A DNA stretch of 64,000 bases. Origin: Mustelus asterias (lineage: Eukaryota). Where the stretch lies: the NCBI RefSeq assembly GCF_964213995.1, contig NC_135807.1, positions 73,284,001 to 73,348,000 on the forward strand, given 5' to 3'. Each line of letters opens with the position of its first letter. The first letter of the stretch is position 1. Below the pieces are notes generated by a model. It had not been told where the DNA came from. It did not search any database and saw only the letters and a list, made by a program, of their open reading frames with translations. Shown piece after piece: positions 1-64,000 of this stretch. The translations under genes and the position numbers were made by a program.

Positions 1-28
1 GAAAAAGTCAAAAAGGCTGTTATAAAGC

Positions 29-382
29 ATAGAGGATCATAGATCATAGAAACCCTACAGTGCAGAAGGAGGCCATTCGGCCCATCGAGTCTGCACCGAC
101 CACAATCCCATCCAGGCCCTACCCCCACATATTTACCCGCTAATCCCTCTAACCTACGCATCTTAGGACTCTAAGGGGCAATTTTTTTTTTTTAACCTGG
201 CCAATCAACCTAACCCGCACATCTTTGGACTGTGGGAGGAAACCGGAGCACCCGGAGGAAACCCACGCAGACACGAGGAGAATGTGCAAACTCCGCACAG
301 ACAGTGATCCGAGCCGGGAATCAAACCTGGGACCCTGGAGCTGTGAAGCAGCAGTGCTAACCACTGTGCTACCGTGTCGCCC
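29..382 (-). mobile_element. HE1-type V-SINE (tRNA-derived head, V-domain, CR1-like tail)
   Basis: Minus strand reads cacggtagcacagtggttagcactgctgcttcacagctccagg...gtctgcgtgggtttcctccgggtgctccggtttcctcccacagtccaaagatgtg...gggccgaatggcctccttctgcactgtaggg + (tctatga)n tail; several related copies in the window. Confidence 0.9.
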
Positions 383-1190
383 AAGAAAGGATCCTTGGCT
401 TCATAAGCAGAGGTATAGAATGCAAAAGAAGTTAGAAATAGAAGACTTCATGTATCTAGAGGCGCAAGGGACACATGCATATATCTAATTTCCATGGCTT
501 GTGTTTTCCTGGAACAGGTCACTAGTCTGAGGTGCATCACTCCATATTAAGCATAGTCAGCCAAGAATCTCTCCTGTTTGTACCACCTACCACAGGCCTG
601 TTGGGAGGATTTGCAGGTTGATAATCAAACTGTTTGGTTGAATTACGAAGGCACTTTCCTTGGCCATCAAGTCCTGGGGTGGACTGAGACTGGGAGCTTT
701 TGGTTCAGAGGCAGGGATTCTATCCACTGCCCCACAAGACCTCCAGAAGAAGTTATGTTAAACCTTTATAGATCATTGGTTCAGCTAAGTATTATGTCTG
801 ATTCTAAGCAGCACGTTTTAGAAAGGATGTCAAAATCTTGGAGAAGAAGCAGTGGAGATTGAATAGAATGTTATTGGGAATGAGGGGCTTCAGTTACAGG
901 GCAAGACGAGAGGAATAAGGGTGTTTTCCTTAGATCAGAGAAGATGAAGAGGAAGTTTAATAGAGATGTTCAGAACTATGAAGATTTTTGATAAAGTAAA
1001 TGAGGAGAAATGATTTCCATTGGTAGGTCTGTCAGTAACAATAGACATAGATTCCAGGTGATTGACAAAAAATTCAGTTGTGACACGAGGAAACAATTCT
1101 TTACACTGTGAGTTGTCATCTGGAATGCTCGGCCTGAAGTGGTAAAAGGAGCAAATTCAATCAGAACTGTCATAAAGGATTTGGATAACC
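383..1190 (+). mobile_element. Old CR1 LINE 3' fragment, interrupted by a SINE at ~490-745
   Basis: Degenerate match to the CR1 ORF2 C-terminus seen intact at 49641-50200 (LNLYRSLV..., gaagtttaatagagatgttc, ttctttacactgtgagttg...tggaatgc). Confidence 0.65.
490..745 (-). mobile_element. tRNA-headed SINE of a second family
   Basis: Minus strand ggaggtcttgtggggcagtggatagaatccctgcctctgaacc...ggacttgatggccaagg; related head on the plus strand at ~55445-55560 (gttcgagtccc B-box). Confidence 0.55.
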
Positions 1191-1614
1191 AACGCACCAT
1201 CTACTGCAGGATGTACTGCAGGAACTAGCCAAGACAACCTTCCACATCTACAACCAGTACCACCTAAACTGGCAAAGGCAGCAGCTACATGGGAACCATG
1301 ACTTCTCTGATCTAAGGAAAACATCCTTATTCCTCAAATCTTGTCATGTAATTGAAGCTATTTAGGAAGTAGGATTGGAATTTAAAGGAATCAAAATGTT
1401 CCAAAATAATGAAATCAGGTTACAGGAATAGAGCCTGGGAGGGACTGTTGTCAGTACAGACTTGATGGGCCAAATGGCCTCCTTCTGTACTGTAGGGATT
1501 CTATGATTCTACAAAAGAAGGCTAGAGTACTCTACATGCCATTGCTAAACTTTAAAAAAAAATCCCATCAGTCCCATTACCCTGCCCTTATGCAGTAACC
1601 CTGCAATTCTTTTT

Positions 1615-1998
1615 TATTTATTCATTCACAGGATGCGGGCGTCACTGGGCTAGGCCAACATTTATCATCAATTTGCATTTGGGAAGATGGTGGTGAGCTG
1701 CCTTCTTGAATCGCTGCTGTCCATGTGGTGTAGCTACATCATGATGTGGAGATGCCGGCGTTGGACTGGGGTAAACACAGTAAGAAGTTTAACAACACCA
1801 GGTTAAAGTCTAACAGGTTTATTTGGTAGCAAATAAACCTGTTGGACTTTAACCTGGTGTTGTTAAACTTCTTACTGTGTAGCTACATCCACAGCAGTTA
1901 GGAACAGAATTCCAGGATTTTGACCCAGCAACAGTGAAGGAACAACAATACAGTTCCAAGTTTGAATGGTGTGTGGCTTGGAGCAGAACTTACAGGTG
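1615..1998 (-). mobile_element. 3' fragment of the single-ORF LINE family (see 6392-9720)
   Basis: Reverse complement matches 9480-9715 (aagaaggcagctcaccaccatcttc, aaatgttggcctagccc, atgaataaa tail). Confidence 0.75.
1741..1876. mobile_element. Penelope-like element remnant (family A), fold-back hairpin
   Basis: About 50-bp inverted arms (acacagtaagaagtttaacaacaccagg...tttattt / aaataaacc...cttactgtgt); 13-bp TSD gtgtagctacatc at 1728-1740 and 1877-1889. Confidence 0.7.
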
Positions 1999-2194
1999 GT
2001 TATGTTAAACTTTTATGGATCATTGGTTCGACTAAGTATTATGTCTGATTCTAAGCAGCACGTTTTAGAAAGGATGTCAAAATCTTGGAGAAGAAGCAGT
2101 GGAGATTGAAAGAATGTTATTGGGAACGAGGGGCTTCAGTTACAGGGCAAGACTAGAAAATAAGGATGTTTTCCTTAGATCAAAGAAGACCTAG

Positions 2195-2333
2195 ACAAAC
2201 TGGAGCACCCGGAGTAAGCCCACGCAGACACGGGGACAATGCGCAAACTCCACACAGGCAGTCACCCAAGGCTGGAATCAAACTCAAGCCCCTGGTGCTG
2301 TGAGACAACAGTGCTAACCACTGTGCCACCATG
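2195..2333 (-). mobile_element. HE1-type SINE, 5' part
   Basis: Matches the head and V-domain of 29-382. Confidence 0.8.
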
Positions 2334-2472
2334 CAATTCTATGATTCCATGATTTTACAAACAACCACTGAAAATTTGTTGCACCCATCTTCATTAAGCT
2401 GTTGCAGCCAACATTTTTGAACATATTTAAACATGTAGCTTTCCTGTTTATTATTTTTTGACACATATAGCA

Positions 2473-2488
2473 CAGCGCCATCTGGCGT
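2473..2488 (-). promoter_or_regulatory. Candidate CTCF-like motif
   Basis: Minus strand ACGCCAGATGGCGCTG resembles the CTCF core CCACYAGRKGGCRS; CpGs retained in unique, CpG-poor sequence. Confidence 0.3.
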
Positions 2489-2783
2489 ACACGCAGGTGA
2501 GAAAGATTGCAGTTTGTGTGTTAAGGGAGTGAAATTTCTCTAACAGGTTTTCAGTTTCAAAATGTTAGTCATAGTTGCCTGGTGCATAGAAAGTAATAAG
2601 CAACCCCAATGGGTTTTTGAAATTAATTATCTTTGCTCAGATTTTGTTCCTGTTTACAAGGGGAACCCAATTTAGATTCACCAGGTACAAGGATTCCTAC
2701 CCCAACACCATGTTCAGCCCAAGAACTTTTAGGACTCAGCATTACCTAGGTAATATTAGAAGAATTCTGGTCCATCTAGAAGC

Positions 2784-2831
2784 TTACTGTGTTTACCCCA
2801 GTCCAACGCCGGCATCTCCACATCATGACTA
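2784..2831 (+). mobile_element. 48-bp Penelope-like (family A) 3' end insertion
   Basis: ttactgtgtttaccccagtccaacgccggcatctccacatcatgacta flanked by 12-bp TSD ccatctagaagc (2772-2783, 2832-2843). Confidence 0.7.
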
Positions 2832-3373
2832 CCATCTAGAAGCACAGGAGTTGATAATGTCATGTTCAAGGATTCTGGCACATTTGCACATTGTACACAG
2901 GTAACCTATATCATGGATTAGTAAGGCATTGCTGTTGCATGCAGAGCATAAGAAATAAGATCAGGCAGGATTAGACAATTTGGCTTTGAGTCTACTATGT
3001 CATTCAACAAGATCATGGCTGATTGTCTATATCAATTCCATCTTCCCATACCATCCCCATTTTTCTTAATTCCCTTAAAACCCAAAAATCTATCAGTCTT
3101 TGGTTTCTTTAATTATTCTTTCATCAGGATGTGGGCATCAATGGCTAAGCCAGTATTTTTTACTGCCCATCCCTAATTGTCCTTGAGAAAGTGGTGGTGA
3201 GCCGTCTTCTTAAATTGCTGCAGTTCATATGGTGAAGGTGACCCATAGTACTGTTTGAAAGACAGTTCCAGGATTTTGACCCAGCGACACTGAAGTAACA
3301 ATCAGGATGGTGTGTGGCTTGGAGGGAAACTTGGTGGTGTACCCATGTCCTTTTAAGTGGTAAAACGTCTTTT

Positions 3374-3727
3374 AAAAAAAAAATTAACTTGTGGAACATG
3401 GGTGTCACTGGCTGGCCAGCATTTATTGCCCATCCCTAGTTGCCTGAGGGCAGCTGAGAGTCAACCACGTTGCTGTGGCTCTGGACTCTCATGTAGGCAA
3501 CACTAGGCAAGGACGGCAGATTTCCTTCCCTAAAGGACATTAGTGGACGAGATGGGTTTTTCTGACAATCGACAATGGTTTTATGGTTATCTCAATTCCA
3601 GATTTTTTTATTAAGTTCAAGTTCCACCATCTACCATGGCGGGATTCGAACCCAGGTCCCCAGAACATTAGCTGAGTTTCTGGATTAATTGTCTAGTGAT
3701 AATACCACTAGGTCATCGCCTCTCCTG
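3374..3727 (-). mobile_element. tRNA-headed SINE sharing body and tail with the single-ORF LINE
   Basis: Minus strand gaggcgatgacctagtggtatta (A-box) ... gggttcgaatccc (B-box) ... gtggttgactctcagctgccctc|aggcaactagggatgggcaataaatgctggcc. Confidence 0.8.
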
Positions 3728-3747
3728 GGAAGGTACTTTTGGAGGAA

Positions 3748-3875
3748 ATAAATGCAAAATACTGCTTTTGTTGGAATCTGATGAAGGGTCATCTAGACTC
3801 GAAATGTTGGCTCCATTCTCTCTCCACAGATGCTGTCAGGGTTACTGAGATTTTCCAGCATTTTTCTGTTCTTGC
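3748..3875 (+). mobile_element. Penelope-like remnant (family B) with hammerhead core and short inverted 5' piece
   Basis: CTGATGA-A-GGGTC-atcta-GACTC-GAAA-tgtt at 3778-3808, followed by tctctccacagatgctg...ttttccagcatt shared with 16480-16540. Confidence 0.6.
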
Positions 3876-4422
3876 TTTTGGAGGGGCCTTGGTGAGTTTG
3901 GGCAGTGCATCTTGTAGATGGCACACACTATTGCCACCACGCGTTGGTGGAAAGAGCGAATGTCACAGCTGGTGGATGAGATGCCAATCAAGCCGACTTT
4001 TTCACAGTAATTCCATTGCAGTGTTAATGTAAGCCTACTTGTCCTGGTTGGTGTTGAGCTTCTTGAGTGTTGCTTGAGCTGCACTCATCCAGACAAGTGG
4101 AGAGTATTCCATTAGACTCATGGCTTGTGCCTTGTAGATGGTGGACAGGTTTTGGGGAGTTAGGAAGCGAGTTACTCGCCACAGAATATATTCCGTCTTG
4201 AATATACTCAGCAAGTGAACATTTACAGCTCTCTGGGGTAGAAACTTCCAAAGATACAAAATCTTTTGAGTGAAGAAGGTCCTCCTTATCTCAATGCTAA
4301 ACGGCCAACCCCTTTTTTTCTGAGACTGTGATCCTGTGTTCAAGATTATGTGGTTAGAGGATTTATTTTTTAAGCATTTACCCTTAAAAACATAATTGCT
4401 GAAAATCTCCGTCCTTATTTGT

Positions 4423-4535
4423 GGCTAGGATTCTCCAGTGCCACTGAAAGTGAAATGGAGTTTTGGCTGGAATGCTAAACTCTCCGTTCTCTTTTGCAGT
4501 GAGGTGGGCATGGAAGAGATCGGAGAATCCTGCCC
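4423..4535. mobile_element. Short MITE, Harbinger-like TIRs
   Basis: Terminal inverted repeats ggctaggattctcc / ggagaatcctgccc. Confidence 0.5.
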
Positions 4536-6120
4536 AATATGTTTTAAGAAGATCACCTCTCATTCTTCTCAACTTCAGCGAACACAAGCCCAATCTATTT
4601 AATCTCTCCTTATTTGGTAATGATATCCAAATTGTGCATAGCATTGCAGATGTGCTCTGTATAATTGTAGTGAGACTTCTTCAAACCAGTTCCTTTGTAA
4701 CAAAAGTTGACATACCATTTGTAGTGCCAAATTTGGACATCCAGGTATCCTTTTGACCATCTTTACCATTGAGTTTAAGAGGAGAGTAGGAGATTGCAGT
4801 ATTGGCAGAGGTATGAAATACAAGCTAGCCTAGATAAATAAATGAATATCATTTCATGTGTCTTATACAACTTAATCTAAAGGAAAAAATGCATAAGATG
4901 AGCACAGGCTATGCTTTGGAGCATATCGTTCACTGAACTACAACATCCACAATGTCTCCTTTTAACAAGCAAGGGATTTATCGATTATGAACCTCAGTCA
5001 GTCCCATCAACGGTCATATTTGTTGAATGCCATCTGTTTCTGCAAGAAAAGTACGCACTTCTTTAGAGGTAAGTCTGTAGGGAAACAGAGGTTGCACCAT
5101 ATTGTATATGACTCTGATAGAATACAAAGTACAAAGTAATTAAGCTTACTAGCTGAAGATTGAAAGTGAATTATGTTGTCTAACTCATTCTATTTGTGCA
5201 CAAGAATAGTTAGGGATAATCATTCTCGGGTGCTAACACATGCTGTTGCTTTGCCTATTGCAGAAATGTCCGCATTCTCTGACTTTTCCACTTCATTTAC
5301 AGCAGGCCACTGGCAAAATTCAAATCTAACAATGTTCAGGCAGAAAAGATCAGCATTCTCAGACTTTTAGTTCAGGTTATTATATTGAATTACATCAGAT
5401 CTACATAGCAGAAATAGGCCATTCAGTCCTAGCAATCTGTCGGCATGTATACTACACATGGATCTCCTCCCGCCAGTGAGGTAAATGATGTAAAGCATTG
5501 ATGTAAAGCAATGTGATAAACCTGCACTTATCTTCAAATCAGACATCTCGAGGGGAAATTAACCACTGAGTGGGCTTGGATCAGGTAGCATGTAAAATCT
5601 TTTAAAATCTGAACACAACCAGCCTTAAACCACCCACTTCTGGTTCTAATGGAGATGGACAGAAGGCGGGCAACCAACCCTCTTCTAAGGGGCAGGTTGG
5701 TCATTTGAATATTTTAATGAGGCTGCATGCCACAGATTTTATCTCTCTTCCAGGTTTAACACTGGTTGCCAAGGTTTTCCAGGCCTCAAGAAACCCAGAA
5801 GCTAAAGGGAGGCAGGGATTGCTGCATGCGAGAGGCAGATATCTTCGCAGCACTGCTTGTGGGCCAGGACAAGCAGGAGTGCTTCCTCCAAGATCCCAAA
5901 GCCAAATTGCTTCCCTCAAGACCAGACTCCACCATTGTGATTGGACTACCTTCCGTGATTGGACCGCTTCCCACAAATAGATACCCTTCAGCATGATTGG
6001 ACCATTCCCCCCTCCCCTTCCAATGATGTGCTCGCCCCCTTCCGCCCACATCTCAAGGTGGTATCTTCGATATTTGCTAGGCTCTGTGTCTAGTGATGGA
6101 CTGTCATTTCCTCATTTCTT

Positions 6121-6391
6121 CATGATGTGAAAATGCCGGCGTTGGACTGGGGTGGGCACAGTAAAAAGTCTCACAACACCAGGTTAAAGTCCAACAGGTT
6201 TACTTGGAACCATGAGCTTTTGGAGCACTGCCCTCTCTCCACTTGCACTGTCTGTACATGTAAAGACTTGATTACCTGAAAAGACTTGCATTCCAACCAT
6301 TATCTTGCTATTGTGTTTTTGTCCATATATGTCGTGTTTGAGAAACCTACCTCTCCGCTCACCTGATGAAGGAGCAGTGCTCCAAATGCTC
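6121..6391. mobile_element. Penelope-like remnant (family A), inverted plus direct segments
   Basis: 6121-6232 is the reverse complement of the 3' end seen at 44710-44816; the direct part ends in a decayed hammerhead tcacCTGATGAaggagcagtgctccaaatgctc (6359-6391). Confidence 0.65.
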
Positions 6392-9300
6392 ATGTGGTTG
6401 ACTCTTAGCTGCCCTCTGAAATGGCCTAGCAAGCCACTCAGTTGTAACAATCGCTATAAAGTCTCAACAAAGAAATGAAACCGGACGGGACCACCTGACA
6501 TTGACCTTGGCACCGGAAAAGACGATGGCAAAGCAAACAGCCCTGTCGACCCTGCAAAGTCCTCCTTACTAACATCTGGGGGCTAGTGCCAAAATTGGGA
6601 GAGCTGTCTCACAGACTAGTCAAGCAACAGCCTGACATAGTCATTCTCACGGAATCATACCTTACAGATAATAGCCCCAGACACCACCATTACCATCCCT
6701 GGATATGTTCTATCCCACCAGCAGGACAGACCCAGCAGAGGCGGCACAGTCGGGAGGGAGTTGCCCTGGGAGTCCTTAACATTGACTCCGGATCCCATGA
6801 ATCTCATGGCTTCAGATTAAACATGGGCAAGGAAACCTCTTACTGGTTACCATGTACCGCCCTCCTTCGGCTGATGAATCAGTATTCCTCCATATTGACC
6901 AACACTTGGAGGAAGCACTGTGGATGGCAAGGGCGCAAAATGTATTCTGGATGGGGGGATTTCAATGTTCACCACCAAGAGTGGCTCAGCAGCAGCACTA
7001 CTGATCGAGCTAGTCAGGTCCTAAAGGATATAACTGCTAGACTGGGTCTACAGCAGGTGGTGAAGGAACCAACAAGAGGAAATAACATACTTGACCTCAT
7101 CTTTACCAATCTGCCAGCTGCAGATGCAATGGTCCATGACAGTATCAGAAAGAGTGACCACCGCACAATCCTTGTGGAGACGAAGTCCCGCCTTCACATT
7201 GAGAATAACCTCCATCGTGTTGTGTGGCACTATCACCGTGATAAGTGGGGCAGACTTCAAACCAATCTAGCAACTCAAGACTGGGCATCCATGAGGTGCT
7301 GTGGGCCATCAACAGCAGCGGAATTGTACTCCAGCACAATCTGCAATCTCATGTCCCAGCATATCCTCCATTCAACCATTACCATCAAGCCAGGGGATCA
7401 ACCCTGGTTCAATGGAGAGTGCAGGAGTGTGGTGAACCATCGTTGGTTCCCACTAGATAGTACTGAGCCAGGGTCTGGCCAGTACTACAAGTATGTATAT
7501 ATGTTGCTGTTGGGGTTAGGGATGGGTTGTTCTACTTGTTGCTGTTGGGGTTAGGGTTGGGCTGTTACACCTTGTATTATAGTTATTGTGGTTCATCCCA
7601 GTCGGGCTCCACCTCCTGGGAGAGGTATAAAGGTCTCTGCTCTGTCTGGGACCCCTCAGTCTGGGATCGTGTATATAATTAGTAGCTTCATTGTTACAGC
7701 AAATAAAAGCCTTTATTTCCTGAGCATCTCAAGCCTCGTGTGTGATAACGTGCATCAAGGAGGGCCTGCCAGGAGCAGCACCAGGCATGTCTAAAAATGA
7801 GGTGTCAACCGCTTGAAACTACCAAACAGGATTACTTGCATGCCAAATGACAAAAACAGCAAGTGATAGACAGAGCTAAGCGATCCCACTACCAACGGAT
7901 CAGATCTAAGCTCTGCAGTCTTTCCACATCCAGTCGAGAATGGTGGTGGACAATTAAACAACTCACTGGAAGAGGAGGCTCCACAAATATCCCCATCCTC
8001 AATGATGGAGGAGCCCAGCACATCAGTGCAGAAGATAAGGCTGAAGTATTCGCAGCAATCTTCAGCCAGAAGTGCCGAGTGGATGATCCATCTCGGCCTC
8101 CTCCAGTGGTCCCCAGCATCTCAGATGCCAGGCTCCAGCCAATTCGATTCACTCCACGTGATATCAAGAAACGGTTGGAGGCACTGGATACTGCAAAGGC
8201 AATGGGCCCTGATAACATTCCAGCAATAGTAATGAAGACTTGTGCTCCAGAACTTGCCGTTCCCCTAGCCAAGCTCTTCCAGTACAGTTACAACACGGGC
8301 ATCTACTCAACAATGTAGAAAATTGCCTGTACACAAAAAGCAGGACAAATCCAATCCGGCCAATTACAGCCCGATCAGTCTACTCTCGATCGTCAGTAAA
8401 ATGATGGAAGGGATTATCAACAGTGCTATCAAGCAGCACCTGCTCAGCAATAACCTGCTCAGTGATGCCCAGTTTGGGTTTCACGAGGGTCACTCAGCTC
8501 CTTTCCTCATTACAGCCTTGGTTCAAACATGGACAAAAGAGCTGAATTCCAGGGGTGAGGTGAGAGTGACAGCCCTTGACATCAAGGCCGCATTTGACCA
8601 AGTGTGGCATCAAGGAGCCCTAGCAAAACTGGAATCAACGGGACAAATTCTCCGCTGGTTGGAGTCATTTCTGGTACATAGGAAGGTGGTTGTGGTTGTG
8701 GAGGGTCAGTCATCTCAGCTCCAGGACATCTCTGCAGGAGTCCCTCAGGATAGTGTCCTAGGCCCAACTGTCTTCAGCTGCTTCAATGGCCTTCCCTCCA
8801 TCATAAGGTCAGAAGTGGGGTTGTTCGCCAATGATTGCACAATGTTCAGCACCATCCGCGACACCTCAGATACTGAAGCAGTCCATGTTCAAATGCAACA
8901 AGATCTGGACAATACCCAGGCTTGGGCTGACAAGTGCCAAATAACATTCACGCCACACAAATGTCAGGCAATGACCATCACCAATAAGAGACATGCTAAC
9001 CACCGCCCCTTAACATTCAATGGTGTAACCATCACTGAATCCCCCACTGTCAACATCCTTGGGGTTACCATTGACCAGAAACTCAACTGGACTCACTACA
9101 TAAACACAGTGGCTACAAGAGCAGGTCAGAGGCTAGGGATACTGGGGTGAGTAACTCACCTCCTGACTCCCCAAAGCCTATCCACCATCTAGAGGGCACA
9201 AGTCAGGAGTGTGATGGAATACTCCCCACTTGCCTGGATGGGTGCAGCTCCAACAACACTCAAGAAGCTTGACACCATCCACGACAAAGCAGCCTGCTTG

Positions 9301-9720
9301 ATTGGCACCACATCCACAAACATTCAAAACCTCCACCACCAACGCTCAGTAGCAGCAGTGTGTACTATCTACAAGATGCACTGCAGCAATTCACCAAAGG
9401 TCCTTAGACAGTATCTTCCAAACCCACAACTACTTCCATCTAGAAGGACAAGGGCAGCAAATAAATGGGAACACCACCACCTGCAAGTTCCCCTCCAAGC
9501 CACTCACTGTCCTGACTTGGAAATATACCGCTGTTCCTTCACAGTCACTGGGTCAAAATCCTGGAATTCTCTTCCTAATGGCATTGTGGGTCAAACCACA
9601 GAACATGGACTGCGACGTTTCAAGAAGGCATCTCACCAGCACCTTCTCAAGGGCAACTAGGGATGGACAATAAATGCTGGCCAGCCAGCGACACTCATGT
9701 CCCATGAATGAATTTTTAAA
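6392..9720 (+). pseudogene. Decayed single-ORF LINE (APE endonuclease + RT, CR1-group-like), split by a solo LTR
   Basis: APE motifs TNIWGL, DIVILTES, GDFNVHH, LDLIFTN, SDH; RT motifs KAMGPDNIP, NYSPISLLS, DIKAAFD, GVPQDSVLGP, FANDC; frameshifts and stops; tail caagggcaactagggatgg...atgaatgaa. Confidence 0.9.
7428..7757 (+). mobile_element. Solo LTR (330 bp)
   Basis: TG...CA ends, 5-bp TSD aggag (7423-7427, 7758-7762), TATAAA at 7626, AATAAA at ~7702; removing it restores LINE continuity. Confidence 0.85.
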
Positions 9721-11334
9721 AATTGACAGTTAGTGTAATGTACAGTGTTGCTTTTTCACTATTAGGGGAGTTAATCGATAATTCAGATCAATTATTGCAA
9801 GATTTTTCTGATTGCTTGTCCAATTGTATGTTAGTTTCAGCACAGCTTAGTTTTCTGAATTAAGTCTGCCTATTCCAATTAGTAGGATTTAGTAAAAGAA
9901 AGAGGGGGAAAAATCTTTCATTTAAAGCACAGTCCGTGCAGAATGACCTGAAATTTATTCTGTGTACACCACAAAACAGTAAGTGTTTTGTTAGTGGAAA
10001 TTTTCATTTGAGGAAAACATTTGCTCAGGCACTGTTAACCTTCATACATTCTACAGTTGTTGCTTAATAACAGGAATTACATCAGAACATTTCACTCACC
10101 GCATGTGTGTTTCTATTAAGGGCGTCTCAATATTTGATGATAAGACTGTGCCAAAATCTCAAAGCCATGATCGGAACAGTACAAAACAGACATGTATGCT
10201 ACTTGGCCTCTCTAAGCTTGAATTCAGTTTGTTTTACAGCAAGTGAAATGCAGTTAAGTATCCAACTGCTGATTGTGAACTCAAGTGCTGTTTCTGTTAG
10301 CTACCCCATACTGAGTGCAAATAGCCAGATAAAAGTTTGTTTACATGCACGCTATGTAAGAACCATCTGCATATTTTTTTTCCTAAAGGTACCTATCACA
10401 GTATTATTAATCCAATATTTTTTTAAAAATCAACTTGAGCATCAAATGTCCTCATTTTCCCCTGCTTTTAGCAGAGCACCATCCAAGCTGAAGATTGAAA
10501 ATAAATATGTCACTACTTGTTTCATGTCATTAATCCCACTTGAACAGGACTGCTACAACTATTGTGCCTCGTGAGAATATTCCCTTGGATATAACTGTGA
10601 AAACTCATGTGTAGTGCGTGGCTCATATATCTGAAAGCAAAGACAAATAGCACCGAACAAAAAGGTGAAAAAAGATCAGCGCTTGATCATTTTGTCTGTG
10701 ATGTGCCGTTTATGCACTCGGTCTACATGTACTAATTAAATATGAGGCTTCGTCTGCCTGGGGACCCAGCAGTTGTCAGCACAGACCAGGCCGTGTCCAT
10801 CCCAAGGGGAGGCGATGCTGCAGTGGGGCACTTTTTCATGGGCTACCTGCTTCAGCTCATCTAAGCAACAATGATAGCCATATGTGAAGCTGCAGGAAAA
10901 CAGATGCTGTTTCTCCATTTGTGAAATCAAGTTGTTGGAAAACGGTCAGATTTTCAATTGCCGAATGTGCGACAGGAAAACAAAGAGAAAGGGACTGAAT
11001 ATCTGATAGGAATTCTAGTTGCCAGTTTATGGGCTGTTTGCGCTGCTTGTATCAATTTATTTTTTTTTTAAACTTACTCTTGCTGCAGAGAGCTGCAGCC
11101 TTAATGAAGAACATTAATTTTTGTGCATGTGTGCCTGTGGTCACATTACTGCTAATTACTGGGCATTTTCCTTTATCTATTTCCAAGAAAGCCTCCTCTG
11201 GTTAGAGACAAAAAAATGTTTACGATGCTTTCATTTTCTAATCAGCATAAATTACATACATCAATCAGTGTAGTTTTAAATTAAAACTTCATTTGGCAAA
11301 CTAATATATACATTTCGGCCCCAGTGGTGGATCA

Positions 11335-12432
11335 GAATTATTTAATAGGGTGTCTGCTCTCATTGCAGCTATTTACCTTAATATGAACCTTCTACAACTA
11401 ACACTGATTTTCTCTTACAAGTCCATGAAAAGCATGTTCCAACCTCTGATTGCATTGTGATGAATACTGATGAGCGATAAAGAGAATGACTTTAATGATT
11501 CAGGTCACTTTTATCTGAGCTGACCCAAGATCTCTGAAAGCAGTGCCACAAGTGAGTATCCAATAATTAGATTTCTACTGTCCATACTATCCTTCCAGTC
11601 CCAACTCCGCTCACTTGCTATCATTGCGCCCTTTCAGACTTTTTCACAGGGCCAGCTAGTGCCTATGGTCATTTGGACCAAAATTTCATCCATGATTCTT
11701 TTCAGTGTCCAATTTAGCTCTGCCCTTTGCCATCTGTGACAAACCGAGGGTTAGCGCTTCATCTGCAGCTCGTTTTAACATTATCAAAAGCCAATGGCAG
11801 CGGTTCCAATTCCTACCAGCAGTTTGTCTGTTCAAACTTTCAGATCTTGGCAGTGGTCTCTTTCATCCAAGTCCTTCAACGTTGAATTATTTAATAGGGT
11901 GTCTGCTCTCATTGCAGCTATTTACCTTAATATGAACCTTCTACAACTAACACTGATTTTCTCTTACAAGTCCATGAAAAGCATGTTCCAACCTCTGATT
12001 GCATTGTGATGAATACTGATGAGCGATAAAGAGAATGACTTTAATGATTCAGGTCACTTTTATCTGAGCTGACCCAAGATCTCTGAAAGCAGTGCCACAA
12101 GTGAGTATCCAATAATTAGATTTCTACTGTCCATACTATCCTTCCAGTCCCAACTCCGCTCACTTGCTATCATTGCGCCCTTTCAGACTTTTTCACAGGG
12201 CCAGCTAGTGCCTATGGTCATTTGGACCAAAATTTCATCCATGATTCTTTTCAGTGTCCAATTTAGCTCTGCCCTTTGCCATCTGTGACAAACCGAGGGT
12301 TAGCGCTTCATCTGCAGCTCGTTTTAACATTATCAAAAGCCAATGGCAGCGGTTCCAATTCCTACCAGCAGTTTGTCTGTTCAAACTTTCAGATCTTGGC
12401 AGTGGTCTCTTTCATCCAAGTCCTTCAACGTT
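11335..12432. repeat. Exact 549-bp tandem duplication (2 copies)
   Basis: gaattatttaatagggtg... starts at 11335 and 11884; copies appear identical by eye. Confidence 0.95.
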
Positions 12433-12553
12433 GCACATTAACATTATCAAAAGCCAATGGCAGCGGTTCCAATTCCTACCAGCAGTTTGTCTGTTCAAAC
12501 TTTCAGATCTTGGCAGTGGTCTCTTTCATCCAAGTCCTTCAACGTTGCACATT
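12326..12553. repeat. Exact 114-bp tandem duplication
   Basis: aacattatcaaaagcc...caacgttgcacatt at 12326-12439 and 12440-12553. Confidence 0.95.
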
Positions 12554-12604
12554 CCATCTAGACTGTTATATCCATCGATAGCCATTCGTTTAATATGATT
12601 GGCA

Positions 12605-13050
12605 CTTGGATAAGTATAGACTAATAAACAAAAGCCAGCAAGGAATTATTAAATGCAAATCTTGCTCGACTAACTTGATTCAGCTCTTTGCTGAAGGAAC
12701 AGAGAGGGTCCATGAGGGTAATGTGGTGATGTTTTGTATGTGGACTCACGAAAGGCATTTTATAAAGTACCACATTTATAATCAAAGCCCAAGACAATTT
12801 ACCACTAACCTCTGCTTTTCCCCCTTAGTCCAATATTGACTCAGAGGGAAAACAGAGGATAGTGGTGAACAGTTATTTTCAGATTGGTTTCCTAAAGGAG
12901 TCAATATTAGGACATTCATTTTAATATTTAATCAATGATCAGGAATTGGGTAAAGACAGCATAATTTCAAAGTTTGCAGATGATGTGAAACCTAGAAAAG
13001 TAATCATTACGAGGAGAGTATCAAATTTCAGCAGTACACAAACAATCTGG
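12605..13050 (+). mobile_element. Old CR1 RT fragment
   Basis: LINKSQQG...SCSTNLIQLF and ISKFADD in the translations. Confidence 0.7.
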
Positions 13051-15484
13051 GTTTCACTGCCTCGCCACCCCCGTCAGGGGGGAATGACAGGCAGGGTAGC
13101 TGGTAAAGTGGGCACCATGCTACTGGTGCCCATCCCTGTCTTGCTTACTTGCGAGCCCACACCCCTGTCTTCATTGCAATGGCATGAGAGGCAACAGAAG
13201 GCCCATATGTGCAAGGGCCAATTGAGGACCCCATGCAGCCAATTAATGGCCACTGAAGGGCCTCCCCATATTGCCTCTGCAACTTAACCAACACCAAGAG
13301 AGGCGCAGCCTTAAAGCTTTCGCTGTTTTGGCTAGTGAACAGGCAAGCGGGTGGGTGCATCTCCTTAACGGACCCTCTGTGCCCTACTGGAGGCCCTCCC
13401 AGGTCTTCTAACCCCCATGTTTGCCCTCCCCTCTGGGCTCTGGGGACCCGCCTTTAGAGCACTCCCGACTTTTAAGCCCTTTGTCCTTGGAAGCCCCACT
13501 CCCCCACCCCACTGCTTGCTCTCACAATGACCCCTATCCCTTCATCTGTACCTGCCTGACTATCCTCAGCGAGCCTGCCCCATTTACCTTCTCCTCAGAC
13601 TTCCATTGCTGGCTGCTGCTCCGGAGTTTCCTGCAGTCCCAGAGGTGGCCACTGTTCCCAGGGATGCTGCAAGATCTGAAGAGCTGTTGGCTGTCTTAGT
13701 GAACTGTTGTGATCGGGACTGCCTGAAATTGTGAAAAAGATTCAATAGTAACTTTCAAAAAGGAATTGGATAATATTTGACAGGGTGTGTGAGAGCACAG
13801 GAGTATGGCAAATTGAATAGCTCAGTTCAAAAAGCAGTACCAGTAAGATGGGCTGAATGGCAGCTTCTGTGCTGTCTCATTCGATGCTTCTTTGATTCTA
13901 TAACTAAAAACCACTTGTTCCCCTTCAGAAAAGGATGACAATTCAGAAATGCAATGATGAAACTTTTTCAACTGCATTCACTAATTAGTAATCAGTGTTA
14001 TAAAGGCACTTTTTTCATTGCCTGCTTTCAGTGCAGTCTGGGTGATTCCTCCCAGTGCATTGTGTGTGTGTGAAAATGTGGCAGAAACCATTCACAACAG
14101 CAGGACTGGGTAAGAGCAGTTCCTTGGAGGGGTGGTGGGATAGTTTAAAGATCGTAGAAGCAGGAAAAGCATGTTTAATGGAGGCCTACAAGAAAGGTGA
14201 GGTGCCATGAGGAAAGAGCAAGAATGGAGAAGCTGAGAGTCGTACTCTGGGGAGGAGGAGGAAATAAAGCACTATTGGTAAGTGAGTGGGAATGAAGGAG
14301 AATGACAACTTATAACTGAAAGAGACTGTTGGCCTGAACTGAGGGAGAGCACTACATCCATTGAAATGCCCGGGAGAGGAAAGTGCCAGATGGGTCAAAT
14401 AGGTCCAGAGCAATAATTTGAATTGGAAGAAGGGAACAATGGTCATATTGAATGGTATTCCAAAATGGAGCCGGAAAGTTGGGTAATAAAAGTGTCTTTC
14501 CATACTGGAGGTAGAGTTGAGATGGGAGAATCATTGCTGGGATCAAATTTAGAGTAATAATGTACTGCTTGTACATTGAATTTACAAAAGTTGTTTGTTA
14601 TTTATTCTGAAGATTAAAATCAATCCATTGCAAACTTTCAAAATGCTTAAAAATAACCGGAATGCGCCATCTGTAAGTTAAAGGCAAATGTATTTCCAGG
14701 GGATTATGTACCCACACACCATCAAGAGTATGTTACTAGTTGCCATGGAAAGGGGCCAGAGATGACATTTGGGAGGATGCCACATATCATTCTAAATTTG
14801 TTGCCCACATCACTGACTGAAATCACGAAATGACCAGTAAGATTGTGTTCAAATCTGCTGTTTAATTTGTATTAATATAGAAAACTTGGAAAACCTTTTT
14901 CCTCACTGATAGATAATCAACTGCTGGAGACATATATTAACAAAAAACAATTAATTCCCAGATGCCAGTGTATTTTTTAAATATAATTGAGCACATGGTT
15001 CTTCTATTTTGGGTGTAACAAATTGTAATATCTATGGCCCTGACATTCCAAGTTGCTGCTTTAATGGAAGTGATTGAAGACACTGATTCAATGCCGAGGG
15101 AGTTGGAGGGTAATATGCTGCTCCAGTTACTGATTGAAAGCCTGGGAATGCATGCAGAGGAATAATACCGCTTTTTATTAAATGATCCGAGGAGAGTGCA
15201 GTGCCATTTGGGAAATGCAATTGACCTGCATTCAGATAAATTGCCTTTGTCTGAAAAATATTTAGGACCTTCTGAAGAGCCTCAAATGAACCCAAATACA
15301 CATAGCCAGCAAGTCTCCTGTTGACGTCAGACAAGGTCGTAATAGACGGCATTTCCAGGATAGCTTGAGAACCTCAAATCAGGCCCCATAAAAATGGGAG
15401 GCCATGGCATAACCTTCACCCATTTCTACCACTCCACTCACCAGTCACCCCTCCCAACTCCCCAGTTCACTTTTTTACCCAAGG

Positions 15485-15782
15485 CAATGTCAAGCATGAC
15501 GCAGTTGGTAGAACTCTTGTTGCTGAGTCACTCATTTCCAGGTGTAAGCCTAGTCCAGGGTTTGAGACAAAAATTAAGGTTGACACTCCAGTGCAGTGCT
15601 TAGGTACACAGAACCCGTGCTGCAGTGTCAGAGGTACTGGCCTTCAGATGCAGTGTTCAACACAGGCTCCATCTACCTATTTGGGTGGAAGTAGATGATC
15701 AGATCAGATATAGAAGGAGATGGTGTCCAGGCCAATATTTATCCCTCAATCAACATCACAAAAACAATTATCTTGTCATTGT
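15485..15782 (+). mobile_element. Deu-domain SINE (SacSINE1/AmnSINE1-like)
   Basis: ggttgacactccagtgcagtgct...gtgctgcagtgtcagaggt...ggtgtccaggccaatatttatccctcaatcaacatcac, recognised as the Deu domain. Confidence 0.65.
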
Positions 15783-16303
15783 TTTCTTTTTTCATGGGAT
15801 GTGGGTATCAATGGCAAGGTCAGCATTTGTTGTCCATCTCTAATTGCCCTTGAGAAGGTAATGGTGAGCCACCTTCTTGAACTGCTGCAGTCCATGTGGT
15901 GTAGGTATACCCCCCAGTGCTGTTATAGAGCGAGCTCTAGGACCTTGGTCCGATGACAGCCAAGGAATGGCAATAGAGTTCCAAGTCAGGATGGTGTGTG
16001 ACTTTGAGGGAATTTGTAGGTGGTGGTGTTCCCATGAATCAGTAGCCTTAGTCATCCTGGGTGGTAGAGATTTGGAAAGTGCTATCAAAAGAACCTTGGT
16101 GAGTTGCTGCAGTGTAACTTGGAGGTGGTGCATACTGCTGTACTGTATATCGGTGGTGGTGCCAATCAAATGGCTGCTGCATCCTGGATAATGTTGATCT
16201 TCTTGGAGAGGCAGGTGGAGAGTTACCAATGACTTGTGCCTTGTAGATGGTGGACAGGCTTTGGGGAGTCAAGAGGTGAGCTGCACAAAACTGAATTCCC
16301 TAC

Positions 16304-16541
16304 ATAAATAAAAGCAAATTACTGCGGATGCTGGAATCTGAAACCAGAAGAGAAAATGCTGGAAAATCTCAGCAGGTCTGGCAGCACCTGTAAGGAGAGA
16401 AAAGAGCTGATGTTTCAAGTTCAGATGATCCTTTGTCAAAACTTTGACAAAGGGTCATCTGGACTCGAAATGTCAGCTCCTTTTTCTCCTTACAGGTGCT
16501 GCCAGACCTGCTGAGATTTTCCAGCATTTTCTCTTTTGGTT
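16304..16541. mobile_element. Penelope-like remnant (family B), ~100-bp-arm fold-back with hammerhead motif
   Basis: Arms ~16341-16440 and 16443-16541 with 2-nt loop; 14-bp TSD actgaattccctac (16290-16303, 16542-16555). Confidence 0.75.
16444..16478 (+). ncRNA. Minimal hammerhead ribozyme motif, U3-A8 variant (decayed)
   Basis: TTGACAA-A-GGGTC-atctg-GACTC-GAAA-(c>t)GTC-AGCT; 5-bp stem II, GUC triplet. Confidence 0.5.
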
Positions 16542-16590
16542 ACTGAATTCCCTACCTCTGACCTGCTCTTGCAGCCACAGGAATTATAAA

Positions 16591-16953
16591 GGGGAGGCAG
16601 TGATATTGGTGCCGGACTAGTAATCCAGAGACCCACAGTAATGCTTTGAGCGCCCGGGTTCGAATCCCACAATTGCAAATGGTGAAATTTGAATTCAATA
16701 AAAATCTGAAATTAATGGTCTTAGAATAACCATGAAACCATTGTTGTAAAAAACCCATTTGGTTCACTAATGTCCTTAAGGGAATGAAATCTGTCACCCT
16801 ACATATAACTACAGATCCACTTCAATGTGGTTGACTCGTAAATGCTCTCTGAAATGGCCTAGTAAGCCATTGAGTTCAAGAGCAATTAGGGTTGGGCAAT
16901 AAATGCTGGCCAGCCAGCAATGCCCACATCTCCTGAATGAGTAATAAAAAAAA
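16591..16953 (+). mobile_element. tRNA-headed SINE sharing body and tail with the single-ORF LINE
   Basis: B-box ggttcgaatccc at ~16657; atgtggttgactc...gaaatggcctagtaagccattgagtt|caagagcaattaggg...aataaaaaaaa. Confidence 0.8.
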
Positions 16954-17788
16954 CAGCTAACAAGTTCAGTTTCTGGTCAATGCTAACCTCCAGGATGCTG
17001 ATAGTGGAAGATTCAGCAATGGTAATGCCATTGAATGTCAAGAGTTGTTAGATTGTCTCTTGTTGGAGACAGTTATTGCCTGGCACTTATATGACGCAAA
17101 TGTTACTTGTCACTGATCAACCCAAGCCTGGATATTATTCAGATCCTCTTGCATTTGGACATGCACTGCTTCAGTTTGAGGAATCGTGGATGGTGCTGAA
17201 TATTGTGCAATCAGCAGCAAACATCCACATTTCTGACTTATGATGGAGAGAAATGAAACAGCTGAAGATGCTTGGACACTACCGTAAGGCAATATCCTAG
17301 AACTGAGATGATTGACTTCCAACAACCACAACCATTTTCCTTTGGCTCTAACAGTGGAGAGATCCCCCCACCCTCTCCATTTCTCATTGACTCGTATTTT
17401 GCCAGGGCTTCTTAGTGCCACATGTCAACTTTTGTCTTGATGTTAAGGGTTGCCACTCTCAGCTCACCATTGATGTTGTGTGTGGGTGTGCCTATTGCAT
17501 TACTGTGGTGACTAGGTTTCAAAAGTATTTCATTGACCTGAATTTTACACATGATGGATTGGAAGCAGCCGTGTTTTCCAGTCCCGCCTGAGATCAGTTA
17601 CTGAACGCAATATTATGTAGGCATGGAGGAGGGAGTGATTCCGGGGGACATTCACCTGCATCCCATTAGTGGGATGCAAACCTGTTTCATGCTGGCCTCT
17701 GACAGAATTGTGACCTGTGGGCAGTATCGGAAGATCCCACCGACATTTCAGACTGCTGGGAAACTGATTTTTGGAGCTCCTGCTGCAT

Positions 17789-20700
17789 TAGAACATAGAA
17801 CATAGAAAAGCTACAGCACAAACAGGCCCTTCGGCCCACAAGTTGCGCCGAACATGTCCCGACCTACTAGGCTTACCTATAACCCTCTATCTTACTAACT
17901 TCCATGAACTTATCCAAAAGTCTCTTAAAAGATCCTATCGAATCCGCCTCCACCACCACTACCGGCAGCCGATTCCATGCACCCACCACCCTCTGAGTGA
18001 AAAACTTACCCCTAACATCTCCTCTGTACCTACTCCCCAGCACCCTAAACCTGTGACCTCTTGTGGCAACCATTTCAGCCCTGGGTAAAAGCCTCTGAGA
18101 ATCCACTCTATCAATACCCCTCAACATCTTATACACCTCTATCAGGTCACCTCTCATCCTTCGCCTCTCCAAGGAGAAAAGACCTAGCTCTCTCAACCTA
18201 TCCTCATAAGGCATGCCACCTAATCCAGGCAACATCCTTGTAAATCCCCTCTGCACCCTTTCTATGGCTTCCACATCCTTTCTGTAATGAGGCAACCAGA
18301 ACTGGGCACAGTACACCAGGTGGGGTCTGACCAGGGTCCTATACAGCTGCAGCATTATCTCCCGATTTCGAAACTCAATTCCTCTATTGATGAAGGCCAG
18401 TATTCACCACAGCCTCCACCTGCGACGCTGCTTTGAGCGTCCTATGAACCTGGATCCCAAGATCCTCTGATCTTCCACACTGCCAAGCATCTTACCCTTA
18501 ATATTATATTCTTTCATCCTATTCGACCTGCCAAAATGAACCACCACACACTTATCTGGGTTGAAGTCCATCTGCCACTTCTCCGCCCAGTCTTGCATCT
18601 TATCTATGTCTCGTTGCAACTGCTGACATCCCTCTACACTATCCACAACCCCACCAACCTTTGTGTCATCAGCAAACTTGCCAACCCATCCTTCCACTTC
18701 CTCATGCAGGTCATTTATAAAAATCACAAAGAGCAAGGGTCCCAGAACAGATCCCTGGGGCACTCCACTGGTGACCGACCTCCATGCTGAAAAAGACCCA
18801 TCTACAACCACTCTTTGCCTTCTGTGGGCAAGCCAGTTCTGAATCCACAAAGCAATGTCCCCTTGTATCCCATGCCCCTTCACTTTCTCAATGAGCCTTG
18901 CATGGGGCACCTTATCAAACGCCTTGCTGAAATCCATATAAACTACATCTACTGCTCTTCCCTCATCTATGTGTCTAGTTACATTTTCAAAAGATTCAAT
19001 TAGGCTCATAAGGCATGATTTGCCTTGGACTATTGCTGGCTATTTCTGATCCAGATGTTCATAAATCCTGCCTCACAGGATCTTCTCCATCAACTTACCA
19101 ACCACTGAGGTTAGACTCACTGGTCTATAATTTCCCAGGCTATCTCTTCTCCCTTTCTTGAATAACGGAACCACATCCGCCATCCTCCAATCCTCCGGAA
19201 CCTCTCCCGTCTCCATTGATGACTCAAAGATCATCGCCAGAGGCTCAGCAATCTCTTTCCTTGCCTCCCACAGTAACCTGGGGTACATCCCATCCGGTCC
19301 CGGCAATTTATCTAACTTGATGCTTTTCAAAAGCTCCAACACATCCTCTTTCCTAATGTCCACATGCTCAATCTTCTCAGCCCACTGCAAGTCTGCACTG
19401 CAACTACCAAGATCCTTTTCCACTGTGAATACTGAAGCAAAGTATTCATTGAGTACCTCTGCCATTTCTATCAGTTCTATAGAGACTTTCCCACCATCAC
19501 ATTTGATACATCATACTCCTTCACATTTTATCCTCTTGCTCTTAACATACTTGTCGAATGCCTTGGGGTTTTCCTTTATCCTGTCTGCCAAGGCCTTCTC
19601 ATGACCCCTTCTTGCTCTTCTAATTTCCCTCTTGAGTTCCTTCCTACTAGTCGTATACTCTTCTAGATTTCTAACATTACCTAGCTCCCTGAATCTTTTG
19701 TAGGCTTTTCTTTTCTTCTTGACTAAATTCGTTACAGCTTTCGTGCACCATGGTTCCTGTGACCCACCATAACTTCCCTGTCTCATTGGAACGTTGCTGT
19801 GTAGAGCTCCAGACAAATTTTCCTTGAAAATTTGCCACATTTCTTCTGTACATTTCCCTGAGAAAACCTCCTTCCAATTTATGCCTCTAATTTCCTGCCT
19901 AATAGCCTCATAATTACCCTTACTCCAAATGAACACTTTCCTAGCTTGATTGATCCTATCTGTCTCCAATGCTAATGTAAAGGAGATAGAGTTATAATCA
20001 CTATCCCCAAAATGCTCTCCCACTGAGAGATCTGACACCTGCCCAGATTCATTCCCTAATACCAAATCAAGTACAGCTTCTCCTCTTGTAGGCTTATCCA
20101 CATACTGTGTCAGGAAGCCCTCCTGAACACACCTAACAAACTCCTCCCCATCTAAACCCTTTACCCTAGGGATATTCCAATCGATATTTGGGAAATTAAA
20201 ATCTCCCATCACGACCACTCTGTTATTATCACATCTCTCCAGGATCTGCTTCCCAATCTGCTCCTCCACATCCCTGCTACTATTGGGCAGCCTAGAGAAA
20301 ACACCCAGTAAAGTTATTGACCCCTTCCTGTTGCGAACCTCCACCCACAGAGATTCTGTAGACAATCCCTCTGTGGCGTCCATCTTTTCTACAGCTGTGA
20401 CACTATCCCTGATCAACAGTGCCACTCCCCCACCTCTTTTGCCTCCTTCCCTGTCCCTCCTGAAACATCTGAAACCTGGCACTTGAAGTATCCAGTTCTA
20501 TCCCTGAGATAACCAAGTCTCTGTAATGGCCACCATACTTCCAAGTAGTGATCCACGCTCTAAGCTCATCCATTTTGTTCACTACACTCCTTGCGTTAAA
20601 ATTCACACATCTCAACCCTTCGGTCTGAGCGCTCCCCTTCTCCGTCATCTGCCTATCCTCCCTCTCTCACTGTCTACAAGCCCCTTTTATTTTTAAGCTA

Positions 20701-20910
20701 ACCTCCTCTCTCCCAGTCACCTCATTTCGATTCCCACCCCCAACCATTCTAGTTTAAACACTCCCCAGTAGCCTTAGCAAACCTTCCCGCCAGGATATTG
20801 GTCCCCCTGGGATTTAAGTGAAACCCGTCCTTTTTGTACAGGTCGCACCTGCCCCTAAAGAGGTCCCAATGATCCAGGAACCTGAATCCCTGACCCCTGC
20901 TCCAATCCCT
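17789..20910 (-). mobile_element. CR1 LINE (ORF1 C-terminus + fragmented ORF2)
   Basis: ORFs 19511..20482 (APE), 19073..19465, 18404..19009 (FADD), 17873..18355; (ttctatg)n tail; ORF1 DGFHLN motif; internal deletions. Confidence 0.95.
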
Positions 20911-21063
20911 TTGTCATCCCTCCCTCCCAACCACCATTAAAGCCACCACGGGGGGCAAGGGGAAATTCTGTCATGTGACCATAGAATCAATACTTCCGTT
21001 AACCACACAATAACTTGATGGCATGAGCCATGCCGCATAATGGGGAATGAATGGTGACCATTC

Positions 21064-21795
21064 TGTTAGGGAACCAGATCAAAAGCCCCAAGGTGTATTA
21101 TGAAGTCAGACTAGACTCCCACAATTTTCTATTTTGGCATTAATGTGAGGATAGGATGTTTCATTCCAGGTGTGATTCTACTGACAAACAAGGGAGCTTT
21201 TATCAAAACAAACTTTGTTTGACAGTTACTATAACAAATGAATTAGCTTAACTTTTAACAATTGACAGATACTTAAACATGACAAGATACAATTCTAAAC
21301 TTTTGACCTATCACTAAGTTCCAATCAAGCAAAATGTCTTTATAGACTTAAACACCTCTTTGTAATTAGTTAGCAAAACACAGGCATACAGGCTTGTGAC
21401 TCAGCTTAAAAGTCCTAGAGCTTTCAGAAAACCTCTGGAGAGAGAGAGATAGAGAGACACCTGTTTCTTCTAGCAGGTCCAGGCAGAAATGAAAATGAAA
21501 CAAGTCCTTTCTGCAAGCTTAGCGCCTTCCATTAATCACATGACTCTGTCCCTGACAATCAACCTAATCAAAACTCACATGACTCTGCAAAACTAATCTA
21601 AAATTCCAAGAGAACCTAAATAAACAAAAGGTCCATTAACTCTACAAAGTAACACATTCATAGCTAAAATCAGTTATTATGATGCATTCTCAGCACTTGA
21701 GTTTCCCAGACATATTGACTCCTGTAACTAAACATGGCCTCTTAAAGCAGTCTCACCTTACACAAAATAAATCAAAATAGCACTGTATCATCACA
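21064..21795 (-). mobile_element. Solo LTR (732 bp)
   Basis: tgttag...catcaca ends with 4-bp TSD attc (21060-21063, 21796-21799); related to 27921-28966; strand tentative. Confidence 0.8.
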
Positions 21796-22125
21796 ATTCA
21801 CTTCTCCTGATATCCCATTTTTGGGACTTTATGTTTGTAGACACCAAGCCCTGAGTGACTATTGTATCTCAGTTCTTGCAGATATCCAGATAATAGTAAC
21901 TGTTATTTCTACATGTGATCTGTCGCATCTTGATGTTTCTTCAGTGCCATGTTCCCCCAGAAGGTCACTTACATTTGAATGACTTCCCAGAGTCAGGTCC
22001 AACATGAGTTAAGGCAGAAACCACAAAAAAGTTAGCTGGCCTTCTTGGAGTCAATTTTATCAGGATAAATTGTTCATATTCAGTGCTCCATTTTAAATCC
22101 ACCATCTTCACACTTTCAGGCCTTT

Positions 22126-22478
22126 CATAGAATCATAGAATCATAGAACCCTACAGTGCAGAAAGAGGCCATTCGGCCCATCGAGTCTGCACCGACCACA
22201 ATCCCACCCAGGCCCTACCCCTATATCTCTACATATTTTACCCGCTAATCCCTCTAACCTACTCATCTCAGGACATTAAGGGGCAATTTTAGCACAGCCA
22301 ATCAACCTAACCCGCACATCTTTGGACTGTGGGAGGAAACCGGAGCACCCGGAGGAAACCCACGCAGACACGAGGAGAATGTGCAAACTCCACACAGACA
22401 GTGACCTGAGCGGGAATCGAACCCAGGTCCCTGGAGCTGTGAAGCCGCAGTGCTAACCACTGTGCTACTGTGCCGCCC
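22126..22478 (-). mobile_element. HE1-type V-SINE, full length
   Basis: Very similar to 29-382; (attctatg)n tail. Confidence 0.9.
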
Positions 22479-22967
22479 TTTGATATGATCATAACACTGA
22501 ACAGATTTTTAAAAATGACCTGATACAGTAATCATAGATTAATGATGAGTCTGGGTCTGCTCTGGATTTTAATACAATTTATGCATTCTGTACTTAACCA
22601 GCTATGGGAGAGGCATGAAATTCATTGTCTTAATGGTACTGGAGGGGATGCCACACAGGTCTAATGGGGTACAAGGCACAGCCAGCCTCTTCCTATATAG
22701 TGCATGCACTGTTCTATTATTAAAAAGGATACACGAATGGCTGGCCCCTGTGTTGTTGAATCCGCGCAATCCTAGTGTTGCACAGTCCAGTTGGCTGATA
22801 TGATGCTAGGTACCAAATTTGGATCACACAAGCCCTGGCAACATATCCATACAGCACTCTGCAAATAAAAGCACAGAATATAAAATGGGCACTGCACTTG
22901 TGTTCCTTTAAGGGCCAGACACCCAAATTGCAGGGTAGGTAATCTTTTAAAACTTCTGCTGCTGTAA

Positions 22968-23292
22968 AGGGTGGCACTGTGGAAACAGTGTTTAGCACTG
23001 CTGCCCCACAGTGTCAGGGACCTGGGTTCAATTCCGGTCTTGTATGACTGTCTATATGGACCTTACACGTTCTCCCTATGGGTTTCCTTCCACAGTTGAA
23101 AGATATGCCTGTTAGATGGATTGGCCATGCTCAATTGCCCTTTAGTGTCCAAAGATGTGTAGGTTACCTGGATTCACCATGGTAAATGCACAGAGTTATG
23201 GGATAAGGTGGGGGGGTGGACCTGGGTAAGATCCTCCATCAAAGAGTCGGTGCAGACTGGATGGGCTGAATGCCCTCCTTCTTTGGATTCTA
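22968..23292 (+). mobile_element. HE1-type V-SINE, older copy
   Basis: gggtggcactgtgg...ttagcactgctgcc...gggttcaattcc...ggtgcagactggatgggctgaatg. Confidence 0.8.
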
Positions 23293-24207
23293 AAGTGCTG
23301 GAAACACCCTGAAGTGATGTTGGAGCTGTTGTAGTGAGTTCCTGGATTTACTGGAGAAGTTTGCTGCCTCCTGGCAGAGAAGGCAATGGATTTTATAATC
23401 TGTCTAAACAAAGGTTGCAACGGGTTTGACAAATGCAATCGTTGTGCCTCTGGGTCTACAGCACGGCAGGAGGATGTCGGAGAGGCTATGGAGAGGGCAA
23501 GCTGTGTGCCATTCCCTCTGTCAACCTGAAATTGGACCCCTCCAAGCTCCTTGGCAGTGACAGGAGGCTGTCTGGCAGGCCAGTCAGTGCACCCAGCAAC
23601 TTGGTGTACATGGCATTCAGTAACCACTTGTATTCCCCCCTCACCTCCACTGAAGTCCTCATTTGAGTCCTCTGCGGTAGAGCACCCTTGCCCTCTGATG
23701 AATTAGCAAATTAACTATCCCTTATACTAGTGGTAGGGCCCATTCATGCCGAGATGACTCACCATGTACTGATCCCAACTCCATACTGGCCTCCATGGTA
23801 TGCACAGTGTCAGCATCTGAGCTGCTTCCTGCATTTTGAGAGATCAAGTGATGGGGCCTCTTCATTAAAGCTGTCAGGAAATTTATGTTTAATGAGTAGT
23901 TTTAGTTTAGTTAAGACACAATCGAAGTATCGCGACCCAATATGGCTTTATGCTGAATTCTGGGCCACAGGCTCATCACATGACTTAGTCTTAGCAACAC
24001 ACTCACATTTGACGAGGGACAAAGAACATATGGCCTTTGAAGCAAGATGTCAAGGTAGAACAATTTACTGGTACAAAACCCTCCACCTCCCTCACAATTA
24101 AAATTATCAGCTCCATTCTCTAAATTCAAAATCCTCCTATTGTGCAAAGATAAACAAATATTAAAACATTCAGCCTTGTGGATTATATTAGTGCAGTTTA
24201 ACTTGTG

Positions 24208-24334
24208 GGGTGGGATTTTACAGCCTTGTTCATCGCGAAACTATAAAATCCCACCCGAGGTCAATGGACCTTCCCACTGTCTGCCCTTTGCCCGCTCCGA
24301 TTCCTGTGGTGGGCGGGACGGTAAAATTCCGGTC
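24208..24334. mobile_element. MITE, Harbinger-like
   Basis: TIR gggtgggattttac / gtaaaattccggtc; 3-bp TSD gtg (24205-24207, 24335-24337); same family inverted at 60186-60322. Confidence 0.65.
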
Positions 24335-24705
24335 GTGATGTTTAAAATACGTTTATTTCACAATATATAATTATCTTTAATTTTGTAAGTTTAGAATTAA
24401 ATTCTGTAATTAGCGTTTTTACCTCTGTAGTTCTTTTAAAGTTTAATATCTGTTAGTTGAATGTATTGTGTTATATTTAGCATTGATATTTTTTTTATAT
24501 AGACTTTGTGTAATTGCAGCAACTTTGTAAGTTTTGCAGAGCTATTCTGTATGTTTAATTGTCTTAAACCAAGCTCTGACAGGTACAACAAAGACATACT
24601 CGAGCAAAACAATTGTCTCAGCAAAAACACACTGGAAAAGTGCCTGATCAATGAAATAATTTATAGATCAATTAGACATCCAATGAATCCATGTCCCCAA
24701 ACATC

Positions 24706-25630
24706 GGGCCCAATTCTACCATCGAGTTGCGCCCGTTTTTGGTCACGAAAACTTGGTAAAGTTGGGCGTGAGGCGGGTAGTGTGGTCCATGACTGCCTCC
24801 ATGACTGTTCTCCCTTTATCAATGGCTGAAAATGGCAGCGATTGGGACCACGCCCGAAACGGGCGCGACGGCAATTTAAATGCATTTGAATGCACTTAAA
24901 TTGAATTAATGGGCTGGACGCTCAACTTCACCAGCACTTCCCCCTTTACCAACGTGTTCTCCCATCCAGATTCGGCACGAAACAGACATGGTCCGCAACG
25001 GCCCGATTCGGGCGCTCCAACTTCTGAGGAGGTAAGTTCAGACTTCCGGCGGCTCTCTGACTCAGATCGGTGGTGGTGGGGTGGGGAGGGGGAGGGGGGG
25101 GAAGGGGGGAGGAGGGAGGCAGGTCAGATGGATCTCTGGTGGGGGGGTGTGGGAGGGCGGTGAGCCAGATGGCCTCTCTGGTGGAGGGGGGAGGCGGGTC
25201 AGATCGCTCTCTGGTGGGGGTGGAGGGGGAGACGGTTCAGATCGCTCTCTGGTGGGGGTGGAGGGGGAGACGGGTCAGATCGCTCTCTGGTGGGGGTGGA
25301 GGGGGAAACGGGTCAGATTGCTCCCTGGTGAGGGTGGAAGGGGAGGTGGGTCAGATCGGTGGGGGGGCGCAGGGGGCCACGATAGGTCTGGGTAGTGGGT
25401 GGAGTTGGGGGGGATAAGGGGGACAGTAATGTTGTGGGGGTGGGGCAATGTCTGTGGGGCCAGGGGAAGGCATTATCTGGCCCGGGAGTAATGTGGCAGG
25501 GGAGCGTTTTTCTATCTTTTGTTTACTGCGCATGCGCAGTTGAAGGCTCCGATCGGAGCAGCAGCGTTTCGGGCATGATAAGCCCCATGCACAGGCTTGT
25601 GCATCACGATCCAGAATTGCTGATTTTTTG
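24706..25630. repeat. GC/CpG-rich interspersed repeat (possibly Harbinger-derived) containing a G-rich ~38-bp minisatellite (~25070-25365)
   Basis: Starts gggcccaattctacc (MITE-like end); unit gggtcagatcgctctctggtgggggtggagggggagac repeated about 5 times. Confidence 0.45.
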
Positions 25631-25641
25631 GATATACTACA

Positions 25642-25654
25642 TGGTGACAAGGAT
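25642..25654 (+). other. Primer binding site, tRNA-Ser(GCU)-like
   Basis: tggtgacaaggat equals TGGCGACGAGGAT with two CpG transitions, directly after the LTR-terminal CA. Confidence 0.6.
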
Positions 25655-26132
25655 CAATTGGAGTTTCTTCATACTACTCCAGAAATTGGGAGAGCAGACC
25701 TCAGGTAAAAGCCTGAGAAAACTCATTCAGCAGTCCGTGAGTGACAAAATGCCCCTTTTTGGGAAACTAGATCTATTTGGCCCTAACATGGAGAAATGGG
25801 TGTAATATATTGAACGCCTGATTTTTTTAAGGCCAATGAAATCGGAGGTGGGGCAAGTGGGAGAGAAGCAGTGAGTAATCCTATTAACAGCCTGCGGACC
25901 TCCAACCTATAGCCTGGTAACAAGTCTGACTTCCCCAGATGCCCCCCAACTCCAAAACTCCTGAGTAGTTTGTGGAATTAGCTAAGGAACATTATCATCC
26001 AAAACCCTCAGATGATCATGCAGTGATACAAATTTCATCCAACAACAAGGGTCCCAGGGGTGTCATTAGCATTTGTGGTACGCTTAAGACAAAAAGCTGA
26101 ACAGTTTGGATCTGCACTCACCGACATGTTGG

Positions 26133-26413
26133 AAGTTTATTTCTTAGTCACAAGTAAGCTTACATTCACACTGTAATGAAGTTACTGTGAAAGTCCCTTA
26201 GTTGCCACACTCCGGCATCTGTTTGGGTACACTGAGGGAGAGTTTAGCATGGCCAATTCACCTAACCTGCACATCTTTGGACTGTGGGAGGAAACCCACG
26301 CAGACACGGGGAGAAGGTGCAAACTCCACACAGATAGTGATCTAAGCCGGGAATTGAACCTGGGTCCCTGGTGCTGAGGCAGCAGTGCTAACCACTGTGC
26401 TACCGTGCCCCCC
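26133..26413 (-). mobile_element. V-SINE with alternative tail
   Basis: HE1-type head; tail ccggagtgtggcaactaagggactttcacagtaacttcattacagtgtgaatgtaagcttacttgtgac. Confidence 0.85.
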
Positions 26414-27920
26414 CTGGGAGAGACAAACGAGTCAACGGTGTTAACAACAGAAAGAAATGACTAGCAGAGGCAGAGATTAATTTGAAGAAGGCATTAGAGG
26501 TCACCTAGGCCATAGAAAGTGCTCAAAGGGAGGCGATGGAACTACAGAATGTGCAAGAAAGCAAGGTCCACCAAGTTTGGAGGGAGGCCACTGATAATCG
26601 AGGTGTGAGAGAGGAAGGTACAGGAAGTAATGAGCAAAGAGGCTCGGAGCAATAGAGAGTGCAGAGGTATAGGGAATTTGGCCCACAAACCAAGAGATAT
26701 GAAGAATGCTACCAATGTGGGGAAGATGTAAATTCAGGGAAGCTGCAAGTTATCCCTGCTTCATCTTGCATTAGGAGCAAATGCAAGATGAAGCAGAGCC
26801 TACCGGAAACCAAAAAAAATTGAACTCCAGGACCCAGTGTTGAGAATAACCTTGAAAATGATTCTGAAGTATACAGGTTAAACAACACCAAGGTGGACAA
26901 GACAACTCCAATTATGATTGTTTGTTAGTAAATGGTCAGCCACTCAGAATGGAGGTGGATACTTGTGCCTGCATTACAGTTATAGGGGAATAAACTTATC
27001 GTTATTTACAAAGAGACGTTCAGCCCCTAAAGTTAAGAAGCGCGATGGTCAGGCTAGCAACATATTATGGGGAAGTTGTAAGCTTCCTAGGAACAACAAC
27101 AACGCCCATAAGCCCCGGCATCAGTCAGCTCAACTGTCTCTAAAAGTAGGTGAGGGCCAAGGGCTCAGTTTGATGGGCTGAGAATTGAAGATTTGTACAC
27201 CGAATTAGCAGGAGGCTTAACTTATACTGAACTTGATATGAGCCATGCTTACCAACAATTAGAATTAGAGGAGGCTTCTTGAGCATTTGCTACAATAAAT
27301 ATCCACCAAAGCTTATATCAGTAAACTCAGCTACCCTTTAGAGTCTCATCGGCGTGTGCAACTTTCCAGTACATGATGTAAAGCTTACTATGGGACCTAC
27401 TGAAGGAGATTGTCTATCGAGGTGATGTACCGAATACAGGAGCATCTGAAGAGGAGCATTTGGCAAATCTCAAAGAAGTTTTAAAGAGATTTAAGAAGGG
27501 AGGAGTGTGGTTAAAAAGGGAGAAATTTACATTCCAGGTTCATGAAATAACGCACTTAGGGGTCAGAGTAGAAGCAAACGGGCTGCACTCTGTGGAAGAG
27601 AAGATAAAAACAATTAAGGAAGCACCAGTCCCCAGAAATATATCAGAATTAAAAATTTTTTTTAAGGAATGGTGAACTATTCTGGAAGATTTATTCCTAA
27701 TCTTTCTACAGTGTTGGCACCCCTACACGCACGACTCAAGAAGCACCAGACGTGGTATTGGCAAGAGCATCAGAAAGAGGCCTTTGAACAGGTTAAACTG
27801 GCATTGCAGTCATCCAGTCTCTTAGTTCATTACAACCCCTCAAAAGAGATAATTCTAACCTTTGATGCATCTCCTTACAGAATTGGAGCGGTTTTATCAT
27901 GAGATGGAAGATGGTGTAGA

Positions 27921-28966
27921 TGTTACAAGCCAGGTTGGAAACTTCAAGGTGTTCTATGAAGCTCGCCTGATCTGTAACATTTTACATTGAATTTGTCTGG
28001 GATGAGCATGAGAGGTTTCACTTCAGGTGTGATTCACCTGACCCACGGGGAGCTTATATAGAGTATGTTCATAGTTCATAGAAACCCTATAGTGCAGAAG
28101 GAGGCCGTTCAGCCCATCAAGTCTGTACCGACAACAATCCCACCCAGGCCCTATCCCCATCACCCCACATATTTACCTCACTAATCCCTCTAACCTACGC
28201 ATCCTGGGACAGTAAGGGGCAATTTAGCATGGCCTATCAACATACCCCACACATCTTTGGAGTGTGGGAGCAAACTGGAGCACCTGGAGGAAACCCACAC
28301 AGACACGTGGAGAATGTGCAAACTCCGCACAGACAGTGACCCAAACCAGGAATCAAACCCGGGTCCCTGGAGCTGTGAGGCAGCAGTGCTAACCACTGTG
28401 CCATCGTGCCACCCAATTTTATCAAAAACAAAGTTTAATGAAGAACATTGTGATATGTATAGTAAGACACTTAGCAAGAACTTTTAACAATTACAAACAA
28501 GAAACGCAACAACTTTGATAATATATAACTCTTAAGGAAATATCTCTAATGTGTTCCAACCAAAGCCAATGTCCAATACACAAAACCCTCCAAATAAACA
28601 CAATACAGCATAGGTTAATGCCCATTTGTTACAGGAATCTCGCTTCCTGGGTTGAATGCTGAAAATCCCTTGTGAAGAAACTCAGAAGATATTGTAGTCG
28701 AATCTATTTCCCAAAACACAGCTTCTTTGAGGCAGAACCAAACAAAGAGAAGAACAGAGAAAGAGACTGCTTCTTAACTTGCTGCTAAATTGCTTCCAAA
28801 AACACGCAGCACAAAGGAAAAAAATCCTATCGCCTGACTGCCCCAAACAAAACTGAAAGCCCTATCACCCAACTGCCACAGCTTAACTCCACCCCCAATG
28901 ACATCACTGAAGCTGTAAGCTGCATGATTTTTAAAAAACTTTTCATAAAGGCACACTCACATCACA
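27921..28966 (-). mobile_element. Solo LTR inserted in the Gypsy RNase H region
   Basis: tgttac...catcaca, TSD taga/caga; removing it restores the reading EDGVERTISSTSRTL; related to 21064-21795. Confidence 0.8.
28060..28413 (-). mobile_element. HE1-type V-SINE inside the solo LTR
   Basis: Matches 29-382. Confidence 0.9.
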
Positions 28967-30931
28967 CAGAAAGGACTATCTCTTCCACCTCGAGGACACT
29001 GACTGATGCTGAAATGCTCACTCTCAAATCGAAAAAGAGGGACTCGCCATCATGTTCGGAGTGAAGAAGTTCCATCAGTTAATGGACAACATTTCATATC
29101 AGCCACTGAGCACAAACCTCTATTAGACCTACTTAAAGAGGATAAGGCCATTCTTCCCGTTGCTACAGTGTAGGTCCAAATGCTGAGCTTTTTTGCTAGC
29201 AGTCTACAAGTATACTTTTCTACCAGGCCAGACACACACATTTCAAACACAATTTTTTTTGAGCCACCTTCCCTACCTGAAAGTGTACCACCTCCACCGG
29301 TACCTCAGGAAATCGGTCTTGTCCCAAACTTTCTCGATACATTGCCTATGTTGGCGCAACAGGTCAAGTTCAGAAAGACCCCATATTATCTCGTGTAATC
29401 ACATGATTCTCCATGGCTGACATTATGTTAACAGGTCTGAGCAATTCAAGCCTTTTCAGATACAAAAAGACAAGTTAATTTGTGAAGACAGGGTATTATT
29501 ATAAAGAGTAAGAGTGGTCCCACTAGAACGTTATTGTTGCAAGAATTACATTGTTCCCATCCTGAGATGACAAAGATGGAAATGCTTGCACAAAGTTGTG
29601 TGTGGTGGCCCGAATAGATACCGACATCGAGAATCTGGTCAAACAATCTGACCAATATCAAATGCAGAAAAAGATTGCCATCTGTGGCTTTAATGCACCC
29701 GTGGGAGCGGCTGAGTCGACCATGGGTGTAACTGGACATCGATTTGCAAGCCCATTCACGGGCACCATTTACCATTACTCATGGTAAATGCGCACTCCAA
29801 GTGGTTAGACAGACATGAAATGAAGTCCACGACCTTGTCAGTAATGGTCACGAAATTGCAACAGACATTCACCATCCGCAGGTTGCCTGAGGTGCTAGTA
29901 TCCAATATTGGGATTGCTTTCACTAGTGAAAAGTTCCAGCATTTCATGAGAAGCATCCATATTCAACTGAACTGCACCCGACCACCCTGCTTCAAATGGG
30001 CTGACAGAGAGAGCCATCAAAACGTTCCAAACCACCAAAAAACCGCTGAAAAAATAGTCATCAGCCTCTCTAACTGGTCTGTTCCCTCCTCTCTATAGAA
30101 CAACACCCCATTTCACCATTGGCATTACACCTGCTGAGTTGCTAATGGGCAGATGTATTAAAAGAAGATTGGACCTCATATTTCCGAATTTAGTGGGGAG
30201 GGTGGAGGCAAACAGAATGTACAGAAGAAGCATCACAACTCGACAAAAACAGAGAGGGCATTTGAGGTGGATGACTGGTTTATTTCAAGAATTATGGTGC
30301 TGGTCCGCATTGGATCCACTCAACAGCCATGCCCAGAACAGACCAGGTGTCGTATGAAATAATTGTCCAAGGGAAAAGGGTAAAGAAACACCTGGACCAT
30401 TTGATTGCAATCGTCTGTTGCAATTTCGCAACCATTACTGACAAGGTCGTGGACTTCATTTCACATCTGTCTAACCAGTTGGAGTGCGCATTTACCATGA
30501 GTAATGGTAAATGGTGCCCTTGAATGGGCTTGCAAATCGATGTGTAGATACAGCCATGGTCAACCCAGCCACTCCCACGGATGCATAAAGACCACAGTGG
30601 CGCAGTCTGCCCCTGGTATGCCTTTCAGTGATATAGCTCTGGATGAAAGTAATGCAGAACAAGCTACCCCGAGGAAGAGCCAAGTATTGTTCCAGTGCTA
30701 ACTGGAGAAGTTATCTGTACTGACCCACCTTCACCAGTCAACAGTCCGCCCATTGAGGATCAAACCAAAGTTACCTCTAAGGCTGGAGTACCTGCTAGCG
30801 AGTTACAATTCTTCCAAAGGATCAGGAAGTCCCCAGAATGACTTATTTTATAAAGGACTGTGTTTGAGATCCATTTGTTGTATCATATTGTAAATAGTTG
30901 AATTGTTATGGGAATGCGTTAATCAGGAACT

Positions 30932-30945
30932 AAAAGGGGGAGGGA
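30932..30945 (+). other. Polypurine tract of the Gypsy element
   Basis: aaaagggggaggga immediately before the LTR start tgtggta (30946). Confidence 0.75.
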
Positions 30946-31010
30946 TGTGGTAGAGTGCCCTCTATGGGCAGGTTCCTTGGGGTGGGGGGTGGGCAGTCAT
31001 TGACCTGTTC

Positions 31011-34000
31011 AAAGAACAAAGAACACTACAGTACAGGAACAGGCCCTTTGGCTCTCCAAGCCTGCACCGATCACGTTGTCCTATCTGGACCAACCACCTG
31101 TGTCCCTCTATACCCCACCTGTTCATTGTGTCTATCCAGATAAGTCTTAAATGTCACTAACGTATTTGCCTCAACCACTTCACTTGGCAGTCATCCCAGG
31201 CCCCCACCACCCTCTGTATAAAAAACTTCCCACACACATCTTCATTGAACATTTCCCCCCTTATCTTGAACTTGTGCCCCCTTGTAATTGTCATTTCTGC
31301 CCTGGGAAAATGCTTCCAACTGTTCACCCTTTCCGTACCCCTCATAATTTTATAAACTTCTATCAGGTCGCCCTCTCAGCCTCCGTCTTCCCAGGGAGGG
31401 CAATCCTAGTTTATTCAATCTCTCCTCATAGCTAATACCCTCCATCCCAGGCAACATCCTGGTAGACCTTTTCTGCACTCTCTCCAAAGCCCCCACATCT
31501 TTCTGGTAGTGTGGTGACCAGAATTGGACACAGTATTCCAAATGTGGCCTTACTAACGTTTTATATAACTGTAACAAAGTTTGCCAACTTTTGTACTCAT
31601 TGACCCATCCGATGAAGGCAAGCATGCCATAGCTTTCTTCGCCACCTTTTCCACCTGTGCTGCCACTTTTAAGGACCTGTGGACTTGTTCTCCCAGATTT
31701 CTCTCTGTGTCTATGCTCCTGATAGTTCTGCCATTTATTTTATAGCTCCCGCCTGAATTGGATCTACCAAAATGCATCACCTAGCATTTGTCCAAATTAA
31801 ATTCCATCTGCCATTTCTCTGCCCAATTTTCCAGCCTATCTTTATCCTGCTGTATTCTCTGACAATCTTCATTGCTATCCGCAACTCCGCCAATCTTAGT
31901 ATCATCCGCAAACTTTCTAATCAGACCAGCTACGTTTTCTTCCAAGTCATTTATATATATTACAAACAGCAGAGATCCCAGCACTGATCCCTGTGGAACA
32001 CCACTAGTTACAGATCTCCATTCAGAAAAACACCTTTCCACCGCTACCCTCTGTCTTCTATGGCCAAGCAAGTTCTGAATCCATCTAGCTAGTTCACCCC
32101 TGATCCAGTGGGATTTAATCTTTTGCACCAGCCTGCAATGAGGGACCTTGTCAAATGCCTTACTAAAGTCCACGTAGACAACATCCATAGCCCTTCCCTC
32201 AATCATTTTTGTCACCTCCTCAAAAAACTCAATTAAATTAGTGAGACATGACTTCCCTCTTACAAAACCACGCTGTCTGTCGCTAACAAGACCATTCAGT
32301 TCCAAATGTGTAAAGATACTATCTCTAAGAATCTTCTCCAACAATTTCACTATCACTGACGTCAAGCTCATTTGCCTATAATTACCCGGGTTATCCTTGC
32401 TACCCTGCTTAAATAACGGGACAACATTCCTCCAATCCTCTGGGACCTCACCAGTGGCCAACAAAGAAACAAAAATTTCTGTTAGAGGCCCAGCAATTTC
32501 ATCTGTTGTCTCCCTCAGTAATCTAGGATAGATGCCATCTGGCCCTGGGCATTTGTCTACCTTAATGCCTTTTAATTCACCGAGCACTTCCTCCCTCGAA
32601 GTGATGACTTGCTCTAAAGGGTTTACACACCCCTCCGAGACGCCATCAATCGACGTGTCCCTCTCCTTTGTGAATATCAATGCAAAGTACTCATTAAGGA
32701 TCTCACCCACTTCCTTTGGCTCTCCACATAATTTCCCTCCTTTGTCGTTGAGTGGACCAACTCTTTCTCCAGCCACTCACTTGTTCCTAATATATGTATT
32801 AATCCTGTCTGCCAAGGACATTTTGTGACCGCTTTTTGCCCTCCTAACTTCCTGTTTGAGCTCTTTTCTACTTTCCCTGCATTCTTCAAATGCTTCATCT
32901 GTTTTTAGTTGCCTAGACCTCACATATGTATTCTTTTTCTTTTTGACTAGACTCACAGTTTTCCTGGTCATCCACGGTTCCTGAATCCTGCCTTTCCTGT
33001 CCTTCCTTTTCATAGGCACATACCTGTCCTGCAATCCGATCAACTGTTTCTTAAAAGACTCCCATATGCCAAATGTGGATTTACCCTCAAACAACCTCTC
33101 CCAAACAACAGCCTCCAAATCTTGCCTAATGCAGTTGTAGTTAGCCTTCCCTCAATTTAGCACCTTAACCCTTGTCCTTTTCCAGAGTATCCGGAAGCTT
33201 ACGGAATTGTGGTCACTGTTCGCCCCATGTTCCCCCACTGCAAATTTGATGACCTAGCTGGGCTCATTCCCTTATACTAGGTCCAGTATAGCTCCCTCTC
33301 TTGTCGAACTATCCACATATTGTTCCAAAAAACTTTCCTGGACACACTTAACAAGTTCCTCACCATCCGGACTCCGAGCCCGAAGTGATTTCCAGTCAAC
33401 ATGAGGAAAATTAAAGTCTCCCCCTACAACAGCCCTATTATTTTTACATCTGTCCAGAATCTGCTTACATATCTGTTCTTCAACTTCCCATGGGCTGTTG
33501 GGAAGCCTGTAGCACACACCTATCATAGCGACTGGCCCCTTCCTGTTTCTGTGTTCTACCCACAGTGTCTAATTATATGATTCTTCCAAGGTGTCCTCCC
33601 TCTGTACAGCTGTTGTGTGTTCCCTAACCAGTATTGCAACTCTCCCACTTCTTTTACCCTCTCCTCTGTCTCACCTAAAACACTTATATCCCTGAATATT
33701 TAGCTGCCCGTCCTGTCCCTCTTTTAACCCAGTCTCCATTATCGCAACTATACCCAAGTTCCGTGCAAGAATCAAGGCTCTAAGTTCATGTGTCTTACCT
33801 GTTATACTCCTTGCATTGAAGCAGATGCACTCCAGACCTCCGGGCCCACTGGGTTCGACCTCTCCCAGCCTGCGCTTCTTCTTAATCAGCCTGGCCTTGG
33901 TACCATGCTCATCCCCAGTCTCTGCACTTGCTGGCCTATTGTTCTGATTCCCACTCCCCTGCCACACTAGTTTAAACCCACCCAAACCATACTAGCAAAC

Positions 34001-34985
34001 CTCCTAGCCAGGATATTGGTGCCCCTCCAGTTCAGATGTAACCCGTCCTTCTTGTACAGGCTCCATCTTCCCTGGAAGACATCCCAATGATCCAAAAGAT
34101 TGAAACCCTCCCTCCTGCATCAGTTCTTTAGCCATGTGTTCGGCTGCACTACCTCCCTGTTCCTAGCCTCACTAGCATGGGGCATGGGGAGTAATCCTAA
34201 GATTACTACCGTAGAGGTCCTGCTTTTTAATCTTCTACATAACTCCCTAAATTGCCGTTGCAGGACCTCGCTACTCTTTCTACCTATGCCATTCATGCCA
34301 ATGTGGACAATGACATCTGTCTGATTTCCCTCTCATTTTAGGATGCTTTGCACCCGCTCAGGACCCTGGCACCAGGGAGGCAAACAACCATCCTGGAGTC
34401 CCTTTCACAGCCACAGAAGTGCCTATCTATGCCCCAGACTATTGAATCCTTACCACTATCGCTTTACTGCGCTTTGTACCCCCCCCCCCCCCCCCCCCTC
34501 TGTGCAGCAGGGCTAGCCGTGGTACCTTCGCTCTGGCCACTGCTGTTGCCATCCCCTGATGGAACTTCCCCCTCATCAGTATCCAAAATGGCATACTTGT
34601 TAGATCGGGAGACAGCCATAGAGGACCCCTGCACTGTCTGCCTACGCCGTCTAATGGTCACCCATTTATCTTCCTGCACTTGTGTGTGACTACATCTCTG
34701 TAGCTATTGTCTATAACAATTTCAGCTAACTGTGTGCTCCTCAGTGCCTCCAGCTGCTGCTCTAACTGATCCATGCGTCGGTGAGCCTCTGGAACTGGAT
34801 GCATTTCTCACAGATGTAGTCCTCAGGGACACTTGAAGTGTCCATGATACCCCACATCGTGCAGGAGTAGCACACAACCCCGCCAATTGACATCTCCCTC
34901 CCTCTATTGGTTGTTAGATTAAAAACTAAATACTAGTTAGGCACTTAAAAAAGAAAAGACTGCTGCTGCTCTCGCAAATAGACCC
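31011..34985 (-). mobile_element. Near full-length CR1 LINE inserted in the Gypsy 3' LTR
   Basis: ORF1 start MSIGGVVCYSC...YICEKC (zinc finger, ATG 34893), esterase DSIV/DGLHLN motifs, APE FNARS, RT FADD (31781..32776), (ttctttg)n tail; several frameshifts. Confidence 0.95.
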
Positions 34986-34989
34986 TCCT

Positions 34990-35329
34990 GATTAGTACAG
35001 GTTGGTATAAGCATTAAGTCTAGTTTGCCACGTTCTAGTAAGTATGAGAAAAACTCTTACCTTACAAAATGTAGCTTAGATTCTATTCCTGTGAACCTGA
35101 GAATGAACGGGTTAAGGACACGGGTCACCTGATTTATAAAGAACCAATCAAGAGCCGCTCTCTCTTTTCATCAACTTAGGCTAAAGCGTGTGGATCCTGT
35201 AGCGTGGGTTTTCCCTGCAATTGGGAGTCGCGAAGCCTTTATATCCCTCTCAACAACTCGTTATTCACCTCTAATAAACTGTTCATTCATTAATCTACTT
35301 GGTGGTCGCCCATCTTTGAAGATACTACA
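34990..35329 (+). mobile_element. Right part of the Gypsy 3' LTR (left part 30946-31010)
   Basis: Ends gatactaca, the inverse of the start tgtggta and matching the 5' LTR remnant at 25634-25641; AATAAA at 35273. Confidence 0.7.
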
Positions 35330-36357
35330 GTATCTTCACAATGTTGCTTGACCACCACCACCACTCCCCTCGCACAGGGGCAGCCAACAGCACAAAGAAG
35401 AAAGAAGCAGCTTGGGTCCCACTCGGCAACAAGTCACAATCATACAGATGTTGACGGACGCACCAAGTTGACGTGATGGCACTTCAACCAGAACCAGCAT
35501 GGACAGATGCAAAGTGCAACCCCCACATCTAATGAATGAGACCATGGTCTCCTATGAGTAAGGTTATTGTTACACCCGGATAAAGTCCAGTTTAATATTC
35601 TTTAATTTAATAGTAATGGGGATCATTATTTATAATGAAAAACTTTCAACAATAATCATTAATCACATATTTTGCAAAGAAATTTAAATTCCAGACCTTC
35701 AGCACCAACAGCATTATTTCATCCATGTTAGAAGCACAGTTAAATATTTTATTAATAGTTTCATTTTAGTCCATCACAAGACTGATTTTAATAAATGAAT
35801 ATCCTAATAATTTACCACATGAGGCATTCATAACTGTTACCGATTTTCATAGTCCCTTGTGAAATTGTGTTATGTTTAATTCACAAGTATGAATTCTAAA
35901 CCAAATTGTTAGAGTGAATGTAACACTTCTGTTCCTGCATACCCTAAGGCTTGCAATTAACGAATAAAAAAGAGCATTTAAATTGCAGGGCAGCCAAAGT
36001 TTTAGAAGAAATTAAATTATTCTATAAAATTGACCTATTCTATTGCACACTCACATCATTTGACATCTTTGCTCCAACCATTGCTTGTGTTTACTATACA
36101 GATGTATGGGAGGTTCACCATATTTAAAATTATCATGAATATCTCACTACCAAAAATGAGTGTTACCAAATATGGTAAATGGATCAGCAGACACTGGGTT
36201 ATGATCTAATCCCCAGATTGGCACTTCCAAAGTGGTAAAAGGAGAGTTGCAGAAAGTCACGATGTTGTGTAAAACCTTAACATTTCAATATTCTGACAAA
36301 GTCAATGACCTGAAAAGTTAACACTATTTCTCCTTTCACAGATGCTGCCAGATATGT

Positions 36358-36631
36358 TTAAGTTTATTTTATTAGCGTCACAAGTAGGCTTACATTAACA
36401 CTGCAATGAAGTTACTGTGAAAATCCCCGACCCGCCACACTCCGGCACCTGTTCGGGTAACTGAGGGAGAATTTAGCATGGCCAATGCACCTAACCAGCA
36501 CATCTTTCAGACTGTGGGAGGAAACCAGAGCACCCGGAGGAAACCCATGCAGACACGGTGGGAATGTGCAGATTCCGCACAGACAGTGACCCAAGTCAGG
36601 AATCGAACCCGGGCCCCTGGCACTGTGAGGC
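36358..36631 (-). mobile_element. V-SINE with alternative tail, inserted in a family B Penelope-like remnant (~36292-36670)
   Basis: Tail ttttcacagtaacttcattgcagtgttaatgtaagcctacttgtgacgctaataaaa; flanks ctgacaaagtc...cacagatgctgccag and attttctgtttttatttcaga. Confidence 0.85.
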
Positions 36632-36711
36632 TATGCTGGGAATTCCATCATTTTCTGTTTTTATTTCAGAAGGAAATACTTGTTTGCAAGATATTAACTT
36701 TACACATGTTA

Positions 36712-37345
36712 TTTACTTAGTTCCTCTGGTCCTGTGTGGGCCAATGGGCAACAAGACTCCACCACTTGCCCCGCTCCATCATGGTCACTTTTGCACCAGC
36801 TCAGGTGGGGTCCTGGTCTTGAAATTTCTCTCATTAATGTGTTTTGCCAGGCCTTCTTTGACCATTCTCACCTTCATTTTCCATCTGGTGCTGTTCACTC
36901 TACTGTAGTCACTCTGGTAGGGTGTACATCTAGTAGGTGAAATACATGCCCTGCCAACCACGTGTCTCTCTATCATGATGTCCTGCATGTGCCTCTGACC
37001 AGTTCTCTGTAGCAATTCTTCATTGGTGATGTTGTCTTGCCATGTGATGCCCAGGATGCAGGCAGCACTGGTGAAAAATGTACAACCTACATGGCACCTT
37101 TATTGTTCCCTTCCATGTCTCACTGGCATAGATTGCAGCTGGTACTACTTTGGACAACAGGAGTCACAGTTTCATGGTCTTGTTGATGGTATTGGTTGCC
37201 CAGACTGTGTGGAGTTGCTGCTGTCTGATTTTTGTGTGGACATCACCCTCCATGGAAAGGTAGCTTCCTAGATAGGGTAAGTGGTCAATGTCCTTAATAT
37301 TCTGTTCCCAGTTGGTGATGGGAGGTCTTGTTGCTGTGCAGTCAT
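36712..37345 (-). mobile_element. RTE-like LINE 3' fragment
   Basis: Minus-strand IDHLPYLGSYLSMEGD (RTE F-x-YLGS motif) and RTE-like C-terminal region. Confidence 0.55.
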
Positions 37346-38899
37346 CTCTTTTAAACTTGCCTCCTCTCACTTTCAATCTATGCCCTCAAGTAATTGACCC
37401 TTCGACCCTGGGAAAAAGACTCAGACTGTCCACTTTATCCAAGCCTGTCCTAATCTTATAAACCTCGACCAGCTCCCCCCCCATCCTTTCATGCTCCAAT
37501 GAAAACATCGCTTGTCACAGACCTCCAGTTAGAAAAGTATCCTTCAACTGCTACTCTCTGCTTATGATGCCCAAGCCAGTTTTGCATCCATCTTACTAGC
37601 TCACCTCCGACCCCATATGACTTCACCTTCTGTATCGACCTGACATGAGAAACCTTATCGAAGGCTTTACTAAAGTCCATGTATGCAACATCCACTGCCC
37701 TGCCCTGGTCAATTTTTATTGTTAACTTCCTCAAAGAACTCAATCAAGTTTTTGAGACACTACCTCCCCTTCGCAAAACCATGCTGCCTATTGCTAATAA
37801 GCCTATTCGCTTCCAGATGTGAGTGCATCCTGACCCTAAGAATCTTCTCCAATAATTTCTCCACCATTGATGTAAGGCTTTACAGGCCTGTAATTTCCCA
37901 GATTGTCTCCCCTGCCCTGCTTAAACAGAAGAACAATGTTGGCTTCTGTCCAATCCTCTGGTACCTTGCCCATGACTAAAGAGGATACAAAAATTTTGGC
38001 CAAGACCTCAGCAATTTCTTCCCTCAGCTCTCTCAGTATTCTGGGCCTGGGGACATGTCCACCTTAATGTTTTTCAAAACCTCTAATACCTCCTCCCGTT
38101 TTATCTCAACATGTCCTCGAATATCAACATCCTCCTTTCTACACTCACCATCCACCACATCCTTCTCCTTTGTGAATACTGATGCAAAGTACTCATTAAG
38201 GTCCTCACCCACCTCATGTGGCTCCCCATACAAATTCCTTCTACTTTCCGTGAGTGGACCTACCCTTTCCTTAACTACGCTCTTCCTTCTTATATAGGCG
38301 TAAAAAGTCTTGGGAATCTCCTTAATCCTGCCTGCCAAGGACATTTCACGGCCCCTTTTTGCCCTCCTAAGTCCCTGTTTAAACTCTTTCCTGCTCTCTT
38401 TGTATTCCTCAAGAGCCTTATCCATTTTCAATTTCCTGAAATTTATGTATGCCTCCTTCTTCTTTTTCACTAAGCTCACAATCTCTCTTGTCATCCAAAT
38501 CTTGCTATCTTTATTCTTCATTTTTACTGGGACAAACTTGTCCTGAATTGTTAACAACTGACTTCTAAAAGATTCCTACATATCGAATGTGGATTTACCC
38601 TCAGACAGCTGCCCCAGTCTCCCTAGCTCCTGCGTAATACTGTCCTAGTTAGCCTTCCCCCAGTTTAGTGCTTTCACTCTGGGACAACTTCTATCCTTTT
38701 CTACAAATATCTTGAAACTTATAGAATTGGGATTACTGTTCCCAAAATGGTCCCTCACTGAGACAGCAATCACCTGTCCAGGTTCATTTCCCAGAATCAG
38801 GTCTAAGACAGCCCCTTCCCGAGTTGGACTACCTACATATAGCCTCAAGAAGCACTCTTGGACACACTGAATAAACTCTGCTCTGTCCAAGTCCCTGAC
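37346..38899 (-). mobile_element. CR1 ORF2 fragment with internal deletions
   Basis: ORFs 38645..39004, 38033..38557, 37489..37743 (YMDFSKAFDKV). Confidence 0.9.
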
Positions 38900-39033
38900 G
38901 TGTTGGTAACGTGTGAGTCCACACCAGTCTGGCTGCAGGCATGGCATGAGAGCTACTGAAGGTTTTATAGTAAACTGTTTCATCATTCCTACACAATCTA
39001 GCAATCTTTACATTGTATTGGGAGTTGGCCAAG

Positions 39034-40260
39034 ATGGCACAAGGACTTTGGCACATTGACCCGCTCATCTTCGATGAGAATATCGTCGACAACTGTAAAG
39101 AGTTTGAAAAGGAATGGTGCGTATACTGCCGTGTTGGTCTCTCCAATAAATTGAAGGAAGCACAAGTACACATGTTGTTCAACCTAGCAGGCCAGAGGTG
39201 GTTTAAAAATCTGCATCCTTCATCTTCCAAGGGGAGGAAGAAGTCCTTGAGATGCTGTTAAAAACATTTCTGCAGATATTACCTCTCTCTCACCCACCTC
39301 CCCCGTTCCCCCCACATCTTCATCTGTCACAGCTTACCCTCTGATTTCAGCTTCTTGGCCGTTTGGCAATTTACATCTTTTATTCTCTCTATAAACTGCC
39401 ATTAGCAGCCTTTTCCCCTGGTTACTGTGGTTACGACTCATCTTTCATTCCCTCACCCTGCAGTATAAATATCTCCAACTTTCTATGCCTTTTAGCTTTG
39501 ACAAAGGGTCATCTGGACTCAAAATGTCAGCTCTTTTCTCCCCTTACAAATGCTGCCAGACCTGCTGAGATTTTCCAGCATTTTCTCTTTTGGTTTCGGA
39601 TTCCAGCATCCACAGTAATTTGCGTTTATTTCAGCAGATATGCTGGTCTGTAAAAAATCTCATCATGGACAGAAACATTTTAACACCACTAACCAGAAAC
39701 TTGATGAATGGGTGCAATCATAAGCCTTAATACTGAAGATTCCAGCAAAAAACTGTGCATTCGGAACTCTCACCGATGAACTAGTAAGACAATTGCATAG
39801 TGTGCAGAATACACAGCGGTGTGGCATACAAGCAGTTTCTCTGAGAAAATAAGCTCACGTAGGAATCTGCCATTTGTATCTGCAATGCTAAATGAGCAGT
39901 TCGAAAGGAGCACCAAGGAATTAAGGAAAGAAACTTAAGTTTCCTGAAAATAGAACATACCCTGCCTAAACTACAGTGACCAACGCCCACAAAAAAGAAG
40001 CACGTGCATTTAGCGCATTTAGTAAGTGTTGCAATAACTGTGGAAAATGGAATCACTTTGCCAAGTCAAAGCCACAGCAACTTGCCACGACCACAAGTCA
40101 ATTTGCAGCTGGCTATTCCCCCAAGGTTCAGAACATGAACAAAGTGAATGAGCTGCAGGTAAATCAAAACAACCAAAGCTTCAAAACCCGTAAAACATTC
40201 GACTCCAAGAAAATATTCACAACATTGCTCAGAGCAATACCAAATTTAAAAGTTAAAATC
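39034..40260 (+). pseudogene. Decayed Gypsy-type gag
   Basis: MAQGLWHIDPLIFDENIVDNCKEFEKEW..LFNLAG; zinc knuckle remnant CNNCGKWNHFAK (39976..40383). Confidence 0.65.
39280..39627 (+). mobile_element. Penelope-like pLTR remnant (family B) with hammerhead motif
   Basis: AGCT-TTGACAA-A-GGGTC-atctg-GACTC-aAAA-tGTC-AGCT at 39494-39532; 14-bp TSD atttc(t/a)gcagatat (39266-39279, 39628-39641). Confidence 0.7.
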
Positions 40261-40267
40261 TGGAGGT

Positions 40268-41150
40268 TAGGGAGACAAGCAATGGTGGGGCTGGATCACA
40301 GGAAACAGGCAATGGTGGGACTGGAGCCTGGGGAGACAGGCAATGGTGGGACTGGTCTGGGGAGACAGGCAATAGAACCATAGAGCCATAGAAACCCTAC
40401 AGTGCAGAAAGAGGCCATTCAGCCCATCGAGTCTGCACCGACAACAATCCCACCCAGGCCCTATCCCCGTATCCCTACATATTTACCTGCTAATCCCTCT
40501 AACCCTCATATTTACCCACTAATCCGTCTAATCTATGCATCCCAGGACACTAAGGGGCCAATCAACCTAACCTGCCCATCATTGGACTGTGGGAGGAAAC
40601 CGGAGCACCCAGAGGAAACCCGCGCAGACACGGGGCGAATGTGCAAACTCCGCACAGACAGTGACCGAGCTGGGAATCAAACCCAGGTCCCTGGAGCTGT
40701 GAAGCAGCAGTGCTAACCACTGTGCCACCGTGCCGCAATGGTGGGACTGGAGCCTGGGGAGACAGGAAATGGTGTGACTGGTCTGGGGAGACAGGAAATG
40801 GTGTGACTGGTCTGGGGAGACAGACAATGGTGTGACTGGTCTGGGGAGACAGACAATGGCAGGACTGGAGCCTGGGGAGACAGACAATGGTGTGACTGGT
40901 CTGGGGAGACAGGAAATGGTGTGACTGGTCTGGGGAGACAGACAATGGCAGGACTGGAGCCTGGGGAGACAGACAATGGTGTGACTGGTCTGGGGAGACA
41001 GACAATGGCAGGACTGGAGCCTGGGGAGACAGACAATGGTGTGACTGGTCTGGGGAGACAGGAAATGGTGTGACTGGTCTGGGGAGACAGACAATGGCAG
41101 GACTGGAGCCTGGGGAGACAGACAATGGTGGGACTGGATCCCAGGAGACA
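40268..41150. repeat. Minisatellite with 29- and 31-bp unit variants
   Basis: ggggagacagacaatggtgtgactggtct / ggggagacagacaatggcaggactggagcct, interrupted by a SINE. Confidence 0.95.
40374..40734 (-). mobile_element. HE1-type V-SINE inserted in the minisatellite
   Basis: Matches 29-382; 5-bp flanking repeat gcaat (40369-40373, 40735-40739). Confidence 0.9.
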
Positions 41151-41234
41151 TGTACATCAGGGTCAGAGAGGGCAAGGTCTTCAAAGCCAGGGGAGGTTGA
41201 GATTTTTTGTTGTTTTGATAGCACCGGGAGGAGA

Positions 41235-41410
41235 CAGTGACTGAGTGGGTGAGTGAATGAATGTGTGGGAGTGAGTGGGTGAGTGACAGAGTGAGTGGGT
41301 GTATGAGAGTGAATGCAGGTTAGTGACAGAATAAGTAGGTGTATGAGAGTGAGTGGGTGTGGGAGACTGAGTGGGTGTATGAGTGGGGGTGAGAGACTGA
41401 GTGTGTGGGT
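41235..41410. repeat. Degenerate (gagt/gtgg)n simple repeat
   Basis: gagtgggtgagtgaatga... low complexity. Confidence 0.8.
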
Positions 41411-42399
41411 CGGGCTTGGTGTGAATCTACCTTATGCCTAGTGTCAGTTTTCTCACTCTCTCTCACCACTACACACTAACACGCACCCACATCTTCCACC
41501 CATATACACTGACTCTTCAAAATTCAGGTCATTTTTATTGTTTATACTTTTTAATGCAACAGTTCATTGCTATGACATTGTTTCACATTTGTCCATCAAC
41601 TGTTTCTTTCCTTAAAACCTCAACTTTTTCTGATATTCAGTTCGTTGTTGTGCCAAACATTATCCTTCCAAAATCTGCTCATCTGTCCCTCTAGTGAGAG
41701 AACTATGCAAATGTGGCCCAGCGAGTGAAAAGGCTGGACAAGCCTGGACCAGAAAGTGCAAAAAGGGTAAAGTGCCAGTGATAAACACTCTCTATTTGAA
41801 TATATGCAACATCCGTAACAAAATAGTTGCATTGTTAGCACAGATAGGAATCTGTATGTATGACCAATGGCCATTACATGTGAGTCATACATGGATGTGA
41901 ATAATACACTCCCAGATTGGGTGCATTCCCCATGGTGCCAAGCGTAATATCGGGCATGATGATGCCAAGCAGTTGTTTGCAACAATACCTCATGTTCAGG
42001 GATAAAAGTTAGAAACCTGCTCACGTTGTTCAAATTTCAATTTAGAAAGTAATTAAGGTAATTAAGGACTCAATTGAGAGCAATAATATGCTTTGAAGGC
42101 AATAATACGCCTTCAGGGTGAGAATCATGCCGTGTGGGGAATTCATGTTTTAAAGGTCCAGCTTGTTTGGGGAGTTGAAAAACTTCAGCCGAGAAAAGAG
42201 TTAACACATCAATGACTGCAGGGAGCGCTCATTCCAAAGAGCAGACTATCCATTTTCTGATCATTTGAGCTGGAAGCCTTTCCTCTGACGTGGAGGACTC
42301 TTCTGAGTACCAGATTTACTCCTGGCCATTCCCAGGACTATAAGGTCTCTGAGACAAATGGACATTGTGGCCTCTGTTGGAGACCTCTGATTGGTACAG

Positions 42400-42880
42400 T
42401 GGTGTTGCTTCTTGCACCAGTTAGTTGCCGTATGATCCTCGGCAGCAGCTTGGCATTGTTCTTTGTGCCTCCCTGCATTTTTACTCTATCCATCTGTGTT
42501 TGTCTTTCCTGCAGTTCTTCTTCACTTTGTCAAGTCTTCAGTACTTTTCATTGTTTTCCCCTCTTTGCTCCATGTTATTTTTATGGTCCCTCGTGTTCTT
42601 TGTCAACTTTCCTTCATCAATCAACTTCCACATTGAGAAGAATCTATTATTCTTTGTTGATTTCTCTCCTCCATCTAACGGTAACTTCAGCACTCTCCTT
42701 AATTCCACTTTTGAAGATTTCCCGCTGTTCCTCGATGTTCCCAAACAGCATATTTTGCAGTAGACCAGGCAGAAACTGTCCACCATGTGCTTGTCTTTCA
42801 GTTTTCCCGTTACAAAAGGCTGTTTGGGCTTTGTGGTCACTGCCTCCTTCAGCTTCAGGTGGATCTACCAAAGAGAGTCC
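42400..42880 (-). mobile_element. RTE LINE linker-region fragment
   Basis: PFVTGKLKD...WKLIDEGK...KKNCRKDKHRWIE, typical of the RTE APE-RT linker. Confidence 0.6.
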
Positions 42881-43044
42881 CCAGGCTGATTGGAAAATGA
42901 GGAGGGTGGAGTGTGCAACTAGTACACTCAACCCATAAAAACTCATCACTGCTGCAGAACAAGCAAGTCGCCTTTCTGACAAACTCTGACAAAGAGAGGA
43001 CAGCACATTCAAGGAGGTGTGTATAATGGAACTGGATGGGAATA

Positions 43045-43357
43045 GGGGTGGCGCGGTGGCACAGTGGTTAGCACTGCTGCCTCACAGTGCCAGGGATCCG
43101 GATTCAATTCCGGCCTCTGTCTATGTGGAGTCTGCACGTTCTCCCCGTGTCTGCATGGGTTTCCTCCAGGCGCTCCCGTTTCCTCCCATAGTCCGAAAGA
43201 CATTCTGGTTAGCTGCATTGGCCGTGCTAAATTCTCTCTCAGTGTACCCGAACAGGTGCCAGCGTGTGGCGACTAGGGGATTTTCACAGTAACTTTACTG
43301 CAGTGTTAATGTAAGCCTACTTGTGACAGTAATAAATAAACTTTAAAACTTTAAAAA
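43045..43357 (+). mobile_element. V-SINE with alternative tail, full length
   Basis: HE1-type head; tail gtacccgaacaggtgcc...gactaggggattttcacagtaac...gcctacttgtgacagtaataaataaacttt. Confidence 0.88.
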
Positions 43358-43389
43358 ACTGGTACTTGACAAGCCCAGTCTTCACCACC

Positions 43390-44105
43390 AAAAACATCAC
43401 CAGCACTTAGAATATCTGAACACTCTTTCATTTTGGAAGATGTCCCAGGTGCTGCAAGATGTGTGGACCTATTGACTTGACATCTTAGGCATCAGTGAGC
43501 TAGGGTGGACAGGCCAAGGATGAACCAGTGTTGAAGGCATGACGAACCTGTACTTTGGGCAAGAAGAACATCAAATCCATGGAGTTGGCCTCATACTCAA
43601 CAGCACAAGCATTAGTTGGGTGGAAGCCAGTAAATCATTGCTTCATCATTATCATAAAAGTTTACACACCAACAGAAGCAAACACAGAGGAGGAGAAAGA
43701 TGTTCTACCACCAATTGCAGGACACACTGGATGAGGTACCCAGCTATGATATCAAGCTACTGATTGGTGACCTCAATGCTAATCTTGATGGCAGCCAGGG
43801 AGGAGCGAACAATGCGATTGGGTCCCATCAGTCAGCAGGCATGCGCAACGGCATTGCTGAGTGTCTAGTGGCCTTGGGGTCAGCATTGGAAATATCTTCT
43901 TCAAACACAGGACACCCACAAAAAGGCATGGTAGTCTCCACCCTGAATGAAATTTACTATATTTGCATCAGTAAGAGATGGAGGATATCCCGACAAGATG
44001 TCCAGATATGTTGAGGTGTTGAGGTGGATTCTGACCACTACCTCGTGTTAGGCAAGATCCACCTGAAGCTGAAAAAGGCAATGGTCGCAAAGACACAGCC
44101 GCCAT
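43390..44105 (+). mobile_element. RTE LINE APE endonuclease fragment
   Basis: LDILGISELGWTGQG; FYHQLQDTLDEVPSYDIKLLIGDLNA; SDH motif (tctgaccac, ~44030). Confidence 0.75.
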
Positions 44106-44693
44106 TCTGAGTGCTACACAAGGTAAAGACAAATAAGACCATTTTAACTCAACCACTTAGAAAAATGTACAGTTCACATCCTCTCCCATCACATTGTGCA
44201 ATTGAGCCTTAAGGGACTCCAAGATTTTTGGTGCAGCACCCTGCATGGAGGTCCATTCTGAGTGTTACTCACTCTTTGTGCAATGAACACCCTGACATCA
44301 TTTCTGGAATGAAAACACAGTTGTGTGCACATTTGGTAGAGAAGAGTAAAACCCAGTAGTGCTTGGTGCAGTCCAACCAAATCAGGTGATGGATAACCAA
44401 GTCTGTGCTACTGGAGCGCAATCTGGAGCACATCCATGGCACCATAGGGAAAATCGCTGCAAATTGGAATAATAAGTGTAGGAATGCAGTGGGCTTTAGG
44501 GAATTCAATAGTCATGGGCTTCTTCATGAAGAAGCATTTCTTCATGGTGTATTGTCTTCCTGGTGCCAGGGTAAAGAACATCACTGGACAGGGAAAGGCA
44601 TTGCCCAAAGTACAGGTTCGTCATGCCTTCAACACTGGTTCATCCTTGGCCTGTCCACCCTCTTACTCCAGAGACATGTGTTAATGAATCTTG

Positions 44694-44816
44694 ACTCACC
44701 TGATGAAGGAGCAGTGCTCTGAAAGCTCGCGATATGAAATAAACCTGTTGGACTTTAACCTGGTGTTGTGAGACTTCTTACTGTGCCCACCCCAGTCCAA
44801 CGCCGGCATCTCTAGA
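44694..44816 (+). mobile_element. Penelope-like pLTR 3' end (family A)
   Basis: aaataaacctgttggactttaacctggtgttg...ccccagtccaacgccggcatc; 12-bp TSD taatgaat(c/a)ttg (44682-44693, 44817-44828). Confidence 0.7.
44696..44732 (+). ncRNA. Minimal hammerhead ribozyme motif
   Basis: TCAC-CTGATGA-A-GGAGC-agt-GCTCT-GAAA-GCTC-GCGA: stem I TCAC/G(C)GA with one mismatch, stem II GGAGC/GCTCT, palindromic AGCT helix III. Confidence 0.55.
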
Positions 44817-44829
44817 TAATGAATATTGG

Positions 44830-45260
44830 AGCAGTAAGATCACTTGATTAATGCGTAGCTAGGGAAATAGTGCAGGATAGGGTTTTTTAGATTTCTGGAG
44901 TACTGGGAGCAGCACTGGGCTTGACGGGAACTGTATAAGCATGTCACAGAGCTAGGACCAATATCCTCGCAAGGGGATTAATTGGTCACTTAGGGAGGGT
45001 TGTAATTAATTCAGATAGAGGAAGGGCACTAGGATGAAGCATTAGAAAGGGAATGCAATGTGGACAGAGGACTTGGAGAAACAAACAGTATTAGTTCATA
45101 AGTATGAGCAATCAATTCAGGAGAAATGTGGAGTAAACTAAGATGGATTTTGCAAGTGCAAGAGGAATGGGACTAATTGAATATCTCTGTCATAGAGACA
45201 AATCAGGTTTAATGGGCCGAATGGCCTCCTTGTGCACTGCATCATTCGATAATTTTATGA
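44830..45260 (+). mobile_element. Very old CR1 remnant (ORF1 end + 3' tail)
   Basis: ggaccaatatcctcgcaaggg...tagggagggttgtaattaa resembles the ORF1 end; tail atgggccgaatggcctccttgtgcactg. Confidence 0.5.
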
Positions 45261-48200
45261 AGCTATTTGAAGATGTCAGTGTGTTGTTTGATCTGAGTTG
45301 CAATTTGAATGTGTTCCCTGTTGGAATATTTGCATAATAAGCAATAATGATTGGTGACTTTGCATTGGCCAGCTGTGAATATGGGACCGGTTGCATCTTT
45401 GGATCTCATGCATCTTTGAGCAACCTAAATTGTTCGTTGGATTGGTCCTACTTTGACAGTTTCTTTAACATGTCACCTTCTTCTGCCTCTGTTCTCTGAT
45501 GCTGGCGATCTTGCACATCCATTGACCCTATCCAACTCCTGCCAAATAAACTACATTGTGGTGATGGTGACAGGGAGTACCAGCTAGACCAACCTTCTTC
45601 ACACCCACCATTCCCATCAGCACTTCAACTTCAGTCGCCATCATTCAGGTTTTAAAATTATTCTTAATAAAATTCATTTTCAGGGTGTAGAGATTGCTGG
45701 CAAGGTTGGCATTTGTTGCGAATCTGTGTGGCTCTGAAAAGGTGGTAGATCTGCTACACATAATAACTTGCTATAACTAAGGGGTTTGCTTGCCCACTTT
45801 GGAGGTTAGTTAAAAGTCAGGACTGGAATTTTACATAGCCTAGAACAGGTGCAAGCAACAAGTTTCCTTCCCGAACGGACATTATTGAACTAGTCGGGAT
45901 GTTACGACAATCCAATGGTTTTATTGTCACTTTTACAGATAACAGCTTTTTCAAATGTCCTTTGTTTTTGTGCTTGTCCACTGACATCATTCATTGCCTC
46001 TACATTTATTTTGCCAGCTACTCTTTTTACCTCCTATCGCTCCTGGAAAGATTGAAGCATACTTTTAAAATATCTATAGCCCGTTAAAGGCTGCTGACCT
46101 GCATAATCTTCTACCCTCCTACTCTTGGTTAGCTCCAAGCATCAGACCCAACGTGAACTGAGAGCTGACTACTGATCTGGAGAGATTCACATGCAAAGCT
46201 CTTTGATATCGAGAACAGTCTTGCCAGCTATTGTTACCTAATTCAGCATTATTGCCTTCACTCAGCCACCTGCAACTGAAATACAAAGCTGCATGCTGAA
46301 AAACATGTATTTCTTTTTTTGTGTAAGCTATACAATGGGTTCTAGATTTTATTCATACGAAAAATGATCACAGCATGGAATAGAATCAAAGGGCTGATCT
46401 TCTCGCTGGTAGCACTGCTGTCTCCTTTGTTTCAGCCAGATTTGCTGTTTCCCAGCTGCTTTTGCAAATGCTGGTCTTGCCAGGTGGTTTTCAAAGCAAG
46501 ACAATAGGCTCATTGTACAGGCTGTAAGCTACTAATGGGAAATAACGAATATGATATACAAAGAAAATCACATAGCTATCATAGTTGGCAAATATTGTGA
46601 TATTTCCTATTGCAAATATAGCCTGTTTACAGTTTATACCAATCTTCTACATCGAAGTTAGGAACACGGTTTTATTGTATGCCTTCCCAAGATTACTGTG
46701 ACAAGAATCGGAATAACGTTGCATTGTTGAGTTTTTGAATGTCTTGCGAATGAGAGACTTTGTGCATATGTGCCTCAGAGCATCTTGAGAGAACAATCTC
46801 ATTTAGTGTAATAATATTTTTGCTCACTGACTCTGCCATTGGCTCATGATGTGTCATGTTAAATGCAGTGATATAGGCGCAGTAGCCAAGTTCTCAGGAT
46901 TTTGTTATCACAATGAATTTTGGCCTGGTCAATATTTCAACAGGAATGAAAACTGGGAGCCAATTGGTAAGTTATCTCTTTGCTGTCGCACCATTTGTCC
47001 ACATATGTAATAATAACGACATGAAAATTTGGCTGACATCTCTCTTTCAAGATCCAAAAACTTTGTATCGAGCCTGATAAACACATGCTGTACCGTCTCC
47101 TGAAATAGTAGCTTAATGCCTTTGATTCCTATCTGTGCATTTCACCACAGATTACATAATCCATGCATGTGCACCTTTTACAGAAGGGTGTGGATATCAA
47201 TGTGACCTGCAGAGATACAGATGTCCTAAGATGATATACATTCACAGTAATTCTTTCTAGCCTGGAATGCCAACAAAAATACTTCATTGGGATTTCATCA
47301 ATCAATTGGCATGTTGTACATTAAAAACAACATGCTAAATTGAATCAAGTTATACATCTTAAAAAACTAAAAGAAAACTTCCTGTTGAGGCACTTTGTAG
47401 CCTATTCTGTGCAGCAATCCTAAGACTGCTTCATCGAAAGATGTTAACATTACGGCTGCCAATGGCAAATCTTAAGACATTTTCTTTAAAAATGTTCAAT
47501 TATTTTTTCAGAAGAAGACACAATACAGTTACAGTGTACAGTTACAAAAAAGTCAGGATTTGACTAATTGGGTATGTAGTGCTCACCAGAAGTCAGAGTT
47601 TGGTTCACTTTAGTTTCATTTGGACTTGGGTAGAGGGGAAACAATCTCAAAGTTTGCTGAAAAAAGTACTCCTACATTGGTATCAATGAGGACGACTGCA
47701 AAAATGGGGAAATAATGCCAAATTGCTGAAGAGTACTCACAATCTTGTCAACTCACAGTTTTCTGAGTTTGGAGGTGAGTATCTATATTTTACTCAATTG
47801 CATAGTTTACAATGGAACAATGCTAATCTGCTTTTGAAATAATGACAGCCAGCCATAAACATATTGGTCCTCCCAAACTACTACACCTTGTTACATATTT
47901 GAGGTGTTCCTCCATGAGAATGGAGACCAGAAATGGTAGGTGTAGAGTTATCAACATGATCAATGGCAAAAGCCAAAATTAATAATGTGAGTATGAAATA
48001 TTAGATTATGTAGTAGTTGCGCATAGTACAGTAAAAGGAAAGAGATTAAGAACATAAAGTTCACTTTTGTATGTTCTCTCGAAATTCCTGTTACAATCTC
48101 TGTAGAGATTGATAACTTTTAAAAAGCAAAATTTCAATTGTTGCCTGAAAGACTGATCCAGCAAGATTTCACACTTTGAAACTTTTACTGTAACAAAAGA

Positions 48201-49640
48201 CTACAAAAACCTATTGACTAAGCATCATTTTCTTTTTGTAGGCAACTTATACTTTAAATTACAGAGCAGAGATTCCACATTTAACTTGTAGCAAGACAGA
48301 CAATCTCCTGCTATAGTTCTAGATTATGCTGTCCCTTAAATGGGTACTTCATCCTTCAGGATCCACTCTACAATTATTCTCAGCTCCTGATGGCTTTACT
48401 TTCCCTGCCAGATAACTTCTGATTCTAGATTGACTTTCACTGTGAGGGTTACACTGGAAATTCCATCCCTCTAGCCCAAGCTAGGCAAATCTCCAAACCT
48501 CTTCAATCTAAGCACAAGCTGCCAACCACATCTTGCATGGTGAACAACCCAGTCAGTACTTTGTCTACTTCAGGTGCAGGACTGATTGCCTTGTTCAACT
48601 GCTCTTTGCCTTTTAGATCAATGCAGATCACTCCAAACCAACACTTTCTGTTCCGTGATAGTCATTAATTTGTCGGGAAACCTATAACCTGATCCCTAAA
48701 ATTGCTTCCTCTGCTCTCTTCCCAATAGCAACACAAAACACATTTGCTGGAATTTTCCAGCTGTTTACTCCAGCGAGACCTTCTGGTCTTGTCAATGGTG
48801 CACCCCGGCTATGGGTTCCCCAGTGGTGATGGGTACATTCAACAGGAAACCCCATTGACAGTGGTGGGACCAGAAGATCCTGTCACTGTTCAGATGGATA
48901 TAAAAGATCCCATGACACCATTTGGAGAAGGGAAGTTATCCCCAGTGTTCGAGCCAGTACCTGTCTCTCAATCAACATCATAAAAAATAGATTATCTGGA
49001 TCTGTAAATGTTGACAGAATATGAATATTAGTCTTTGATGCTGACACAACTGGAGCAGTAAAATTTATTCACTGATAATTCAATGACTGCTGCATTGTGT
49101 CCAAGGGTAAATATCTTGCACCTTCTCCTCAGGAAATCGTTCTAAACCTTCCTCTGACCTCCAGCCATGCCTACTGACAGGCAGACTTCAGAACTCTGTC
49201 ACATGACCGCCTTCATTTACTCTACATTTAAAGCAGGTCAATCTGCATGGTTTAAATTTGAAAAAAGCCAGGCAGTTAAGTGTTCCAAGTTGCGTTCTCC
49301 TTGGCAACGCCTCCACCAATCAGAGTTCATTTTCCAAACAATCAACACACTCTTCTCACGGACTATAAATTGTTGTTCCCCCATAGTGTTGGAAATTTCT
49401 TGTGAGCTATCCTGATACGTACAAGGTGATAGCATGTCTCCTTTTTCCAGCAGAATTTTTGAAAAACTACAAAAGACCTTGCATTTATTTAAGCACCTTT
49501 AATGCCCTTTGGATTTCCCAAACTGCTTCATAGACAATTAAGTTCTTTTTATGTACAGTATCTGCTGTAAGAACAAAGAACAATACAGCACAGGAACAGG
49601 CCCTTCGGCCCTCCAAGCCCGTGCCGCTCCCTGGTCCAAA

Positions 49641-52586
49641 CTAGACCATTCTTTTGTATCCCTCCATTCCCACTCCGTTCATATGGCTGTCTAGATAAGT
49701 CTTAAACGTTCCCAGTGTGTCCGCCTCCACCACCTTGCCCAGCAGCGCATTCCAGGCCCCCACCACCCTCTGTGTAAAATATGTCCTTCTGATATCTGTG
49801 TTAAACCTCCCCCCCTTCACCTTGAATCTATGACCCCTCGTGAACGTCACCACCGACCTGGGGGAAAGCTTCCCACCGTTCACCCTATCTATGCCTTGCA
49901 TAATTTTATACACCTCTATTAAGTCTCCCCTCATCCTCCGTCTTTCCAGGGAGAACAACCCCAGTTTACCCAATCTCTCCTCATAACTGAGCCCCTCCAT
50001 ACCAGACAACATCCTGGTAAACCTCCTCTGTACTCTCTCCAAAGCCTCCACGTCCTTCTGGTAGTGTGGCGACCAGAACTGGACGCAGTATTCCAAATGC
50101 GGCCGAACCAACGTTCTATACATTTGCAACATCAGACCCCAACTTTTATACTCTATGCCCCGTCCTATAAAGGCAAGCATGCCATATGCCTTCTTCACCA
50201 CCTTCTCCATCTGTGACGTCACCTTCAAGGATCTGTGGACTTGCACACCCAGGTCCCTCTGCGTATCTACACCCTTTATGGTTCTGCCATTTATCGTATA
50301 GCTCCTCCCTACATTATTTCTACCAAAATGCATCACTTCGCATTTATCAGGATTGAACTCCATCTGCCATTTCTTTGCCCAAATTTCCAGCCTATCTATA
50401 TCCTTCTGTAGCTTCTGACAATGCTCCTCACTATCTGCAAGTCCTGCCAATTTTGTGTCGTCCGCAAACTTACTGATCACTCCAGTTACACCTTCTTCCA
50501 GATCGTTTATATAAATCACAAACAGCAGAGGTCCCAATACAGAGCCCTGCGGAACACCACTAGTCGCAGGCCTCCAGCCGGAAAAAGACCCTTCCACTAC
50601 CACCCTCTGTCTTCTGTGACCAAACCAGTTCTCCACCCATCTAGCCACCTCCCCCTTTATCCCATGAGATCCAACCTTTTTCACCAGCCTGCCATGAGGG
50701 ACTTTGTCAAACGCTTTACTAAAGTCCATATAGACGACATCCACGGCCCTTCCATCGTCAGCCATTCTGGTCACTTCTTCAAAAAATTCTACCAGGTTAG
50801 TGAGGCATGACCTCCCTCTCACAAAACCATGCTGACTATCGTTAATGAGTTTATTCCTTTCTAAATGCGCATACAGCCTATCTCTAAGAATCTTCTCCAA
50901 CAACTTCCCCACCACGGACGTCAAGCTCACCGGCCTATAATTACCCGGGTTATCCTTCCTACCCTTCTTAAATAACGGGACCACATTAGCTATCCTCCAA
51001 TCCTCTGGGACCTCACCTGCGTCCAGTGGCGAGACAACGATTTGCGTCAGAAGCCCAGCGATTTCATCTCTCGTCTCCCTGAGCAGCCTTGGATAGATTC
51101 CATCAGGCTCTGGGGATTTGTCAGTCTTTATATTTTCTAACAAACCTAACACTTCCTCCCTTGTAATGGAGATTTTCTCCAACGGTTCAACACTCCCCTC
51201 CGAGACACTCCCAGTCAACACATCCCTCTCCTTTGTGAATACCGACGCAAAGTATTCATTTAGGATCTCCCCTACTTCTTTGGGCTCCAAGCATAATTCC
51301 CCACTTTTGTCCCTGAGAGGTCCGATTTTTTCCCTGACAACCCTTTTGTTCCTAACGTATGAATAAAATGCCTTGGGATTCTCCTTAATCCTGTCTGCCA
51401 AGGACATTTCGTGACCCCTTTTTGCCCTTCTAATTCCCCGTTTGAGTTCTTTCCTACTTTCTTTGTACTCCTCCAGAGCTCCCTCCATTTTTAGCTGCCT
51501 GGACCTAACATACGCCTCTCTTTTCTTTTTGACCAGTCCCTCAATTTCCCTGGTTATCCACGGTTCTCGAATCCTACCCTTCCTATCCTTTTTTACAGGC
51601 ACATGCCTGTCCTGTAGACCTAACAACTGTTCCTTAAAAGACTCCCACATGCCAGATGTGTATTTACCCTCAAACAGCCTCTCCCAATCAAGAGCTGCCA
51701 ATTTCTGCCTAATCCCACTAAAGTTAGCCTTCCCCCAATCCAACACCTTACCCTTGGGACACCACTCATCCTTTTCCATCACTATCCTAAAGCTAACAGA
51801 ATTGTGGTCACTATTTGCCACATGTTCCCCTACCAAAACTTTGAAGACCTGACCGGGCTCATTCCCCAGTACTAGGTCCAGTATAGCCCCCTCTCTAGTC
51901 GGGCTATCTACATATTGTTCCAAAGAACCCTCCTGTACGCATTTCACAAATTCCTCCCCATTCAGAGTCCCAGCTCTCAGCAATTTCCAGTCTATACCAG
52001 GGAAATTGAAGTCTCCCACTACAACAACCCTATTTTTCCTGCACCCATCCAGTATCTCTTGACATATCCGTTCTTCCACTTCCCTTGGGCTGTTGGGGGG
52101 TCTGTAGTATACCCCCAACATAGTGACTGTGCCCTTCCTGTTTCTAAGCTCCACCCAGAGTGACTCGTTACACGACCCCTCTGAATTGTCCTCCCTCTGC
52201 ACCGCTGTAATATGCTCTCCAACTAATACTGCTACTCCCCCACCTCTTTTGGCCCCTCCTCTGTCTCGCCTAAAACACTTGTACCCCGGAATATTCAGCT
52301 GCCAGTCCTGTCCCTCTTTCAACCAAGTCTCTGTCACCGCAACCACATCCAAATTCCTTGTGAGCATTAAGGCCCTAAGTTCGTCTGTCTTACCTGCTAC
52401 GCTCCTTGCATTGAAGTATAAGCACTCCAGACCTCCAGGCCCAGTGAGGTCATCCTCCCCCAGAGTGCTCTTCTTCTTTGCCAGCCTTGTCCCAGCCCCA
52501 AGCTCGTCCCCAGCCTCTACACTTGTAGACCTAATATTTTGATCCCCACCCCCCTGCCATACTAGTTTAAACCCCCGCGAACTGCA
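49641..52586 (-). CDS. CR1 ORF2 (APE endonuclease + reverse transcriptase); stop-free from 52586, first AUG only at 52367
   Basis: 908-aa track ORF with VAVTETW, GDFN, SDH, GVPQGSVLGP, FADD; upstream in-frame extension KLVWQGGGD...LECLYFNARS read by hand. Confidence 0.9.
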   Translation of the reverse strand, partial: CSSRGFKLVWQGGGDQNIRSTSVEAGDELGAGTRLAKKKSTLGEDDLTGPGGLECLYFNARSVAGKTDELRALMLTRNLDVVAVTETWLKEGQDWQLNIPGYKCFRRDRGGAKRGGGVAVLVGEHITAVQREDNSEGSCNESLWVELRNRKGTVTMLGVYYRPPNSPREVEERICQEILDGCRKNRVVVVGDFNFPGIDWKLLRAGTLNGEEFVKCVQEGSLEQYVDSPTREGAILDLVLGNEPGQVFKVLVGEHVANSDHNSVSFRIVMEKDEWCPKGKVLDWGKANFSGIRQKLAALDWERLFEGKYTSGMWESFKEQLLGLQDRHVPVKKDRKGRIREPWITREIEGLVKKKREAYVRSRQLKMEGALEEYKESRKELKRGIRRAKRGHEMSLADRIKENPKAFYSYVRNKRVVREKIGPLRDKSGELCLEPKEVGEILNEYFASVFTKERDVLTGSVSEGSVEPLEKISITREEVLGLLENIKTDKSPEPDGIYPRLLRETRDEIAGLLTQIVVSPLDAGEVPEDWRIANVVPLFKKGRKDNPGNYRPVSLTSVVGKLLEKILRDRLYAHLERNKLINDSQHGFVRGRSCLTNLVEFFEEVTRMADDGRAVDVVYMDFSKAFDKVPHGRLVKKVGSHGIKGEVARWVENWFGHRRQRVVVEGSFSGWRPATSGVPQGSVLGPLLFVIYINDLEEGVTGVISKFADDTKLAGLADSEEHCQKLQKDIDRLEIWAKKWQMEFNPDKCEVMHFGRNNVGRSYTINGRTIKGVDTQRDLGVQVHRSLKVTSQMEKVVKKAYGMLAFIGRGIEYKSWGLMLQMYRTLVRPHLEYCVQFWSPHYQKDVEALERVQRRFTRMLSGMEGLSYEERLGKLGLFSLERRRMRGDLIEVYKIMQGIDRVNGGKLSPRSVVTFTRGHRFKVKGGRFNTDIRRTYFTQRVVGAWNALLGKVVEADTLGTFKTYLDSHMNGVGMEGYKRMV

Positions 52587-53290
52587 CTAGCAAAACTCCC
52601 AGCCAGGATATTCGTGCCCTTCCAACTTAGTTGTGACCCGTCCTTCTTGTACAGGTTCCATCCTCTCCTGAAAACTTCCCATTGATCTAGGAAAATGAAG
52701 CCCTCCCTCCTGGACCAGTCCTTTAGCCAAGCATTCAATTGTACTAACTCCCTATTCTTAGCCTCACTGGCACGAGGCATTGGGAGCAGCCCAGAGATGG
52801 CCACCCTGGAGGCCCTACTTTTTAGTCTATTTCCCAACTCCCTGAATTGCTCTCGTAGGATCCCCCTGCTCTTCCTATCTACGTCATTTGCACCAATGTG
52901 TACAATGACATCCGTTTCTTTATCTTCCCCTTTTAAGATGCCTCCTATCCGCTTGGAAACATCCATTACCCCAGCACCAGGTAGGCAGACTACCATCCTG
53001 GAGTCCCGTTCGCACCCACAGAATCGCCTGTCCATGCCTCTAACCGACGCATCCCCCACCACTATTGCTCTCCTAACCCCTCTCTTTCCTTTCTGGGCCA
53101 CAGAGCCTGACTGTGTGCCAGTGACCTGGTCACTGTGGCTTACCCCTGGAGAGTCATCCTCCTCCACACTATCCAAAACAATATACTTGTTTTGGAGTGG
53201 GACAACCACAGGTGACCCCTCCACCAATTGCTCACTCTCCTCCCCTCTCACACCTGTCGCCGAGCCCTTCCTATTATGAGAGACAGCCAC
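52562..53290 (-). CDS. CR1 ORF1, SGNH-esterase-like domain (N-terminally truncated)
   Basis: AIVVGDASVRG, CLPGA, HIGANDV, ISGLLP, LYKKDGSQLS blocks; zinc finger absent. Confidence 0.85.
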   Translation of the reverse strand: MAVSHNRKGSATGVRGEESEQLVEGSPVVVPLQNKYIVLDSVEEDDSPGVSHSDQVTGTQSGSVAQKGKRGVRRAIVVGDASVRGMDRRFCGCERDSRMVVCLPGAGVMDVSKRIGGILKGEDKETDVIVHIGANDVDRKSRGILREQFRELGNRLKSRASRVAISGLLPMPRASEAKNRELVQLNAWLKDWSRREGFIFLDQWEVFRRGWNLYKKDGSQLSWKGTNILAGSFASAVRGGLN

Positions 53291-54239
53291 TGGAGTACTC
53301 TTTGGTACGTTACCCTTCTGACCTTTACTGTACTGTCGAGAAACATAGCAGCCAAATTACACATAGTAAGGTTCCAAAATCAGGAATAAGAGAATGATCA
53401 GGTAAATTGTTTAAGTGACTTTGGTGAATGATGAATTTTGGCTTGGATACTGGGAGAATACAGTGTTTTTTTCTGAATAGTGTCATGGGATTTTTTATGT
53501 ACATATATGGGAGCAACCACTTGTCAAGGAAGAGATACCTAACTGGTGGAAAGGGGCTTTCATGAGGGTCAGCAGGACAGCACAAAGGGTACCAAGACAA
53601 CTTGGACCTGACCTTGATTAGTGGATGGATGTCTGACCCCAGAAAGATCAATTTGTTGTACATAGCACAAAGGATAGTGAAACCTTGGTGAGCATTCGTT
53701 ATTGTGCATGAAATGTCTGCACATTTTAAAGTCTTCACTGCACAGCTGTACATATGGCCTGCTCAGAGCTCTAGCAATTAAGACATTTGTTCACTGCTTG
53801 AGGAATGTGTATTAGTGCAGGCAAAGAGTGATCGGCTGATTTCTATCTGATGACTTATCCAACCAATTCTAAAAGGGAGAAATACCGATACACCCATAGT
53901 GTTCTGGCCAGGTGATACTCATGAACAGAATCGAATCAGCCTGCATGCTCTATGAAGCTGGGGTCAGCTTCAGTTACCAAATATGGTGTTCTGCAAAAGC
54001 AATTCTCTTTTTTTGAATCTTAGATCAATTGAATTTAAAGAAACATTAATTTACTCTTGAATTGTTCCAAAATGAGTCAATCACATCTCGAGTATAAAGG
54101 AAAAGATCAGAAACATCATTTGCAATCAGATTGCCTAAGTAGTCTAAAAGACAAGTGTAGAACTGACTACAGTTCAAGAAATTATAAAATGCTGAGTGGG
54201 ATGATTCAGGTTCCATGATATATTCAAAATTGTAACATT

Positions 54240-54978
54240 AGAAGGGTACCATTCTTAGCAGTGTAGAGGATCAGAAGGACCTTGGGGTCCGGGTCCATAG
54301 GACTCTTAAATCGGCCTCGCAGGTGGAGGATGCGGTCAAGAAGGCGTATGGCGTACTAGCCTTCATTAATCGAGGGATTGAGTTTAGGAGTCGGGAGATA
54401 ATGCTGCAGCTTTATAGGACCCTGGTTAGACCCCACTTGGAGTACTGCGCGCAGTTCTGGTCACCTCATTACAGGAAAGATGTTGAAGCCATTGAAAGGG
54501 TGCAGAGGAGATTTACAAGGATGTTGCCTGGATTGGGGGGCATGCCTTATGAGGATAGGTTGAGGGAGCTTGGTCTCTTCTCCCTGGAGAGACAAAGGAT
54601 GAGAGGTGACCTGATAGAGGTTTACAAGATGTTGAGGGGTCTGGATAGGGTGGACTCTCAGAGGCTATTTCCAAGGGCTGAAATGGTTGCTACGAGAGGA
54701 CACAGGTTTAAGGTGCTGGGGGGTAGGTACAGGGGGGATGTCAGGGGTAAGTTTTTCACTCAGAGGGTGGTGGGTGAGTGGAATCGGCTGACGTCGGTGG
54801 TGGTGGAGGCAAACTCGTTGGGGTCTTTTAAGAGACTTCTGGATGAGTACATGGGATTTAATGGGATTGAGGGCTATAGATAGGCCTAGAGGTGGGGATG
54901 TGATCGGCGCAACTTGTGGGCCGAAGGGCCTGTTTGTGCTGTGGCTTTCTATGTTCTATGTTCTATGTTCTATGTTCT
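54240..54978 (+). mobile_element. Young CR1 3' fragment
   Basis: 186-aa ORF 54323..54883 nearly identical to 17873..18355; (ttctatg)x4 tail. Confidence 0.95.
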
Positions 54979-57959
54979 AGATTGGTGACCAGAGATAATT
55001 TCACTTCTTAATCAGTGGAACATAACAGACAGGACCTCATTACTGGAACCTTCATTATTTTTACTTTTTTTTTACCATAACGTTACACATCCACTTGCTA
55101 CAGATTCTAAAGGTCCAGGTACGGTTGTCTCAAATCCAGCTACATCTGAAAACCTCACATTTTTAAGCTGCCAGGCATGAATTTTTATCAGTAGATGAGT
55201 AAAATAACTTAACACCTTGTTGGGCCAGGTGCTTCATTGGTGCAAAGGCATGCCAACCAGTTTTCTTAGCTTTACACACCTGTCCTTTCCTGTGCTCCAA
55301 ATGGTCTGAGTGACCCTTGACCCAACCTGATCCAAACTGCTCAACCCAAACCACCTGTCATGGAAATCGATAAGATCCAATATCTGACACAGACCTGGTC
55401 CAGAGGTTGCCTGTTTTGAGACACTGCGTACCTGTACGTGATGGAGGAAATCTTGTGACACAGCAGGTGGCATCCCAGCCTCAGCCAGAAACTCCAAGTT
55501 CGAGTCCCACTCTCGGACTTGATGGTCAGAGAAGGTGCGTTCATAACATGGCCAAACATGTTAATTATTAATATCATAAAAGCAAAATACTGGAGATCTG
55601 AAATAGAAACAAAGAGCTGGGAGAAATGTTTCAAGTCGAATATGACTCTTTGAATATAACTCTTCTTGCCTGAGCCAGCACTTGAAGAAAATTCTGCCCA
55701 ACCTGTATAAAATTCAGAAGTTGCATAGTACGATAAGACTTAAGTCCATAAGACGCAGGAGCAGAAGTAGGCCATTAGGCCTATCGAGTCTGCCCTGCCA
55801 TTCAATGAAATCCTGACTGGTCTGATATGATGATCCTCAACTCCACTTTCCTGCCTTATCCCCATAACCCTTACTGATTAAATATCTGTCAATCTCAGAT
55901 ATGATGCAAGAATGTGGGTAACAGTAAAGGAATGACATTACATGATCAACTTCAGCATTAATTTCCCACTTCCTGCAAAGGACCACCAACCTCAGTTGCC
56001 CATTTCACCATCAGAACCACTTGTGCAGGCAAGAGTTACAATAAAAAATGATGCATTCACCATAACTCGAATACAACCTAATACTTTACCAGCTGGGTTA
56101 TATGTGTGCTTGAGAAATGGAACAAAAAAAGGAGGAAATTGGGTTAACCATCCAATAACAAGTGGCTCGAGGCTCACATCACATTGGACCTTGAGATGTT
56201 TTCATATCATTGGCAGGCGATTCAGTGAGACGTGCCAGTCTGGTCTGAAGGTATATTGTGGGTGATCAGAGGAGCAGGGGGCACCGTACCATACCATTCC
56301 ATCCCCCTCCCCCACCCCACCCCCAGTAAAGCAAAGCAAACAAATGATTTTATTTCACATGAAGAGGAAATAAATTCTTATGTAAGAACAACACCATCCC
56401 TTTCACATTTTCAGCATTGAACCTTTTAAAGTAGCTATTCTAATGACGTGCTAACTAAATTAAAATGAGTTTGATGCATGTCAGAACATAGCGCCGGCTG
56501 CATAATACTGAAACTGCTTTGCATTTTGATATTGAAATCCCAGAATGTGAGCGCAGTAGAATTCCTTCAAGTTAAATTTAAATCTGGAAGCTTCAGTCTA
56601 ACTTCAGTCCAAACATAAAATTATTGTCACTCTTCCAAGTTCAAAATTATGTAAATGTTGGCTGCAGGAGGGTTACATATGTGTAATGTAATTTTTCTCC
56701 ACTGAGAGCAGTAATTTTTAAATTACTTTGTATTCACCACCCCTAAAGTAAGTATGTCACTGTATATCCAGTGGAGATTTGAATAATAAGTGAAATTAAT
56801 ACCCCGTGCTACAACAGTGTTGGCATTGGCTGTGGCTTGAAACATTCCAAATCTGTTGAGGGAATAAATCAGATTGTGAATCCATTTTTAATAAAATGCT
56901 ATGAAATTGTGCTCGGAACTTAAACTGAAGAACTGAATTCAACATGAATGACACATGCCTGTCATGAAGGCTCTGGTGTGTGGTGCCAGCATAATGGGAT
57001 TAAGCGCACCAGACTTCAGCACTGTTGAGTAGAGTGTGTTAAACTCAGGGGAATAACTTGCCAGCTAATACTGGAGTGCAAACAACCTTTTATACTGCAC
57101 CATATTTCAAGAAGTGGTTCTGAAATACTTTCGGCTCTGTGTATTGTGGAATTTGGCTCAGGAATGTTACAAGGTGGATTCAGTAGAATTGAAGCCAGAT
57201 ATAAACACTGATTTGAAAGTCACCAATTACAGGACCAACCTTCCACAATAAATGGGAAAGGCCATCAGGAGAAAACCTCATCTGTGGCCTTTATGAATAG
57301 CCAAGAGCTAGGTTCCCCATGTAAATGGTAATAATGGCAGCCTCACCATTGTATTCACACTTGCTGTCACGGTCTTTGCTGCCTCTTAAAGTTTTGGCAT
57401 TGTTGAATTCTTGAAATAGTTCTTGCCACCTGGTGAAAGTCTTTCACTTATTGGTAGCATTCCAACCTGTGAGTTCAAGCTGTTGTGTTCAAATTCTGAT
57501 CCAAACAATCTTCACAAATGGAGAACAAAGATCTGGCTCTCAGTTCTGGGTTAACACCCAATGAGATACCTGCATCGGATTTATGTGGGTGGCCTCCCCC
57601 TCATTATATAAGTTGCGGGAGACCACAAAATCCTTCCAGCATTTAGGGCTAATTAGCCTACTGGCTGGTATAAAGACGGTTCAAGTCATGGAAGCAGCAT
57701 TGTAGCACAGACTGTTAATCAGCTTGTGAATTCTTTCACTACTTTCACACAATTCTCGAAGAGTAGAGTGTTGAAATACAAAAGATATCAATACAGAAGT
57801 GAAAAATTAACTTCAAAATCCAAATCAAAATATCCAATTTGACGTGTCCACGCCCAGGAGGAGGGAAGAGAAGAAATTTGATGAGGAAAAGGAGAGAGGA
57901 TGGAGTGGTGAGGTAAACTATGTAGCAGAAATTTAGAATTATGAGGGGAAAAAGATACT

Positions 57960-59690
57960 TGGGGTAAATTGGATGGGCCCCAAAAGCAGGCATGGGTAGC
58001 GCAATATGCGATTAGCTCACACCTATTGATTGAAATGAAAGCAGCATGCCAACTTAATGCTACCTGCTCAATCATTGTTATTGGCTGCACACATTAGCAG
58101 AGGGCCAATAGCGTAACTTTGTAACCACATAAAGCTAGCCCGCATTGCTTAAAAGGGAGGTGCATTGTGGCTGATGCTTGTTCTGCCAATTATACAGGAA
58201 ATGAGTTGGCAAGGTCAGTGAATGCATCTTTAAATGTTATATCCTACTACCTGCACCACTAGTCCCATACACTGCTCCATGCACATGTTCATCCCTCACC
58301 TACCAACAGTTTCTATCAAGCTAGTCTCATGTAACATTGATAGCTTCACCTCACCCTGACACACTTATCACTGCTGTAAGTCTCACATTCACATCTCACA
58401 GCAAGCACTCTTTGCAGCAATTCAACCATGTCAGCTATACCACCCAAACAGATTGCGCCATCCCCACTGACACTCTTCTCTCTTTCTTGCAGGGTGTCTA
58501 GAGAAAGCGGGGACTAACCAAAGAGGGACAAGCAAAACTGCGTGTCTTAGCTTCCATGGAAGAGACAGTGTTGGCCATTTTTGGAACGGCCATTGATAAG
58601 GGTGTGGCAAGCAGTGGTGCTGAAATCAAATATGTCAGTGTCCTCATATGTAATCTTCTTTCTCACATCACATTTCCCCCGGATTCTACAATCACTTCTG
58701 ATTTACGAGCTGCAGGTCGTGTAAGCAGATTTCTCCCCACCCTCCCCTCACTGCAACCTTCTCCTTGTGTCTTTCTCCTTTCAGATATCCAGGAGGTGAG
58801 GAAGTGGCAGTGGAGGCACAACAAGAAGATAGTGATAACGCTGCAGAGGACTCAGATGGGAACTTTGATAGGGCAGCCTACAACACTGATGGATATGTAG
58901 AACAAAATGCTAAGTGCACTGGGAAGCCTTCCAGAAAGCCTGCCTTTGATGACAAGGAGCATGGAGGAGTCAGCATCAACTTGGCACAGGGCTTTTGTAA
59001 CCCATCTTTTCAGGCATAGAAGTAGTGACCAATTTCATTTACATACTTGAGAGGCCCAACCATGATGGCTAATGTAATAACTTCCATTGCAGCACAAACA
59101 GCAACTCCAATGTTTAAGTGCTGCAATGGAAGCTCTGACCAAGATTGTGTAGGTTCAGATTGCTGTCACCATCACTGTGGGTTGCAATGTACAAAGAGGC
59201 TTGCAGGCTGTTACAGTCTAGCAATCTGCTTTCCAACACATTATAATGAGTGCTGAGGGGCACTCTCCCCAGGCCTCCAAGGTGAGTGGCAGTGACTCCA
59301 TGGAGCAAGATCCTGCTGTTCTCTCTCAGGGTAACAGCATTCTTCTTCCCACCCTTCTACTCTGCTGGTGCCCTTGCTGCTACCTGTAGACTGCTGGCCC
59401 TCACACCGAGGTGGTGCAGTTGGCAGCTGGGCTTTCTAAGGTCAGAGTTGCTTGAGGTGATCCTCCAAGTCTATCTGCAGTTTTCTTCATTAAAAATCAC
59501 AAGACCTTCAGCAGCAATGCTGCAGTCATTGGGGAACACTGCATGGAAGACAGCCACTAAGTGAATGTTAGGAGTGTTTAGTTTAGATTTGCACACTGTT
59601 ACATGGTTTAACTCATATATTTGGCTTGAAATCTTTATTTGTGACTTTTATTTTTGCATTGTGGCCTAGAGGACACTGTGATAATGAATG
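57960..59690 (+). pseudogene. Probable Harbinger/PIF-derived Myb/SANT (NAIF1-like) gene remnant with intron-exon traces
   Basis: Acceptor tctctctttcttgcag (58492) then GQAKLRVLASMEETVLAIFG, like the TGGG..LTPxEExVL motif; second acceptor tttctcctttcag (58784) then acidic stretch; outer limits uncertain. Confidence 0.45.
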
Positions 59691-59692
59691 AG

Positions 59693-60108
59693 GTGAGTAG
59701 GGGAGTGACAGCGAGTAAAGGAGTGACGGAGAGTAGGGGAGTGACAGAGAATAGGGGAATGACAGCGAGTAGGGGAGAGTAGGGGAGTGACAGAGTGGGG
59801 GAGAGTAGGGGAGTGAAGGAGAGTAGGGGAGAGTAGGGGAGTGAAGGAGAGTAGGGGAGAGTAGGGGAGTGACAGAGAGTAGGGGAGAGTAGGGGAGTGA
59901 CAGAGAGTAGGGGAGAGTAGGGGAGTGACAGAGAGTAGGGGAGAGTAGAGGAGTGACAGAGAGTAGGGGAGAGTAGGGGAGTGACAGAGAGTAGGGGAGT
60001 GACGGAGTAGGGAGAGTAGGGGAGTGACAGAGGAGGGGAGAGTAGGGGAGTGACGGAGAGTAGGGGAGAGTAGGGAGTGACAGAGAGTAGGGGAGTAACG
60101 GCGAGTAG
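59693..60108. repeat. Purine-rich minisatellite (gagtagggga / gagtaggggagtgacaga)
   Basis: Direct tandem repeats with many GGGG runs. Confidence 0.95.
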
Positions 60109-60185
60109 TTTCCTATCTGGACTGGAAACTTTGGTGGAAAGGGAAATGGGTGCAACATTAGAATCAGCTCCCACCCAAAGATATC

Positions 60186-60322
60186 GGGCCAAATTTTCTA
60201 GTCCCGCCTGCTGCGGGAATGGTAACGGGCAGGAGAGAAAATTTGGTGGACCATTTAAAGGTTCATTGACCTCAGGTGGGATTCTCCGGTCTTGGGGTGC
60301 ACGGGGCCAGAGAATCCCGCCC
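60186..60322. mobile_element. MITE, Harbinger-like
   Basis: TIR gggccaaattttct / agagaatcccgccc; internal cattgacctcaggtgggatt is the inverse of the 24248-24266 segment; flanks atc/ata. Confidence 0.6.
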
Positions 60323-60399
60323 ATAAGCCTTAAAACTTGTTTTTCTATCTGCCCAAAACTAGTTCAGACTTTTGGTCCTGCTGCAGGTGGTTTGAAGTC

Positions 60400-62250
60400 A
60401 TATCATAGAATTATCTAAGGAAGCCTCAGTCCACAGTGCTGATGCTGACTCTTTAGTATGGCTAGTCAATTAGATTCACTCTCCTGTTCTTCACCCAGAG
60501 CCTGATACTCTCTCTCAGTATTTATCCTATTCTCTTTTGAATGTTACTCTTGAATCTGCTTCCTTTATTCTTTCAGGCAATACATTCCAAACTACAACAC
60601 CACACTAGATTAAAATTATTTCCTCATGTCATCATTAGTTCTTTGGCTAATTATCTTAAATCTGTGTCCTTGGATATTAGGTCTTCTGCTTTTGGAAATG
60701 GTTTCTCCTTATTTAGTCTATCAAACCCATTTATGATTTTGAATTCCTCTAAAAAGGCGTCTCTTAACCATCTCTGCTCGAAGGTGAATATTCCCAGATA
60801 TTCCGGACTCCACACCTACACAAAATTGCAGCCTATCCCTGGTACCTTGCTAATAAATCTCTTCTTCATTCTCTCTATAACCATGACTGCCTAAAATGCG
60901 GCGCCCAGAATTATACAGAATATTCCCACTAAAGCTGAGCCATTTATAAATTTCATAAATGTTCAGCATACTTTTCCTTGCTTTTGTACATTATTCTTCT
61001 AATAGTAAAGCCAAGGATCCCGTTTGCCTTTTCAACAGCCTTCTCAACTTGTGCTGCTACCTTGGTATATACAAAAGTATTCATATATACAAAGGATTTC
61101 TGTATATACCACCCCCAGTTCTCTCTGTTCCTACATCTCCTTTAAAATTGTACCATGATGATCATGTTACCTTGCTTTATTCTCTTGCCAAAAATCCCAC
61201 ATCTTTGCCGTGTATCTGCCATTTCAGCAATATTTCTATATCTTCCTGTGACCATCCTCCTCCTTGTTTACTCCATTCCTGAGTTTCATGTTATCTACAA
61301 ACTTTGAAATGACACCTGCCTACCAAGTTCAGATCTGTAATATATATTAACAAAGCAGTGAATATATATTACCAACAGCAGTGAATATATATTACCAACA
61401 GCAGTGATATTACCAACAGCAGTGATATTACCAACAGCAGTGATATTACCAACAGCAGTGATATTATCAACAGCAGTGAATATATATTACCAACAGCAGT
61501 GAATACATATTACCAACAGCAGTGATATTATCAACAGCAGTGAATATATATTACCAACAACAGTGAATATATATTACCAACAGCAGTGAATATATATTAC
61601 CAACAGCAGTGATATTACCAACAGCAGTGAATATATATTACCAACAGCAGTGATATTACCAACAGAAATAATATTACCAACAGCAGTGATATTACCAACA
61701 GCAGTGAATATATATTACCAACAGCGGTGATATTACCAACAGCAGTGATATTACCAATAGTAGTGAATATGTATTACCAACAGCAGTGATATTACCAACA
61801 GCAGTGAATATATATTACCAACAGCGGTGATATTACCAACAGCAGTGATATTACCAATAGTAGTGAATATGTATTACCAACAGCAGTGATATTACCAACA
61901 GAAATAATATTACCAACAGCAGTGATATTACCAACAGCAGTGAATATATATTACCAACAGCAGTGATATTACCAACAGCAGTGAATATATATTACCAACA
62001 GCAGTGAATATATATTACCAACAGCAGTGATATTACCAACAGCAGTGAATATATATTACCAACAGCAGTGAATATATTTTACCAACAGCAGTGATATTAC
62101 CAATAGCAGTTACCTTAAAACTGACATTGGGGAAAACCATTCTGCACCTCCCTCCAGTCTGAAAACTGTTCCAGGCTATTCTCTGCTTTCTGCCCCTTAA
62201 CTAATTTATTATATCTGCGCTTCAACTATCCTTTTAATTCTGTAGGTTTT
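60400..62250 (-). mobile_element. Old CR1 ORF2 3' fragment hosting a minisatellite
   Basis: Degenerate match to the CR1 RT and C-terminus (gcccagaattatacagaatattcc, atctacaaactttgaaatg). Confidence 0.65.
61355..62110. repeat. Minisatellite with 18- and 23-bp units
   Basis: atattaccaacagcagtg and aatatatattaccaacagcagtg interspersed, more than 30 units. Confidence 0.97.
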
Positions 62251-62294
62251 ATTAGAATGTAATGTAAAATTTTGATTCCTATGCTTCTAATAGC

Positions 62295-62900
62295 AGCAAC
62301 AACTTGTATTTATATAGTGCCTTTAGTGTGAGGCAATTCACAGGAGCAATTATCAACCACAATTTAACACTGAGCCATGTGAGGAGATATTAGTTCAGAG
62401 GGCAAGAAAAATGGTCAGAAAGGGAGGTTTTGAACCTATGTTAAAGGAGGAGACAGCAGCAGGCAGGTATTCAGAATGGAAATTTAGTTGCTCAGAACCT
62501 AGGACGGTGAAGGCCAATGGTGAAGTGAAGAAAATCAGGAATGCCTGGGCCAGAGTTGGATGAGTGCAGAGATCTCAGAGGGGCTTAATGGAAGGAGGTT
62601 GCAGATAGGATGTAAATTGCAGCAGCAGATGAGCTGAGGCAACGACAGAGGCCTTTATGAAGATAGACATGGTGAAGGAGAAGATACGACATTGGCAGTT
62701 CAGCTCAGATTCTAACAGAAGGCCATGTTTGTGAACAGTCTGGTATTTACTCAGATAGTGGCCAGGGAGAGGAATGGCATTGGTGAGTTTTGTTGGAGAC
62801 CATAGATCGCTTTGATCTTCCCAATAGTTTATCGGAGGAAATATCTGTTCATCAAATACTAGATGTCGGAAAAAGAGAGGCAGTGGTGGGAATGAGAGGG
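62295..62900 (-). mobile_element. Old L2-like LINE 3' fragment
   Basis: aacaacttgtatttatatagtgccttt tail shared with the Deu-SINE tail; degenerate downstream sequence. Confidence 0.45.
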
Positions 62901-64000
62901 GAGGTGGTGAGGTGGAGCTGAGTGGTATCAGCATATAGCATGCTTGCAAAGAGCTGCAAAGATAATGGCAAAGGTTTTGATAATGAGAATCAAGATGGTT
63001 TCAGATGTAAACCATCAAATTAGAAAGAGGAGGCATGGAAATGAGGTCTGTTCCTATAGCTTGAACAGAATCATACGAGCCATATTCTTTAAGAAAGAAG
63101 GGAATTAATCAGTTGGATGAAAAAGATTAATCTGTGTGGAACTAAAATAGAACATCATCCAACTACGTGCTGCGATTCCTTTGTGTTAAATTTACCCCAG
63201 TTATGCCGAGGGATAAATTCAGCATCAACAGAGCTAATGCGTATGCTCAAGATTTATATGTTTGCAGTAATTAGAAAATCAATTTGGTGGCTTTATCTCC
63301 CTTCTGGGACCTATCCAGACAAAGGTCAGTCCAGACCATCAATGTGAAAAGTTCAGTTGTCATTGTGGGGAAGATGACAGCCGTGAGAGACGGCAACGGA
63401 AGGACAGTCAGCATTCTGCCAGAGGTCTAGTTTTGACAACAGCGCCACTGTGCTATTTATCTTGTAGACATGGCTGGGAAATCTCAGAAGTAAATAAGCA
63501 ACGCTGCCGCCTACCCTGGGGAGTAACATCCTGAATTCCTAGGGTTCTCCTGACGATGGACAGAGTATGATGTAAATTGCAACAGGAAAATATTACAGGA
63601 GTAAATGTTACACAAGTGCTCACAGATGTGATGGTTAACATGTTAGAGATGAAGTTTAACCCTTTAGTATAATTGCACAGCATTACCCAGTACAGTTCCC
63701 CAGTCATATGCCTACAGTACCTTCCATTTTGCTAAGACTGGATTACTGTTTGTCCCCAGTCCCTCAGTTACTCCATGTCAGCCACTGTACCACTCTGGTC
63801 TTGGCTGTTTATAATTTTATCCTAGAACAATTGCAATTTGTCCCCTTTTTCCCTTTAAAATCTTTCTGAAATCTATAATTCAACTGTACCTACAATCCCA
63901 CGTTCTTTCATTCCTGAGGCCTCTGCTCTGTGTTCCCATCTCCAGAATTTTTCTCTAAAAGATTAAGTAGTTTATTAGTTAATTATAACATACTAATGTT

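Follow-up and report, generated by a model that had tools for sequence, protein, structure and literature searches.

The window analysed here, a stretch of 64,000 nt from Mustelus asterias (NC_135807.1, 73,284,001–73,348,000), carries an element which we take to be a CR1, the label coming from an earlier sequence-only reading and from ORF1 homology to amniote elements. The copy is 5′-truncated near 53330 (an approximate position), and its parts are collected in Table 1. The ORF1 frame (52562–53356, minus strand) closes with the residues GGLN and a stop, and its SGNH esterase domain (PF13472) scores above the cut-off. The ORF2 frame counts 981 codons from stop to stop, with 976 open from the heptamer, and holds PF03372, PF14529 and PF00078, that is, an APE endonuclease and a reverse transcriptase. 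An upstream stop in the ORF2 frame holds the ORF1/ORF2 overlap to 25 nt, and the same is found in all three CR1 copies of the window.

Table 1. Features of the CR1 junction and of the related copies in the window
Feature	Position	Strand	Basis
ORF1 3′ part, SGNH/GDSL esterase	52562..53330	-	Pfam PF13472, E 2.8e-08; homologs
Nearest stop 5′ of the junction, ORF2 (-1) frame	52587..52589	-	frame scan
U_UUA_AAC heptamer, phased X_XXY_YYZ on ORF1, which ends Gly-Leu-Asn	52565..52571	-	sequence, subfamily invariance
ORF1 stop codon UAG, abutting the heptamer	52562..52564	-	ORF reading, group comparison
Linker without AUG between junction and APE motif 1; its only open frame is -1	52416..52561	-	frame scan
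G-tract beginning 11 nt past the heptamer, candidate stimulator	52544..52554	-	group alignment
First in-frame AUG of ORF2, 15 codons beyond the Asn of NARS (52412)	52365..52367	-	frame scan
ORF2 frame, APE endonuclease and reverse transcriptase	49641..52586	-	ORF reading, Pfam
Short 3′ UTR with TGTTCTT-type repeats at its end (end approximate)	49569..49640	-	read from sequence
Decayed second CR1 copy with identical heptamer and stop and -1-frame NARS	33967..33976	-	sequence
Third copy, from a different subfamily, with identical heptamer and stop; its G-run lacks one base	20749..20758	-	sequence

The sequence-only reading had described an ORF1 ending in phase on U_UUA_AAC-UAG and an ORF2 open across this site in the -1 frame; both descriptions hold, the former at 52571–52562 and the latter through the 981-codon frame. 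Past the site, AUGs lie at 52560 in the +1 frame, at 52453 and 52411 in the 0 frame, and at 52367, the first in the ORF2 frame. The AUG right after the stop is therefore out of frame, and ORF2's own first AUG falls beyond the first APE motif, as had been stated. The junction peptide FKLVW given at that time stands as a conceptual -1-frame translation, but not as a product of tandem slippage. In the standard model of tandem slippage, the product retains the Leu-Asn of ORF1 and continues with Leu-Val-Trp-Gln.

The junction word TTTAAACTAG is matched exactly three times across the window, each time on the minus strand (52562–52571 and the two further sites in Table 1, which had also been noted before), where 0.12 are expected by chance; a count of three was reached in none of 100 shuffles. 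The 33.9-kb copy has its first in-frame AUG at 33739, later than its NARS at 33817. The 20.7-kb copy has its NARS off by one frame, and the suspicion that it lacks one G proved correct, the missing base lying in the G-run. At the level of its family, NARS is in the -1 frame at 22 of 30 loci, in the other frames at 4 and 3, and without a match at 1. The AUG at 20648 is present in this copy, but it is not a family trait, since the linker is Met-free in 18 of the 22 in-frame copies.

Is the heptamer conserved beyond this window? Random sampling of 20 × 10 kb returned three junction matches only, one of them cut off, and ORF1-anchored patterns were adopted for that reason. TTTAAACTAR was at the expected place in 151 of the 169 copies examined, 60 of which had been chosen by junction similarity, and in 66 of 80 copies picked without use of the junction itself; departures from it are for the most part single substitutions or deletions in old copies. 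Heptamer and following UA are invariant in 10/10 subfamily groups, which, being of common ancestry, do not amount to a set of independent events. These groups share 0.60–0.89 pairwise ORF1 identity (mostly 60–80%), with one redundant pair at 0.98. All 11 groups close ORF1 with UAG or UAA after the heptamer, and the penultimate Leu codon is TTA in 11/11. The codon before Leu-Asn is GGT, TGT, ACT, AGT or GAT (G/C/T/S/D), its third base always T. By comparison, other columns of the last 74 ORF1 codons with an invariant amino acid (other than Met or Trp) keep a single codon in 2 of 17 cases, and in the ORF2 of eight real copies 16% of Leu codons are TTA and 35% of Asn codons are AAC. The heptamer is hence conserved at the nucleotide level beyond coding need, as is looked for in programmed -1 frameshifting. 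The Ala codon at -9 of ORF1, GCT, is invariant too, without explanation.

Among the 151 copies with the heptamer, APE motif 1 was in the -1 frame in 122, in the 0 frame in 9, in the +1 frame in 5 and unlocated in 15; the 122 linkers leading to it in the -1 frame are stop-free in 115 copies and Met-free in 97. Family linkers measure 45, 46, 47, 50, 52, 53 or 62 codons, so that lengths differ in whole triplets and the -1 frame is kept, while the remaining frames average 1–9 stops across the linker. By dinucleotide shuffling, a stop-free linker would arise by chance at 0.02–0.14 per representative copy. The -1 frame is shut five codons upstream in most groups, and entry into ORF2 must therefore be at the junction. 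Stop readthrough is ruled out, the 0 frame carrying stops inside the linker. Most subfamilies have no AUG in frame ahead of NARS; those that have one number two only, short of the presence in every subfamily by which the sequence-only reading would have been refuted. In the first, 12 of 13 copies have Met as codon 38 of the linker. In the second, an AUG overlaps the ORF1 stop (UAAUG, Met at linker codon 3). Both count against frameshifting, as does the mild third-position bias of linker substitutions (37/45/55 by codon position in six pairs; the APE-domain total was left out, two of the six APE comparisons being misaligned by indels).

The G-runs seen earlier after the site prove to be a constant feature: GGGG at +11 to +14 and GG at +19 to +20 after the heptamer are invariant in the group alignment, and this G-tract is a candidate frameshift stimulator. 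Of the two structures that had been envisaged downstream, a G-quadruplex is predicted in 10 of 17 elements and not in the other 7, and a pseudoknot was found in none of the 17, the test for it being the absence of a pairing partner for the G-tract alone. Neither a conserved local stem, such as canonical sites have 5–9 nt downstream (local folding z-scores -1.7 to +1.0), nor a long-range partner for the G-tract common to the elements was found among these 17. By eye, a GCUAG further upstream could be paired with the stop region in the subfamily of the window; in two other subfamilies this pairing breaks down.

ORF1 proteins extend the comparison. Near homologs end in LN in 20 of 31 cases and in IN in one, and named sharks, rays and skates are among those that do. 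The distant representatives number 150, and the esterase end is complete in 95. In 61 of the 95 the last dipeptide is one that XXY-YYZ can encode, as opposed to 2–14 at offsets 1–11, and the 34 that do not fit a terminal heptamer count against frameshifting. Rays, reptiles and a bird are among the hosts of the distant proteins that end in xLN or QGN, and named members ending in LN belong to a snake, lizards, turtles and a swallow. For the 51 distant xLN ends, x is a residue whose codon is unable to end in U in 1 case, the background being 55/306 (binomial p 5e-4). All nine xGN ends are QGN, matching the need of G_GGA_AAC, albeit from protein-level data only and possibly from one clade. These xLN and QGN ends are what U_UUA_AAC and G_GGA_AAC would predict, and both heptamers are among the most shifty for mammalian ribosomes (PMC5009743, in part). 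At the DNA level, a metagenome locus 36% identical has G_UUA_AAC-UAG, a G-run and a -1 frame open into the APE motif; its Met about 28 codons into the linker counts against frameshifting. Viral contigs yielded no DNA of QGN-type or amniote-type elements, and genome contigs just three weak bacterial matches (27–31% identity).

Because ORF1 ends on the heptamer and stop while ORF2 continues one base back, usually lacking a start codon, the enzyme is likely made by slippage. We therefore consider it probable that a programmed -1 frameshift at U_UUA_AAC yields an ORF1-ORF2 fusion in esterase-type CR1; the same fusion, proposed from the window alone, gains support from heptamer, linker and AUG scarcity in the comparative tests. 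Most ribosomes would halt at UAG/UAA and release ORF1p, whereas a minority would slip by -1 with tRNA-Leu in the P site and tRNA-Asn in the A site, decode CUA as Leu, and cross the linker of 45–62 residues into ORF2. The outcome would be a minor ORF1-linker-APE-RT fusion protein, and slippage would keep the ORF1p:ORF2p ratio high, as gag-pol does for its own products. With less confidence, we infer that the pause might come from slow termination at the adjoining stop together with the G-tract, acting as a G-quadruplex or through a bound protein, rather than from a pseudoknot. A wider version is put forward tentatively, as less likely than not: esterase-type CR1 in vertebrates and beyond might all make a gag-pol-like fusion ORF2p by a -1 slip, with U_UUA_AAC, G_GGA_AAC and G_UUA_AAC interchangeable and with the adjoining stop plus a G-tract 10 nt downstream (G-quadruplex or protein site), but no pseudoknot, as stimulator. 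This would be a natural frameshift stimulated by a G-tract, in a repeat family that ranks among the most abundant of vertebrates.

Termination-reinitiation, whereby ribosomes would restart beside the ORF1 stop in the -1 frame, at the AUG of UAAUG or at a non-AUG codon elsewhere, seems unlikely to us. It would make ORF2p a protein of its own that begins with the linker, the G-tract aiding restart, and it accounts for the open linker equally well. It is moreover the route described for SART1 (UAAUG plus downstream structure) and L1 (PMC2881922, PMC5972666, both in part), and a UAAUG subfamily is present here, with at least 684 exact matches; at 15 fetched loci of it, the -1 frame was open to NARS in 7, out of frame in 3, and the motif absent in 5. 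However, an AUG overlapping or adjoining the stop is absent from the window copy and most groups, and the would-be restart codon is GTA, GAA, GAT, ATT, GTT, GTG or ATG, which is no conserved start. Reinitiation does not explain why U_UUA_AAC is invariant, why a U always comes before Leu, or how the xLN/QGN pattern arose, and the UAAUG subfamily retains the heptamer. Furthermore, TURBS precedes the stop (PMC5972666, in part), but the UGGGA-like word here follows it, and the group alignment has no invariant UGGGA in the 42 positions that finish with the heptamer.

UAAUG copies retain the G-tract as well as the heptamer, which would also suit a combination of routes, with frameshifting ancestral and general and AUG reinitiation added, or switched to, in that subfamily. 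One UAAUG copy is indeed sister to a copy lacking the AUG (97/97 support), but the subfamily tree is a short one of 80 columns, for the most part unresolved and unreliably rooted, so the order of AUG gain and loss is unreadable from it; the AUG may also be an incidental Met codon of the linker. We regard this combination, a variant overlapping the frameshift reading, as rather improbable.

Finally, ORF2 might come from another message or start (an internal promoter, splicing, or a near-cognate CUG/UUG at the APE start), the junction being kept for the C-terminal Leu-Asn of ORF1p or for an unrelated RNA signal; a Leu codon does precede APE motif 1 in 15/15 representative copies, LN is conserved across vertebrates and the Ala codon at -9 is likewise fixed, but a peptide need would leave TTA, AAC and the final base of the variable codon free to change, an internal start would not hold 45–62 codons open in one frame across groups, and contigs from four possible RNA runs (mostly presumed RNA) argue weakly the same way, with no junction indels among the differences listed and two low-depth joints in one run, so that we hold this very improbable.

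How LINE ORF2 is translated is a long-standing question, with reinitiation the answer so far for L1 and SART1 (PMC2881922, PMC5972666, both in part). CR1 is the main bird repeat, at 11.8% of the chicken genome (PMC11835228), and is abundant in this genome as well. We found no proposal of -1 frameshifting for CR1 in the literature searched, whose coverage lay outside Kajikawa 1997, Kojima 2005, Marschalek 1992, Alisch 2006, Haas 1997/2001 and Repbase reports and supplements. If frameshifting is true, the CR1 enzyme would be a fusion carrying the esterase ORF1p, and ORF2 annotations begun at the first Met would have the wrong N-terminus. A stimulator without a pseudoknot would be an added natural case for recoding biology; no natural G-quadruplex-stimulated frameshifting was known as of 2016 (PMC5009743, in part).

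Among known elements, the window copy resembles vertebrate CR1 subgroup 7 with its type IVB ORF1 (zf/lz + esterase; Metcalfe and Casane 2014, PMC4120745, in part), in which an SGNH esterase ORF1 precedes an APE-RT ORF2, and which has relatives in sharks, rays, reptiles and birds; in the part of that account consulted, the ORF2 translation route and a slippery site go unmentioned. With SART1, known for UAAUG translational coupling, and L1, known for unconventional ORF2 initiation (PMC2881922, PMC5972666, both in part), CR1 shares a bicistronic LINE RNA, and one CR1 subfamily has UAAUG at the junction. Unlike them, most CR1 subfamilies reach the first endonuclease motif without any AUG, and all carry the slippery heptamer. 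Dictyostelium TRE5-A and TRE3-A are APE-type non-LTR elements for which a -1 frameshift is stated as needed for ORF2 in a figure legend of PMC5911963; their host and ORF1 differ. With respect to coronavirus (IBV) and retroviral-type sites (PMC5009743, in part), the CR1 stop abuts the heptamer and a G-tract stands where no pseudoknot or stem was found, while heptamer and phase are the same, with a structural protein upstream and a polymerase downstream.

In the 52.6-kb copy of the esterase-type CR1 LINE, ORF1 ends in ggT TTA AAC TAG, the slippery heptamer U_UUA_AAC followed by a stop. The frame upstream of this junction encodes an SGNH/GDSL esterase; the downstream frame, encoding an APE endonuclease and a reverse transcriptase, is open for 976 codons counted from the heptamer, its first AUG lies beyond the Asn of NARS (in APE motif 1), and the AUG right after the stop belongs to the +1 frame. 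Three occurrences of TTTAAACTAG lie in the window (chance expectation 0.12), all of them at LINE ORF1 ends. The sequence-only reading had made the same claims for the heptamer and stop, the open ORF2 frame, both AUGs and the two further CR1 copies, and they are confirmed here. Because of an upstream -1-frame stop, the ORF1/ORF2 overlap is limited to at most 25 nt, the same 25 nt in all three window copies. The Ala codon GCT at ORF1 codon -9 is unchanged in 11/11 subfamily groups and gives the T of this stop in most of them. The palindrome GTTTAAAC includes the heptamer in many, not all, groups, the preceding base being G, C or A.

Positions of the junction features and other repeats in the window
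Feature	Position	Strand	Method
ORF1 end, 52.6-kb copy	52573-52562	minus	
Upstream -1-frame stop	52589-52587	minus	
GCT, ORF1 codon -9	52595-52588	minus	
Palindrome	52564-52571		
Asn of NARS	52412	minus	
First ORF2-frame AUG	52367	minus	
TTTAAACTAG, 52.6-kb copy	52562-52571		
TTTAAACTAG, 33.9-kb copy	33967-33976		
TTTAAACTAG, 20.7-kb copy	20749-20758		
Upstream AUG, 20.7-kb copy	20648		
Decayed APE-RT LINE, different family, several frames	6505-9660	plus	open-frame scan
Low-complexity tandem repeats with several overlapping open frames	40562-41431 and 59613-60363		open-frame scan

Own-genome copies were collected by two DNA searches with the junction as query (60 loci, biased to the heptamer), by two ORF1-anchored patterns excluding the heptamer (3,700 and 6,578 genome matches), from 200 kb of evenly spaced stretches, and by a protein search with a query ending in LN. 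After removal of matches more than 12 residues short of the ORF1 end, near a locus edge or duplicated, 169 copies were kept, and 151 have TTTAAACTAR at the expected place (60/60 from the junction searches; 66/80, 24/27 and 1/2 from the other sources). The remainder mostly carry single changes or deletions, as dead copies would show.

Codons were compared in 124 gap-free copies, with 11 groups of at least two members and between-group ORF1 identities of 0.60–0.89 (one redundant pair, 0.98). Over the final 74 codons of ORF1, one amino acid is kept at 17 non-Met/Trp columns, and a single codon at only 2 of these. The junction Leu is TTA in 11/11 groups and the Asn AAC in 10/11, the exception being a group of two copies, one of them mutated, where the codons tie; ORF2 uses TTA for 16% of Leu and AAC for 35% of Asn codons. 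The codon before Leu is GGT, TGT, ACT, AGT or GAT in the 11 groups, giving five amino acids and always a final T. Heptamer conservation across subfamilies, a check proposed earlier, was borne out: in a table built from heptamer-bearing copies, heptamer plus TA is unchanged in 10/10 groups, and the G-runs noted after the site are fixed at +11..+14 and +19..+20 in 10 groups, an invariance that does not amount to independent trials since the groups share ancestry. The first G of +11..+14 comes from a codon varying between CAG and TTG. The CR1 junction is a real, conserved recoding-like signal. We propose that most ribosomes would terminate at the ORF1 stop, releasing ORF1p, and that a smaller share would shift back one base on U_UUA_AAC to make an ORF1-linker-APE-RT fusion; this scheme is probably correct, and programmed frameshifting at the junction is likely, if unproven.

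The linker, from junction to APE motif 1, is 45–62 codons long, and families differ by whole codons. Of the 151 heptamer copies, 122 have the motif in the -1 frame, 9 in frame 0 and 5 in +1; it was not found in 15. The -1-frame linkers are stop-free in 115/122 and Met-free in 97/122, and the two other frames hold 1–9 stops on average. Shuffled linkers are stop-free with probability 0.02–0.14; the representatives were picked as stop-free, so support for openness rests on the per-family counts. Substitutions fall 37/45/55 by codon position. Thus, as read from sequence, the linker is kept open with weakly constrained residues, and the -1-frame coding constraint proposed for testing after the heptamer shows in the open frame and whole-codon length changes, and only weakly in the residues. 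An earlier caveat, that the 20.7-kb copy needs an extra G and has its own upstream AUG, does not extend to its family: NARS is in the -1 frame at 22/30 loci, and the AUG is not common to the family because 18/22 in-frame linkers are Met-free.

Termination-reinitiation at the ORF1 stop could also yield ORF2p and accounts for the open linker. Two subfamilies are exceptional: one has Met at linker codon 38 in 12/13 copies, and the other has UAAUG, whose AUG is in frame with ORF2 (at least 684 exact genome matches; -1 frame open to NARS in 7/15 fetched loci), which reinitiation explains as well. It leaves the heptamer unexplained, and we consider it unlikely. In the UAAUG subfamily (L211-L225), slippery heptamer and SART1-like stop-start occur together. 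Production of ORF2 from a different message or from an internal near-cognate start is very improbable, as it explains neither open linker nor synonymous constraint, and contigs of four possible RNA runs, which lack indels and show low-depth joints (two) in a single run, argue slightly against it.

Named near homologs are from sharks, rays and skates; across all 31 near homologs, ORF1 C-termini are LN in 20 and IN in 1, and a ray gene model (P0009) reads through the junction as ...GFKL... into NARS. The esterase end is complete in 95 of the 150 distant representatives, and 61/95 end dipeptides are encodable by XXY-YYZ, versus 2–14 at offsets 1–11. Ends of the form xLN number 51 of 95, with x having codons unable to end in U once (background 55/306; binomial p 5e-4, its significance overstated since rows are related); LN-ending members include a snake, lizards, turtles and a swallow. 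The xGN ends are QGN in 9/9, fitting G_GGA_AAC at the protein level. In a metagenome locus of 36% identity, G_UUA_AAC-UAG is accompanied by a G-run, and the -1 frame stays open into the APE motif; a Met lies roughly 28 codons into the linker. Five distant ORF1s (P0101, P0127, P0088, P0164, P0137) end in FFR, FFH, FFN or KDF; U-rich heptamers could specify these ends.

As suggested earlier, the downstream region was folded. In 17 elements, the 75 nt downstream folded no more stably than shuffled sequences (z -1.7 to +1.0), and the top long-range pairings of the G-tract mapped to unconnected sites, frequently beyond the element's limits. These results give no support to a canonical pseudoknot. 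G-quadruplex prediction was positive in only 10/17, and natural G4 stimulation of frameshifting is, in the portion of PMC5009743 covered, not known. The fixed G-tract and adjacent stop are candidate stimulators. In some copies (L147, L152) the G-tract has grown into long poly-G runs, and its single-base length changes put copies out of frame.

No CR1 frameshift proposal was found in the literature searched, though early CR1 descriptions may mention the overlap, and CR1 is unmentioned in the covered portion of PMC5009743. Comparison also drew on parts of PMC4120745 (CR1 ORF1 types), PMC2881922 and PMC5972666 (SART1/L1 reinitiation) and PMC11835228 (chicken CR1 share). The same portion of PMC5009743 attributes L1 ORF2 to unconventional initiation and places U_UUA_AAC and G_GGA_AAC among the most shift-prone heptamers, and the covered part of PMC5911963 states that TRE5-A and TRE3-A need a -1 frameshift.
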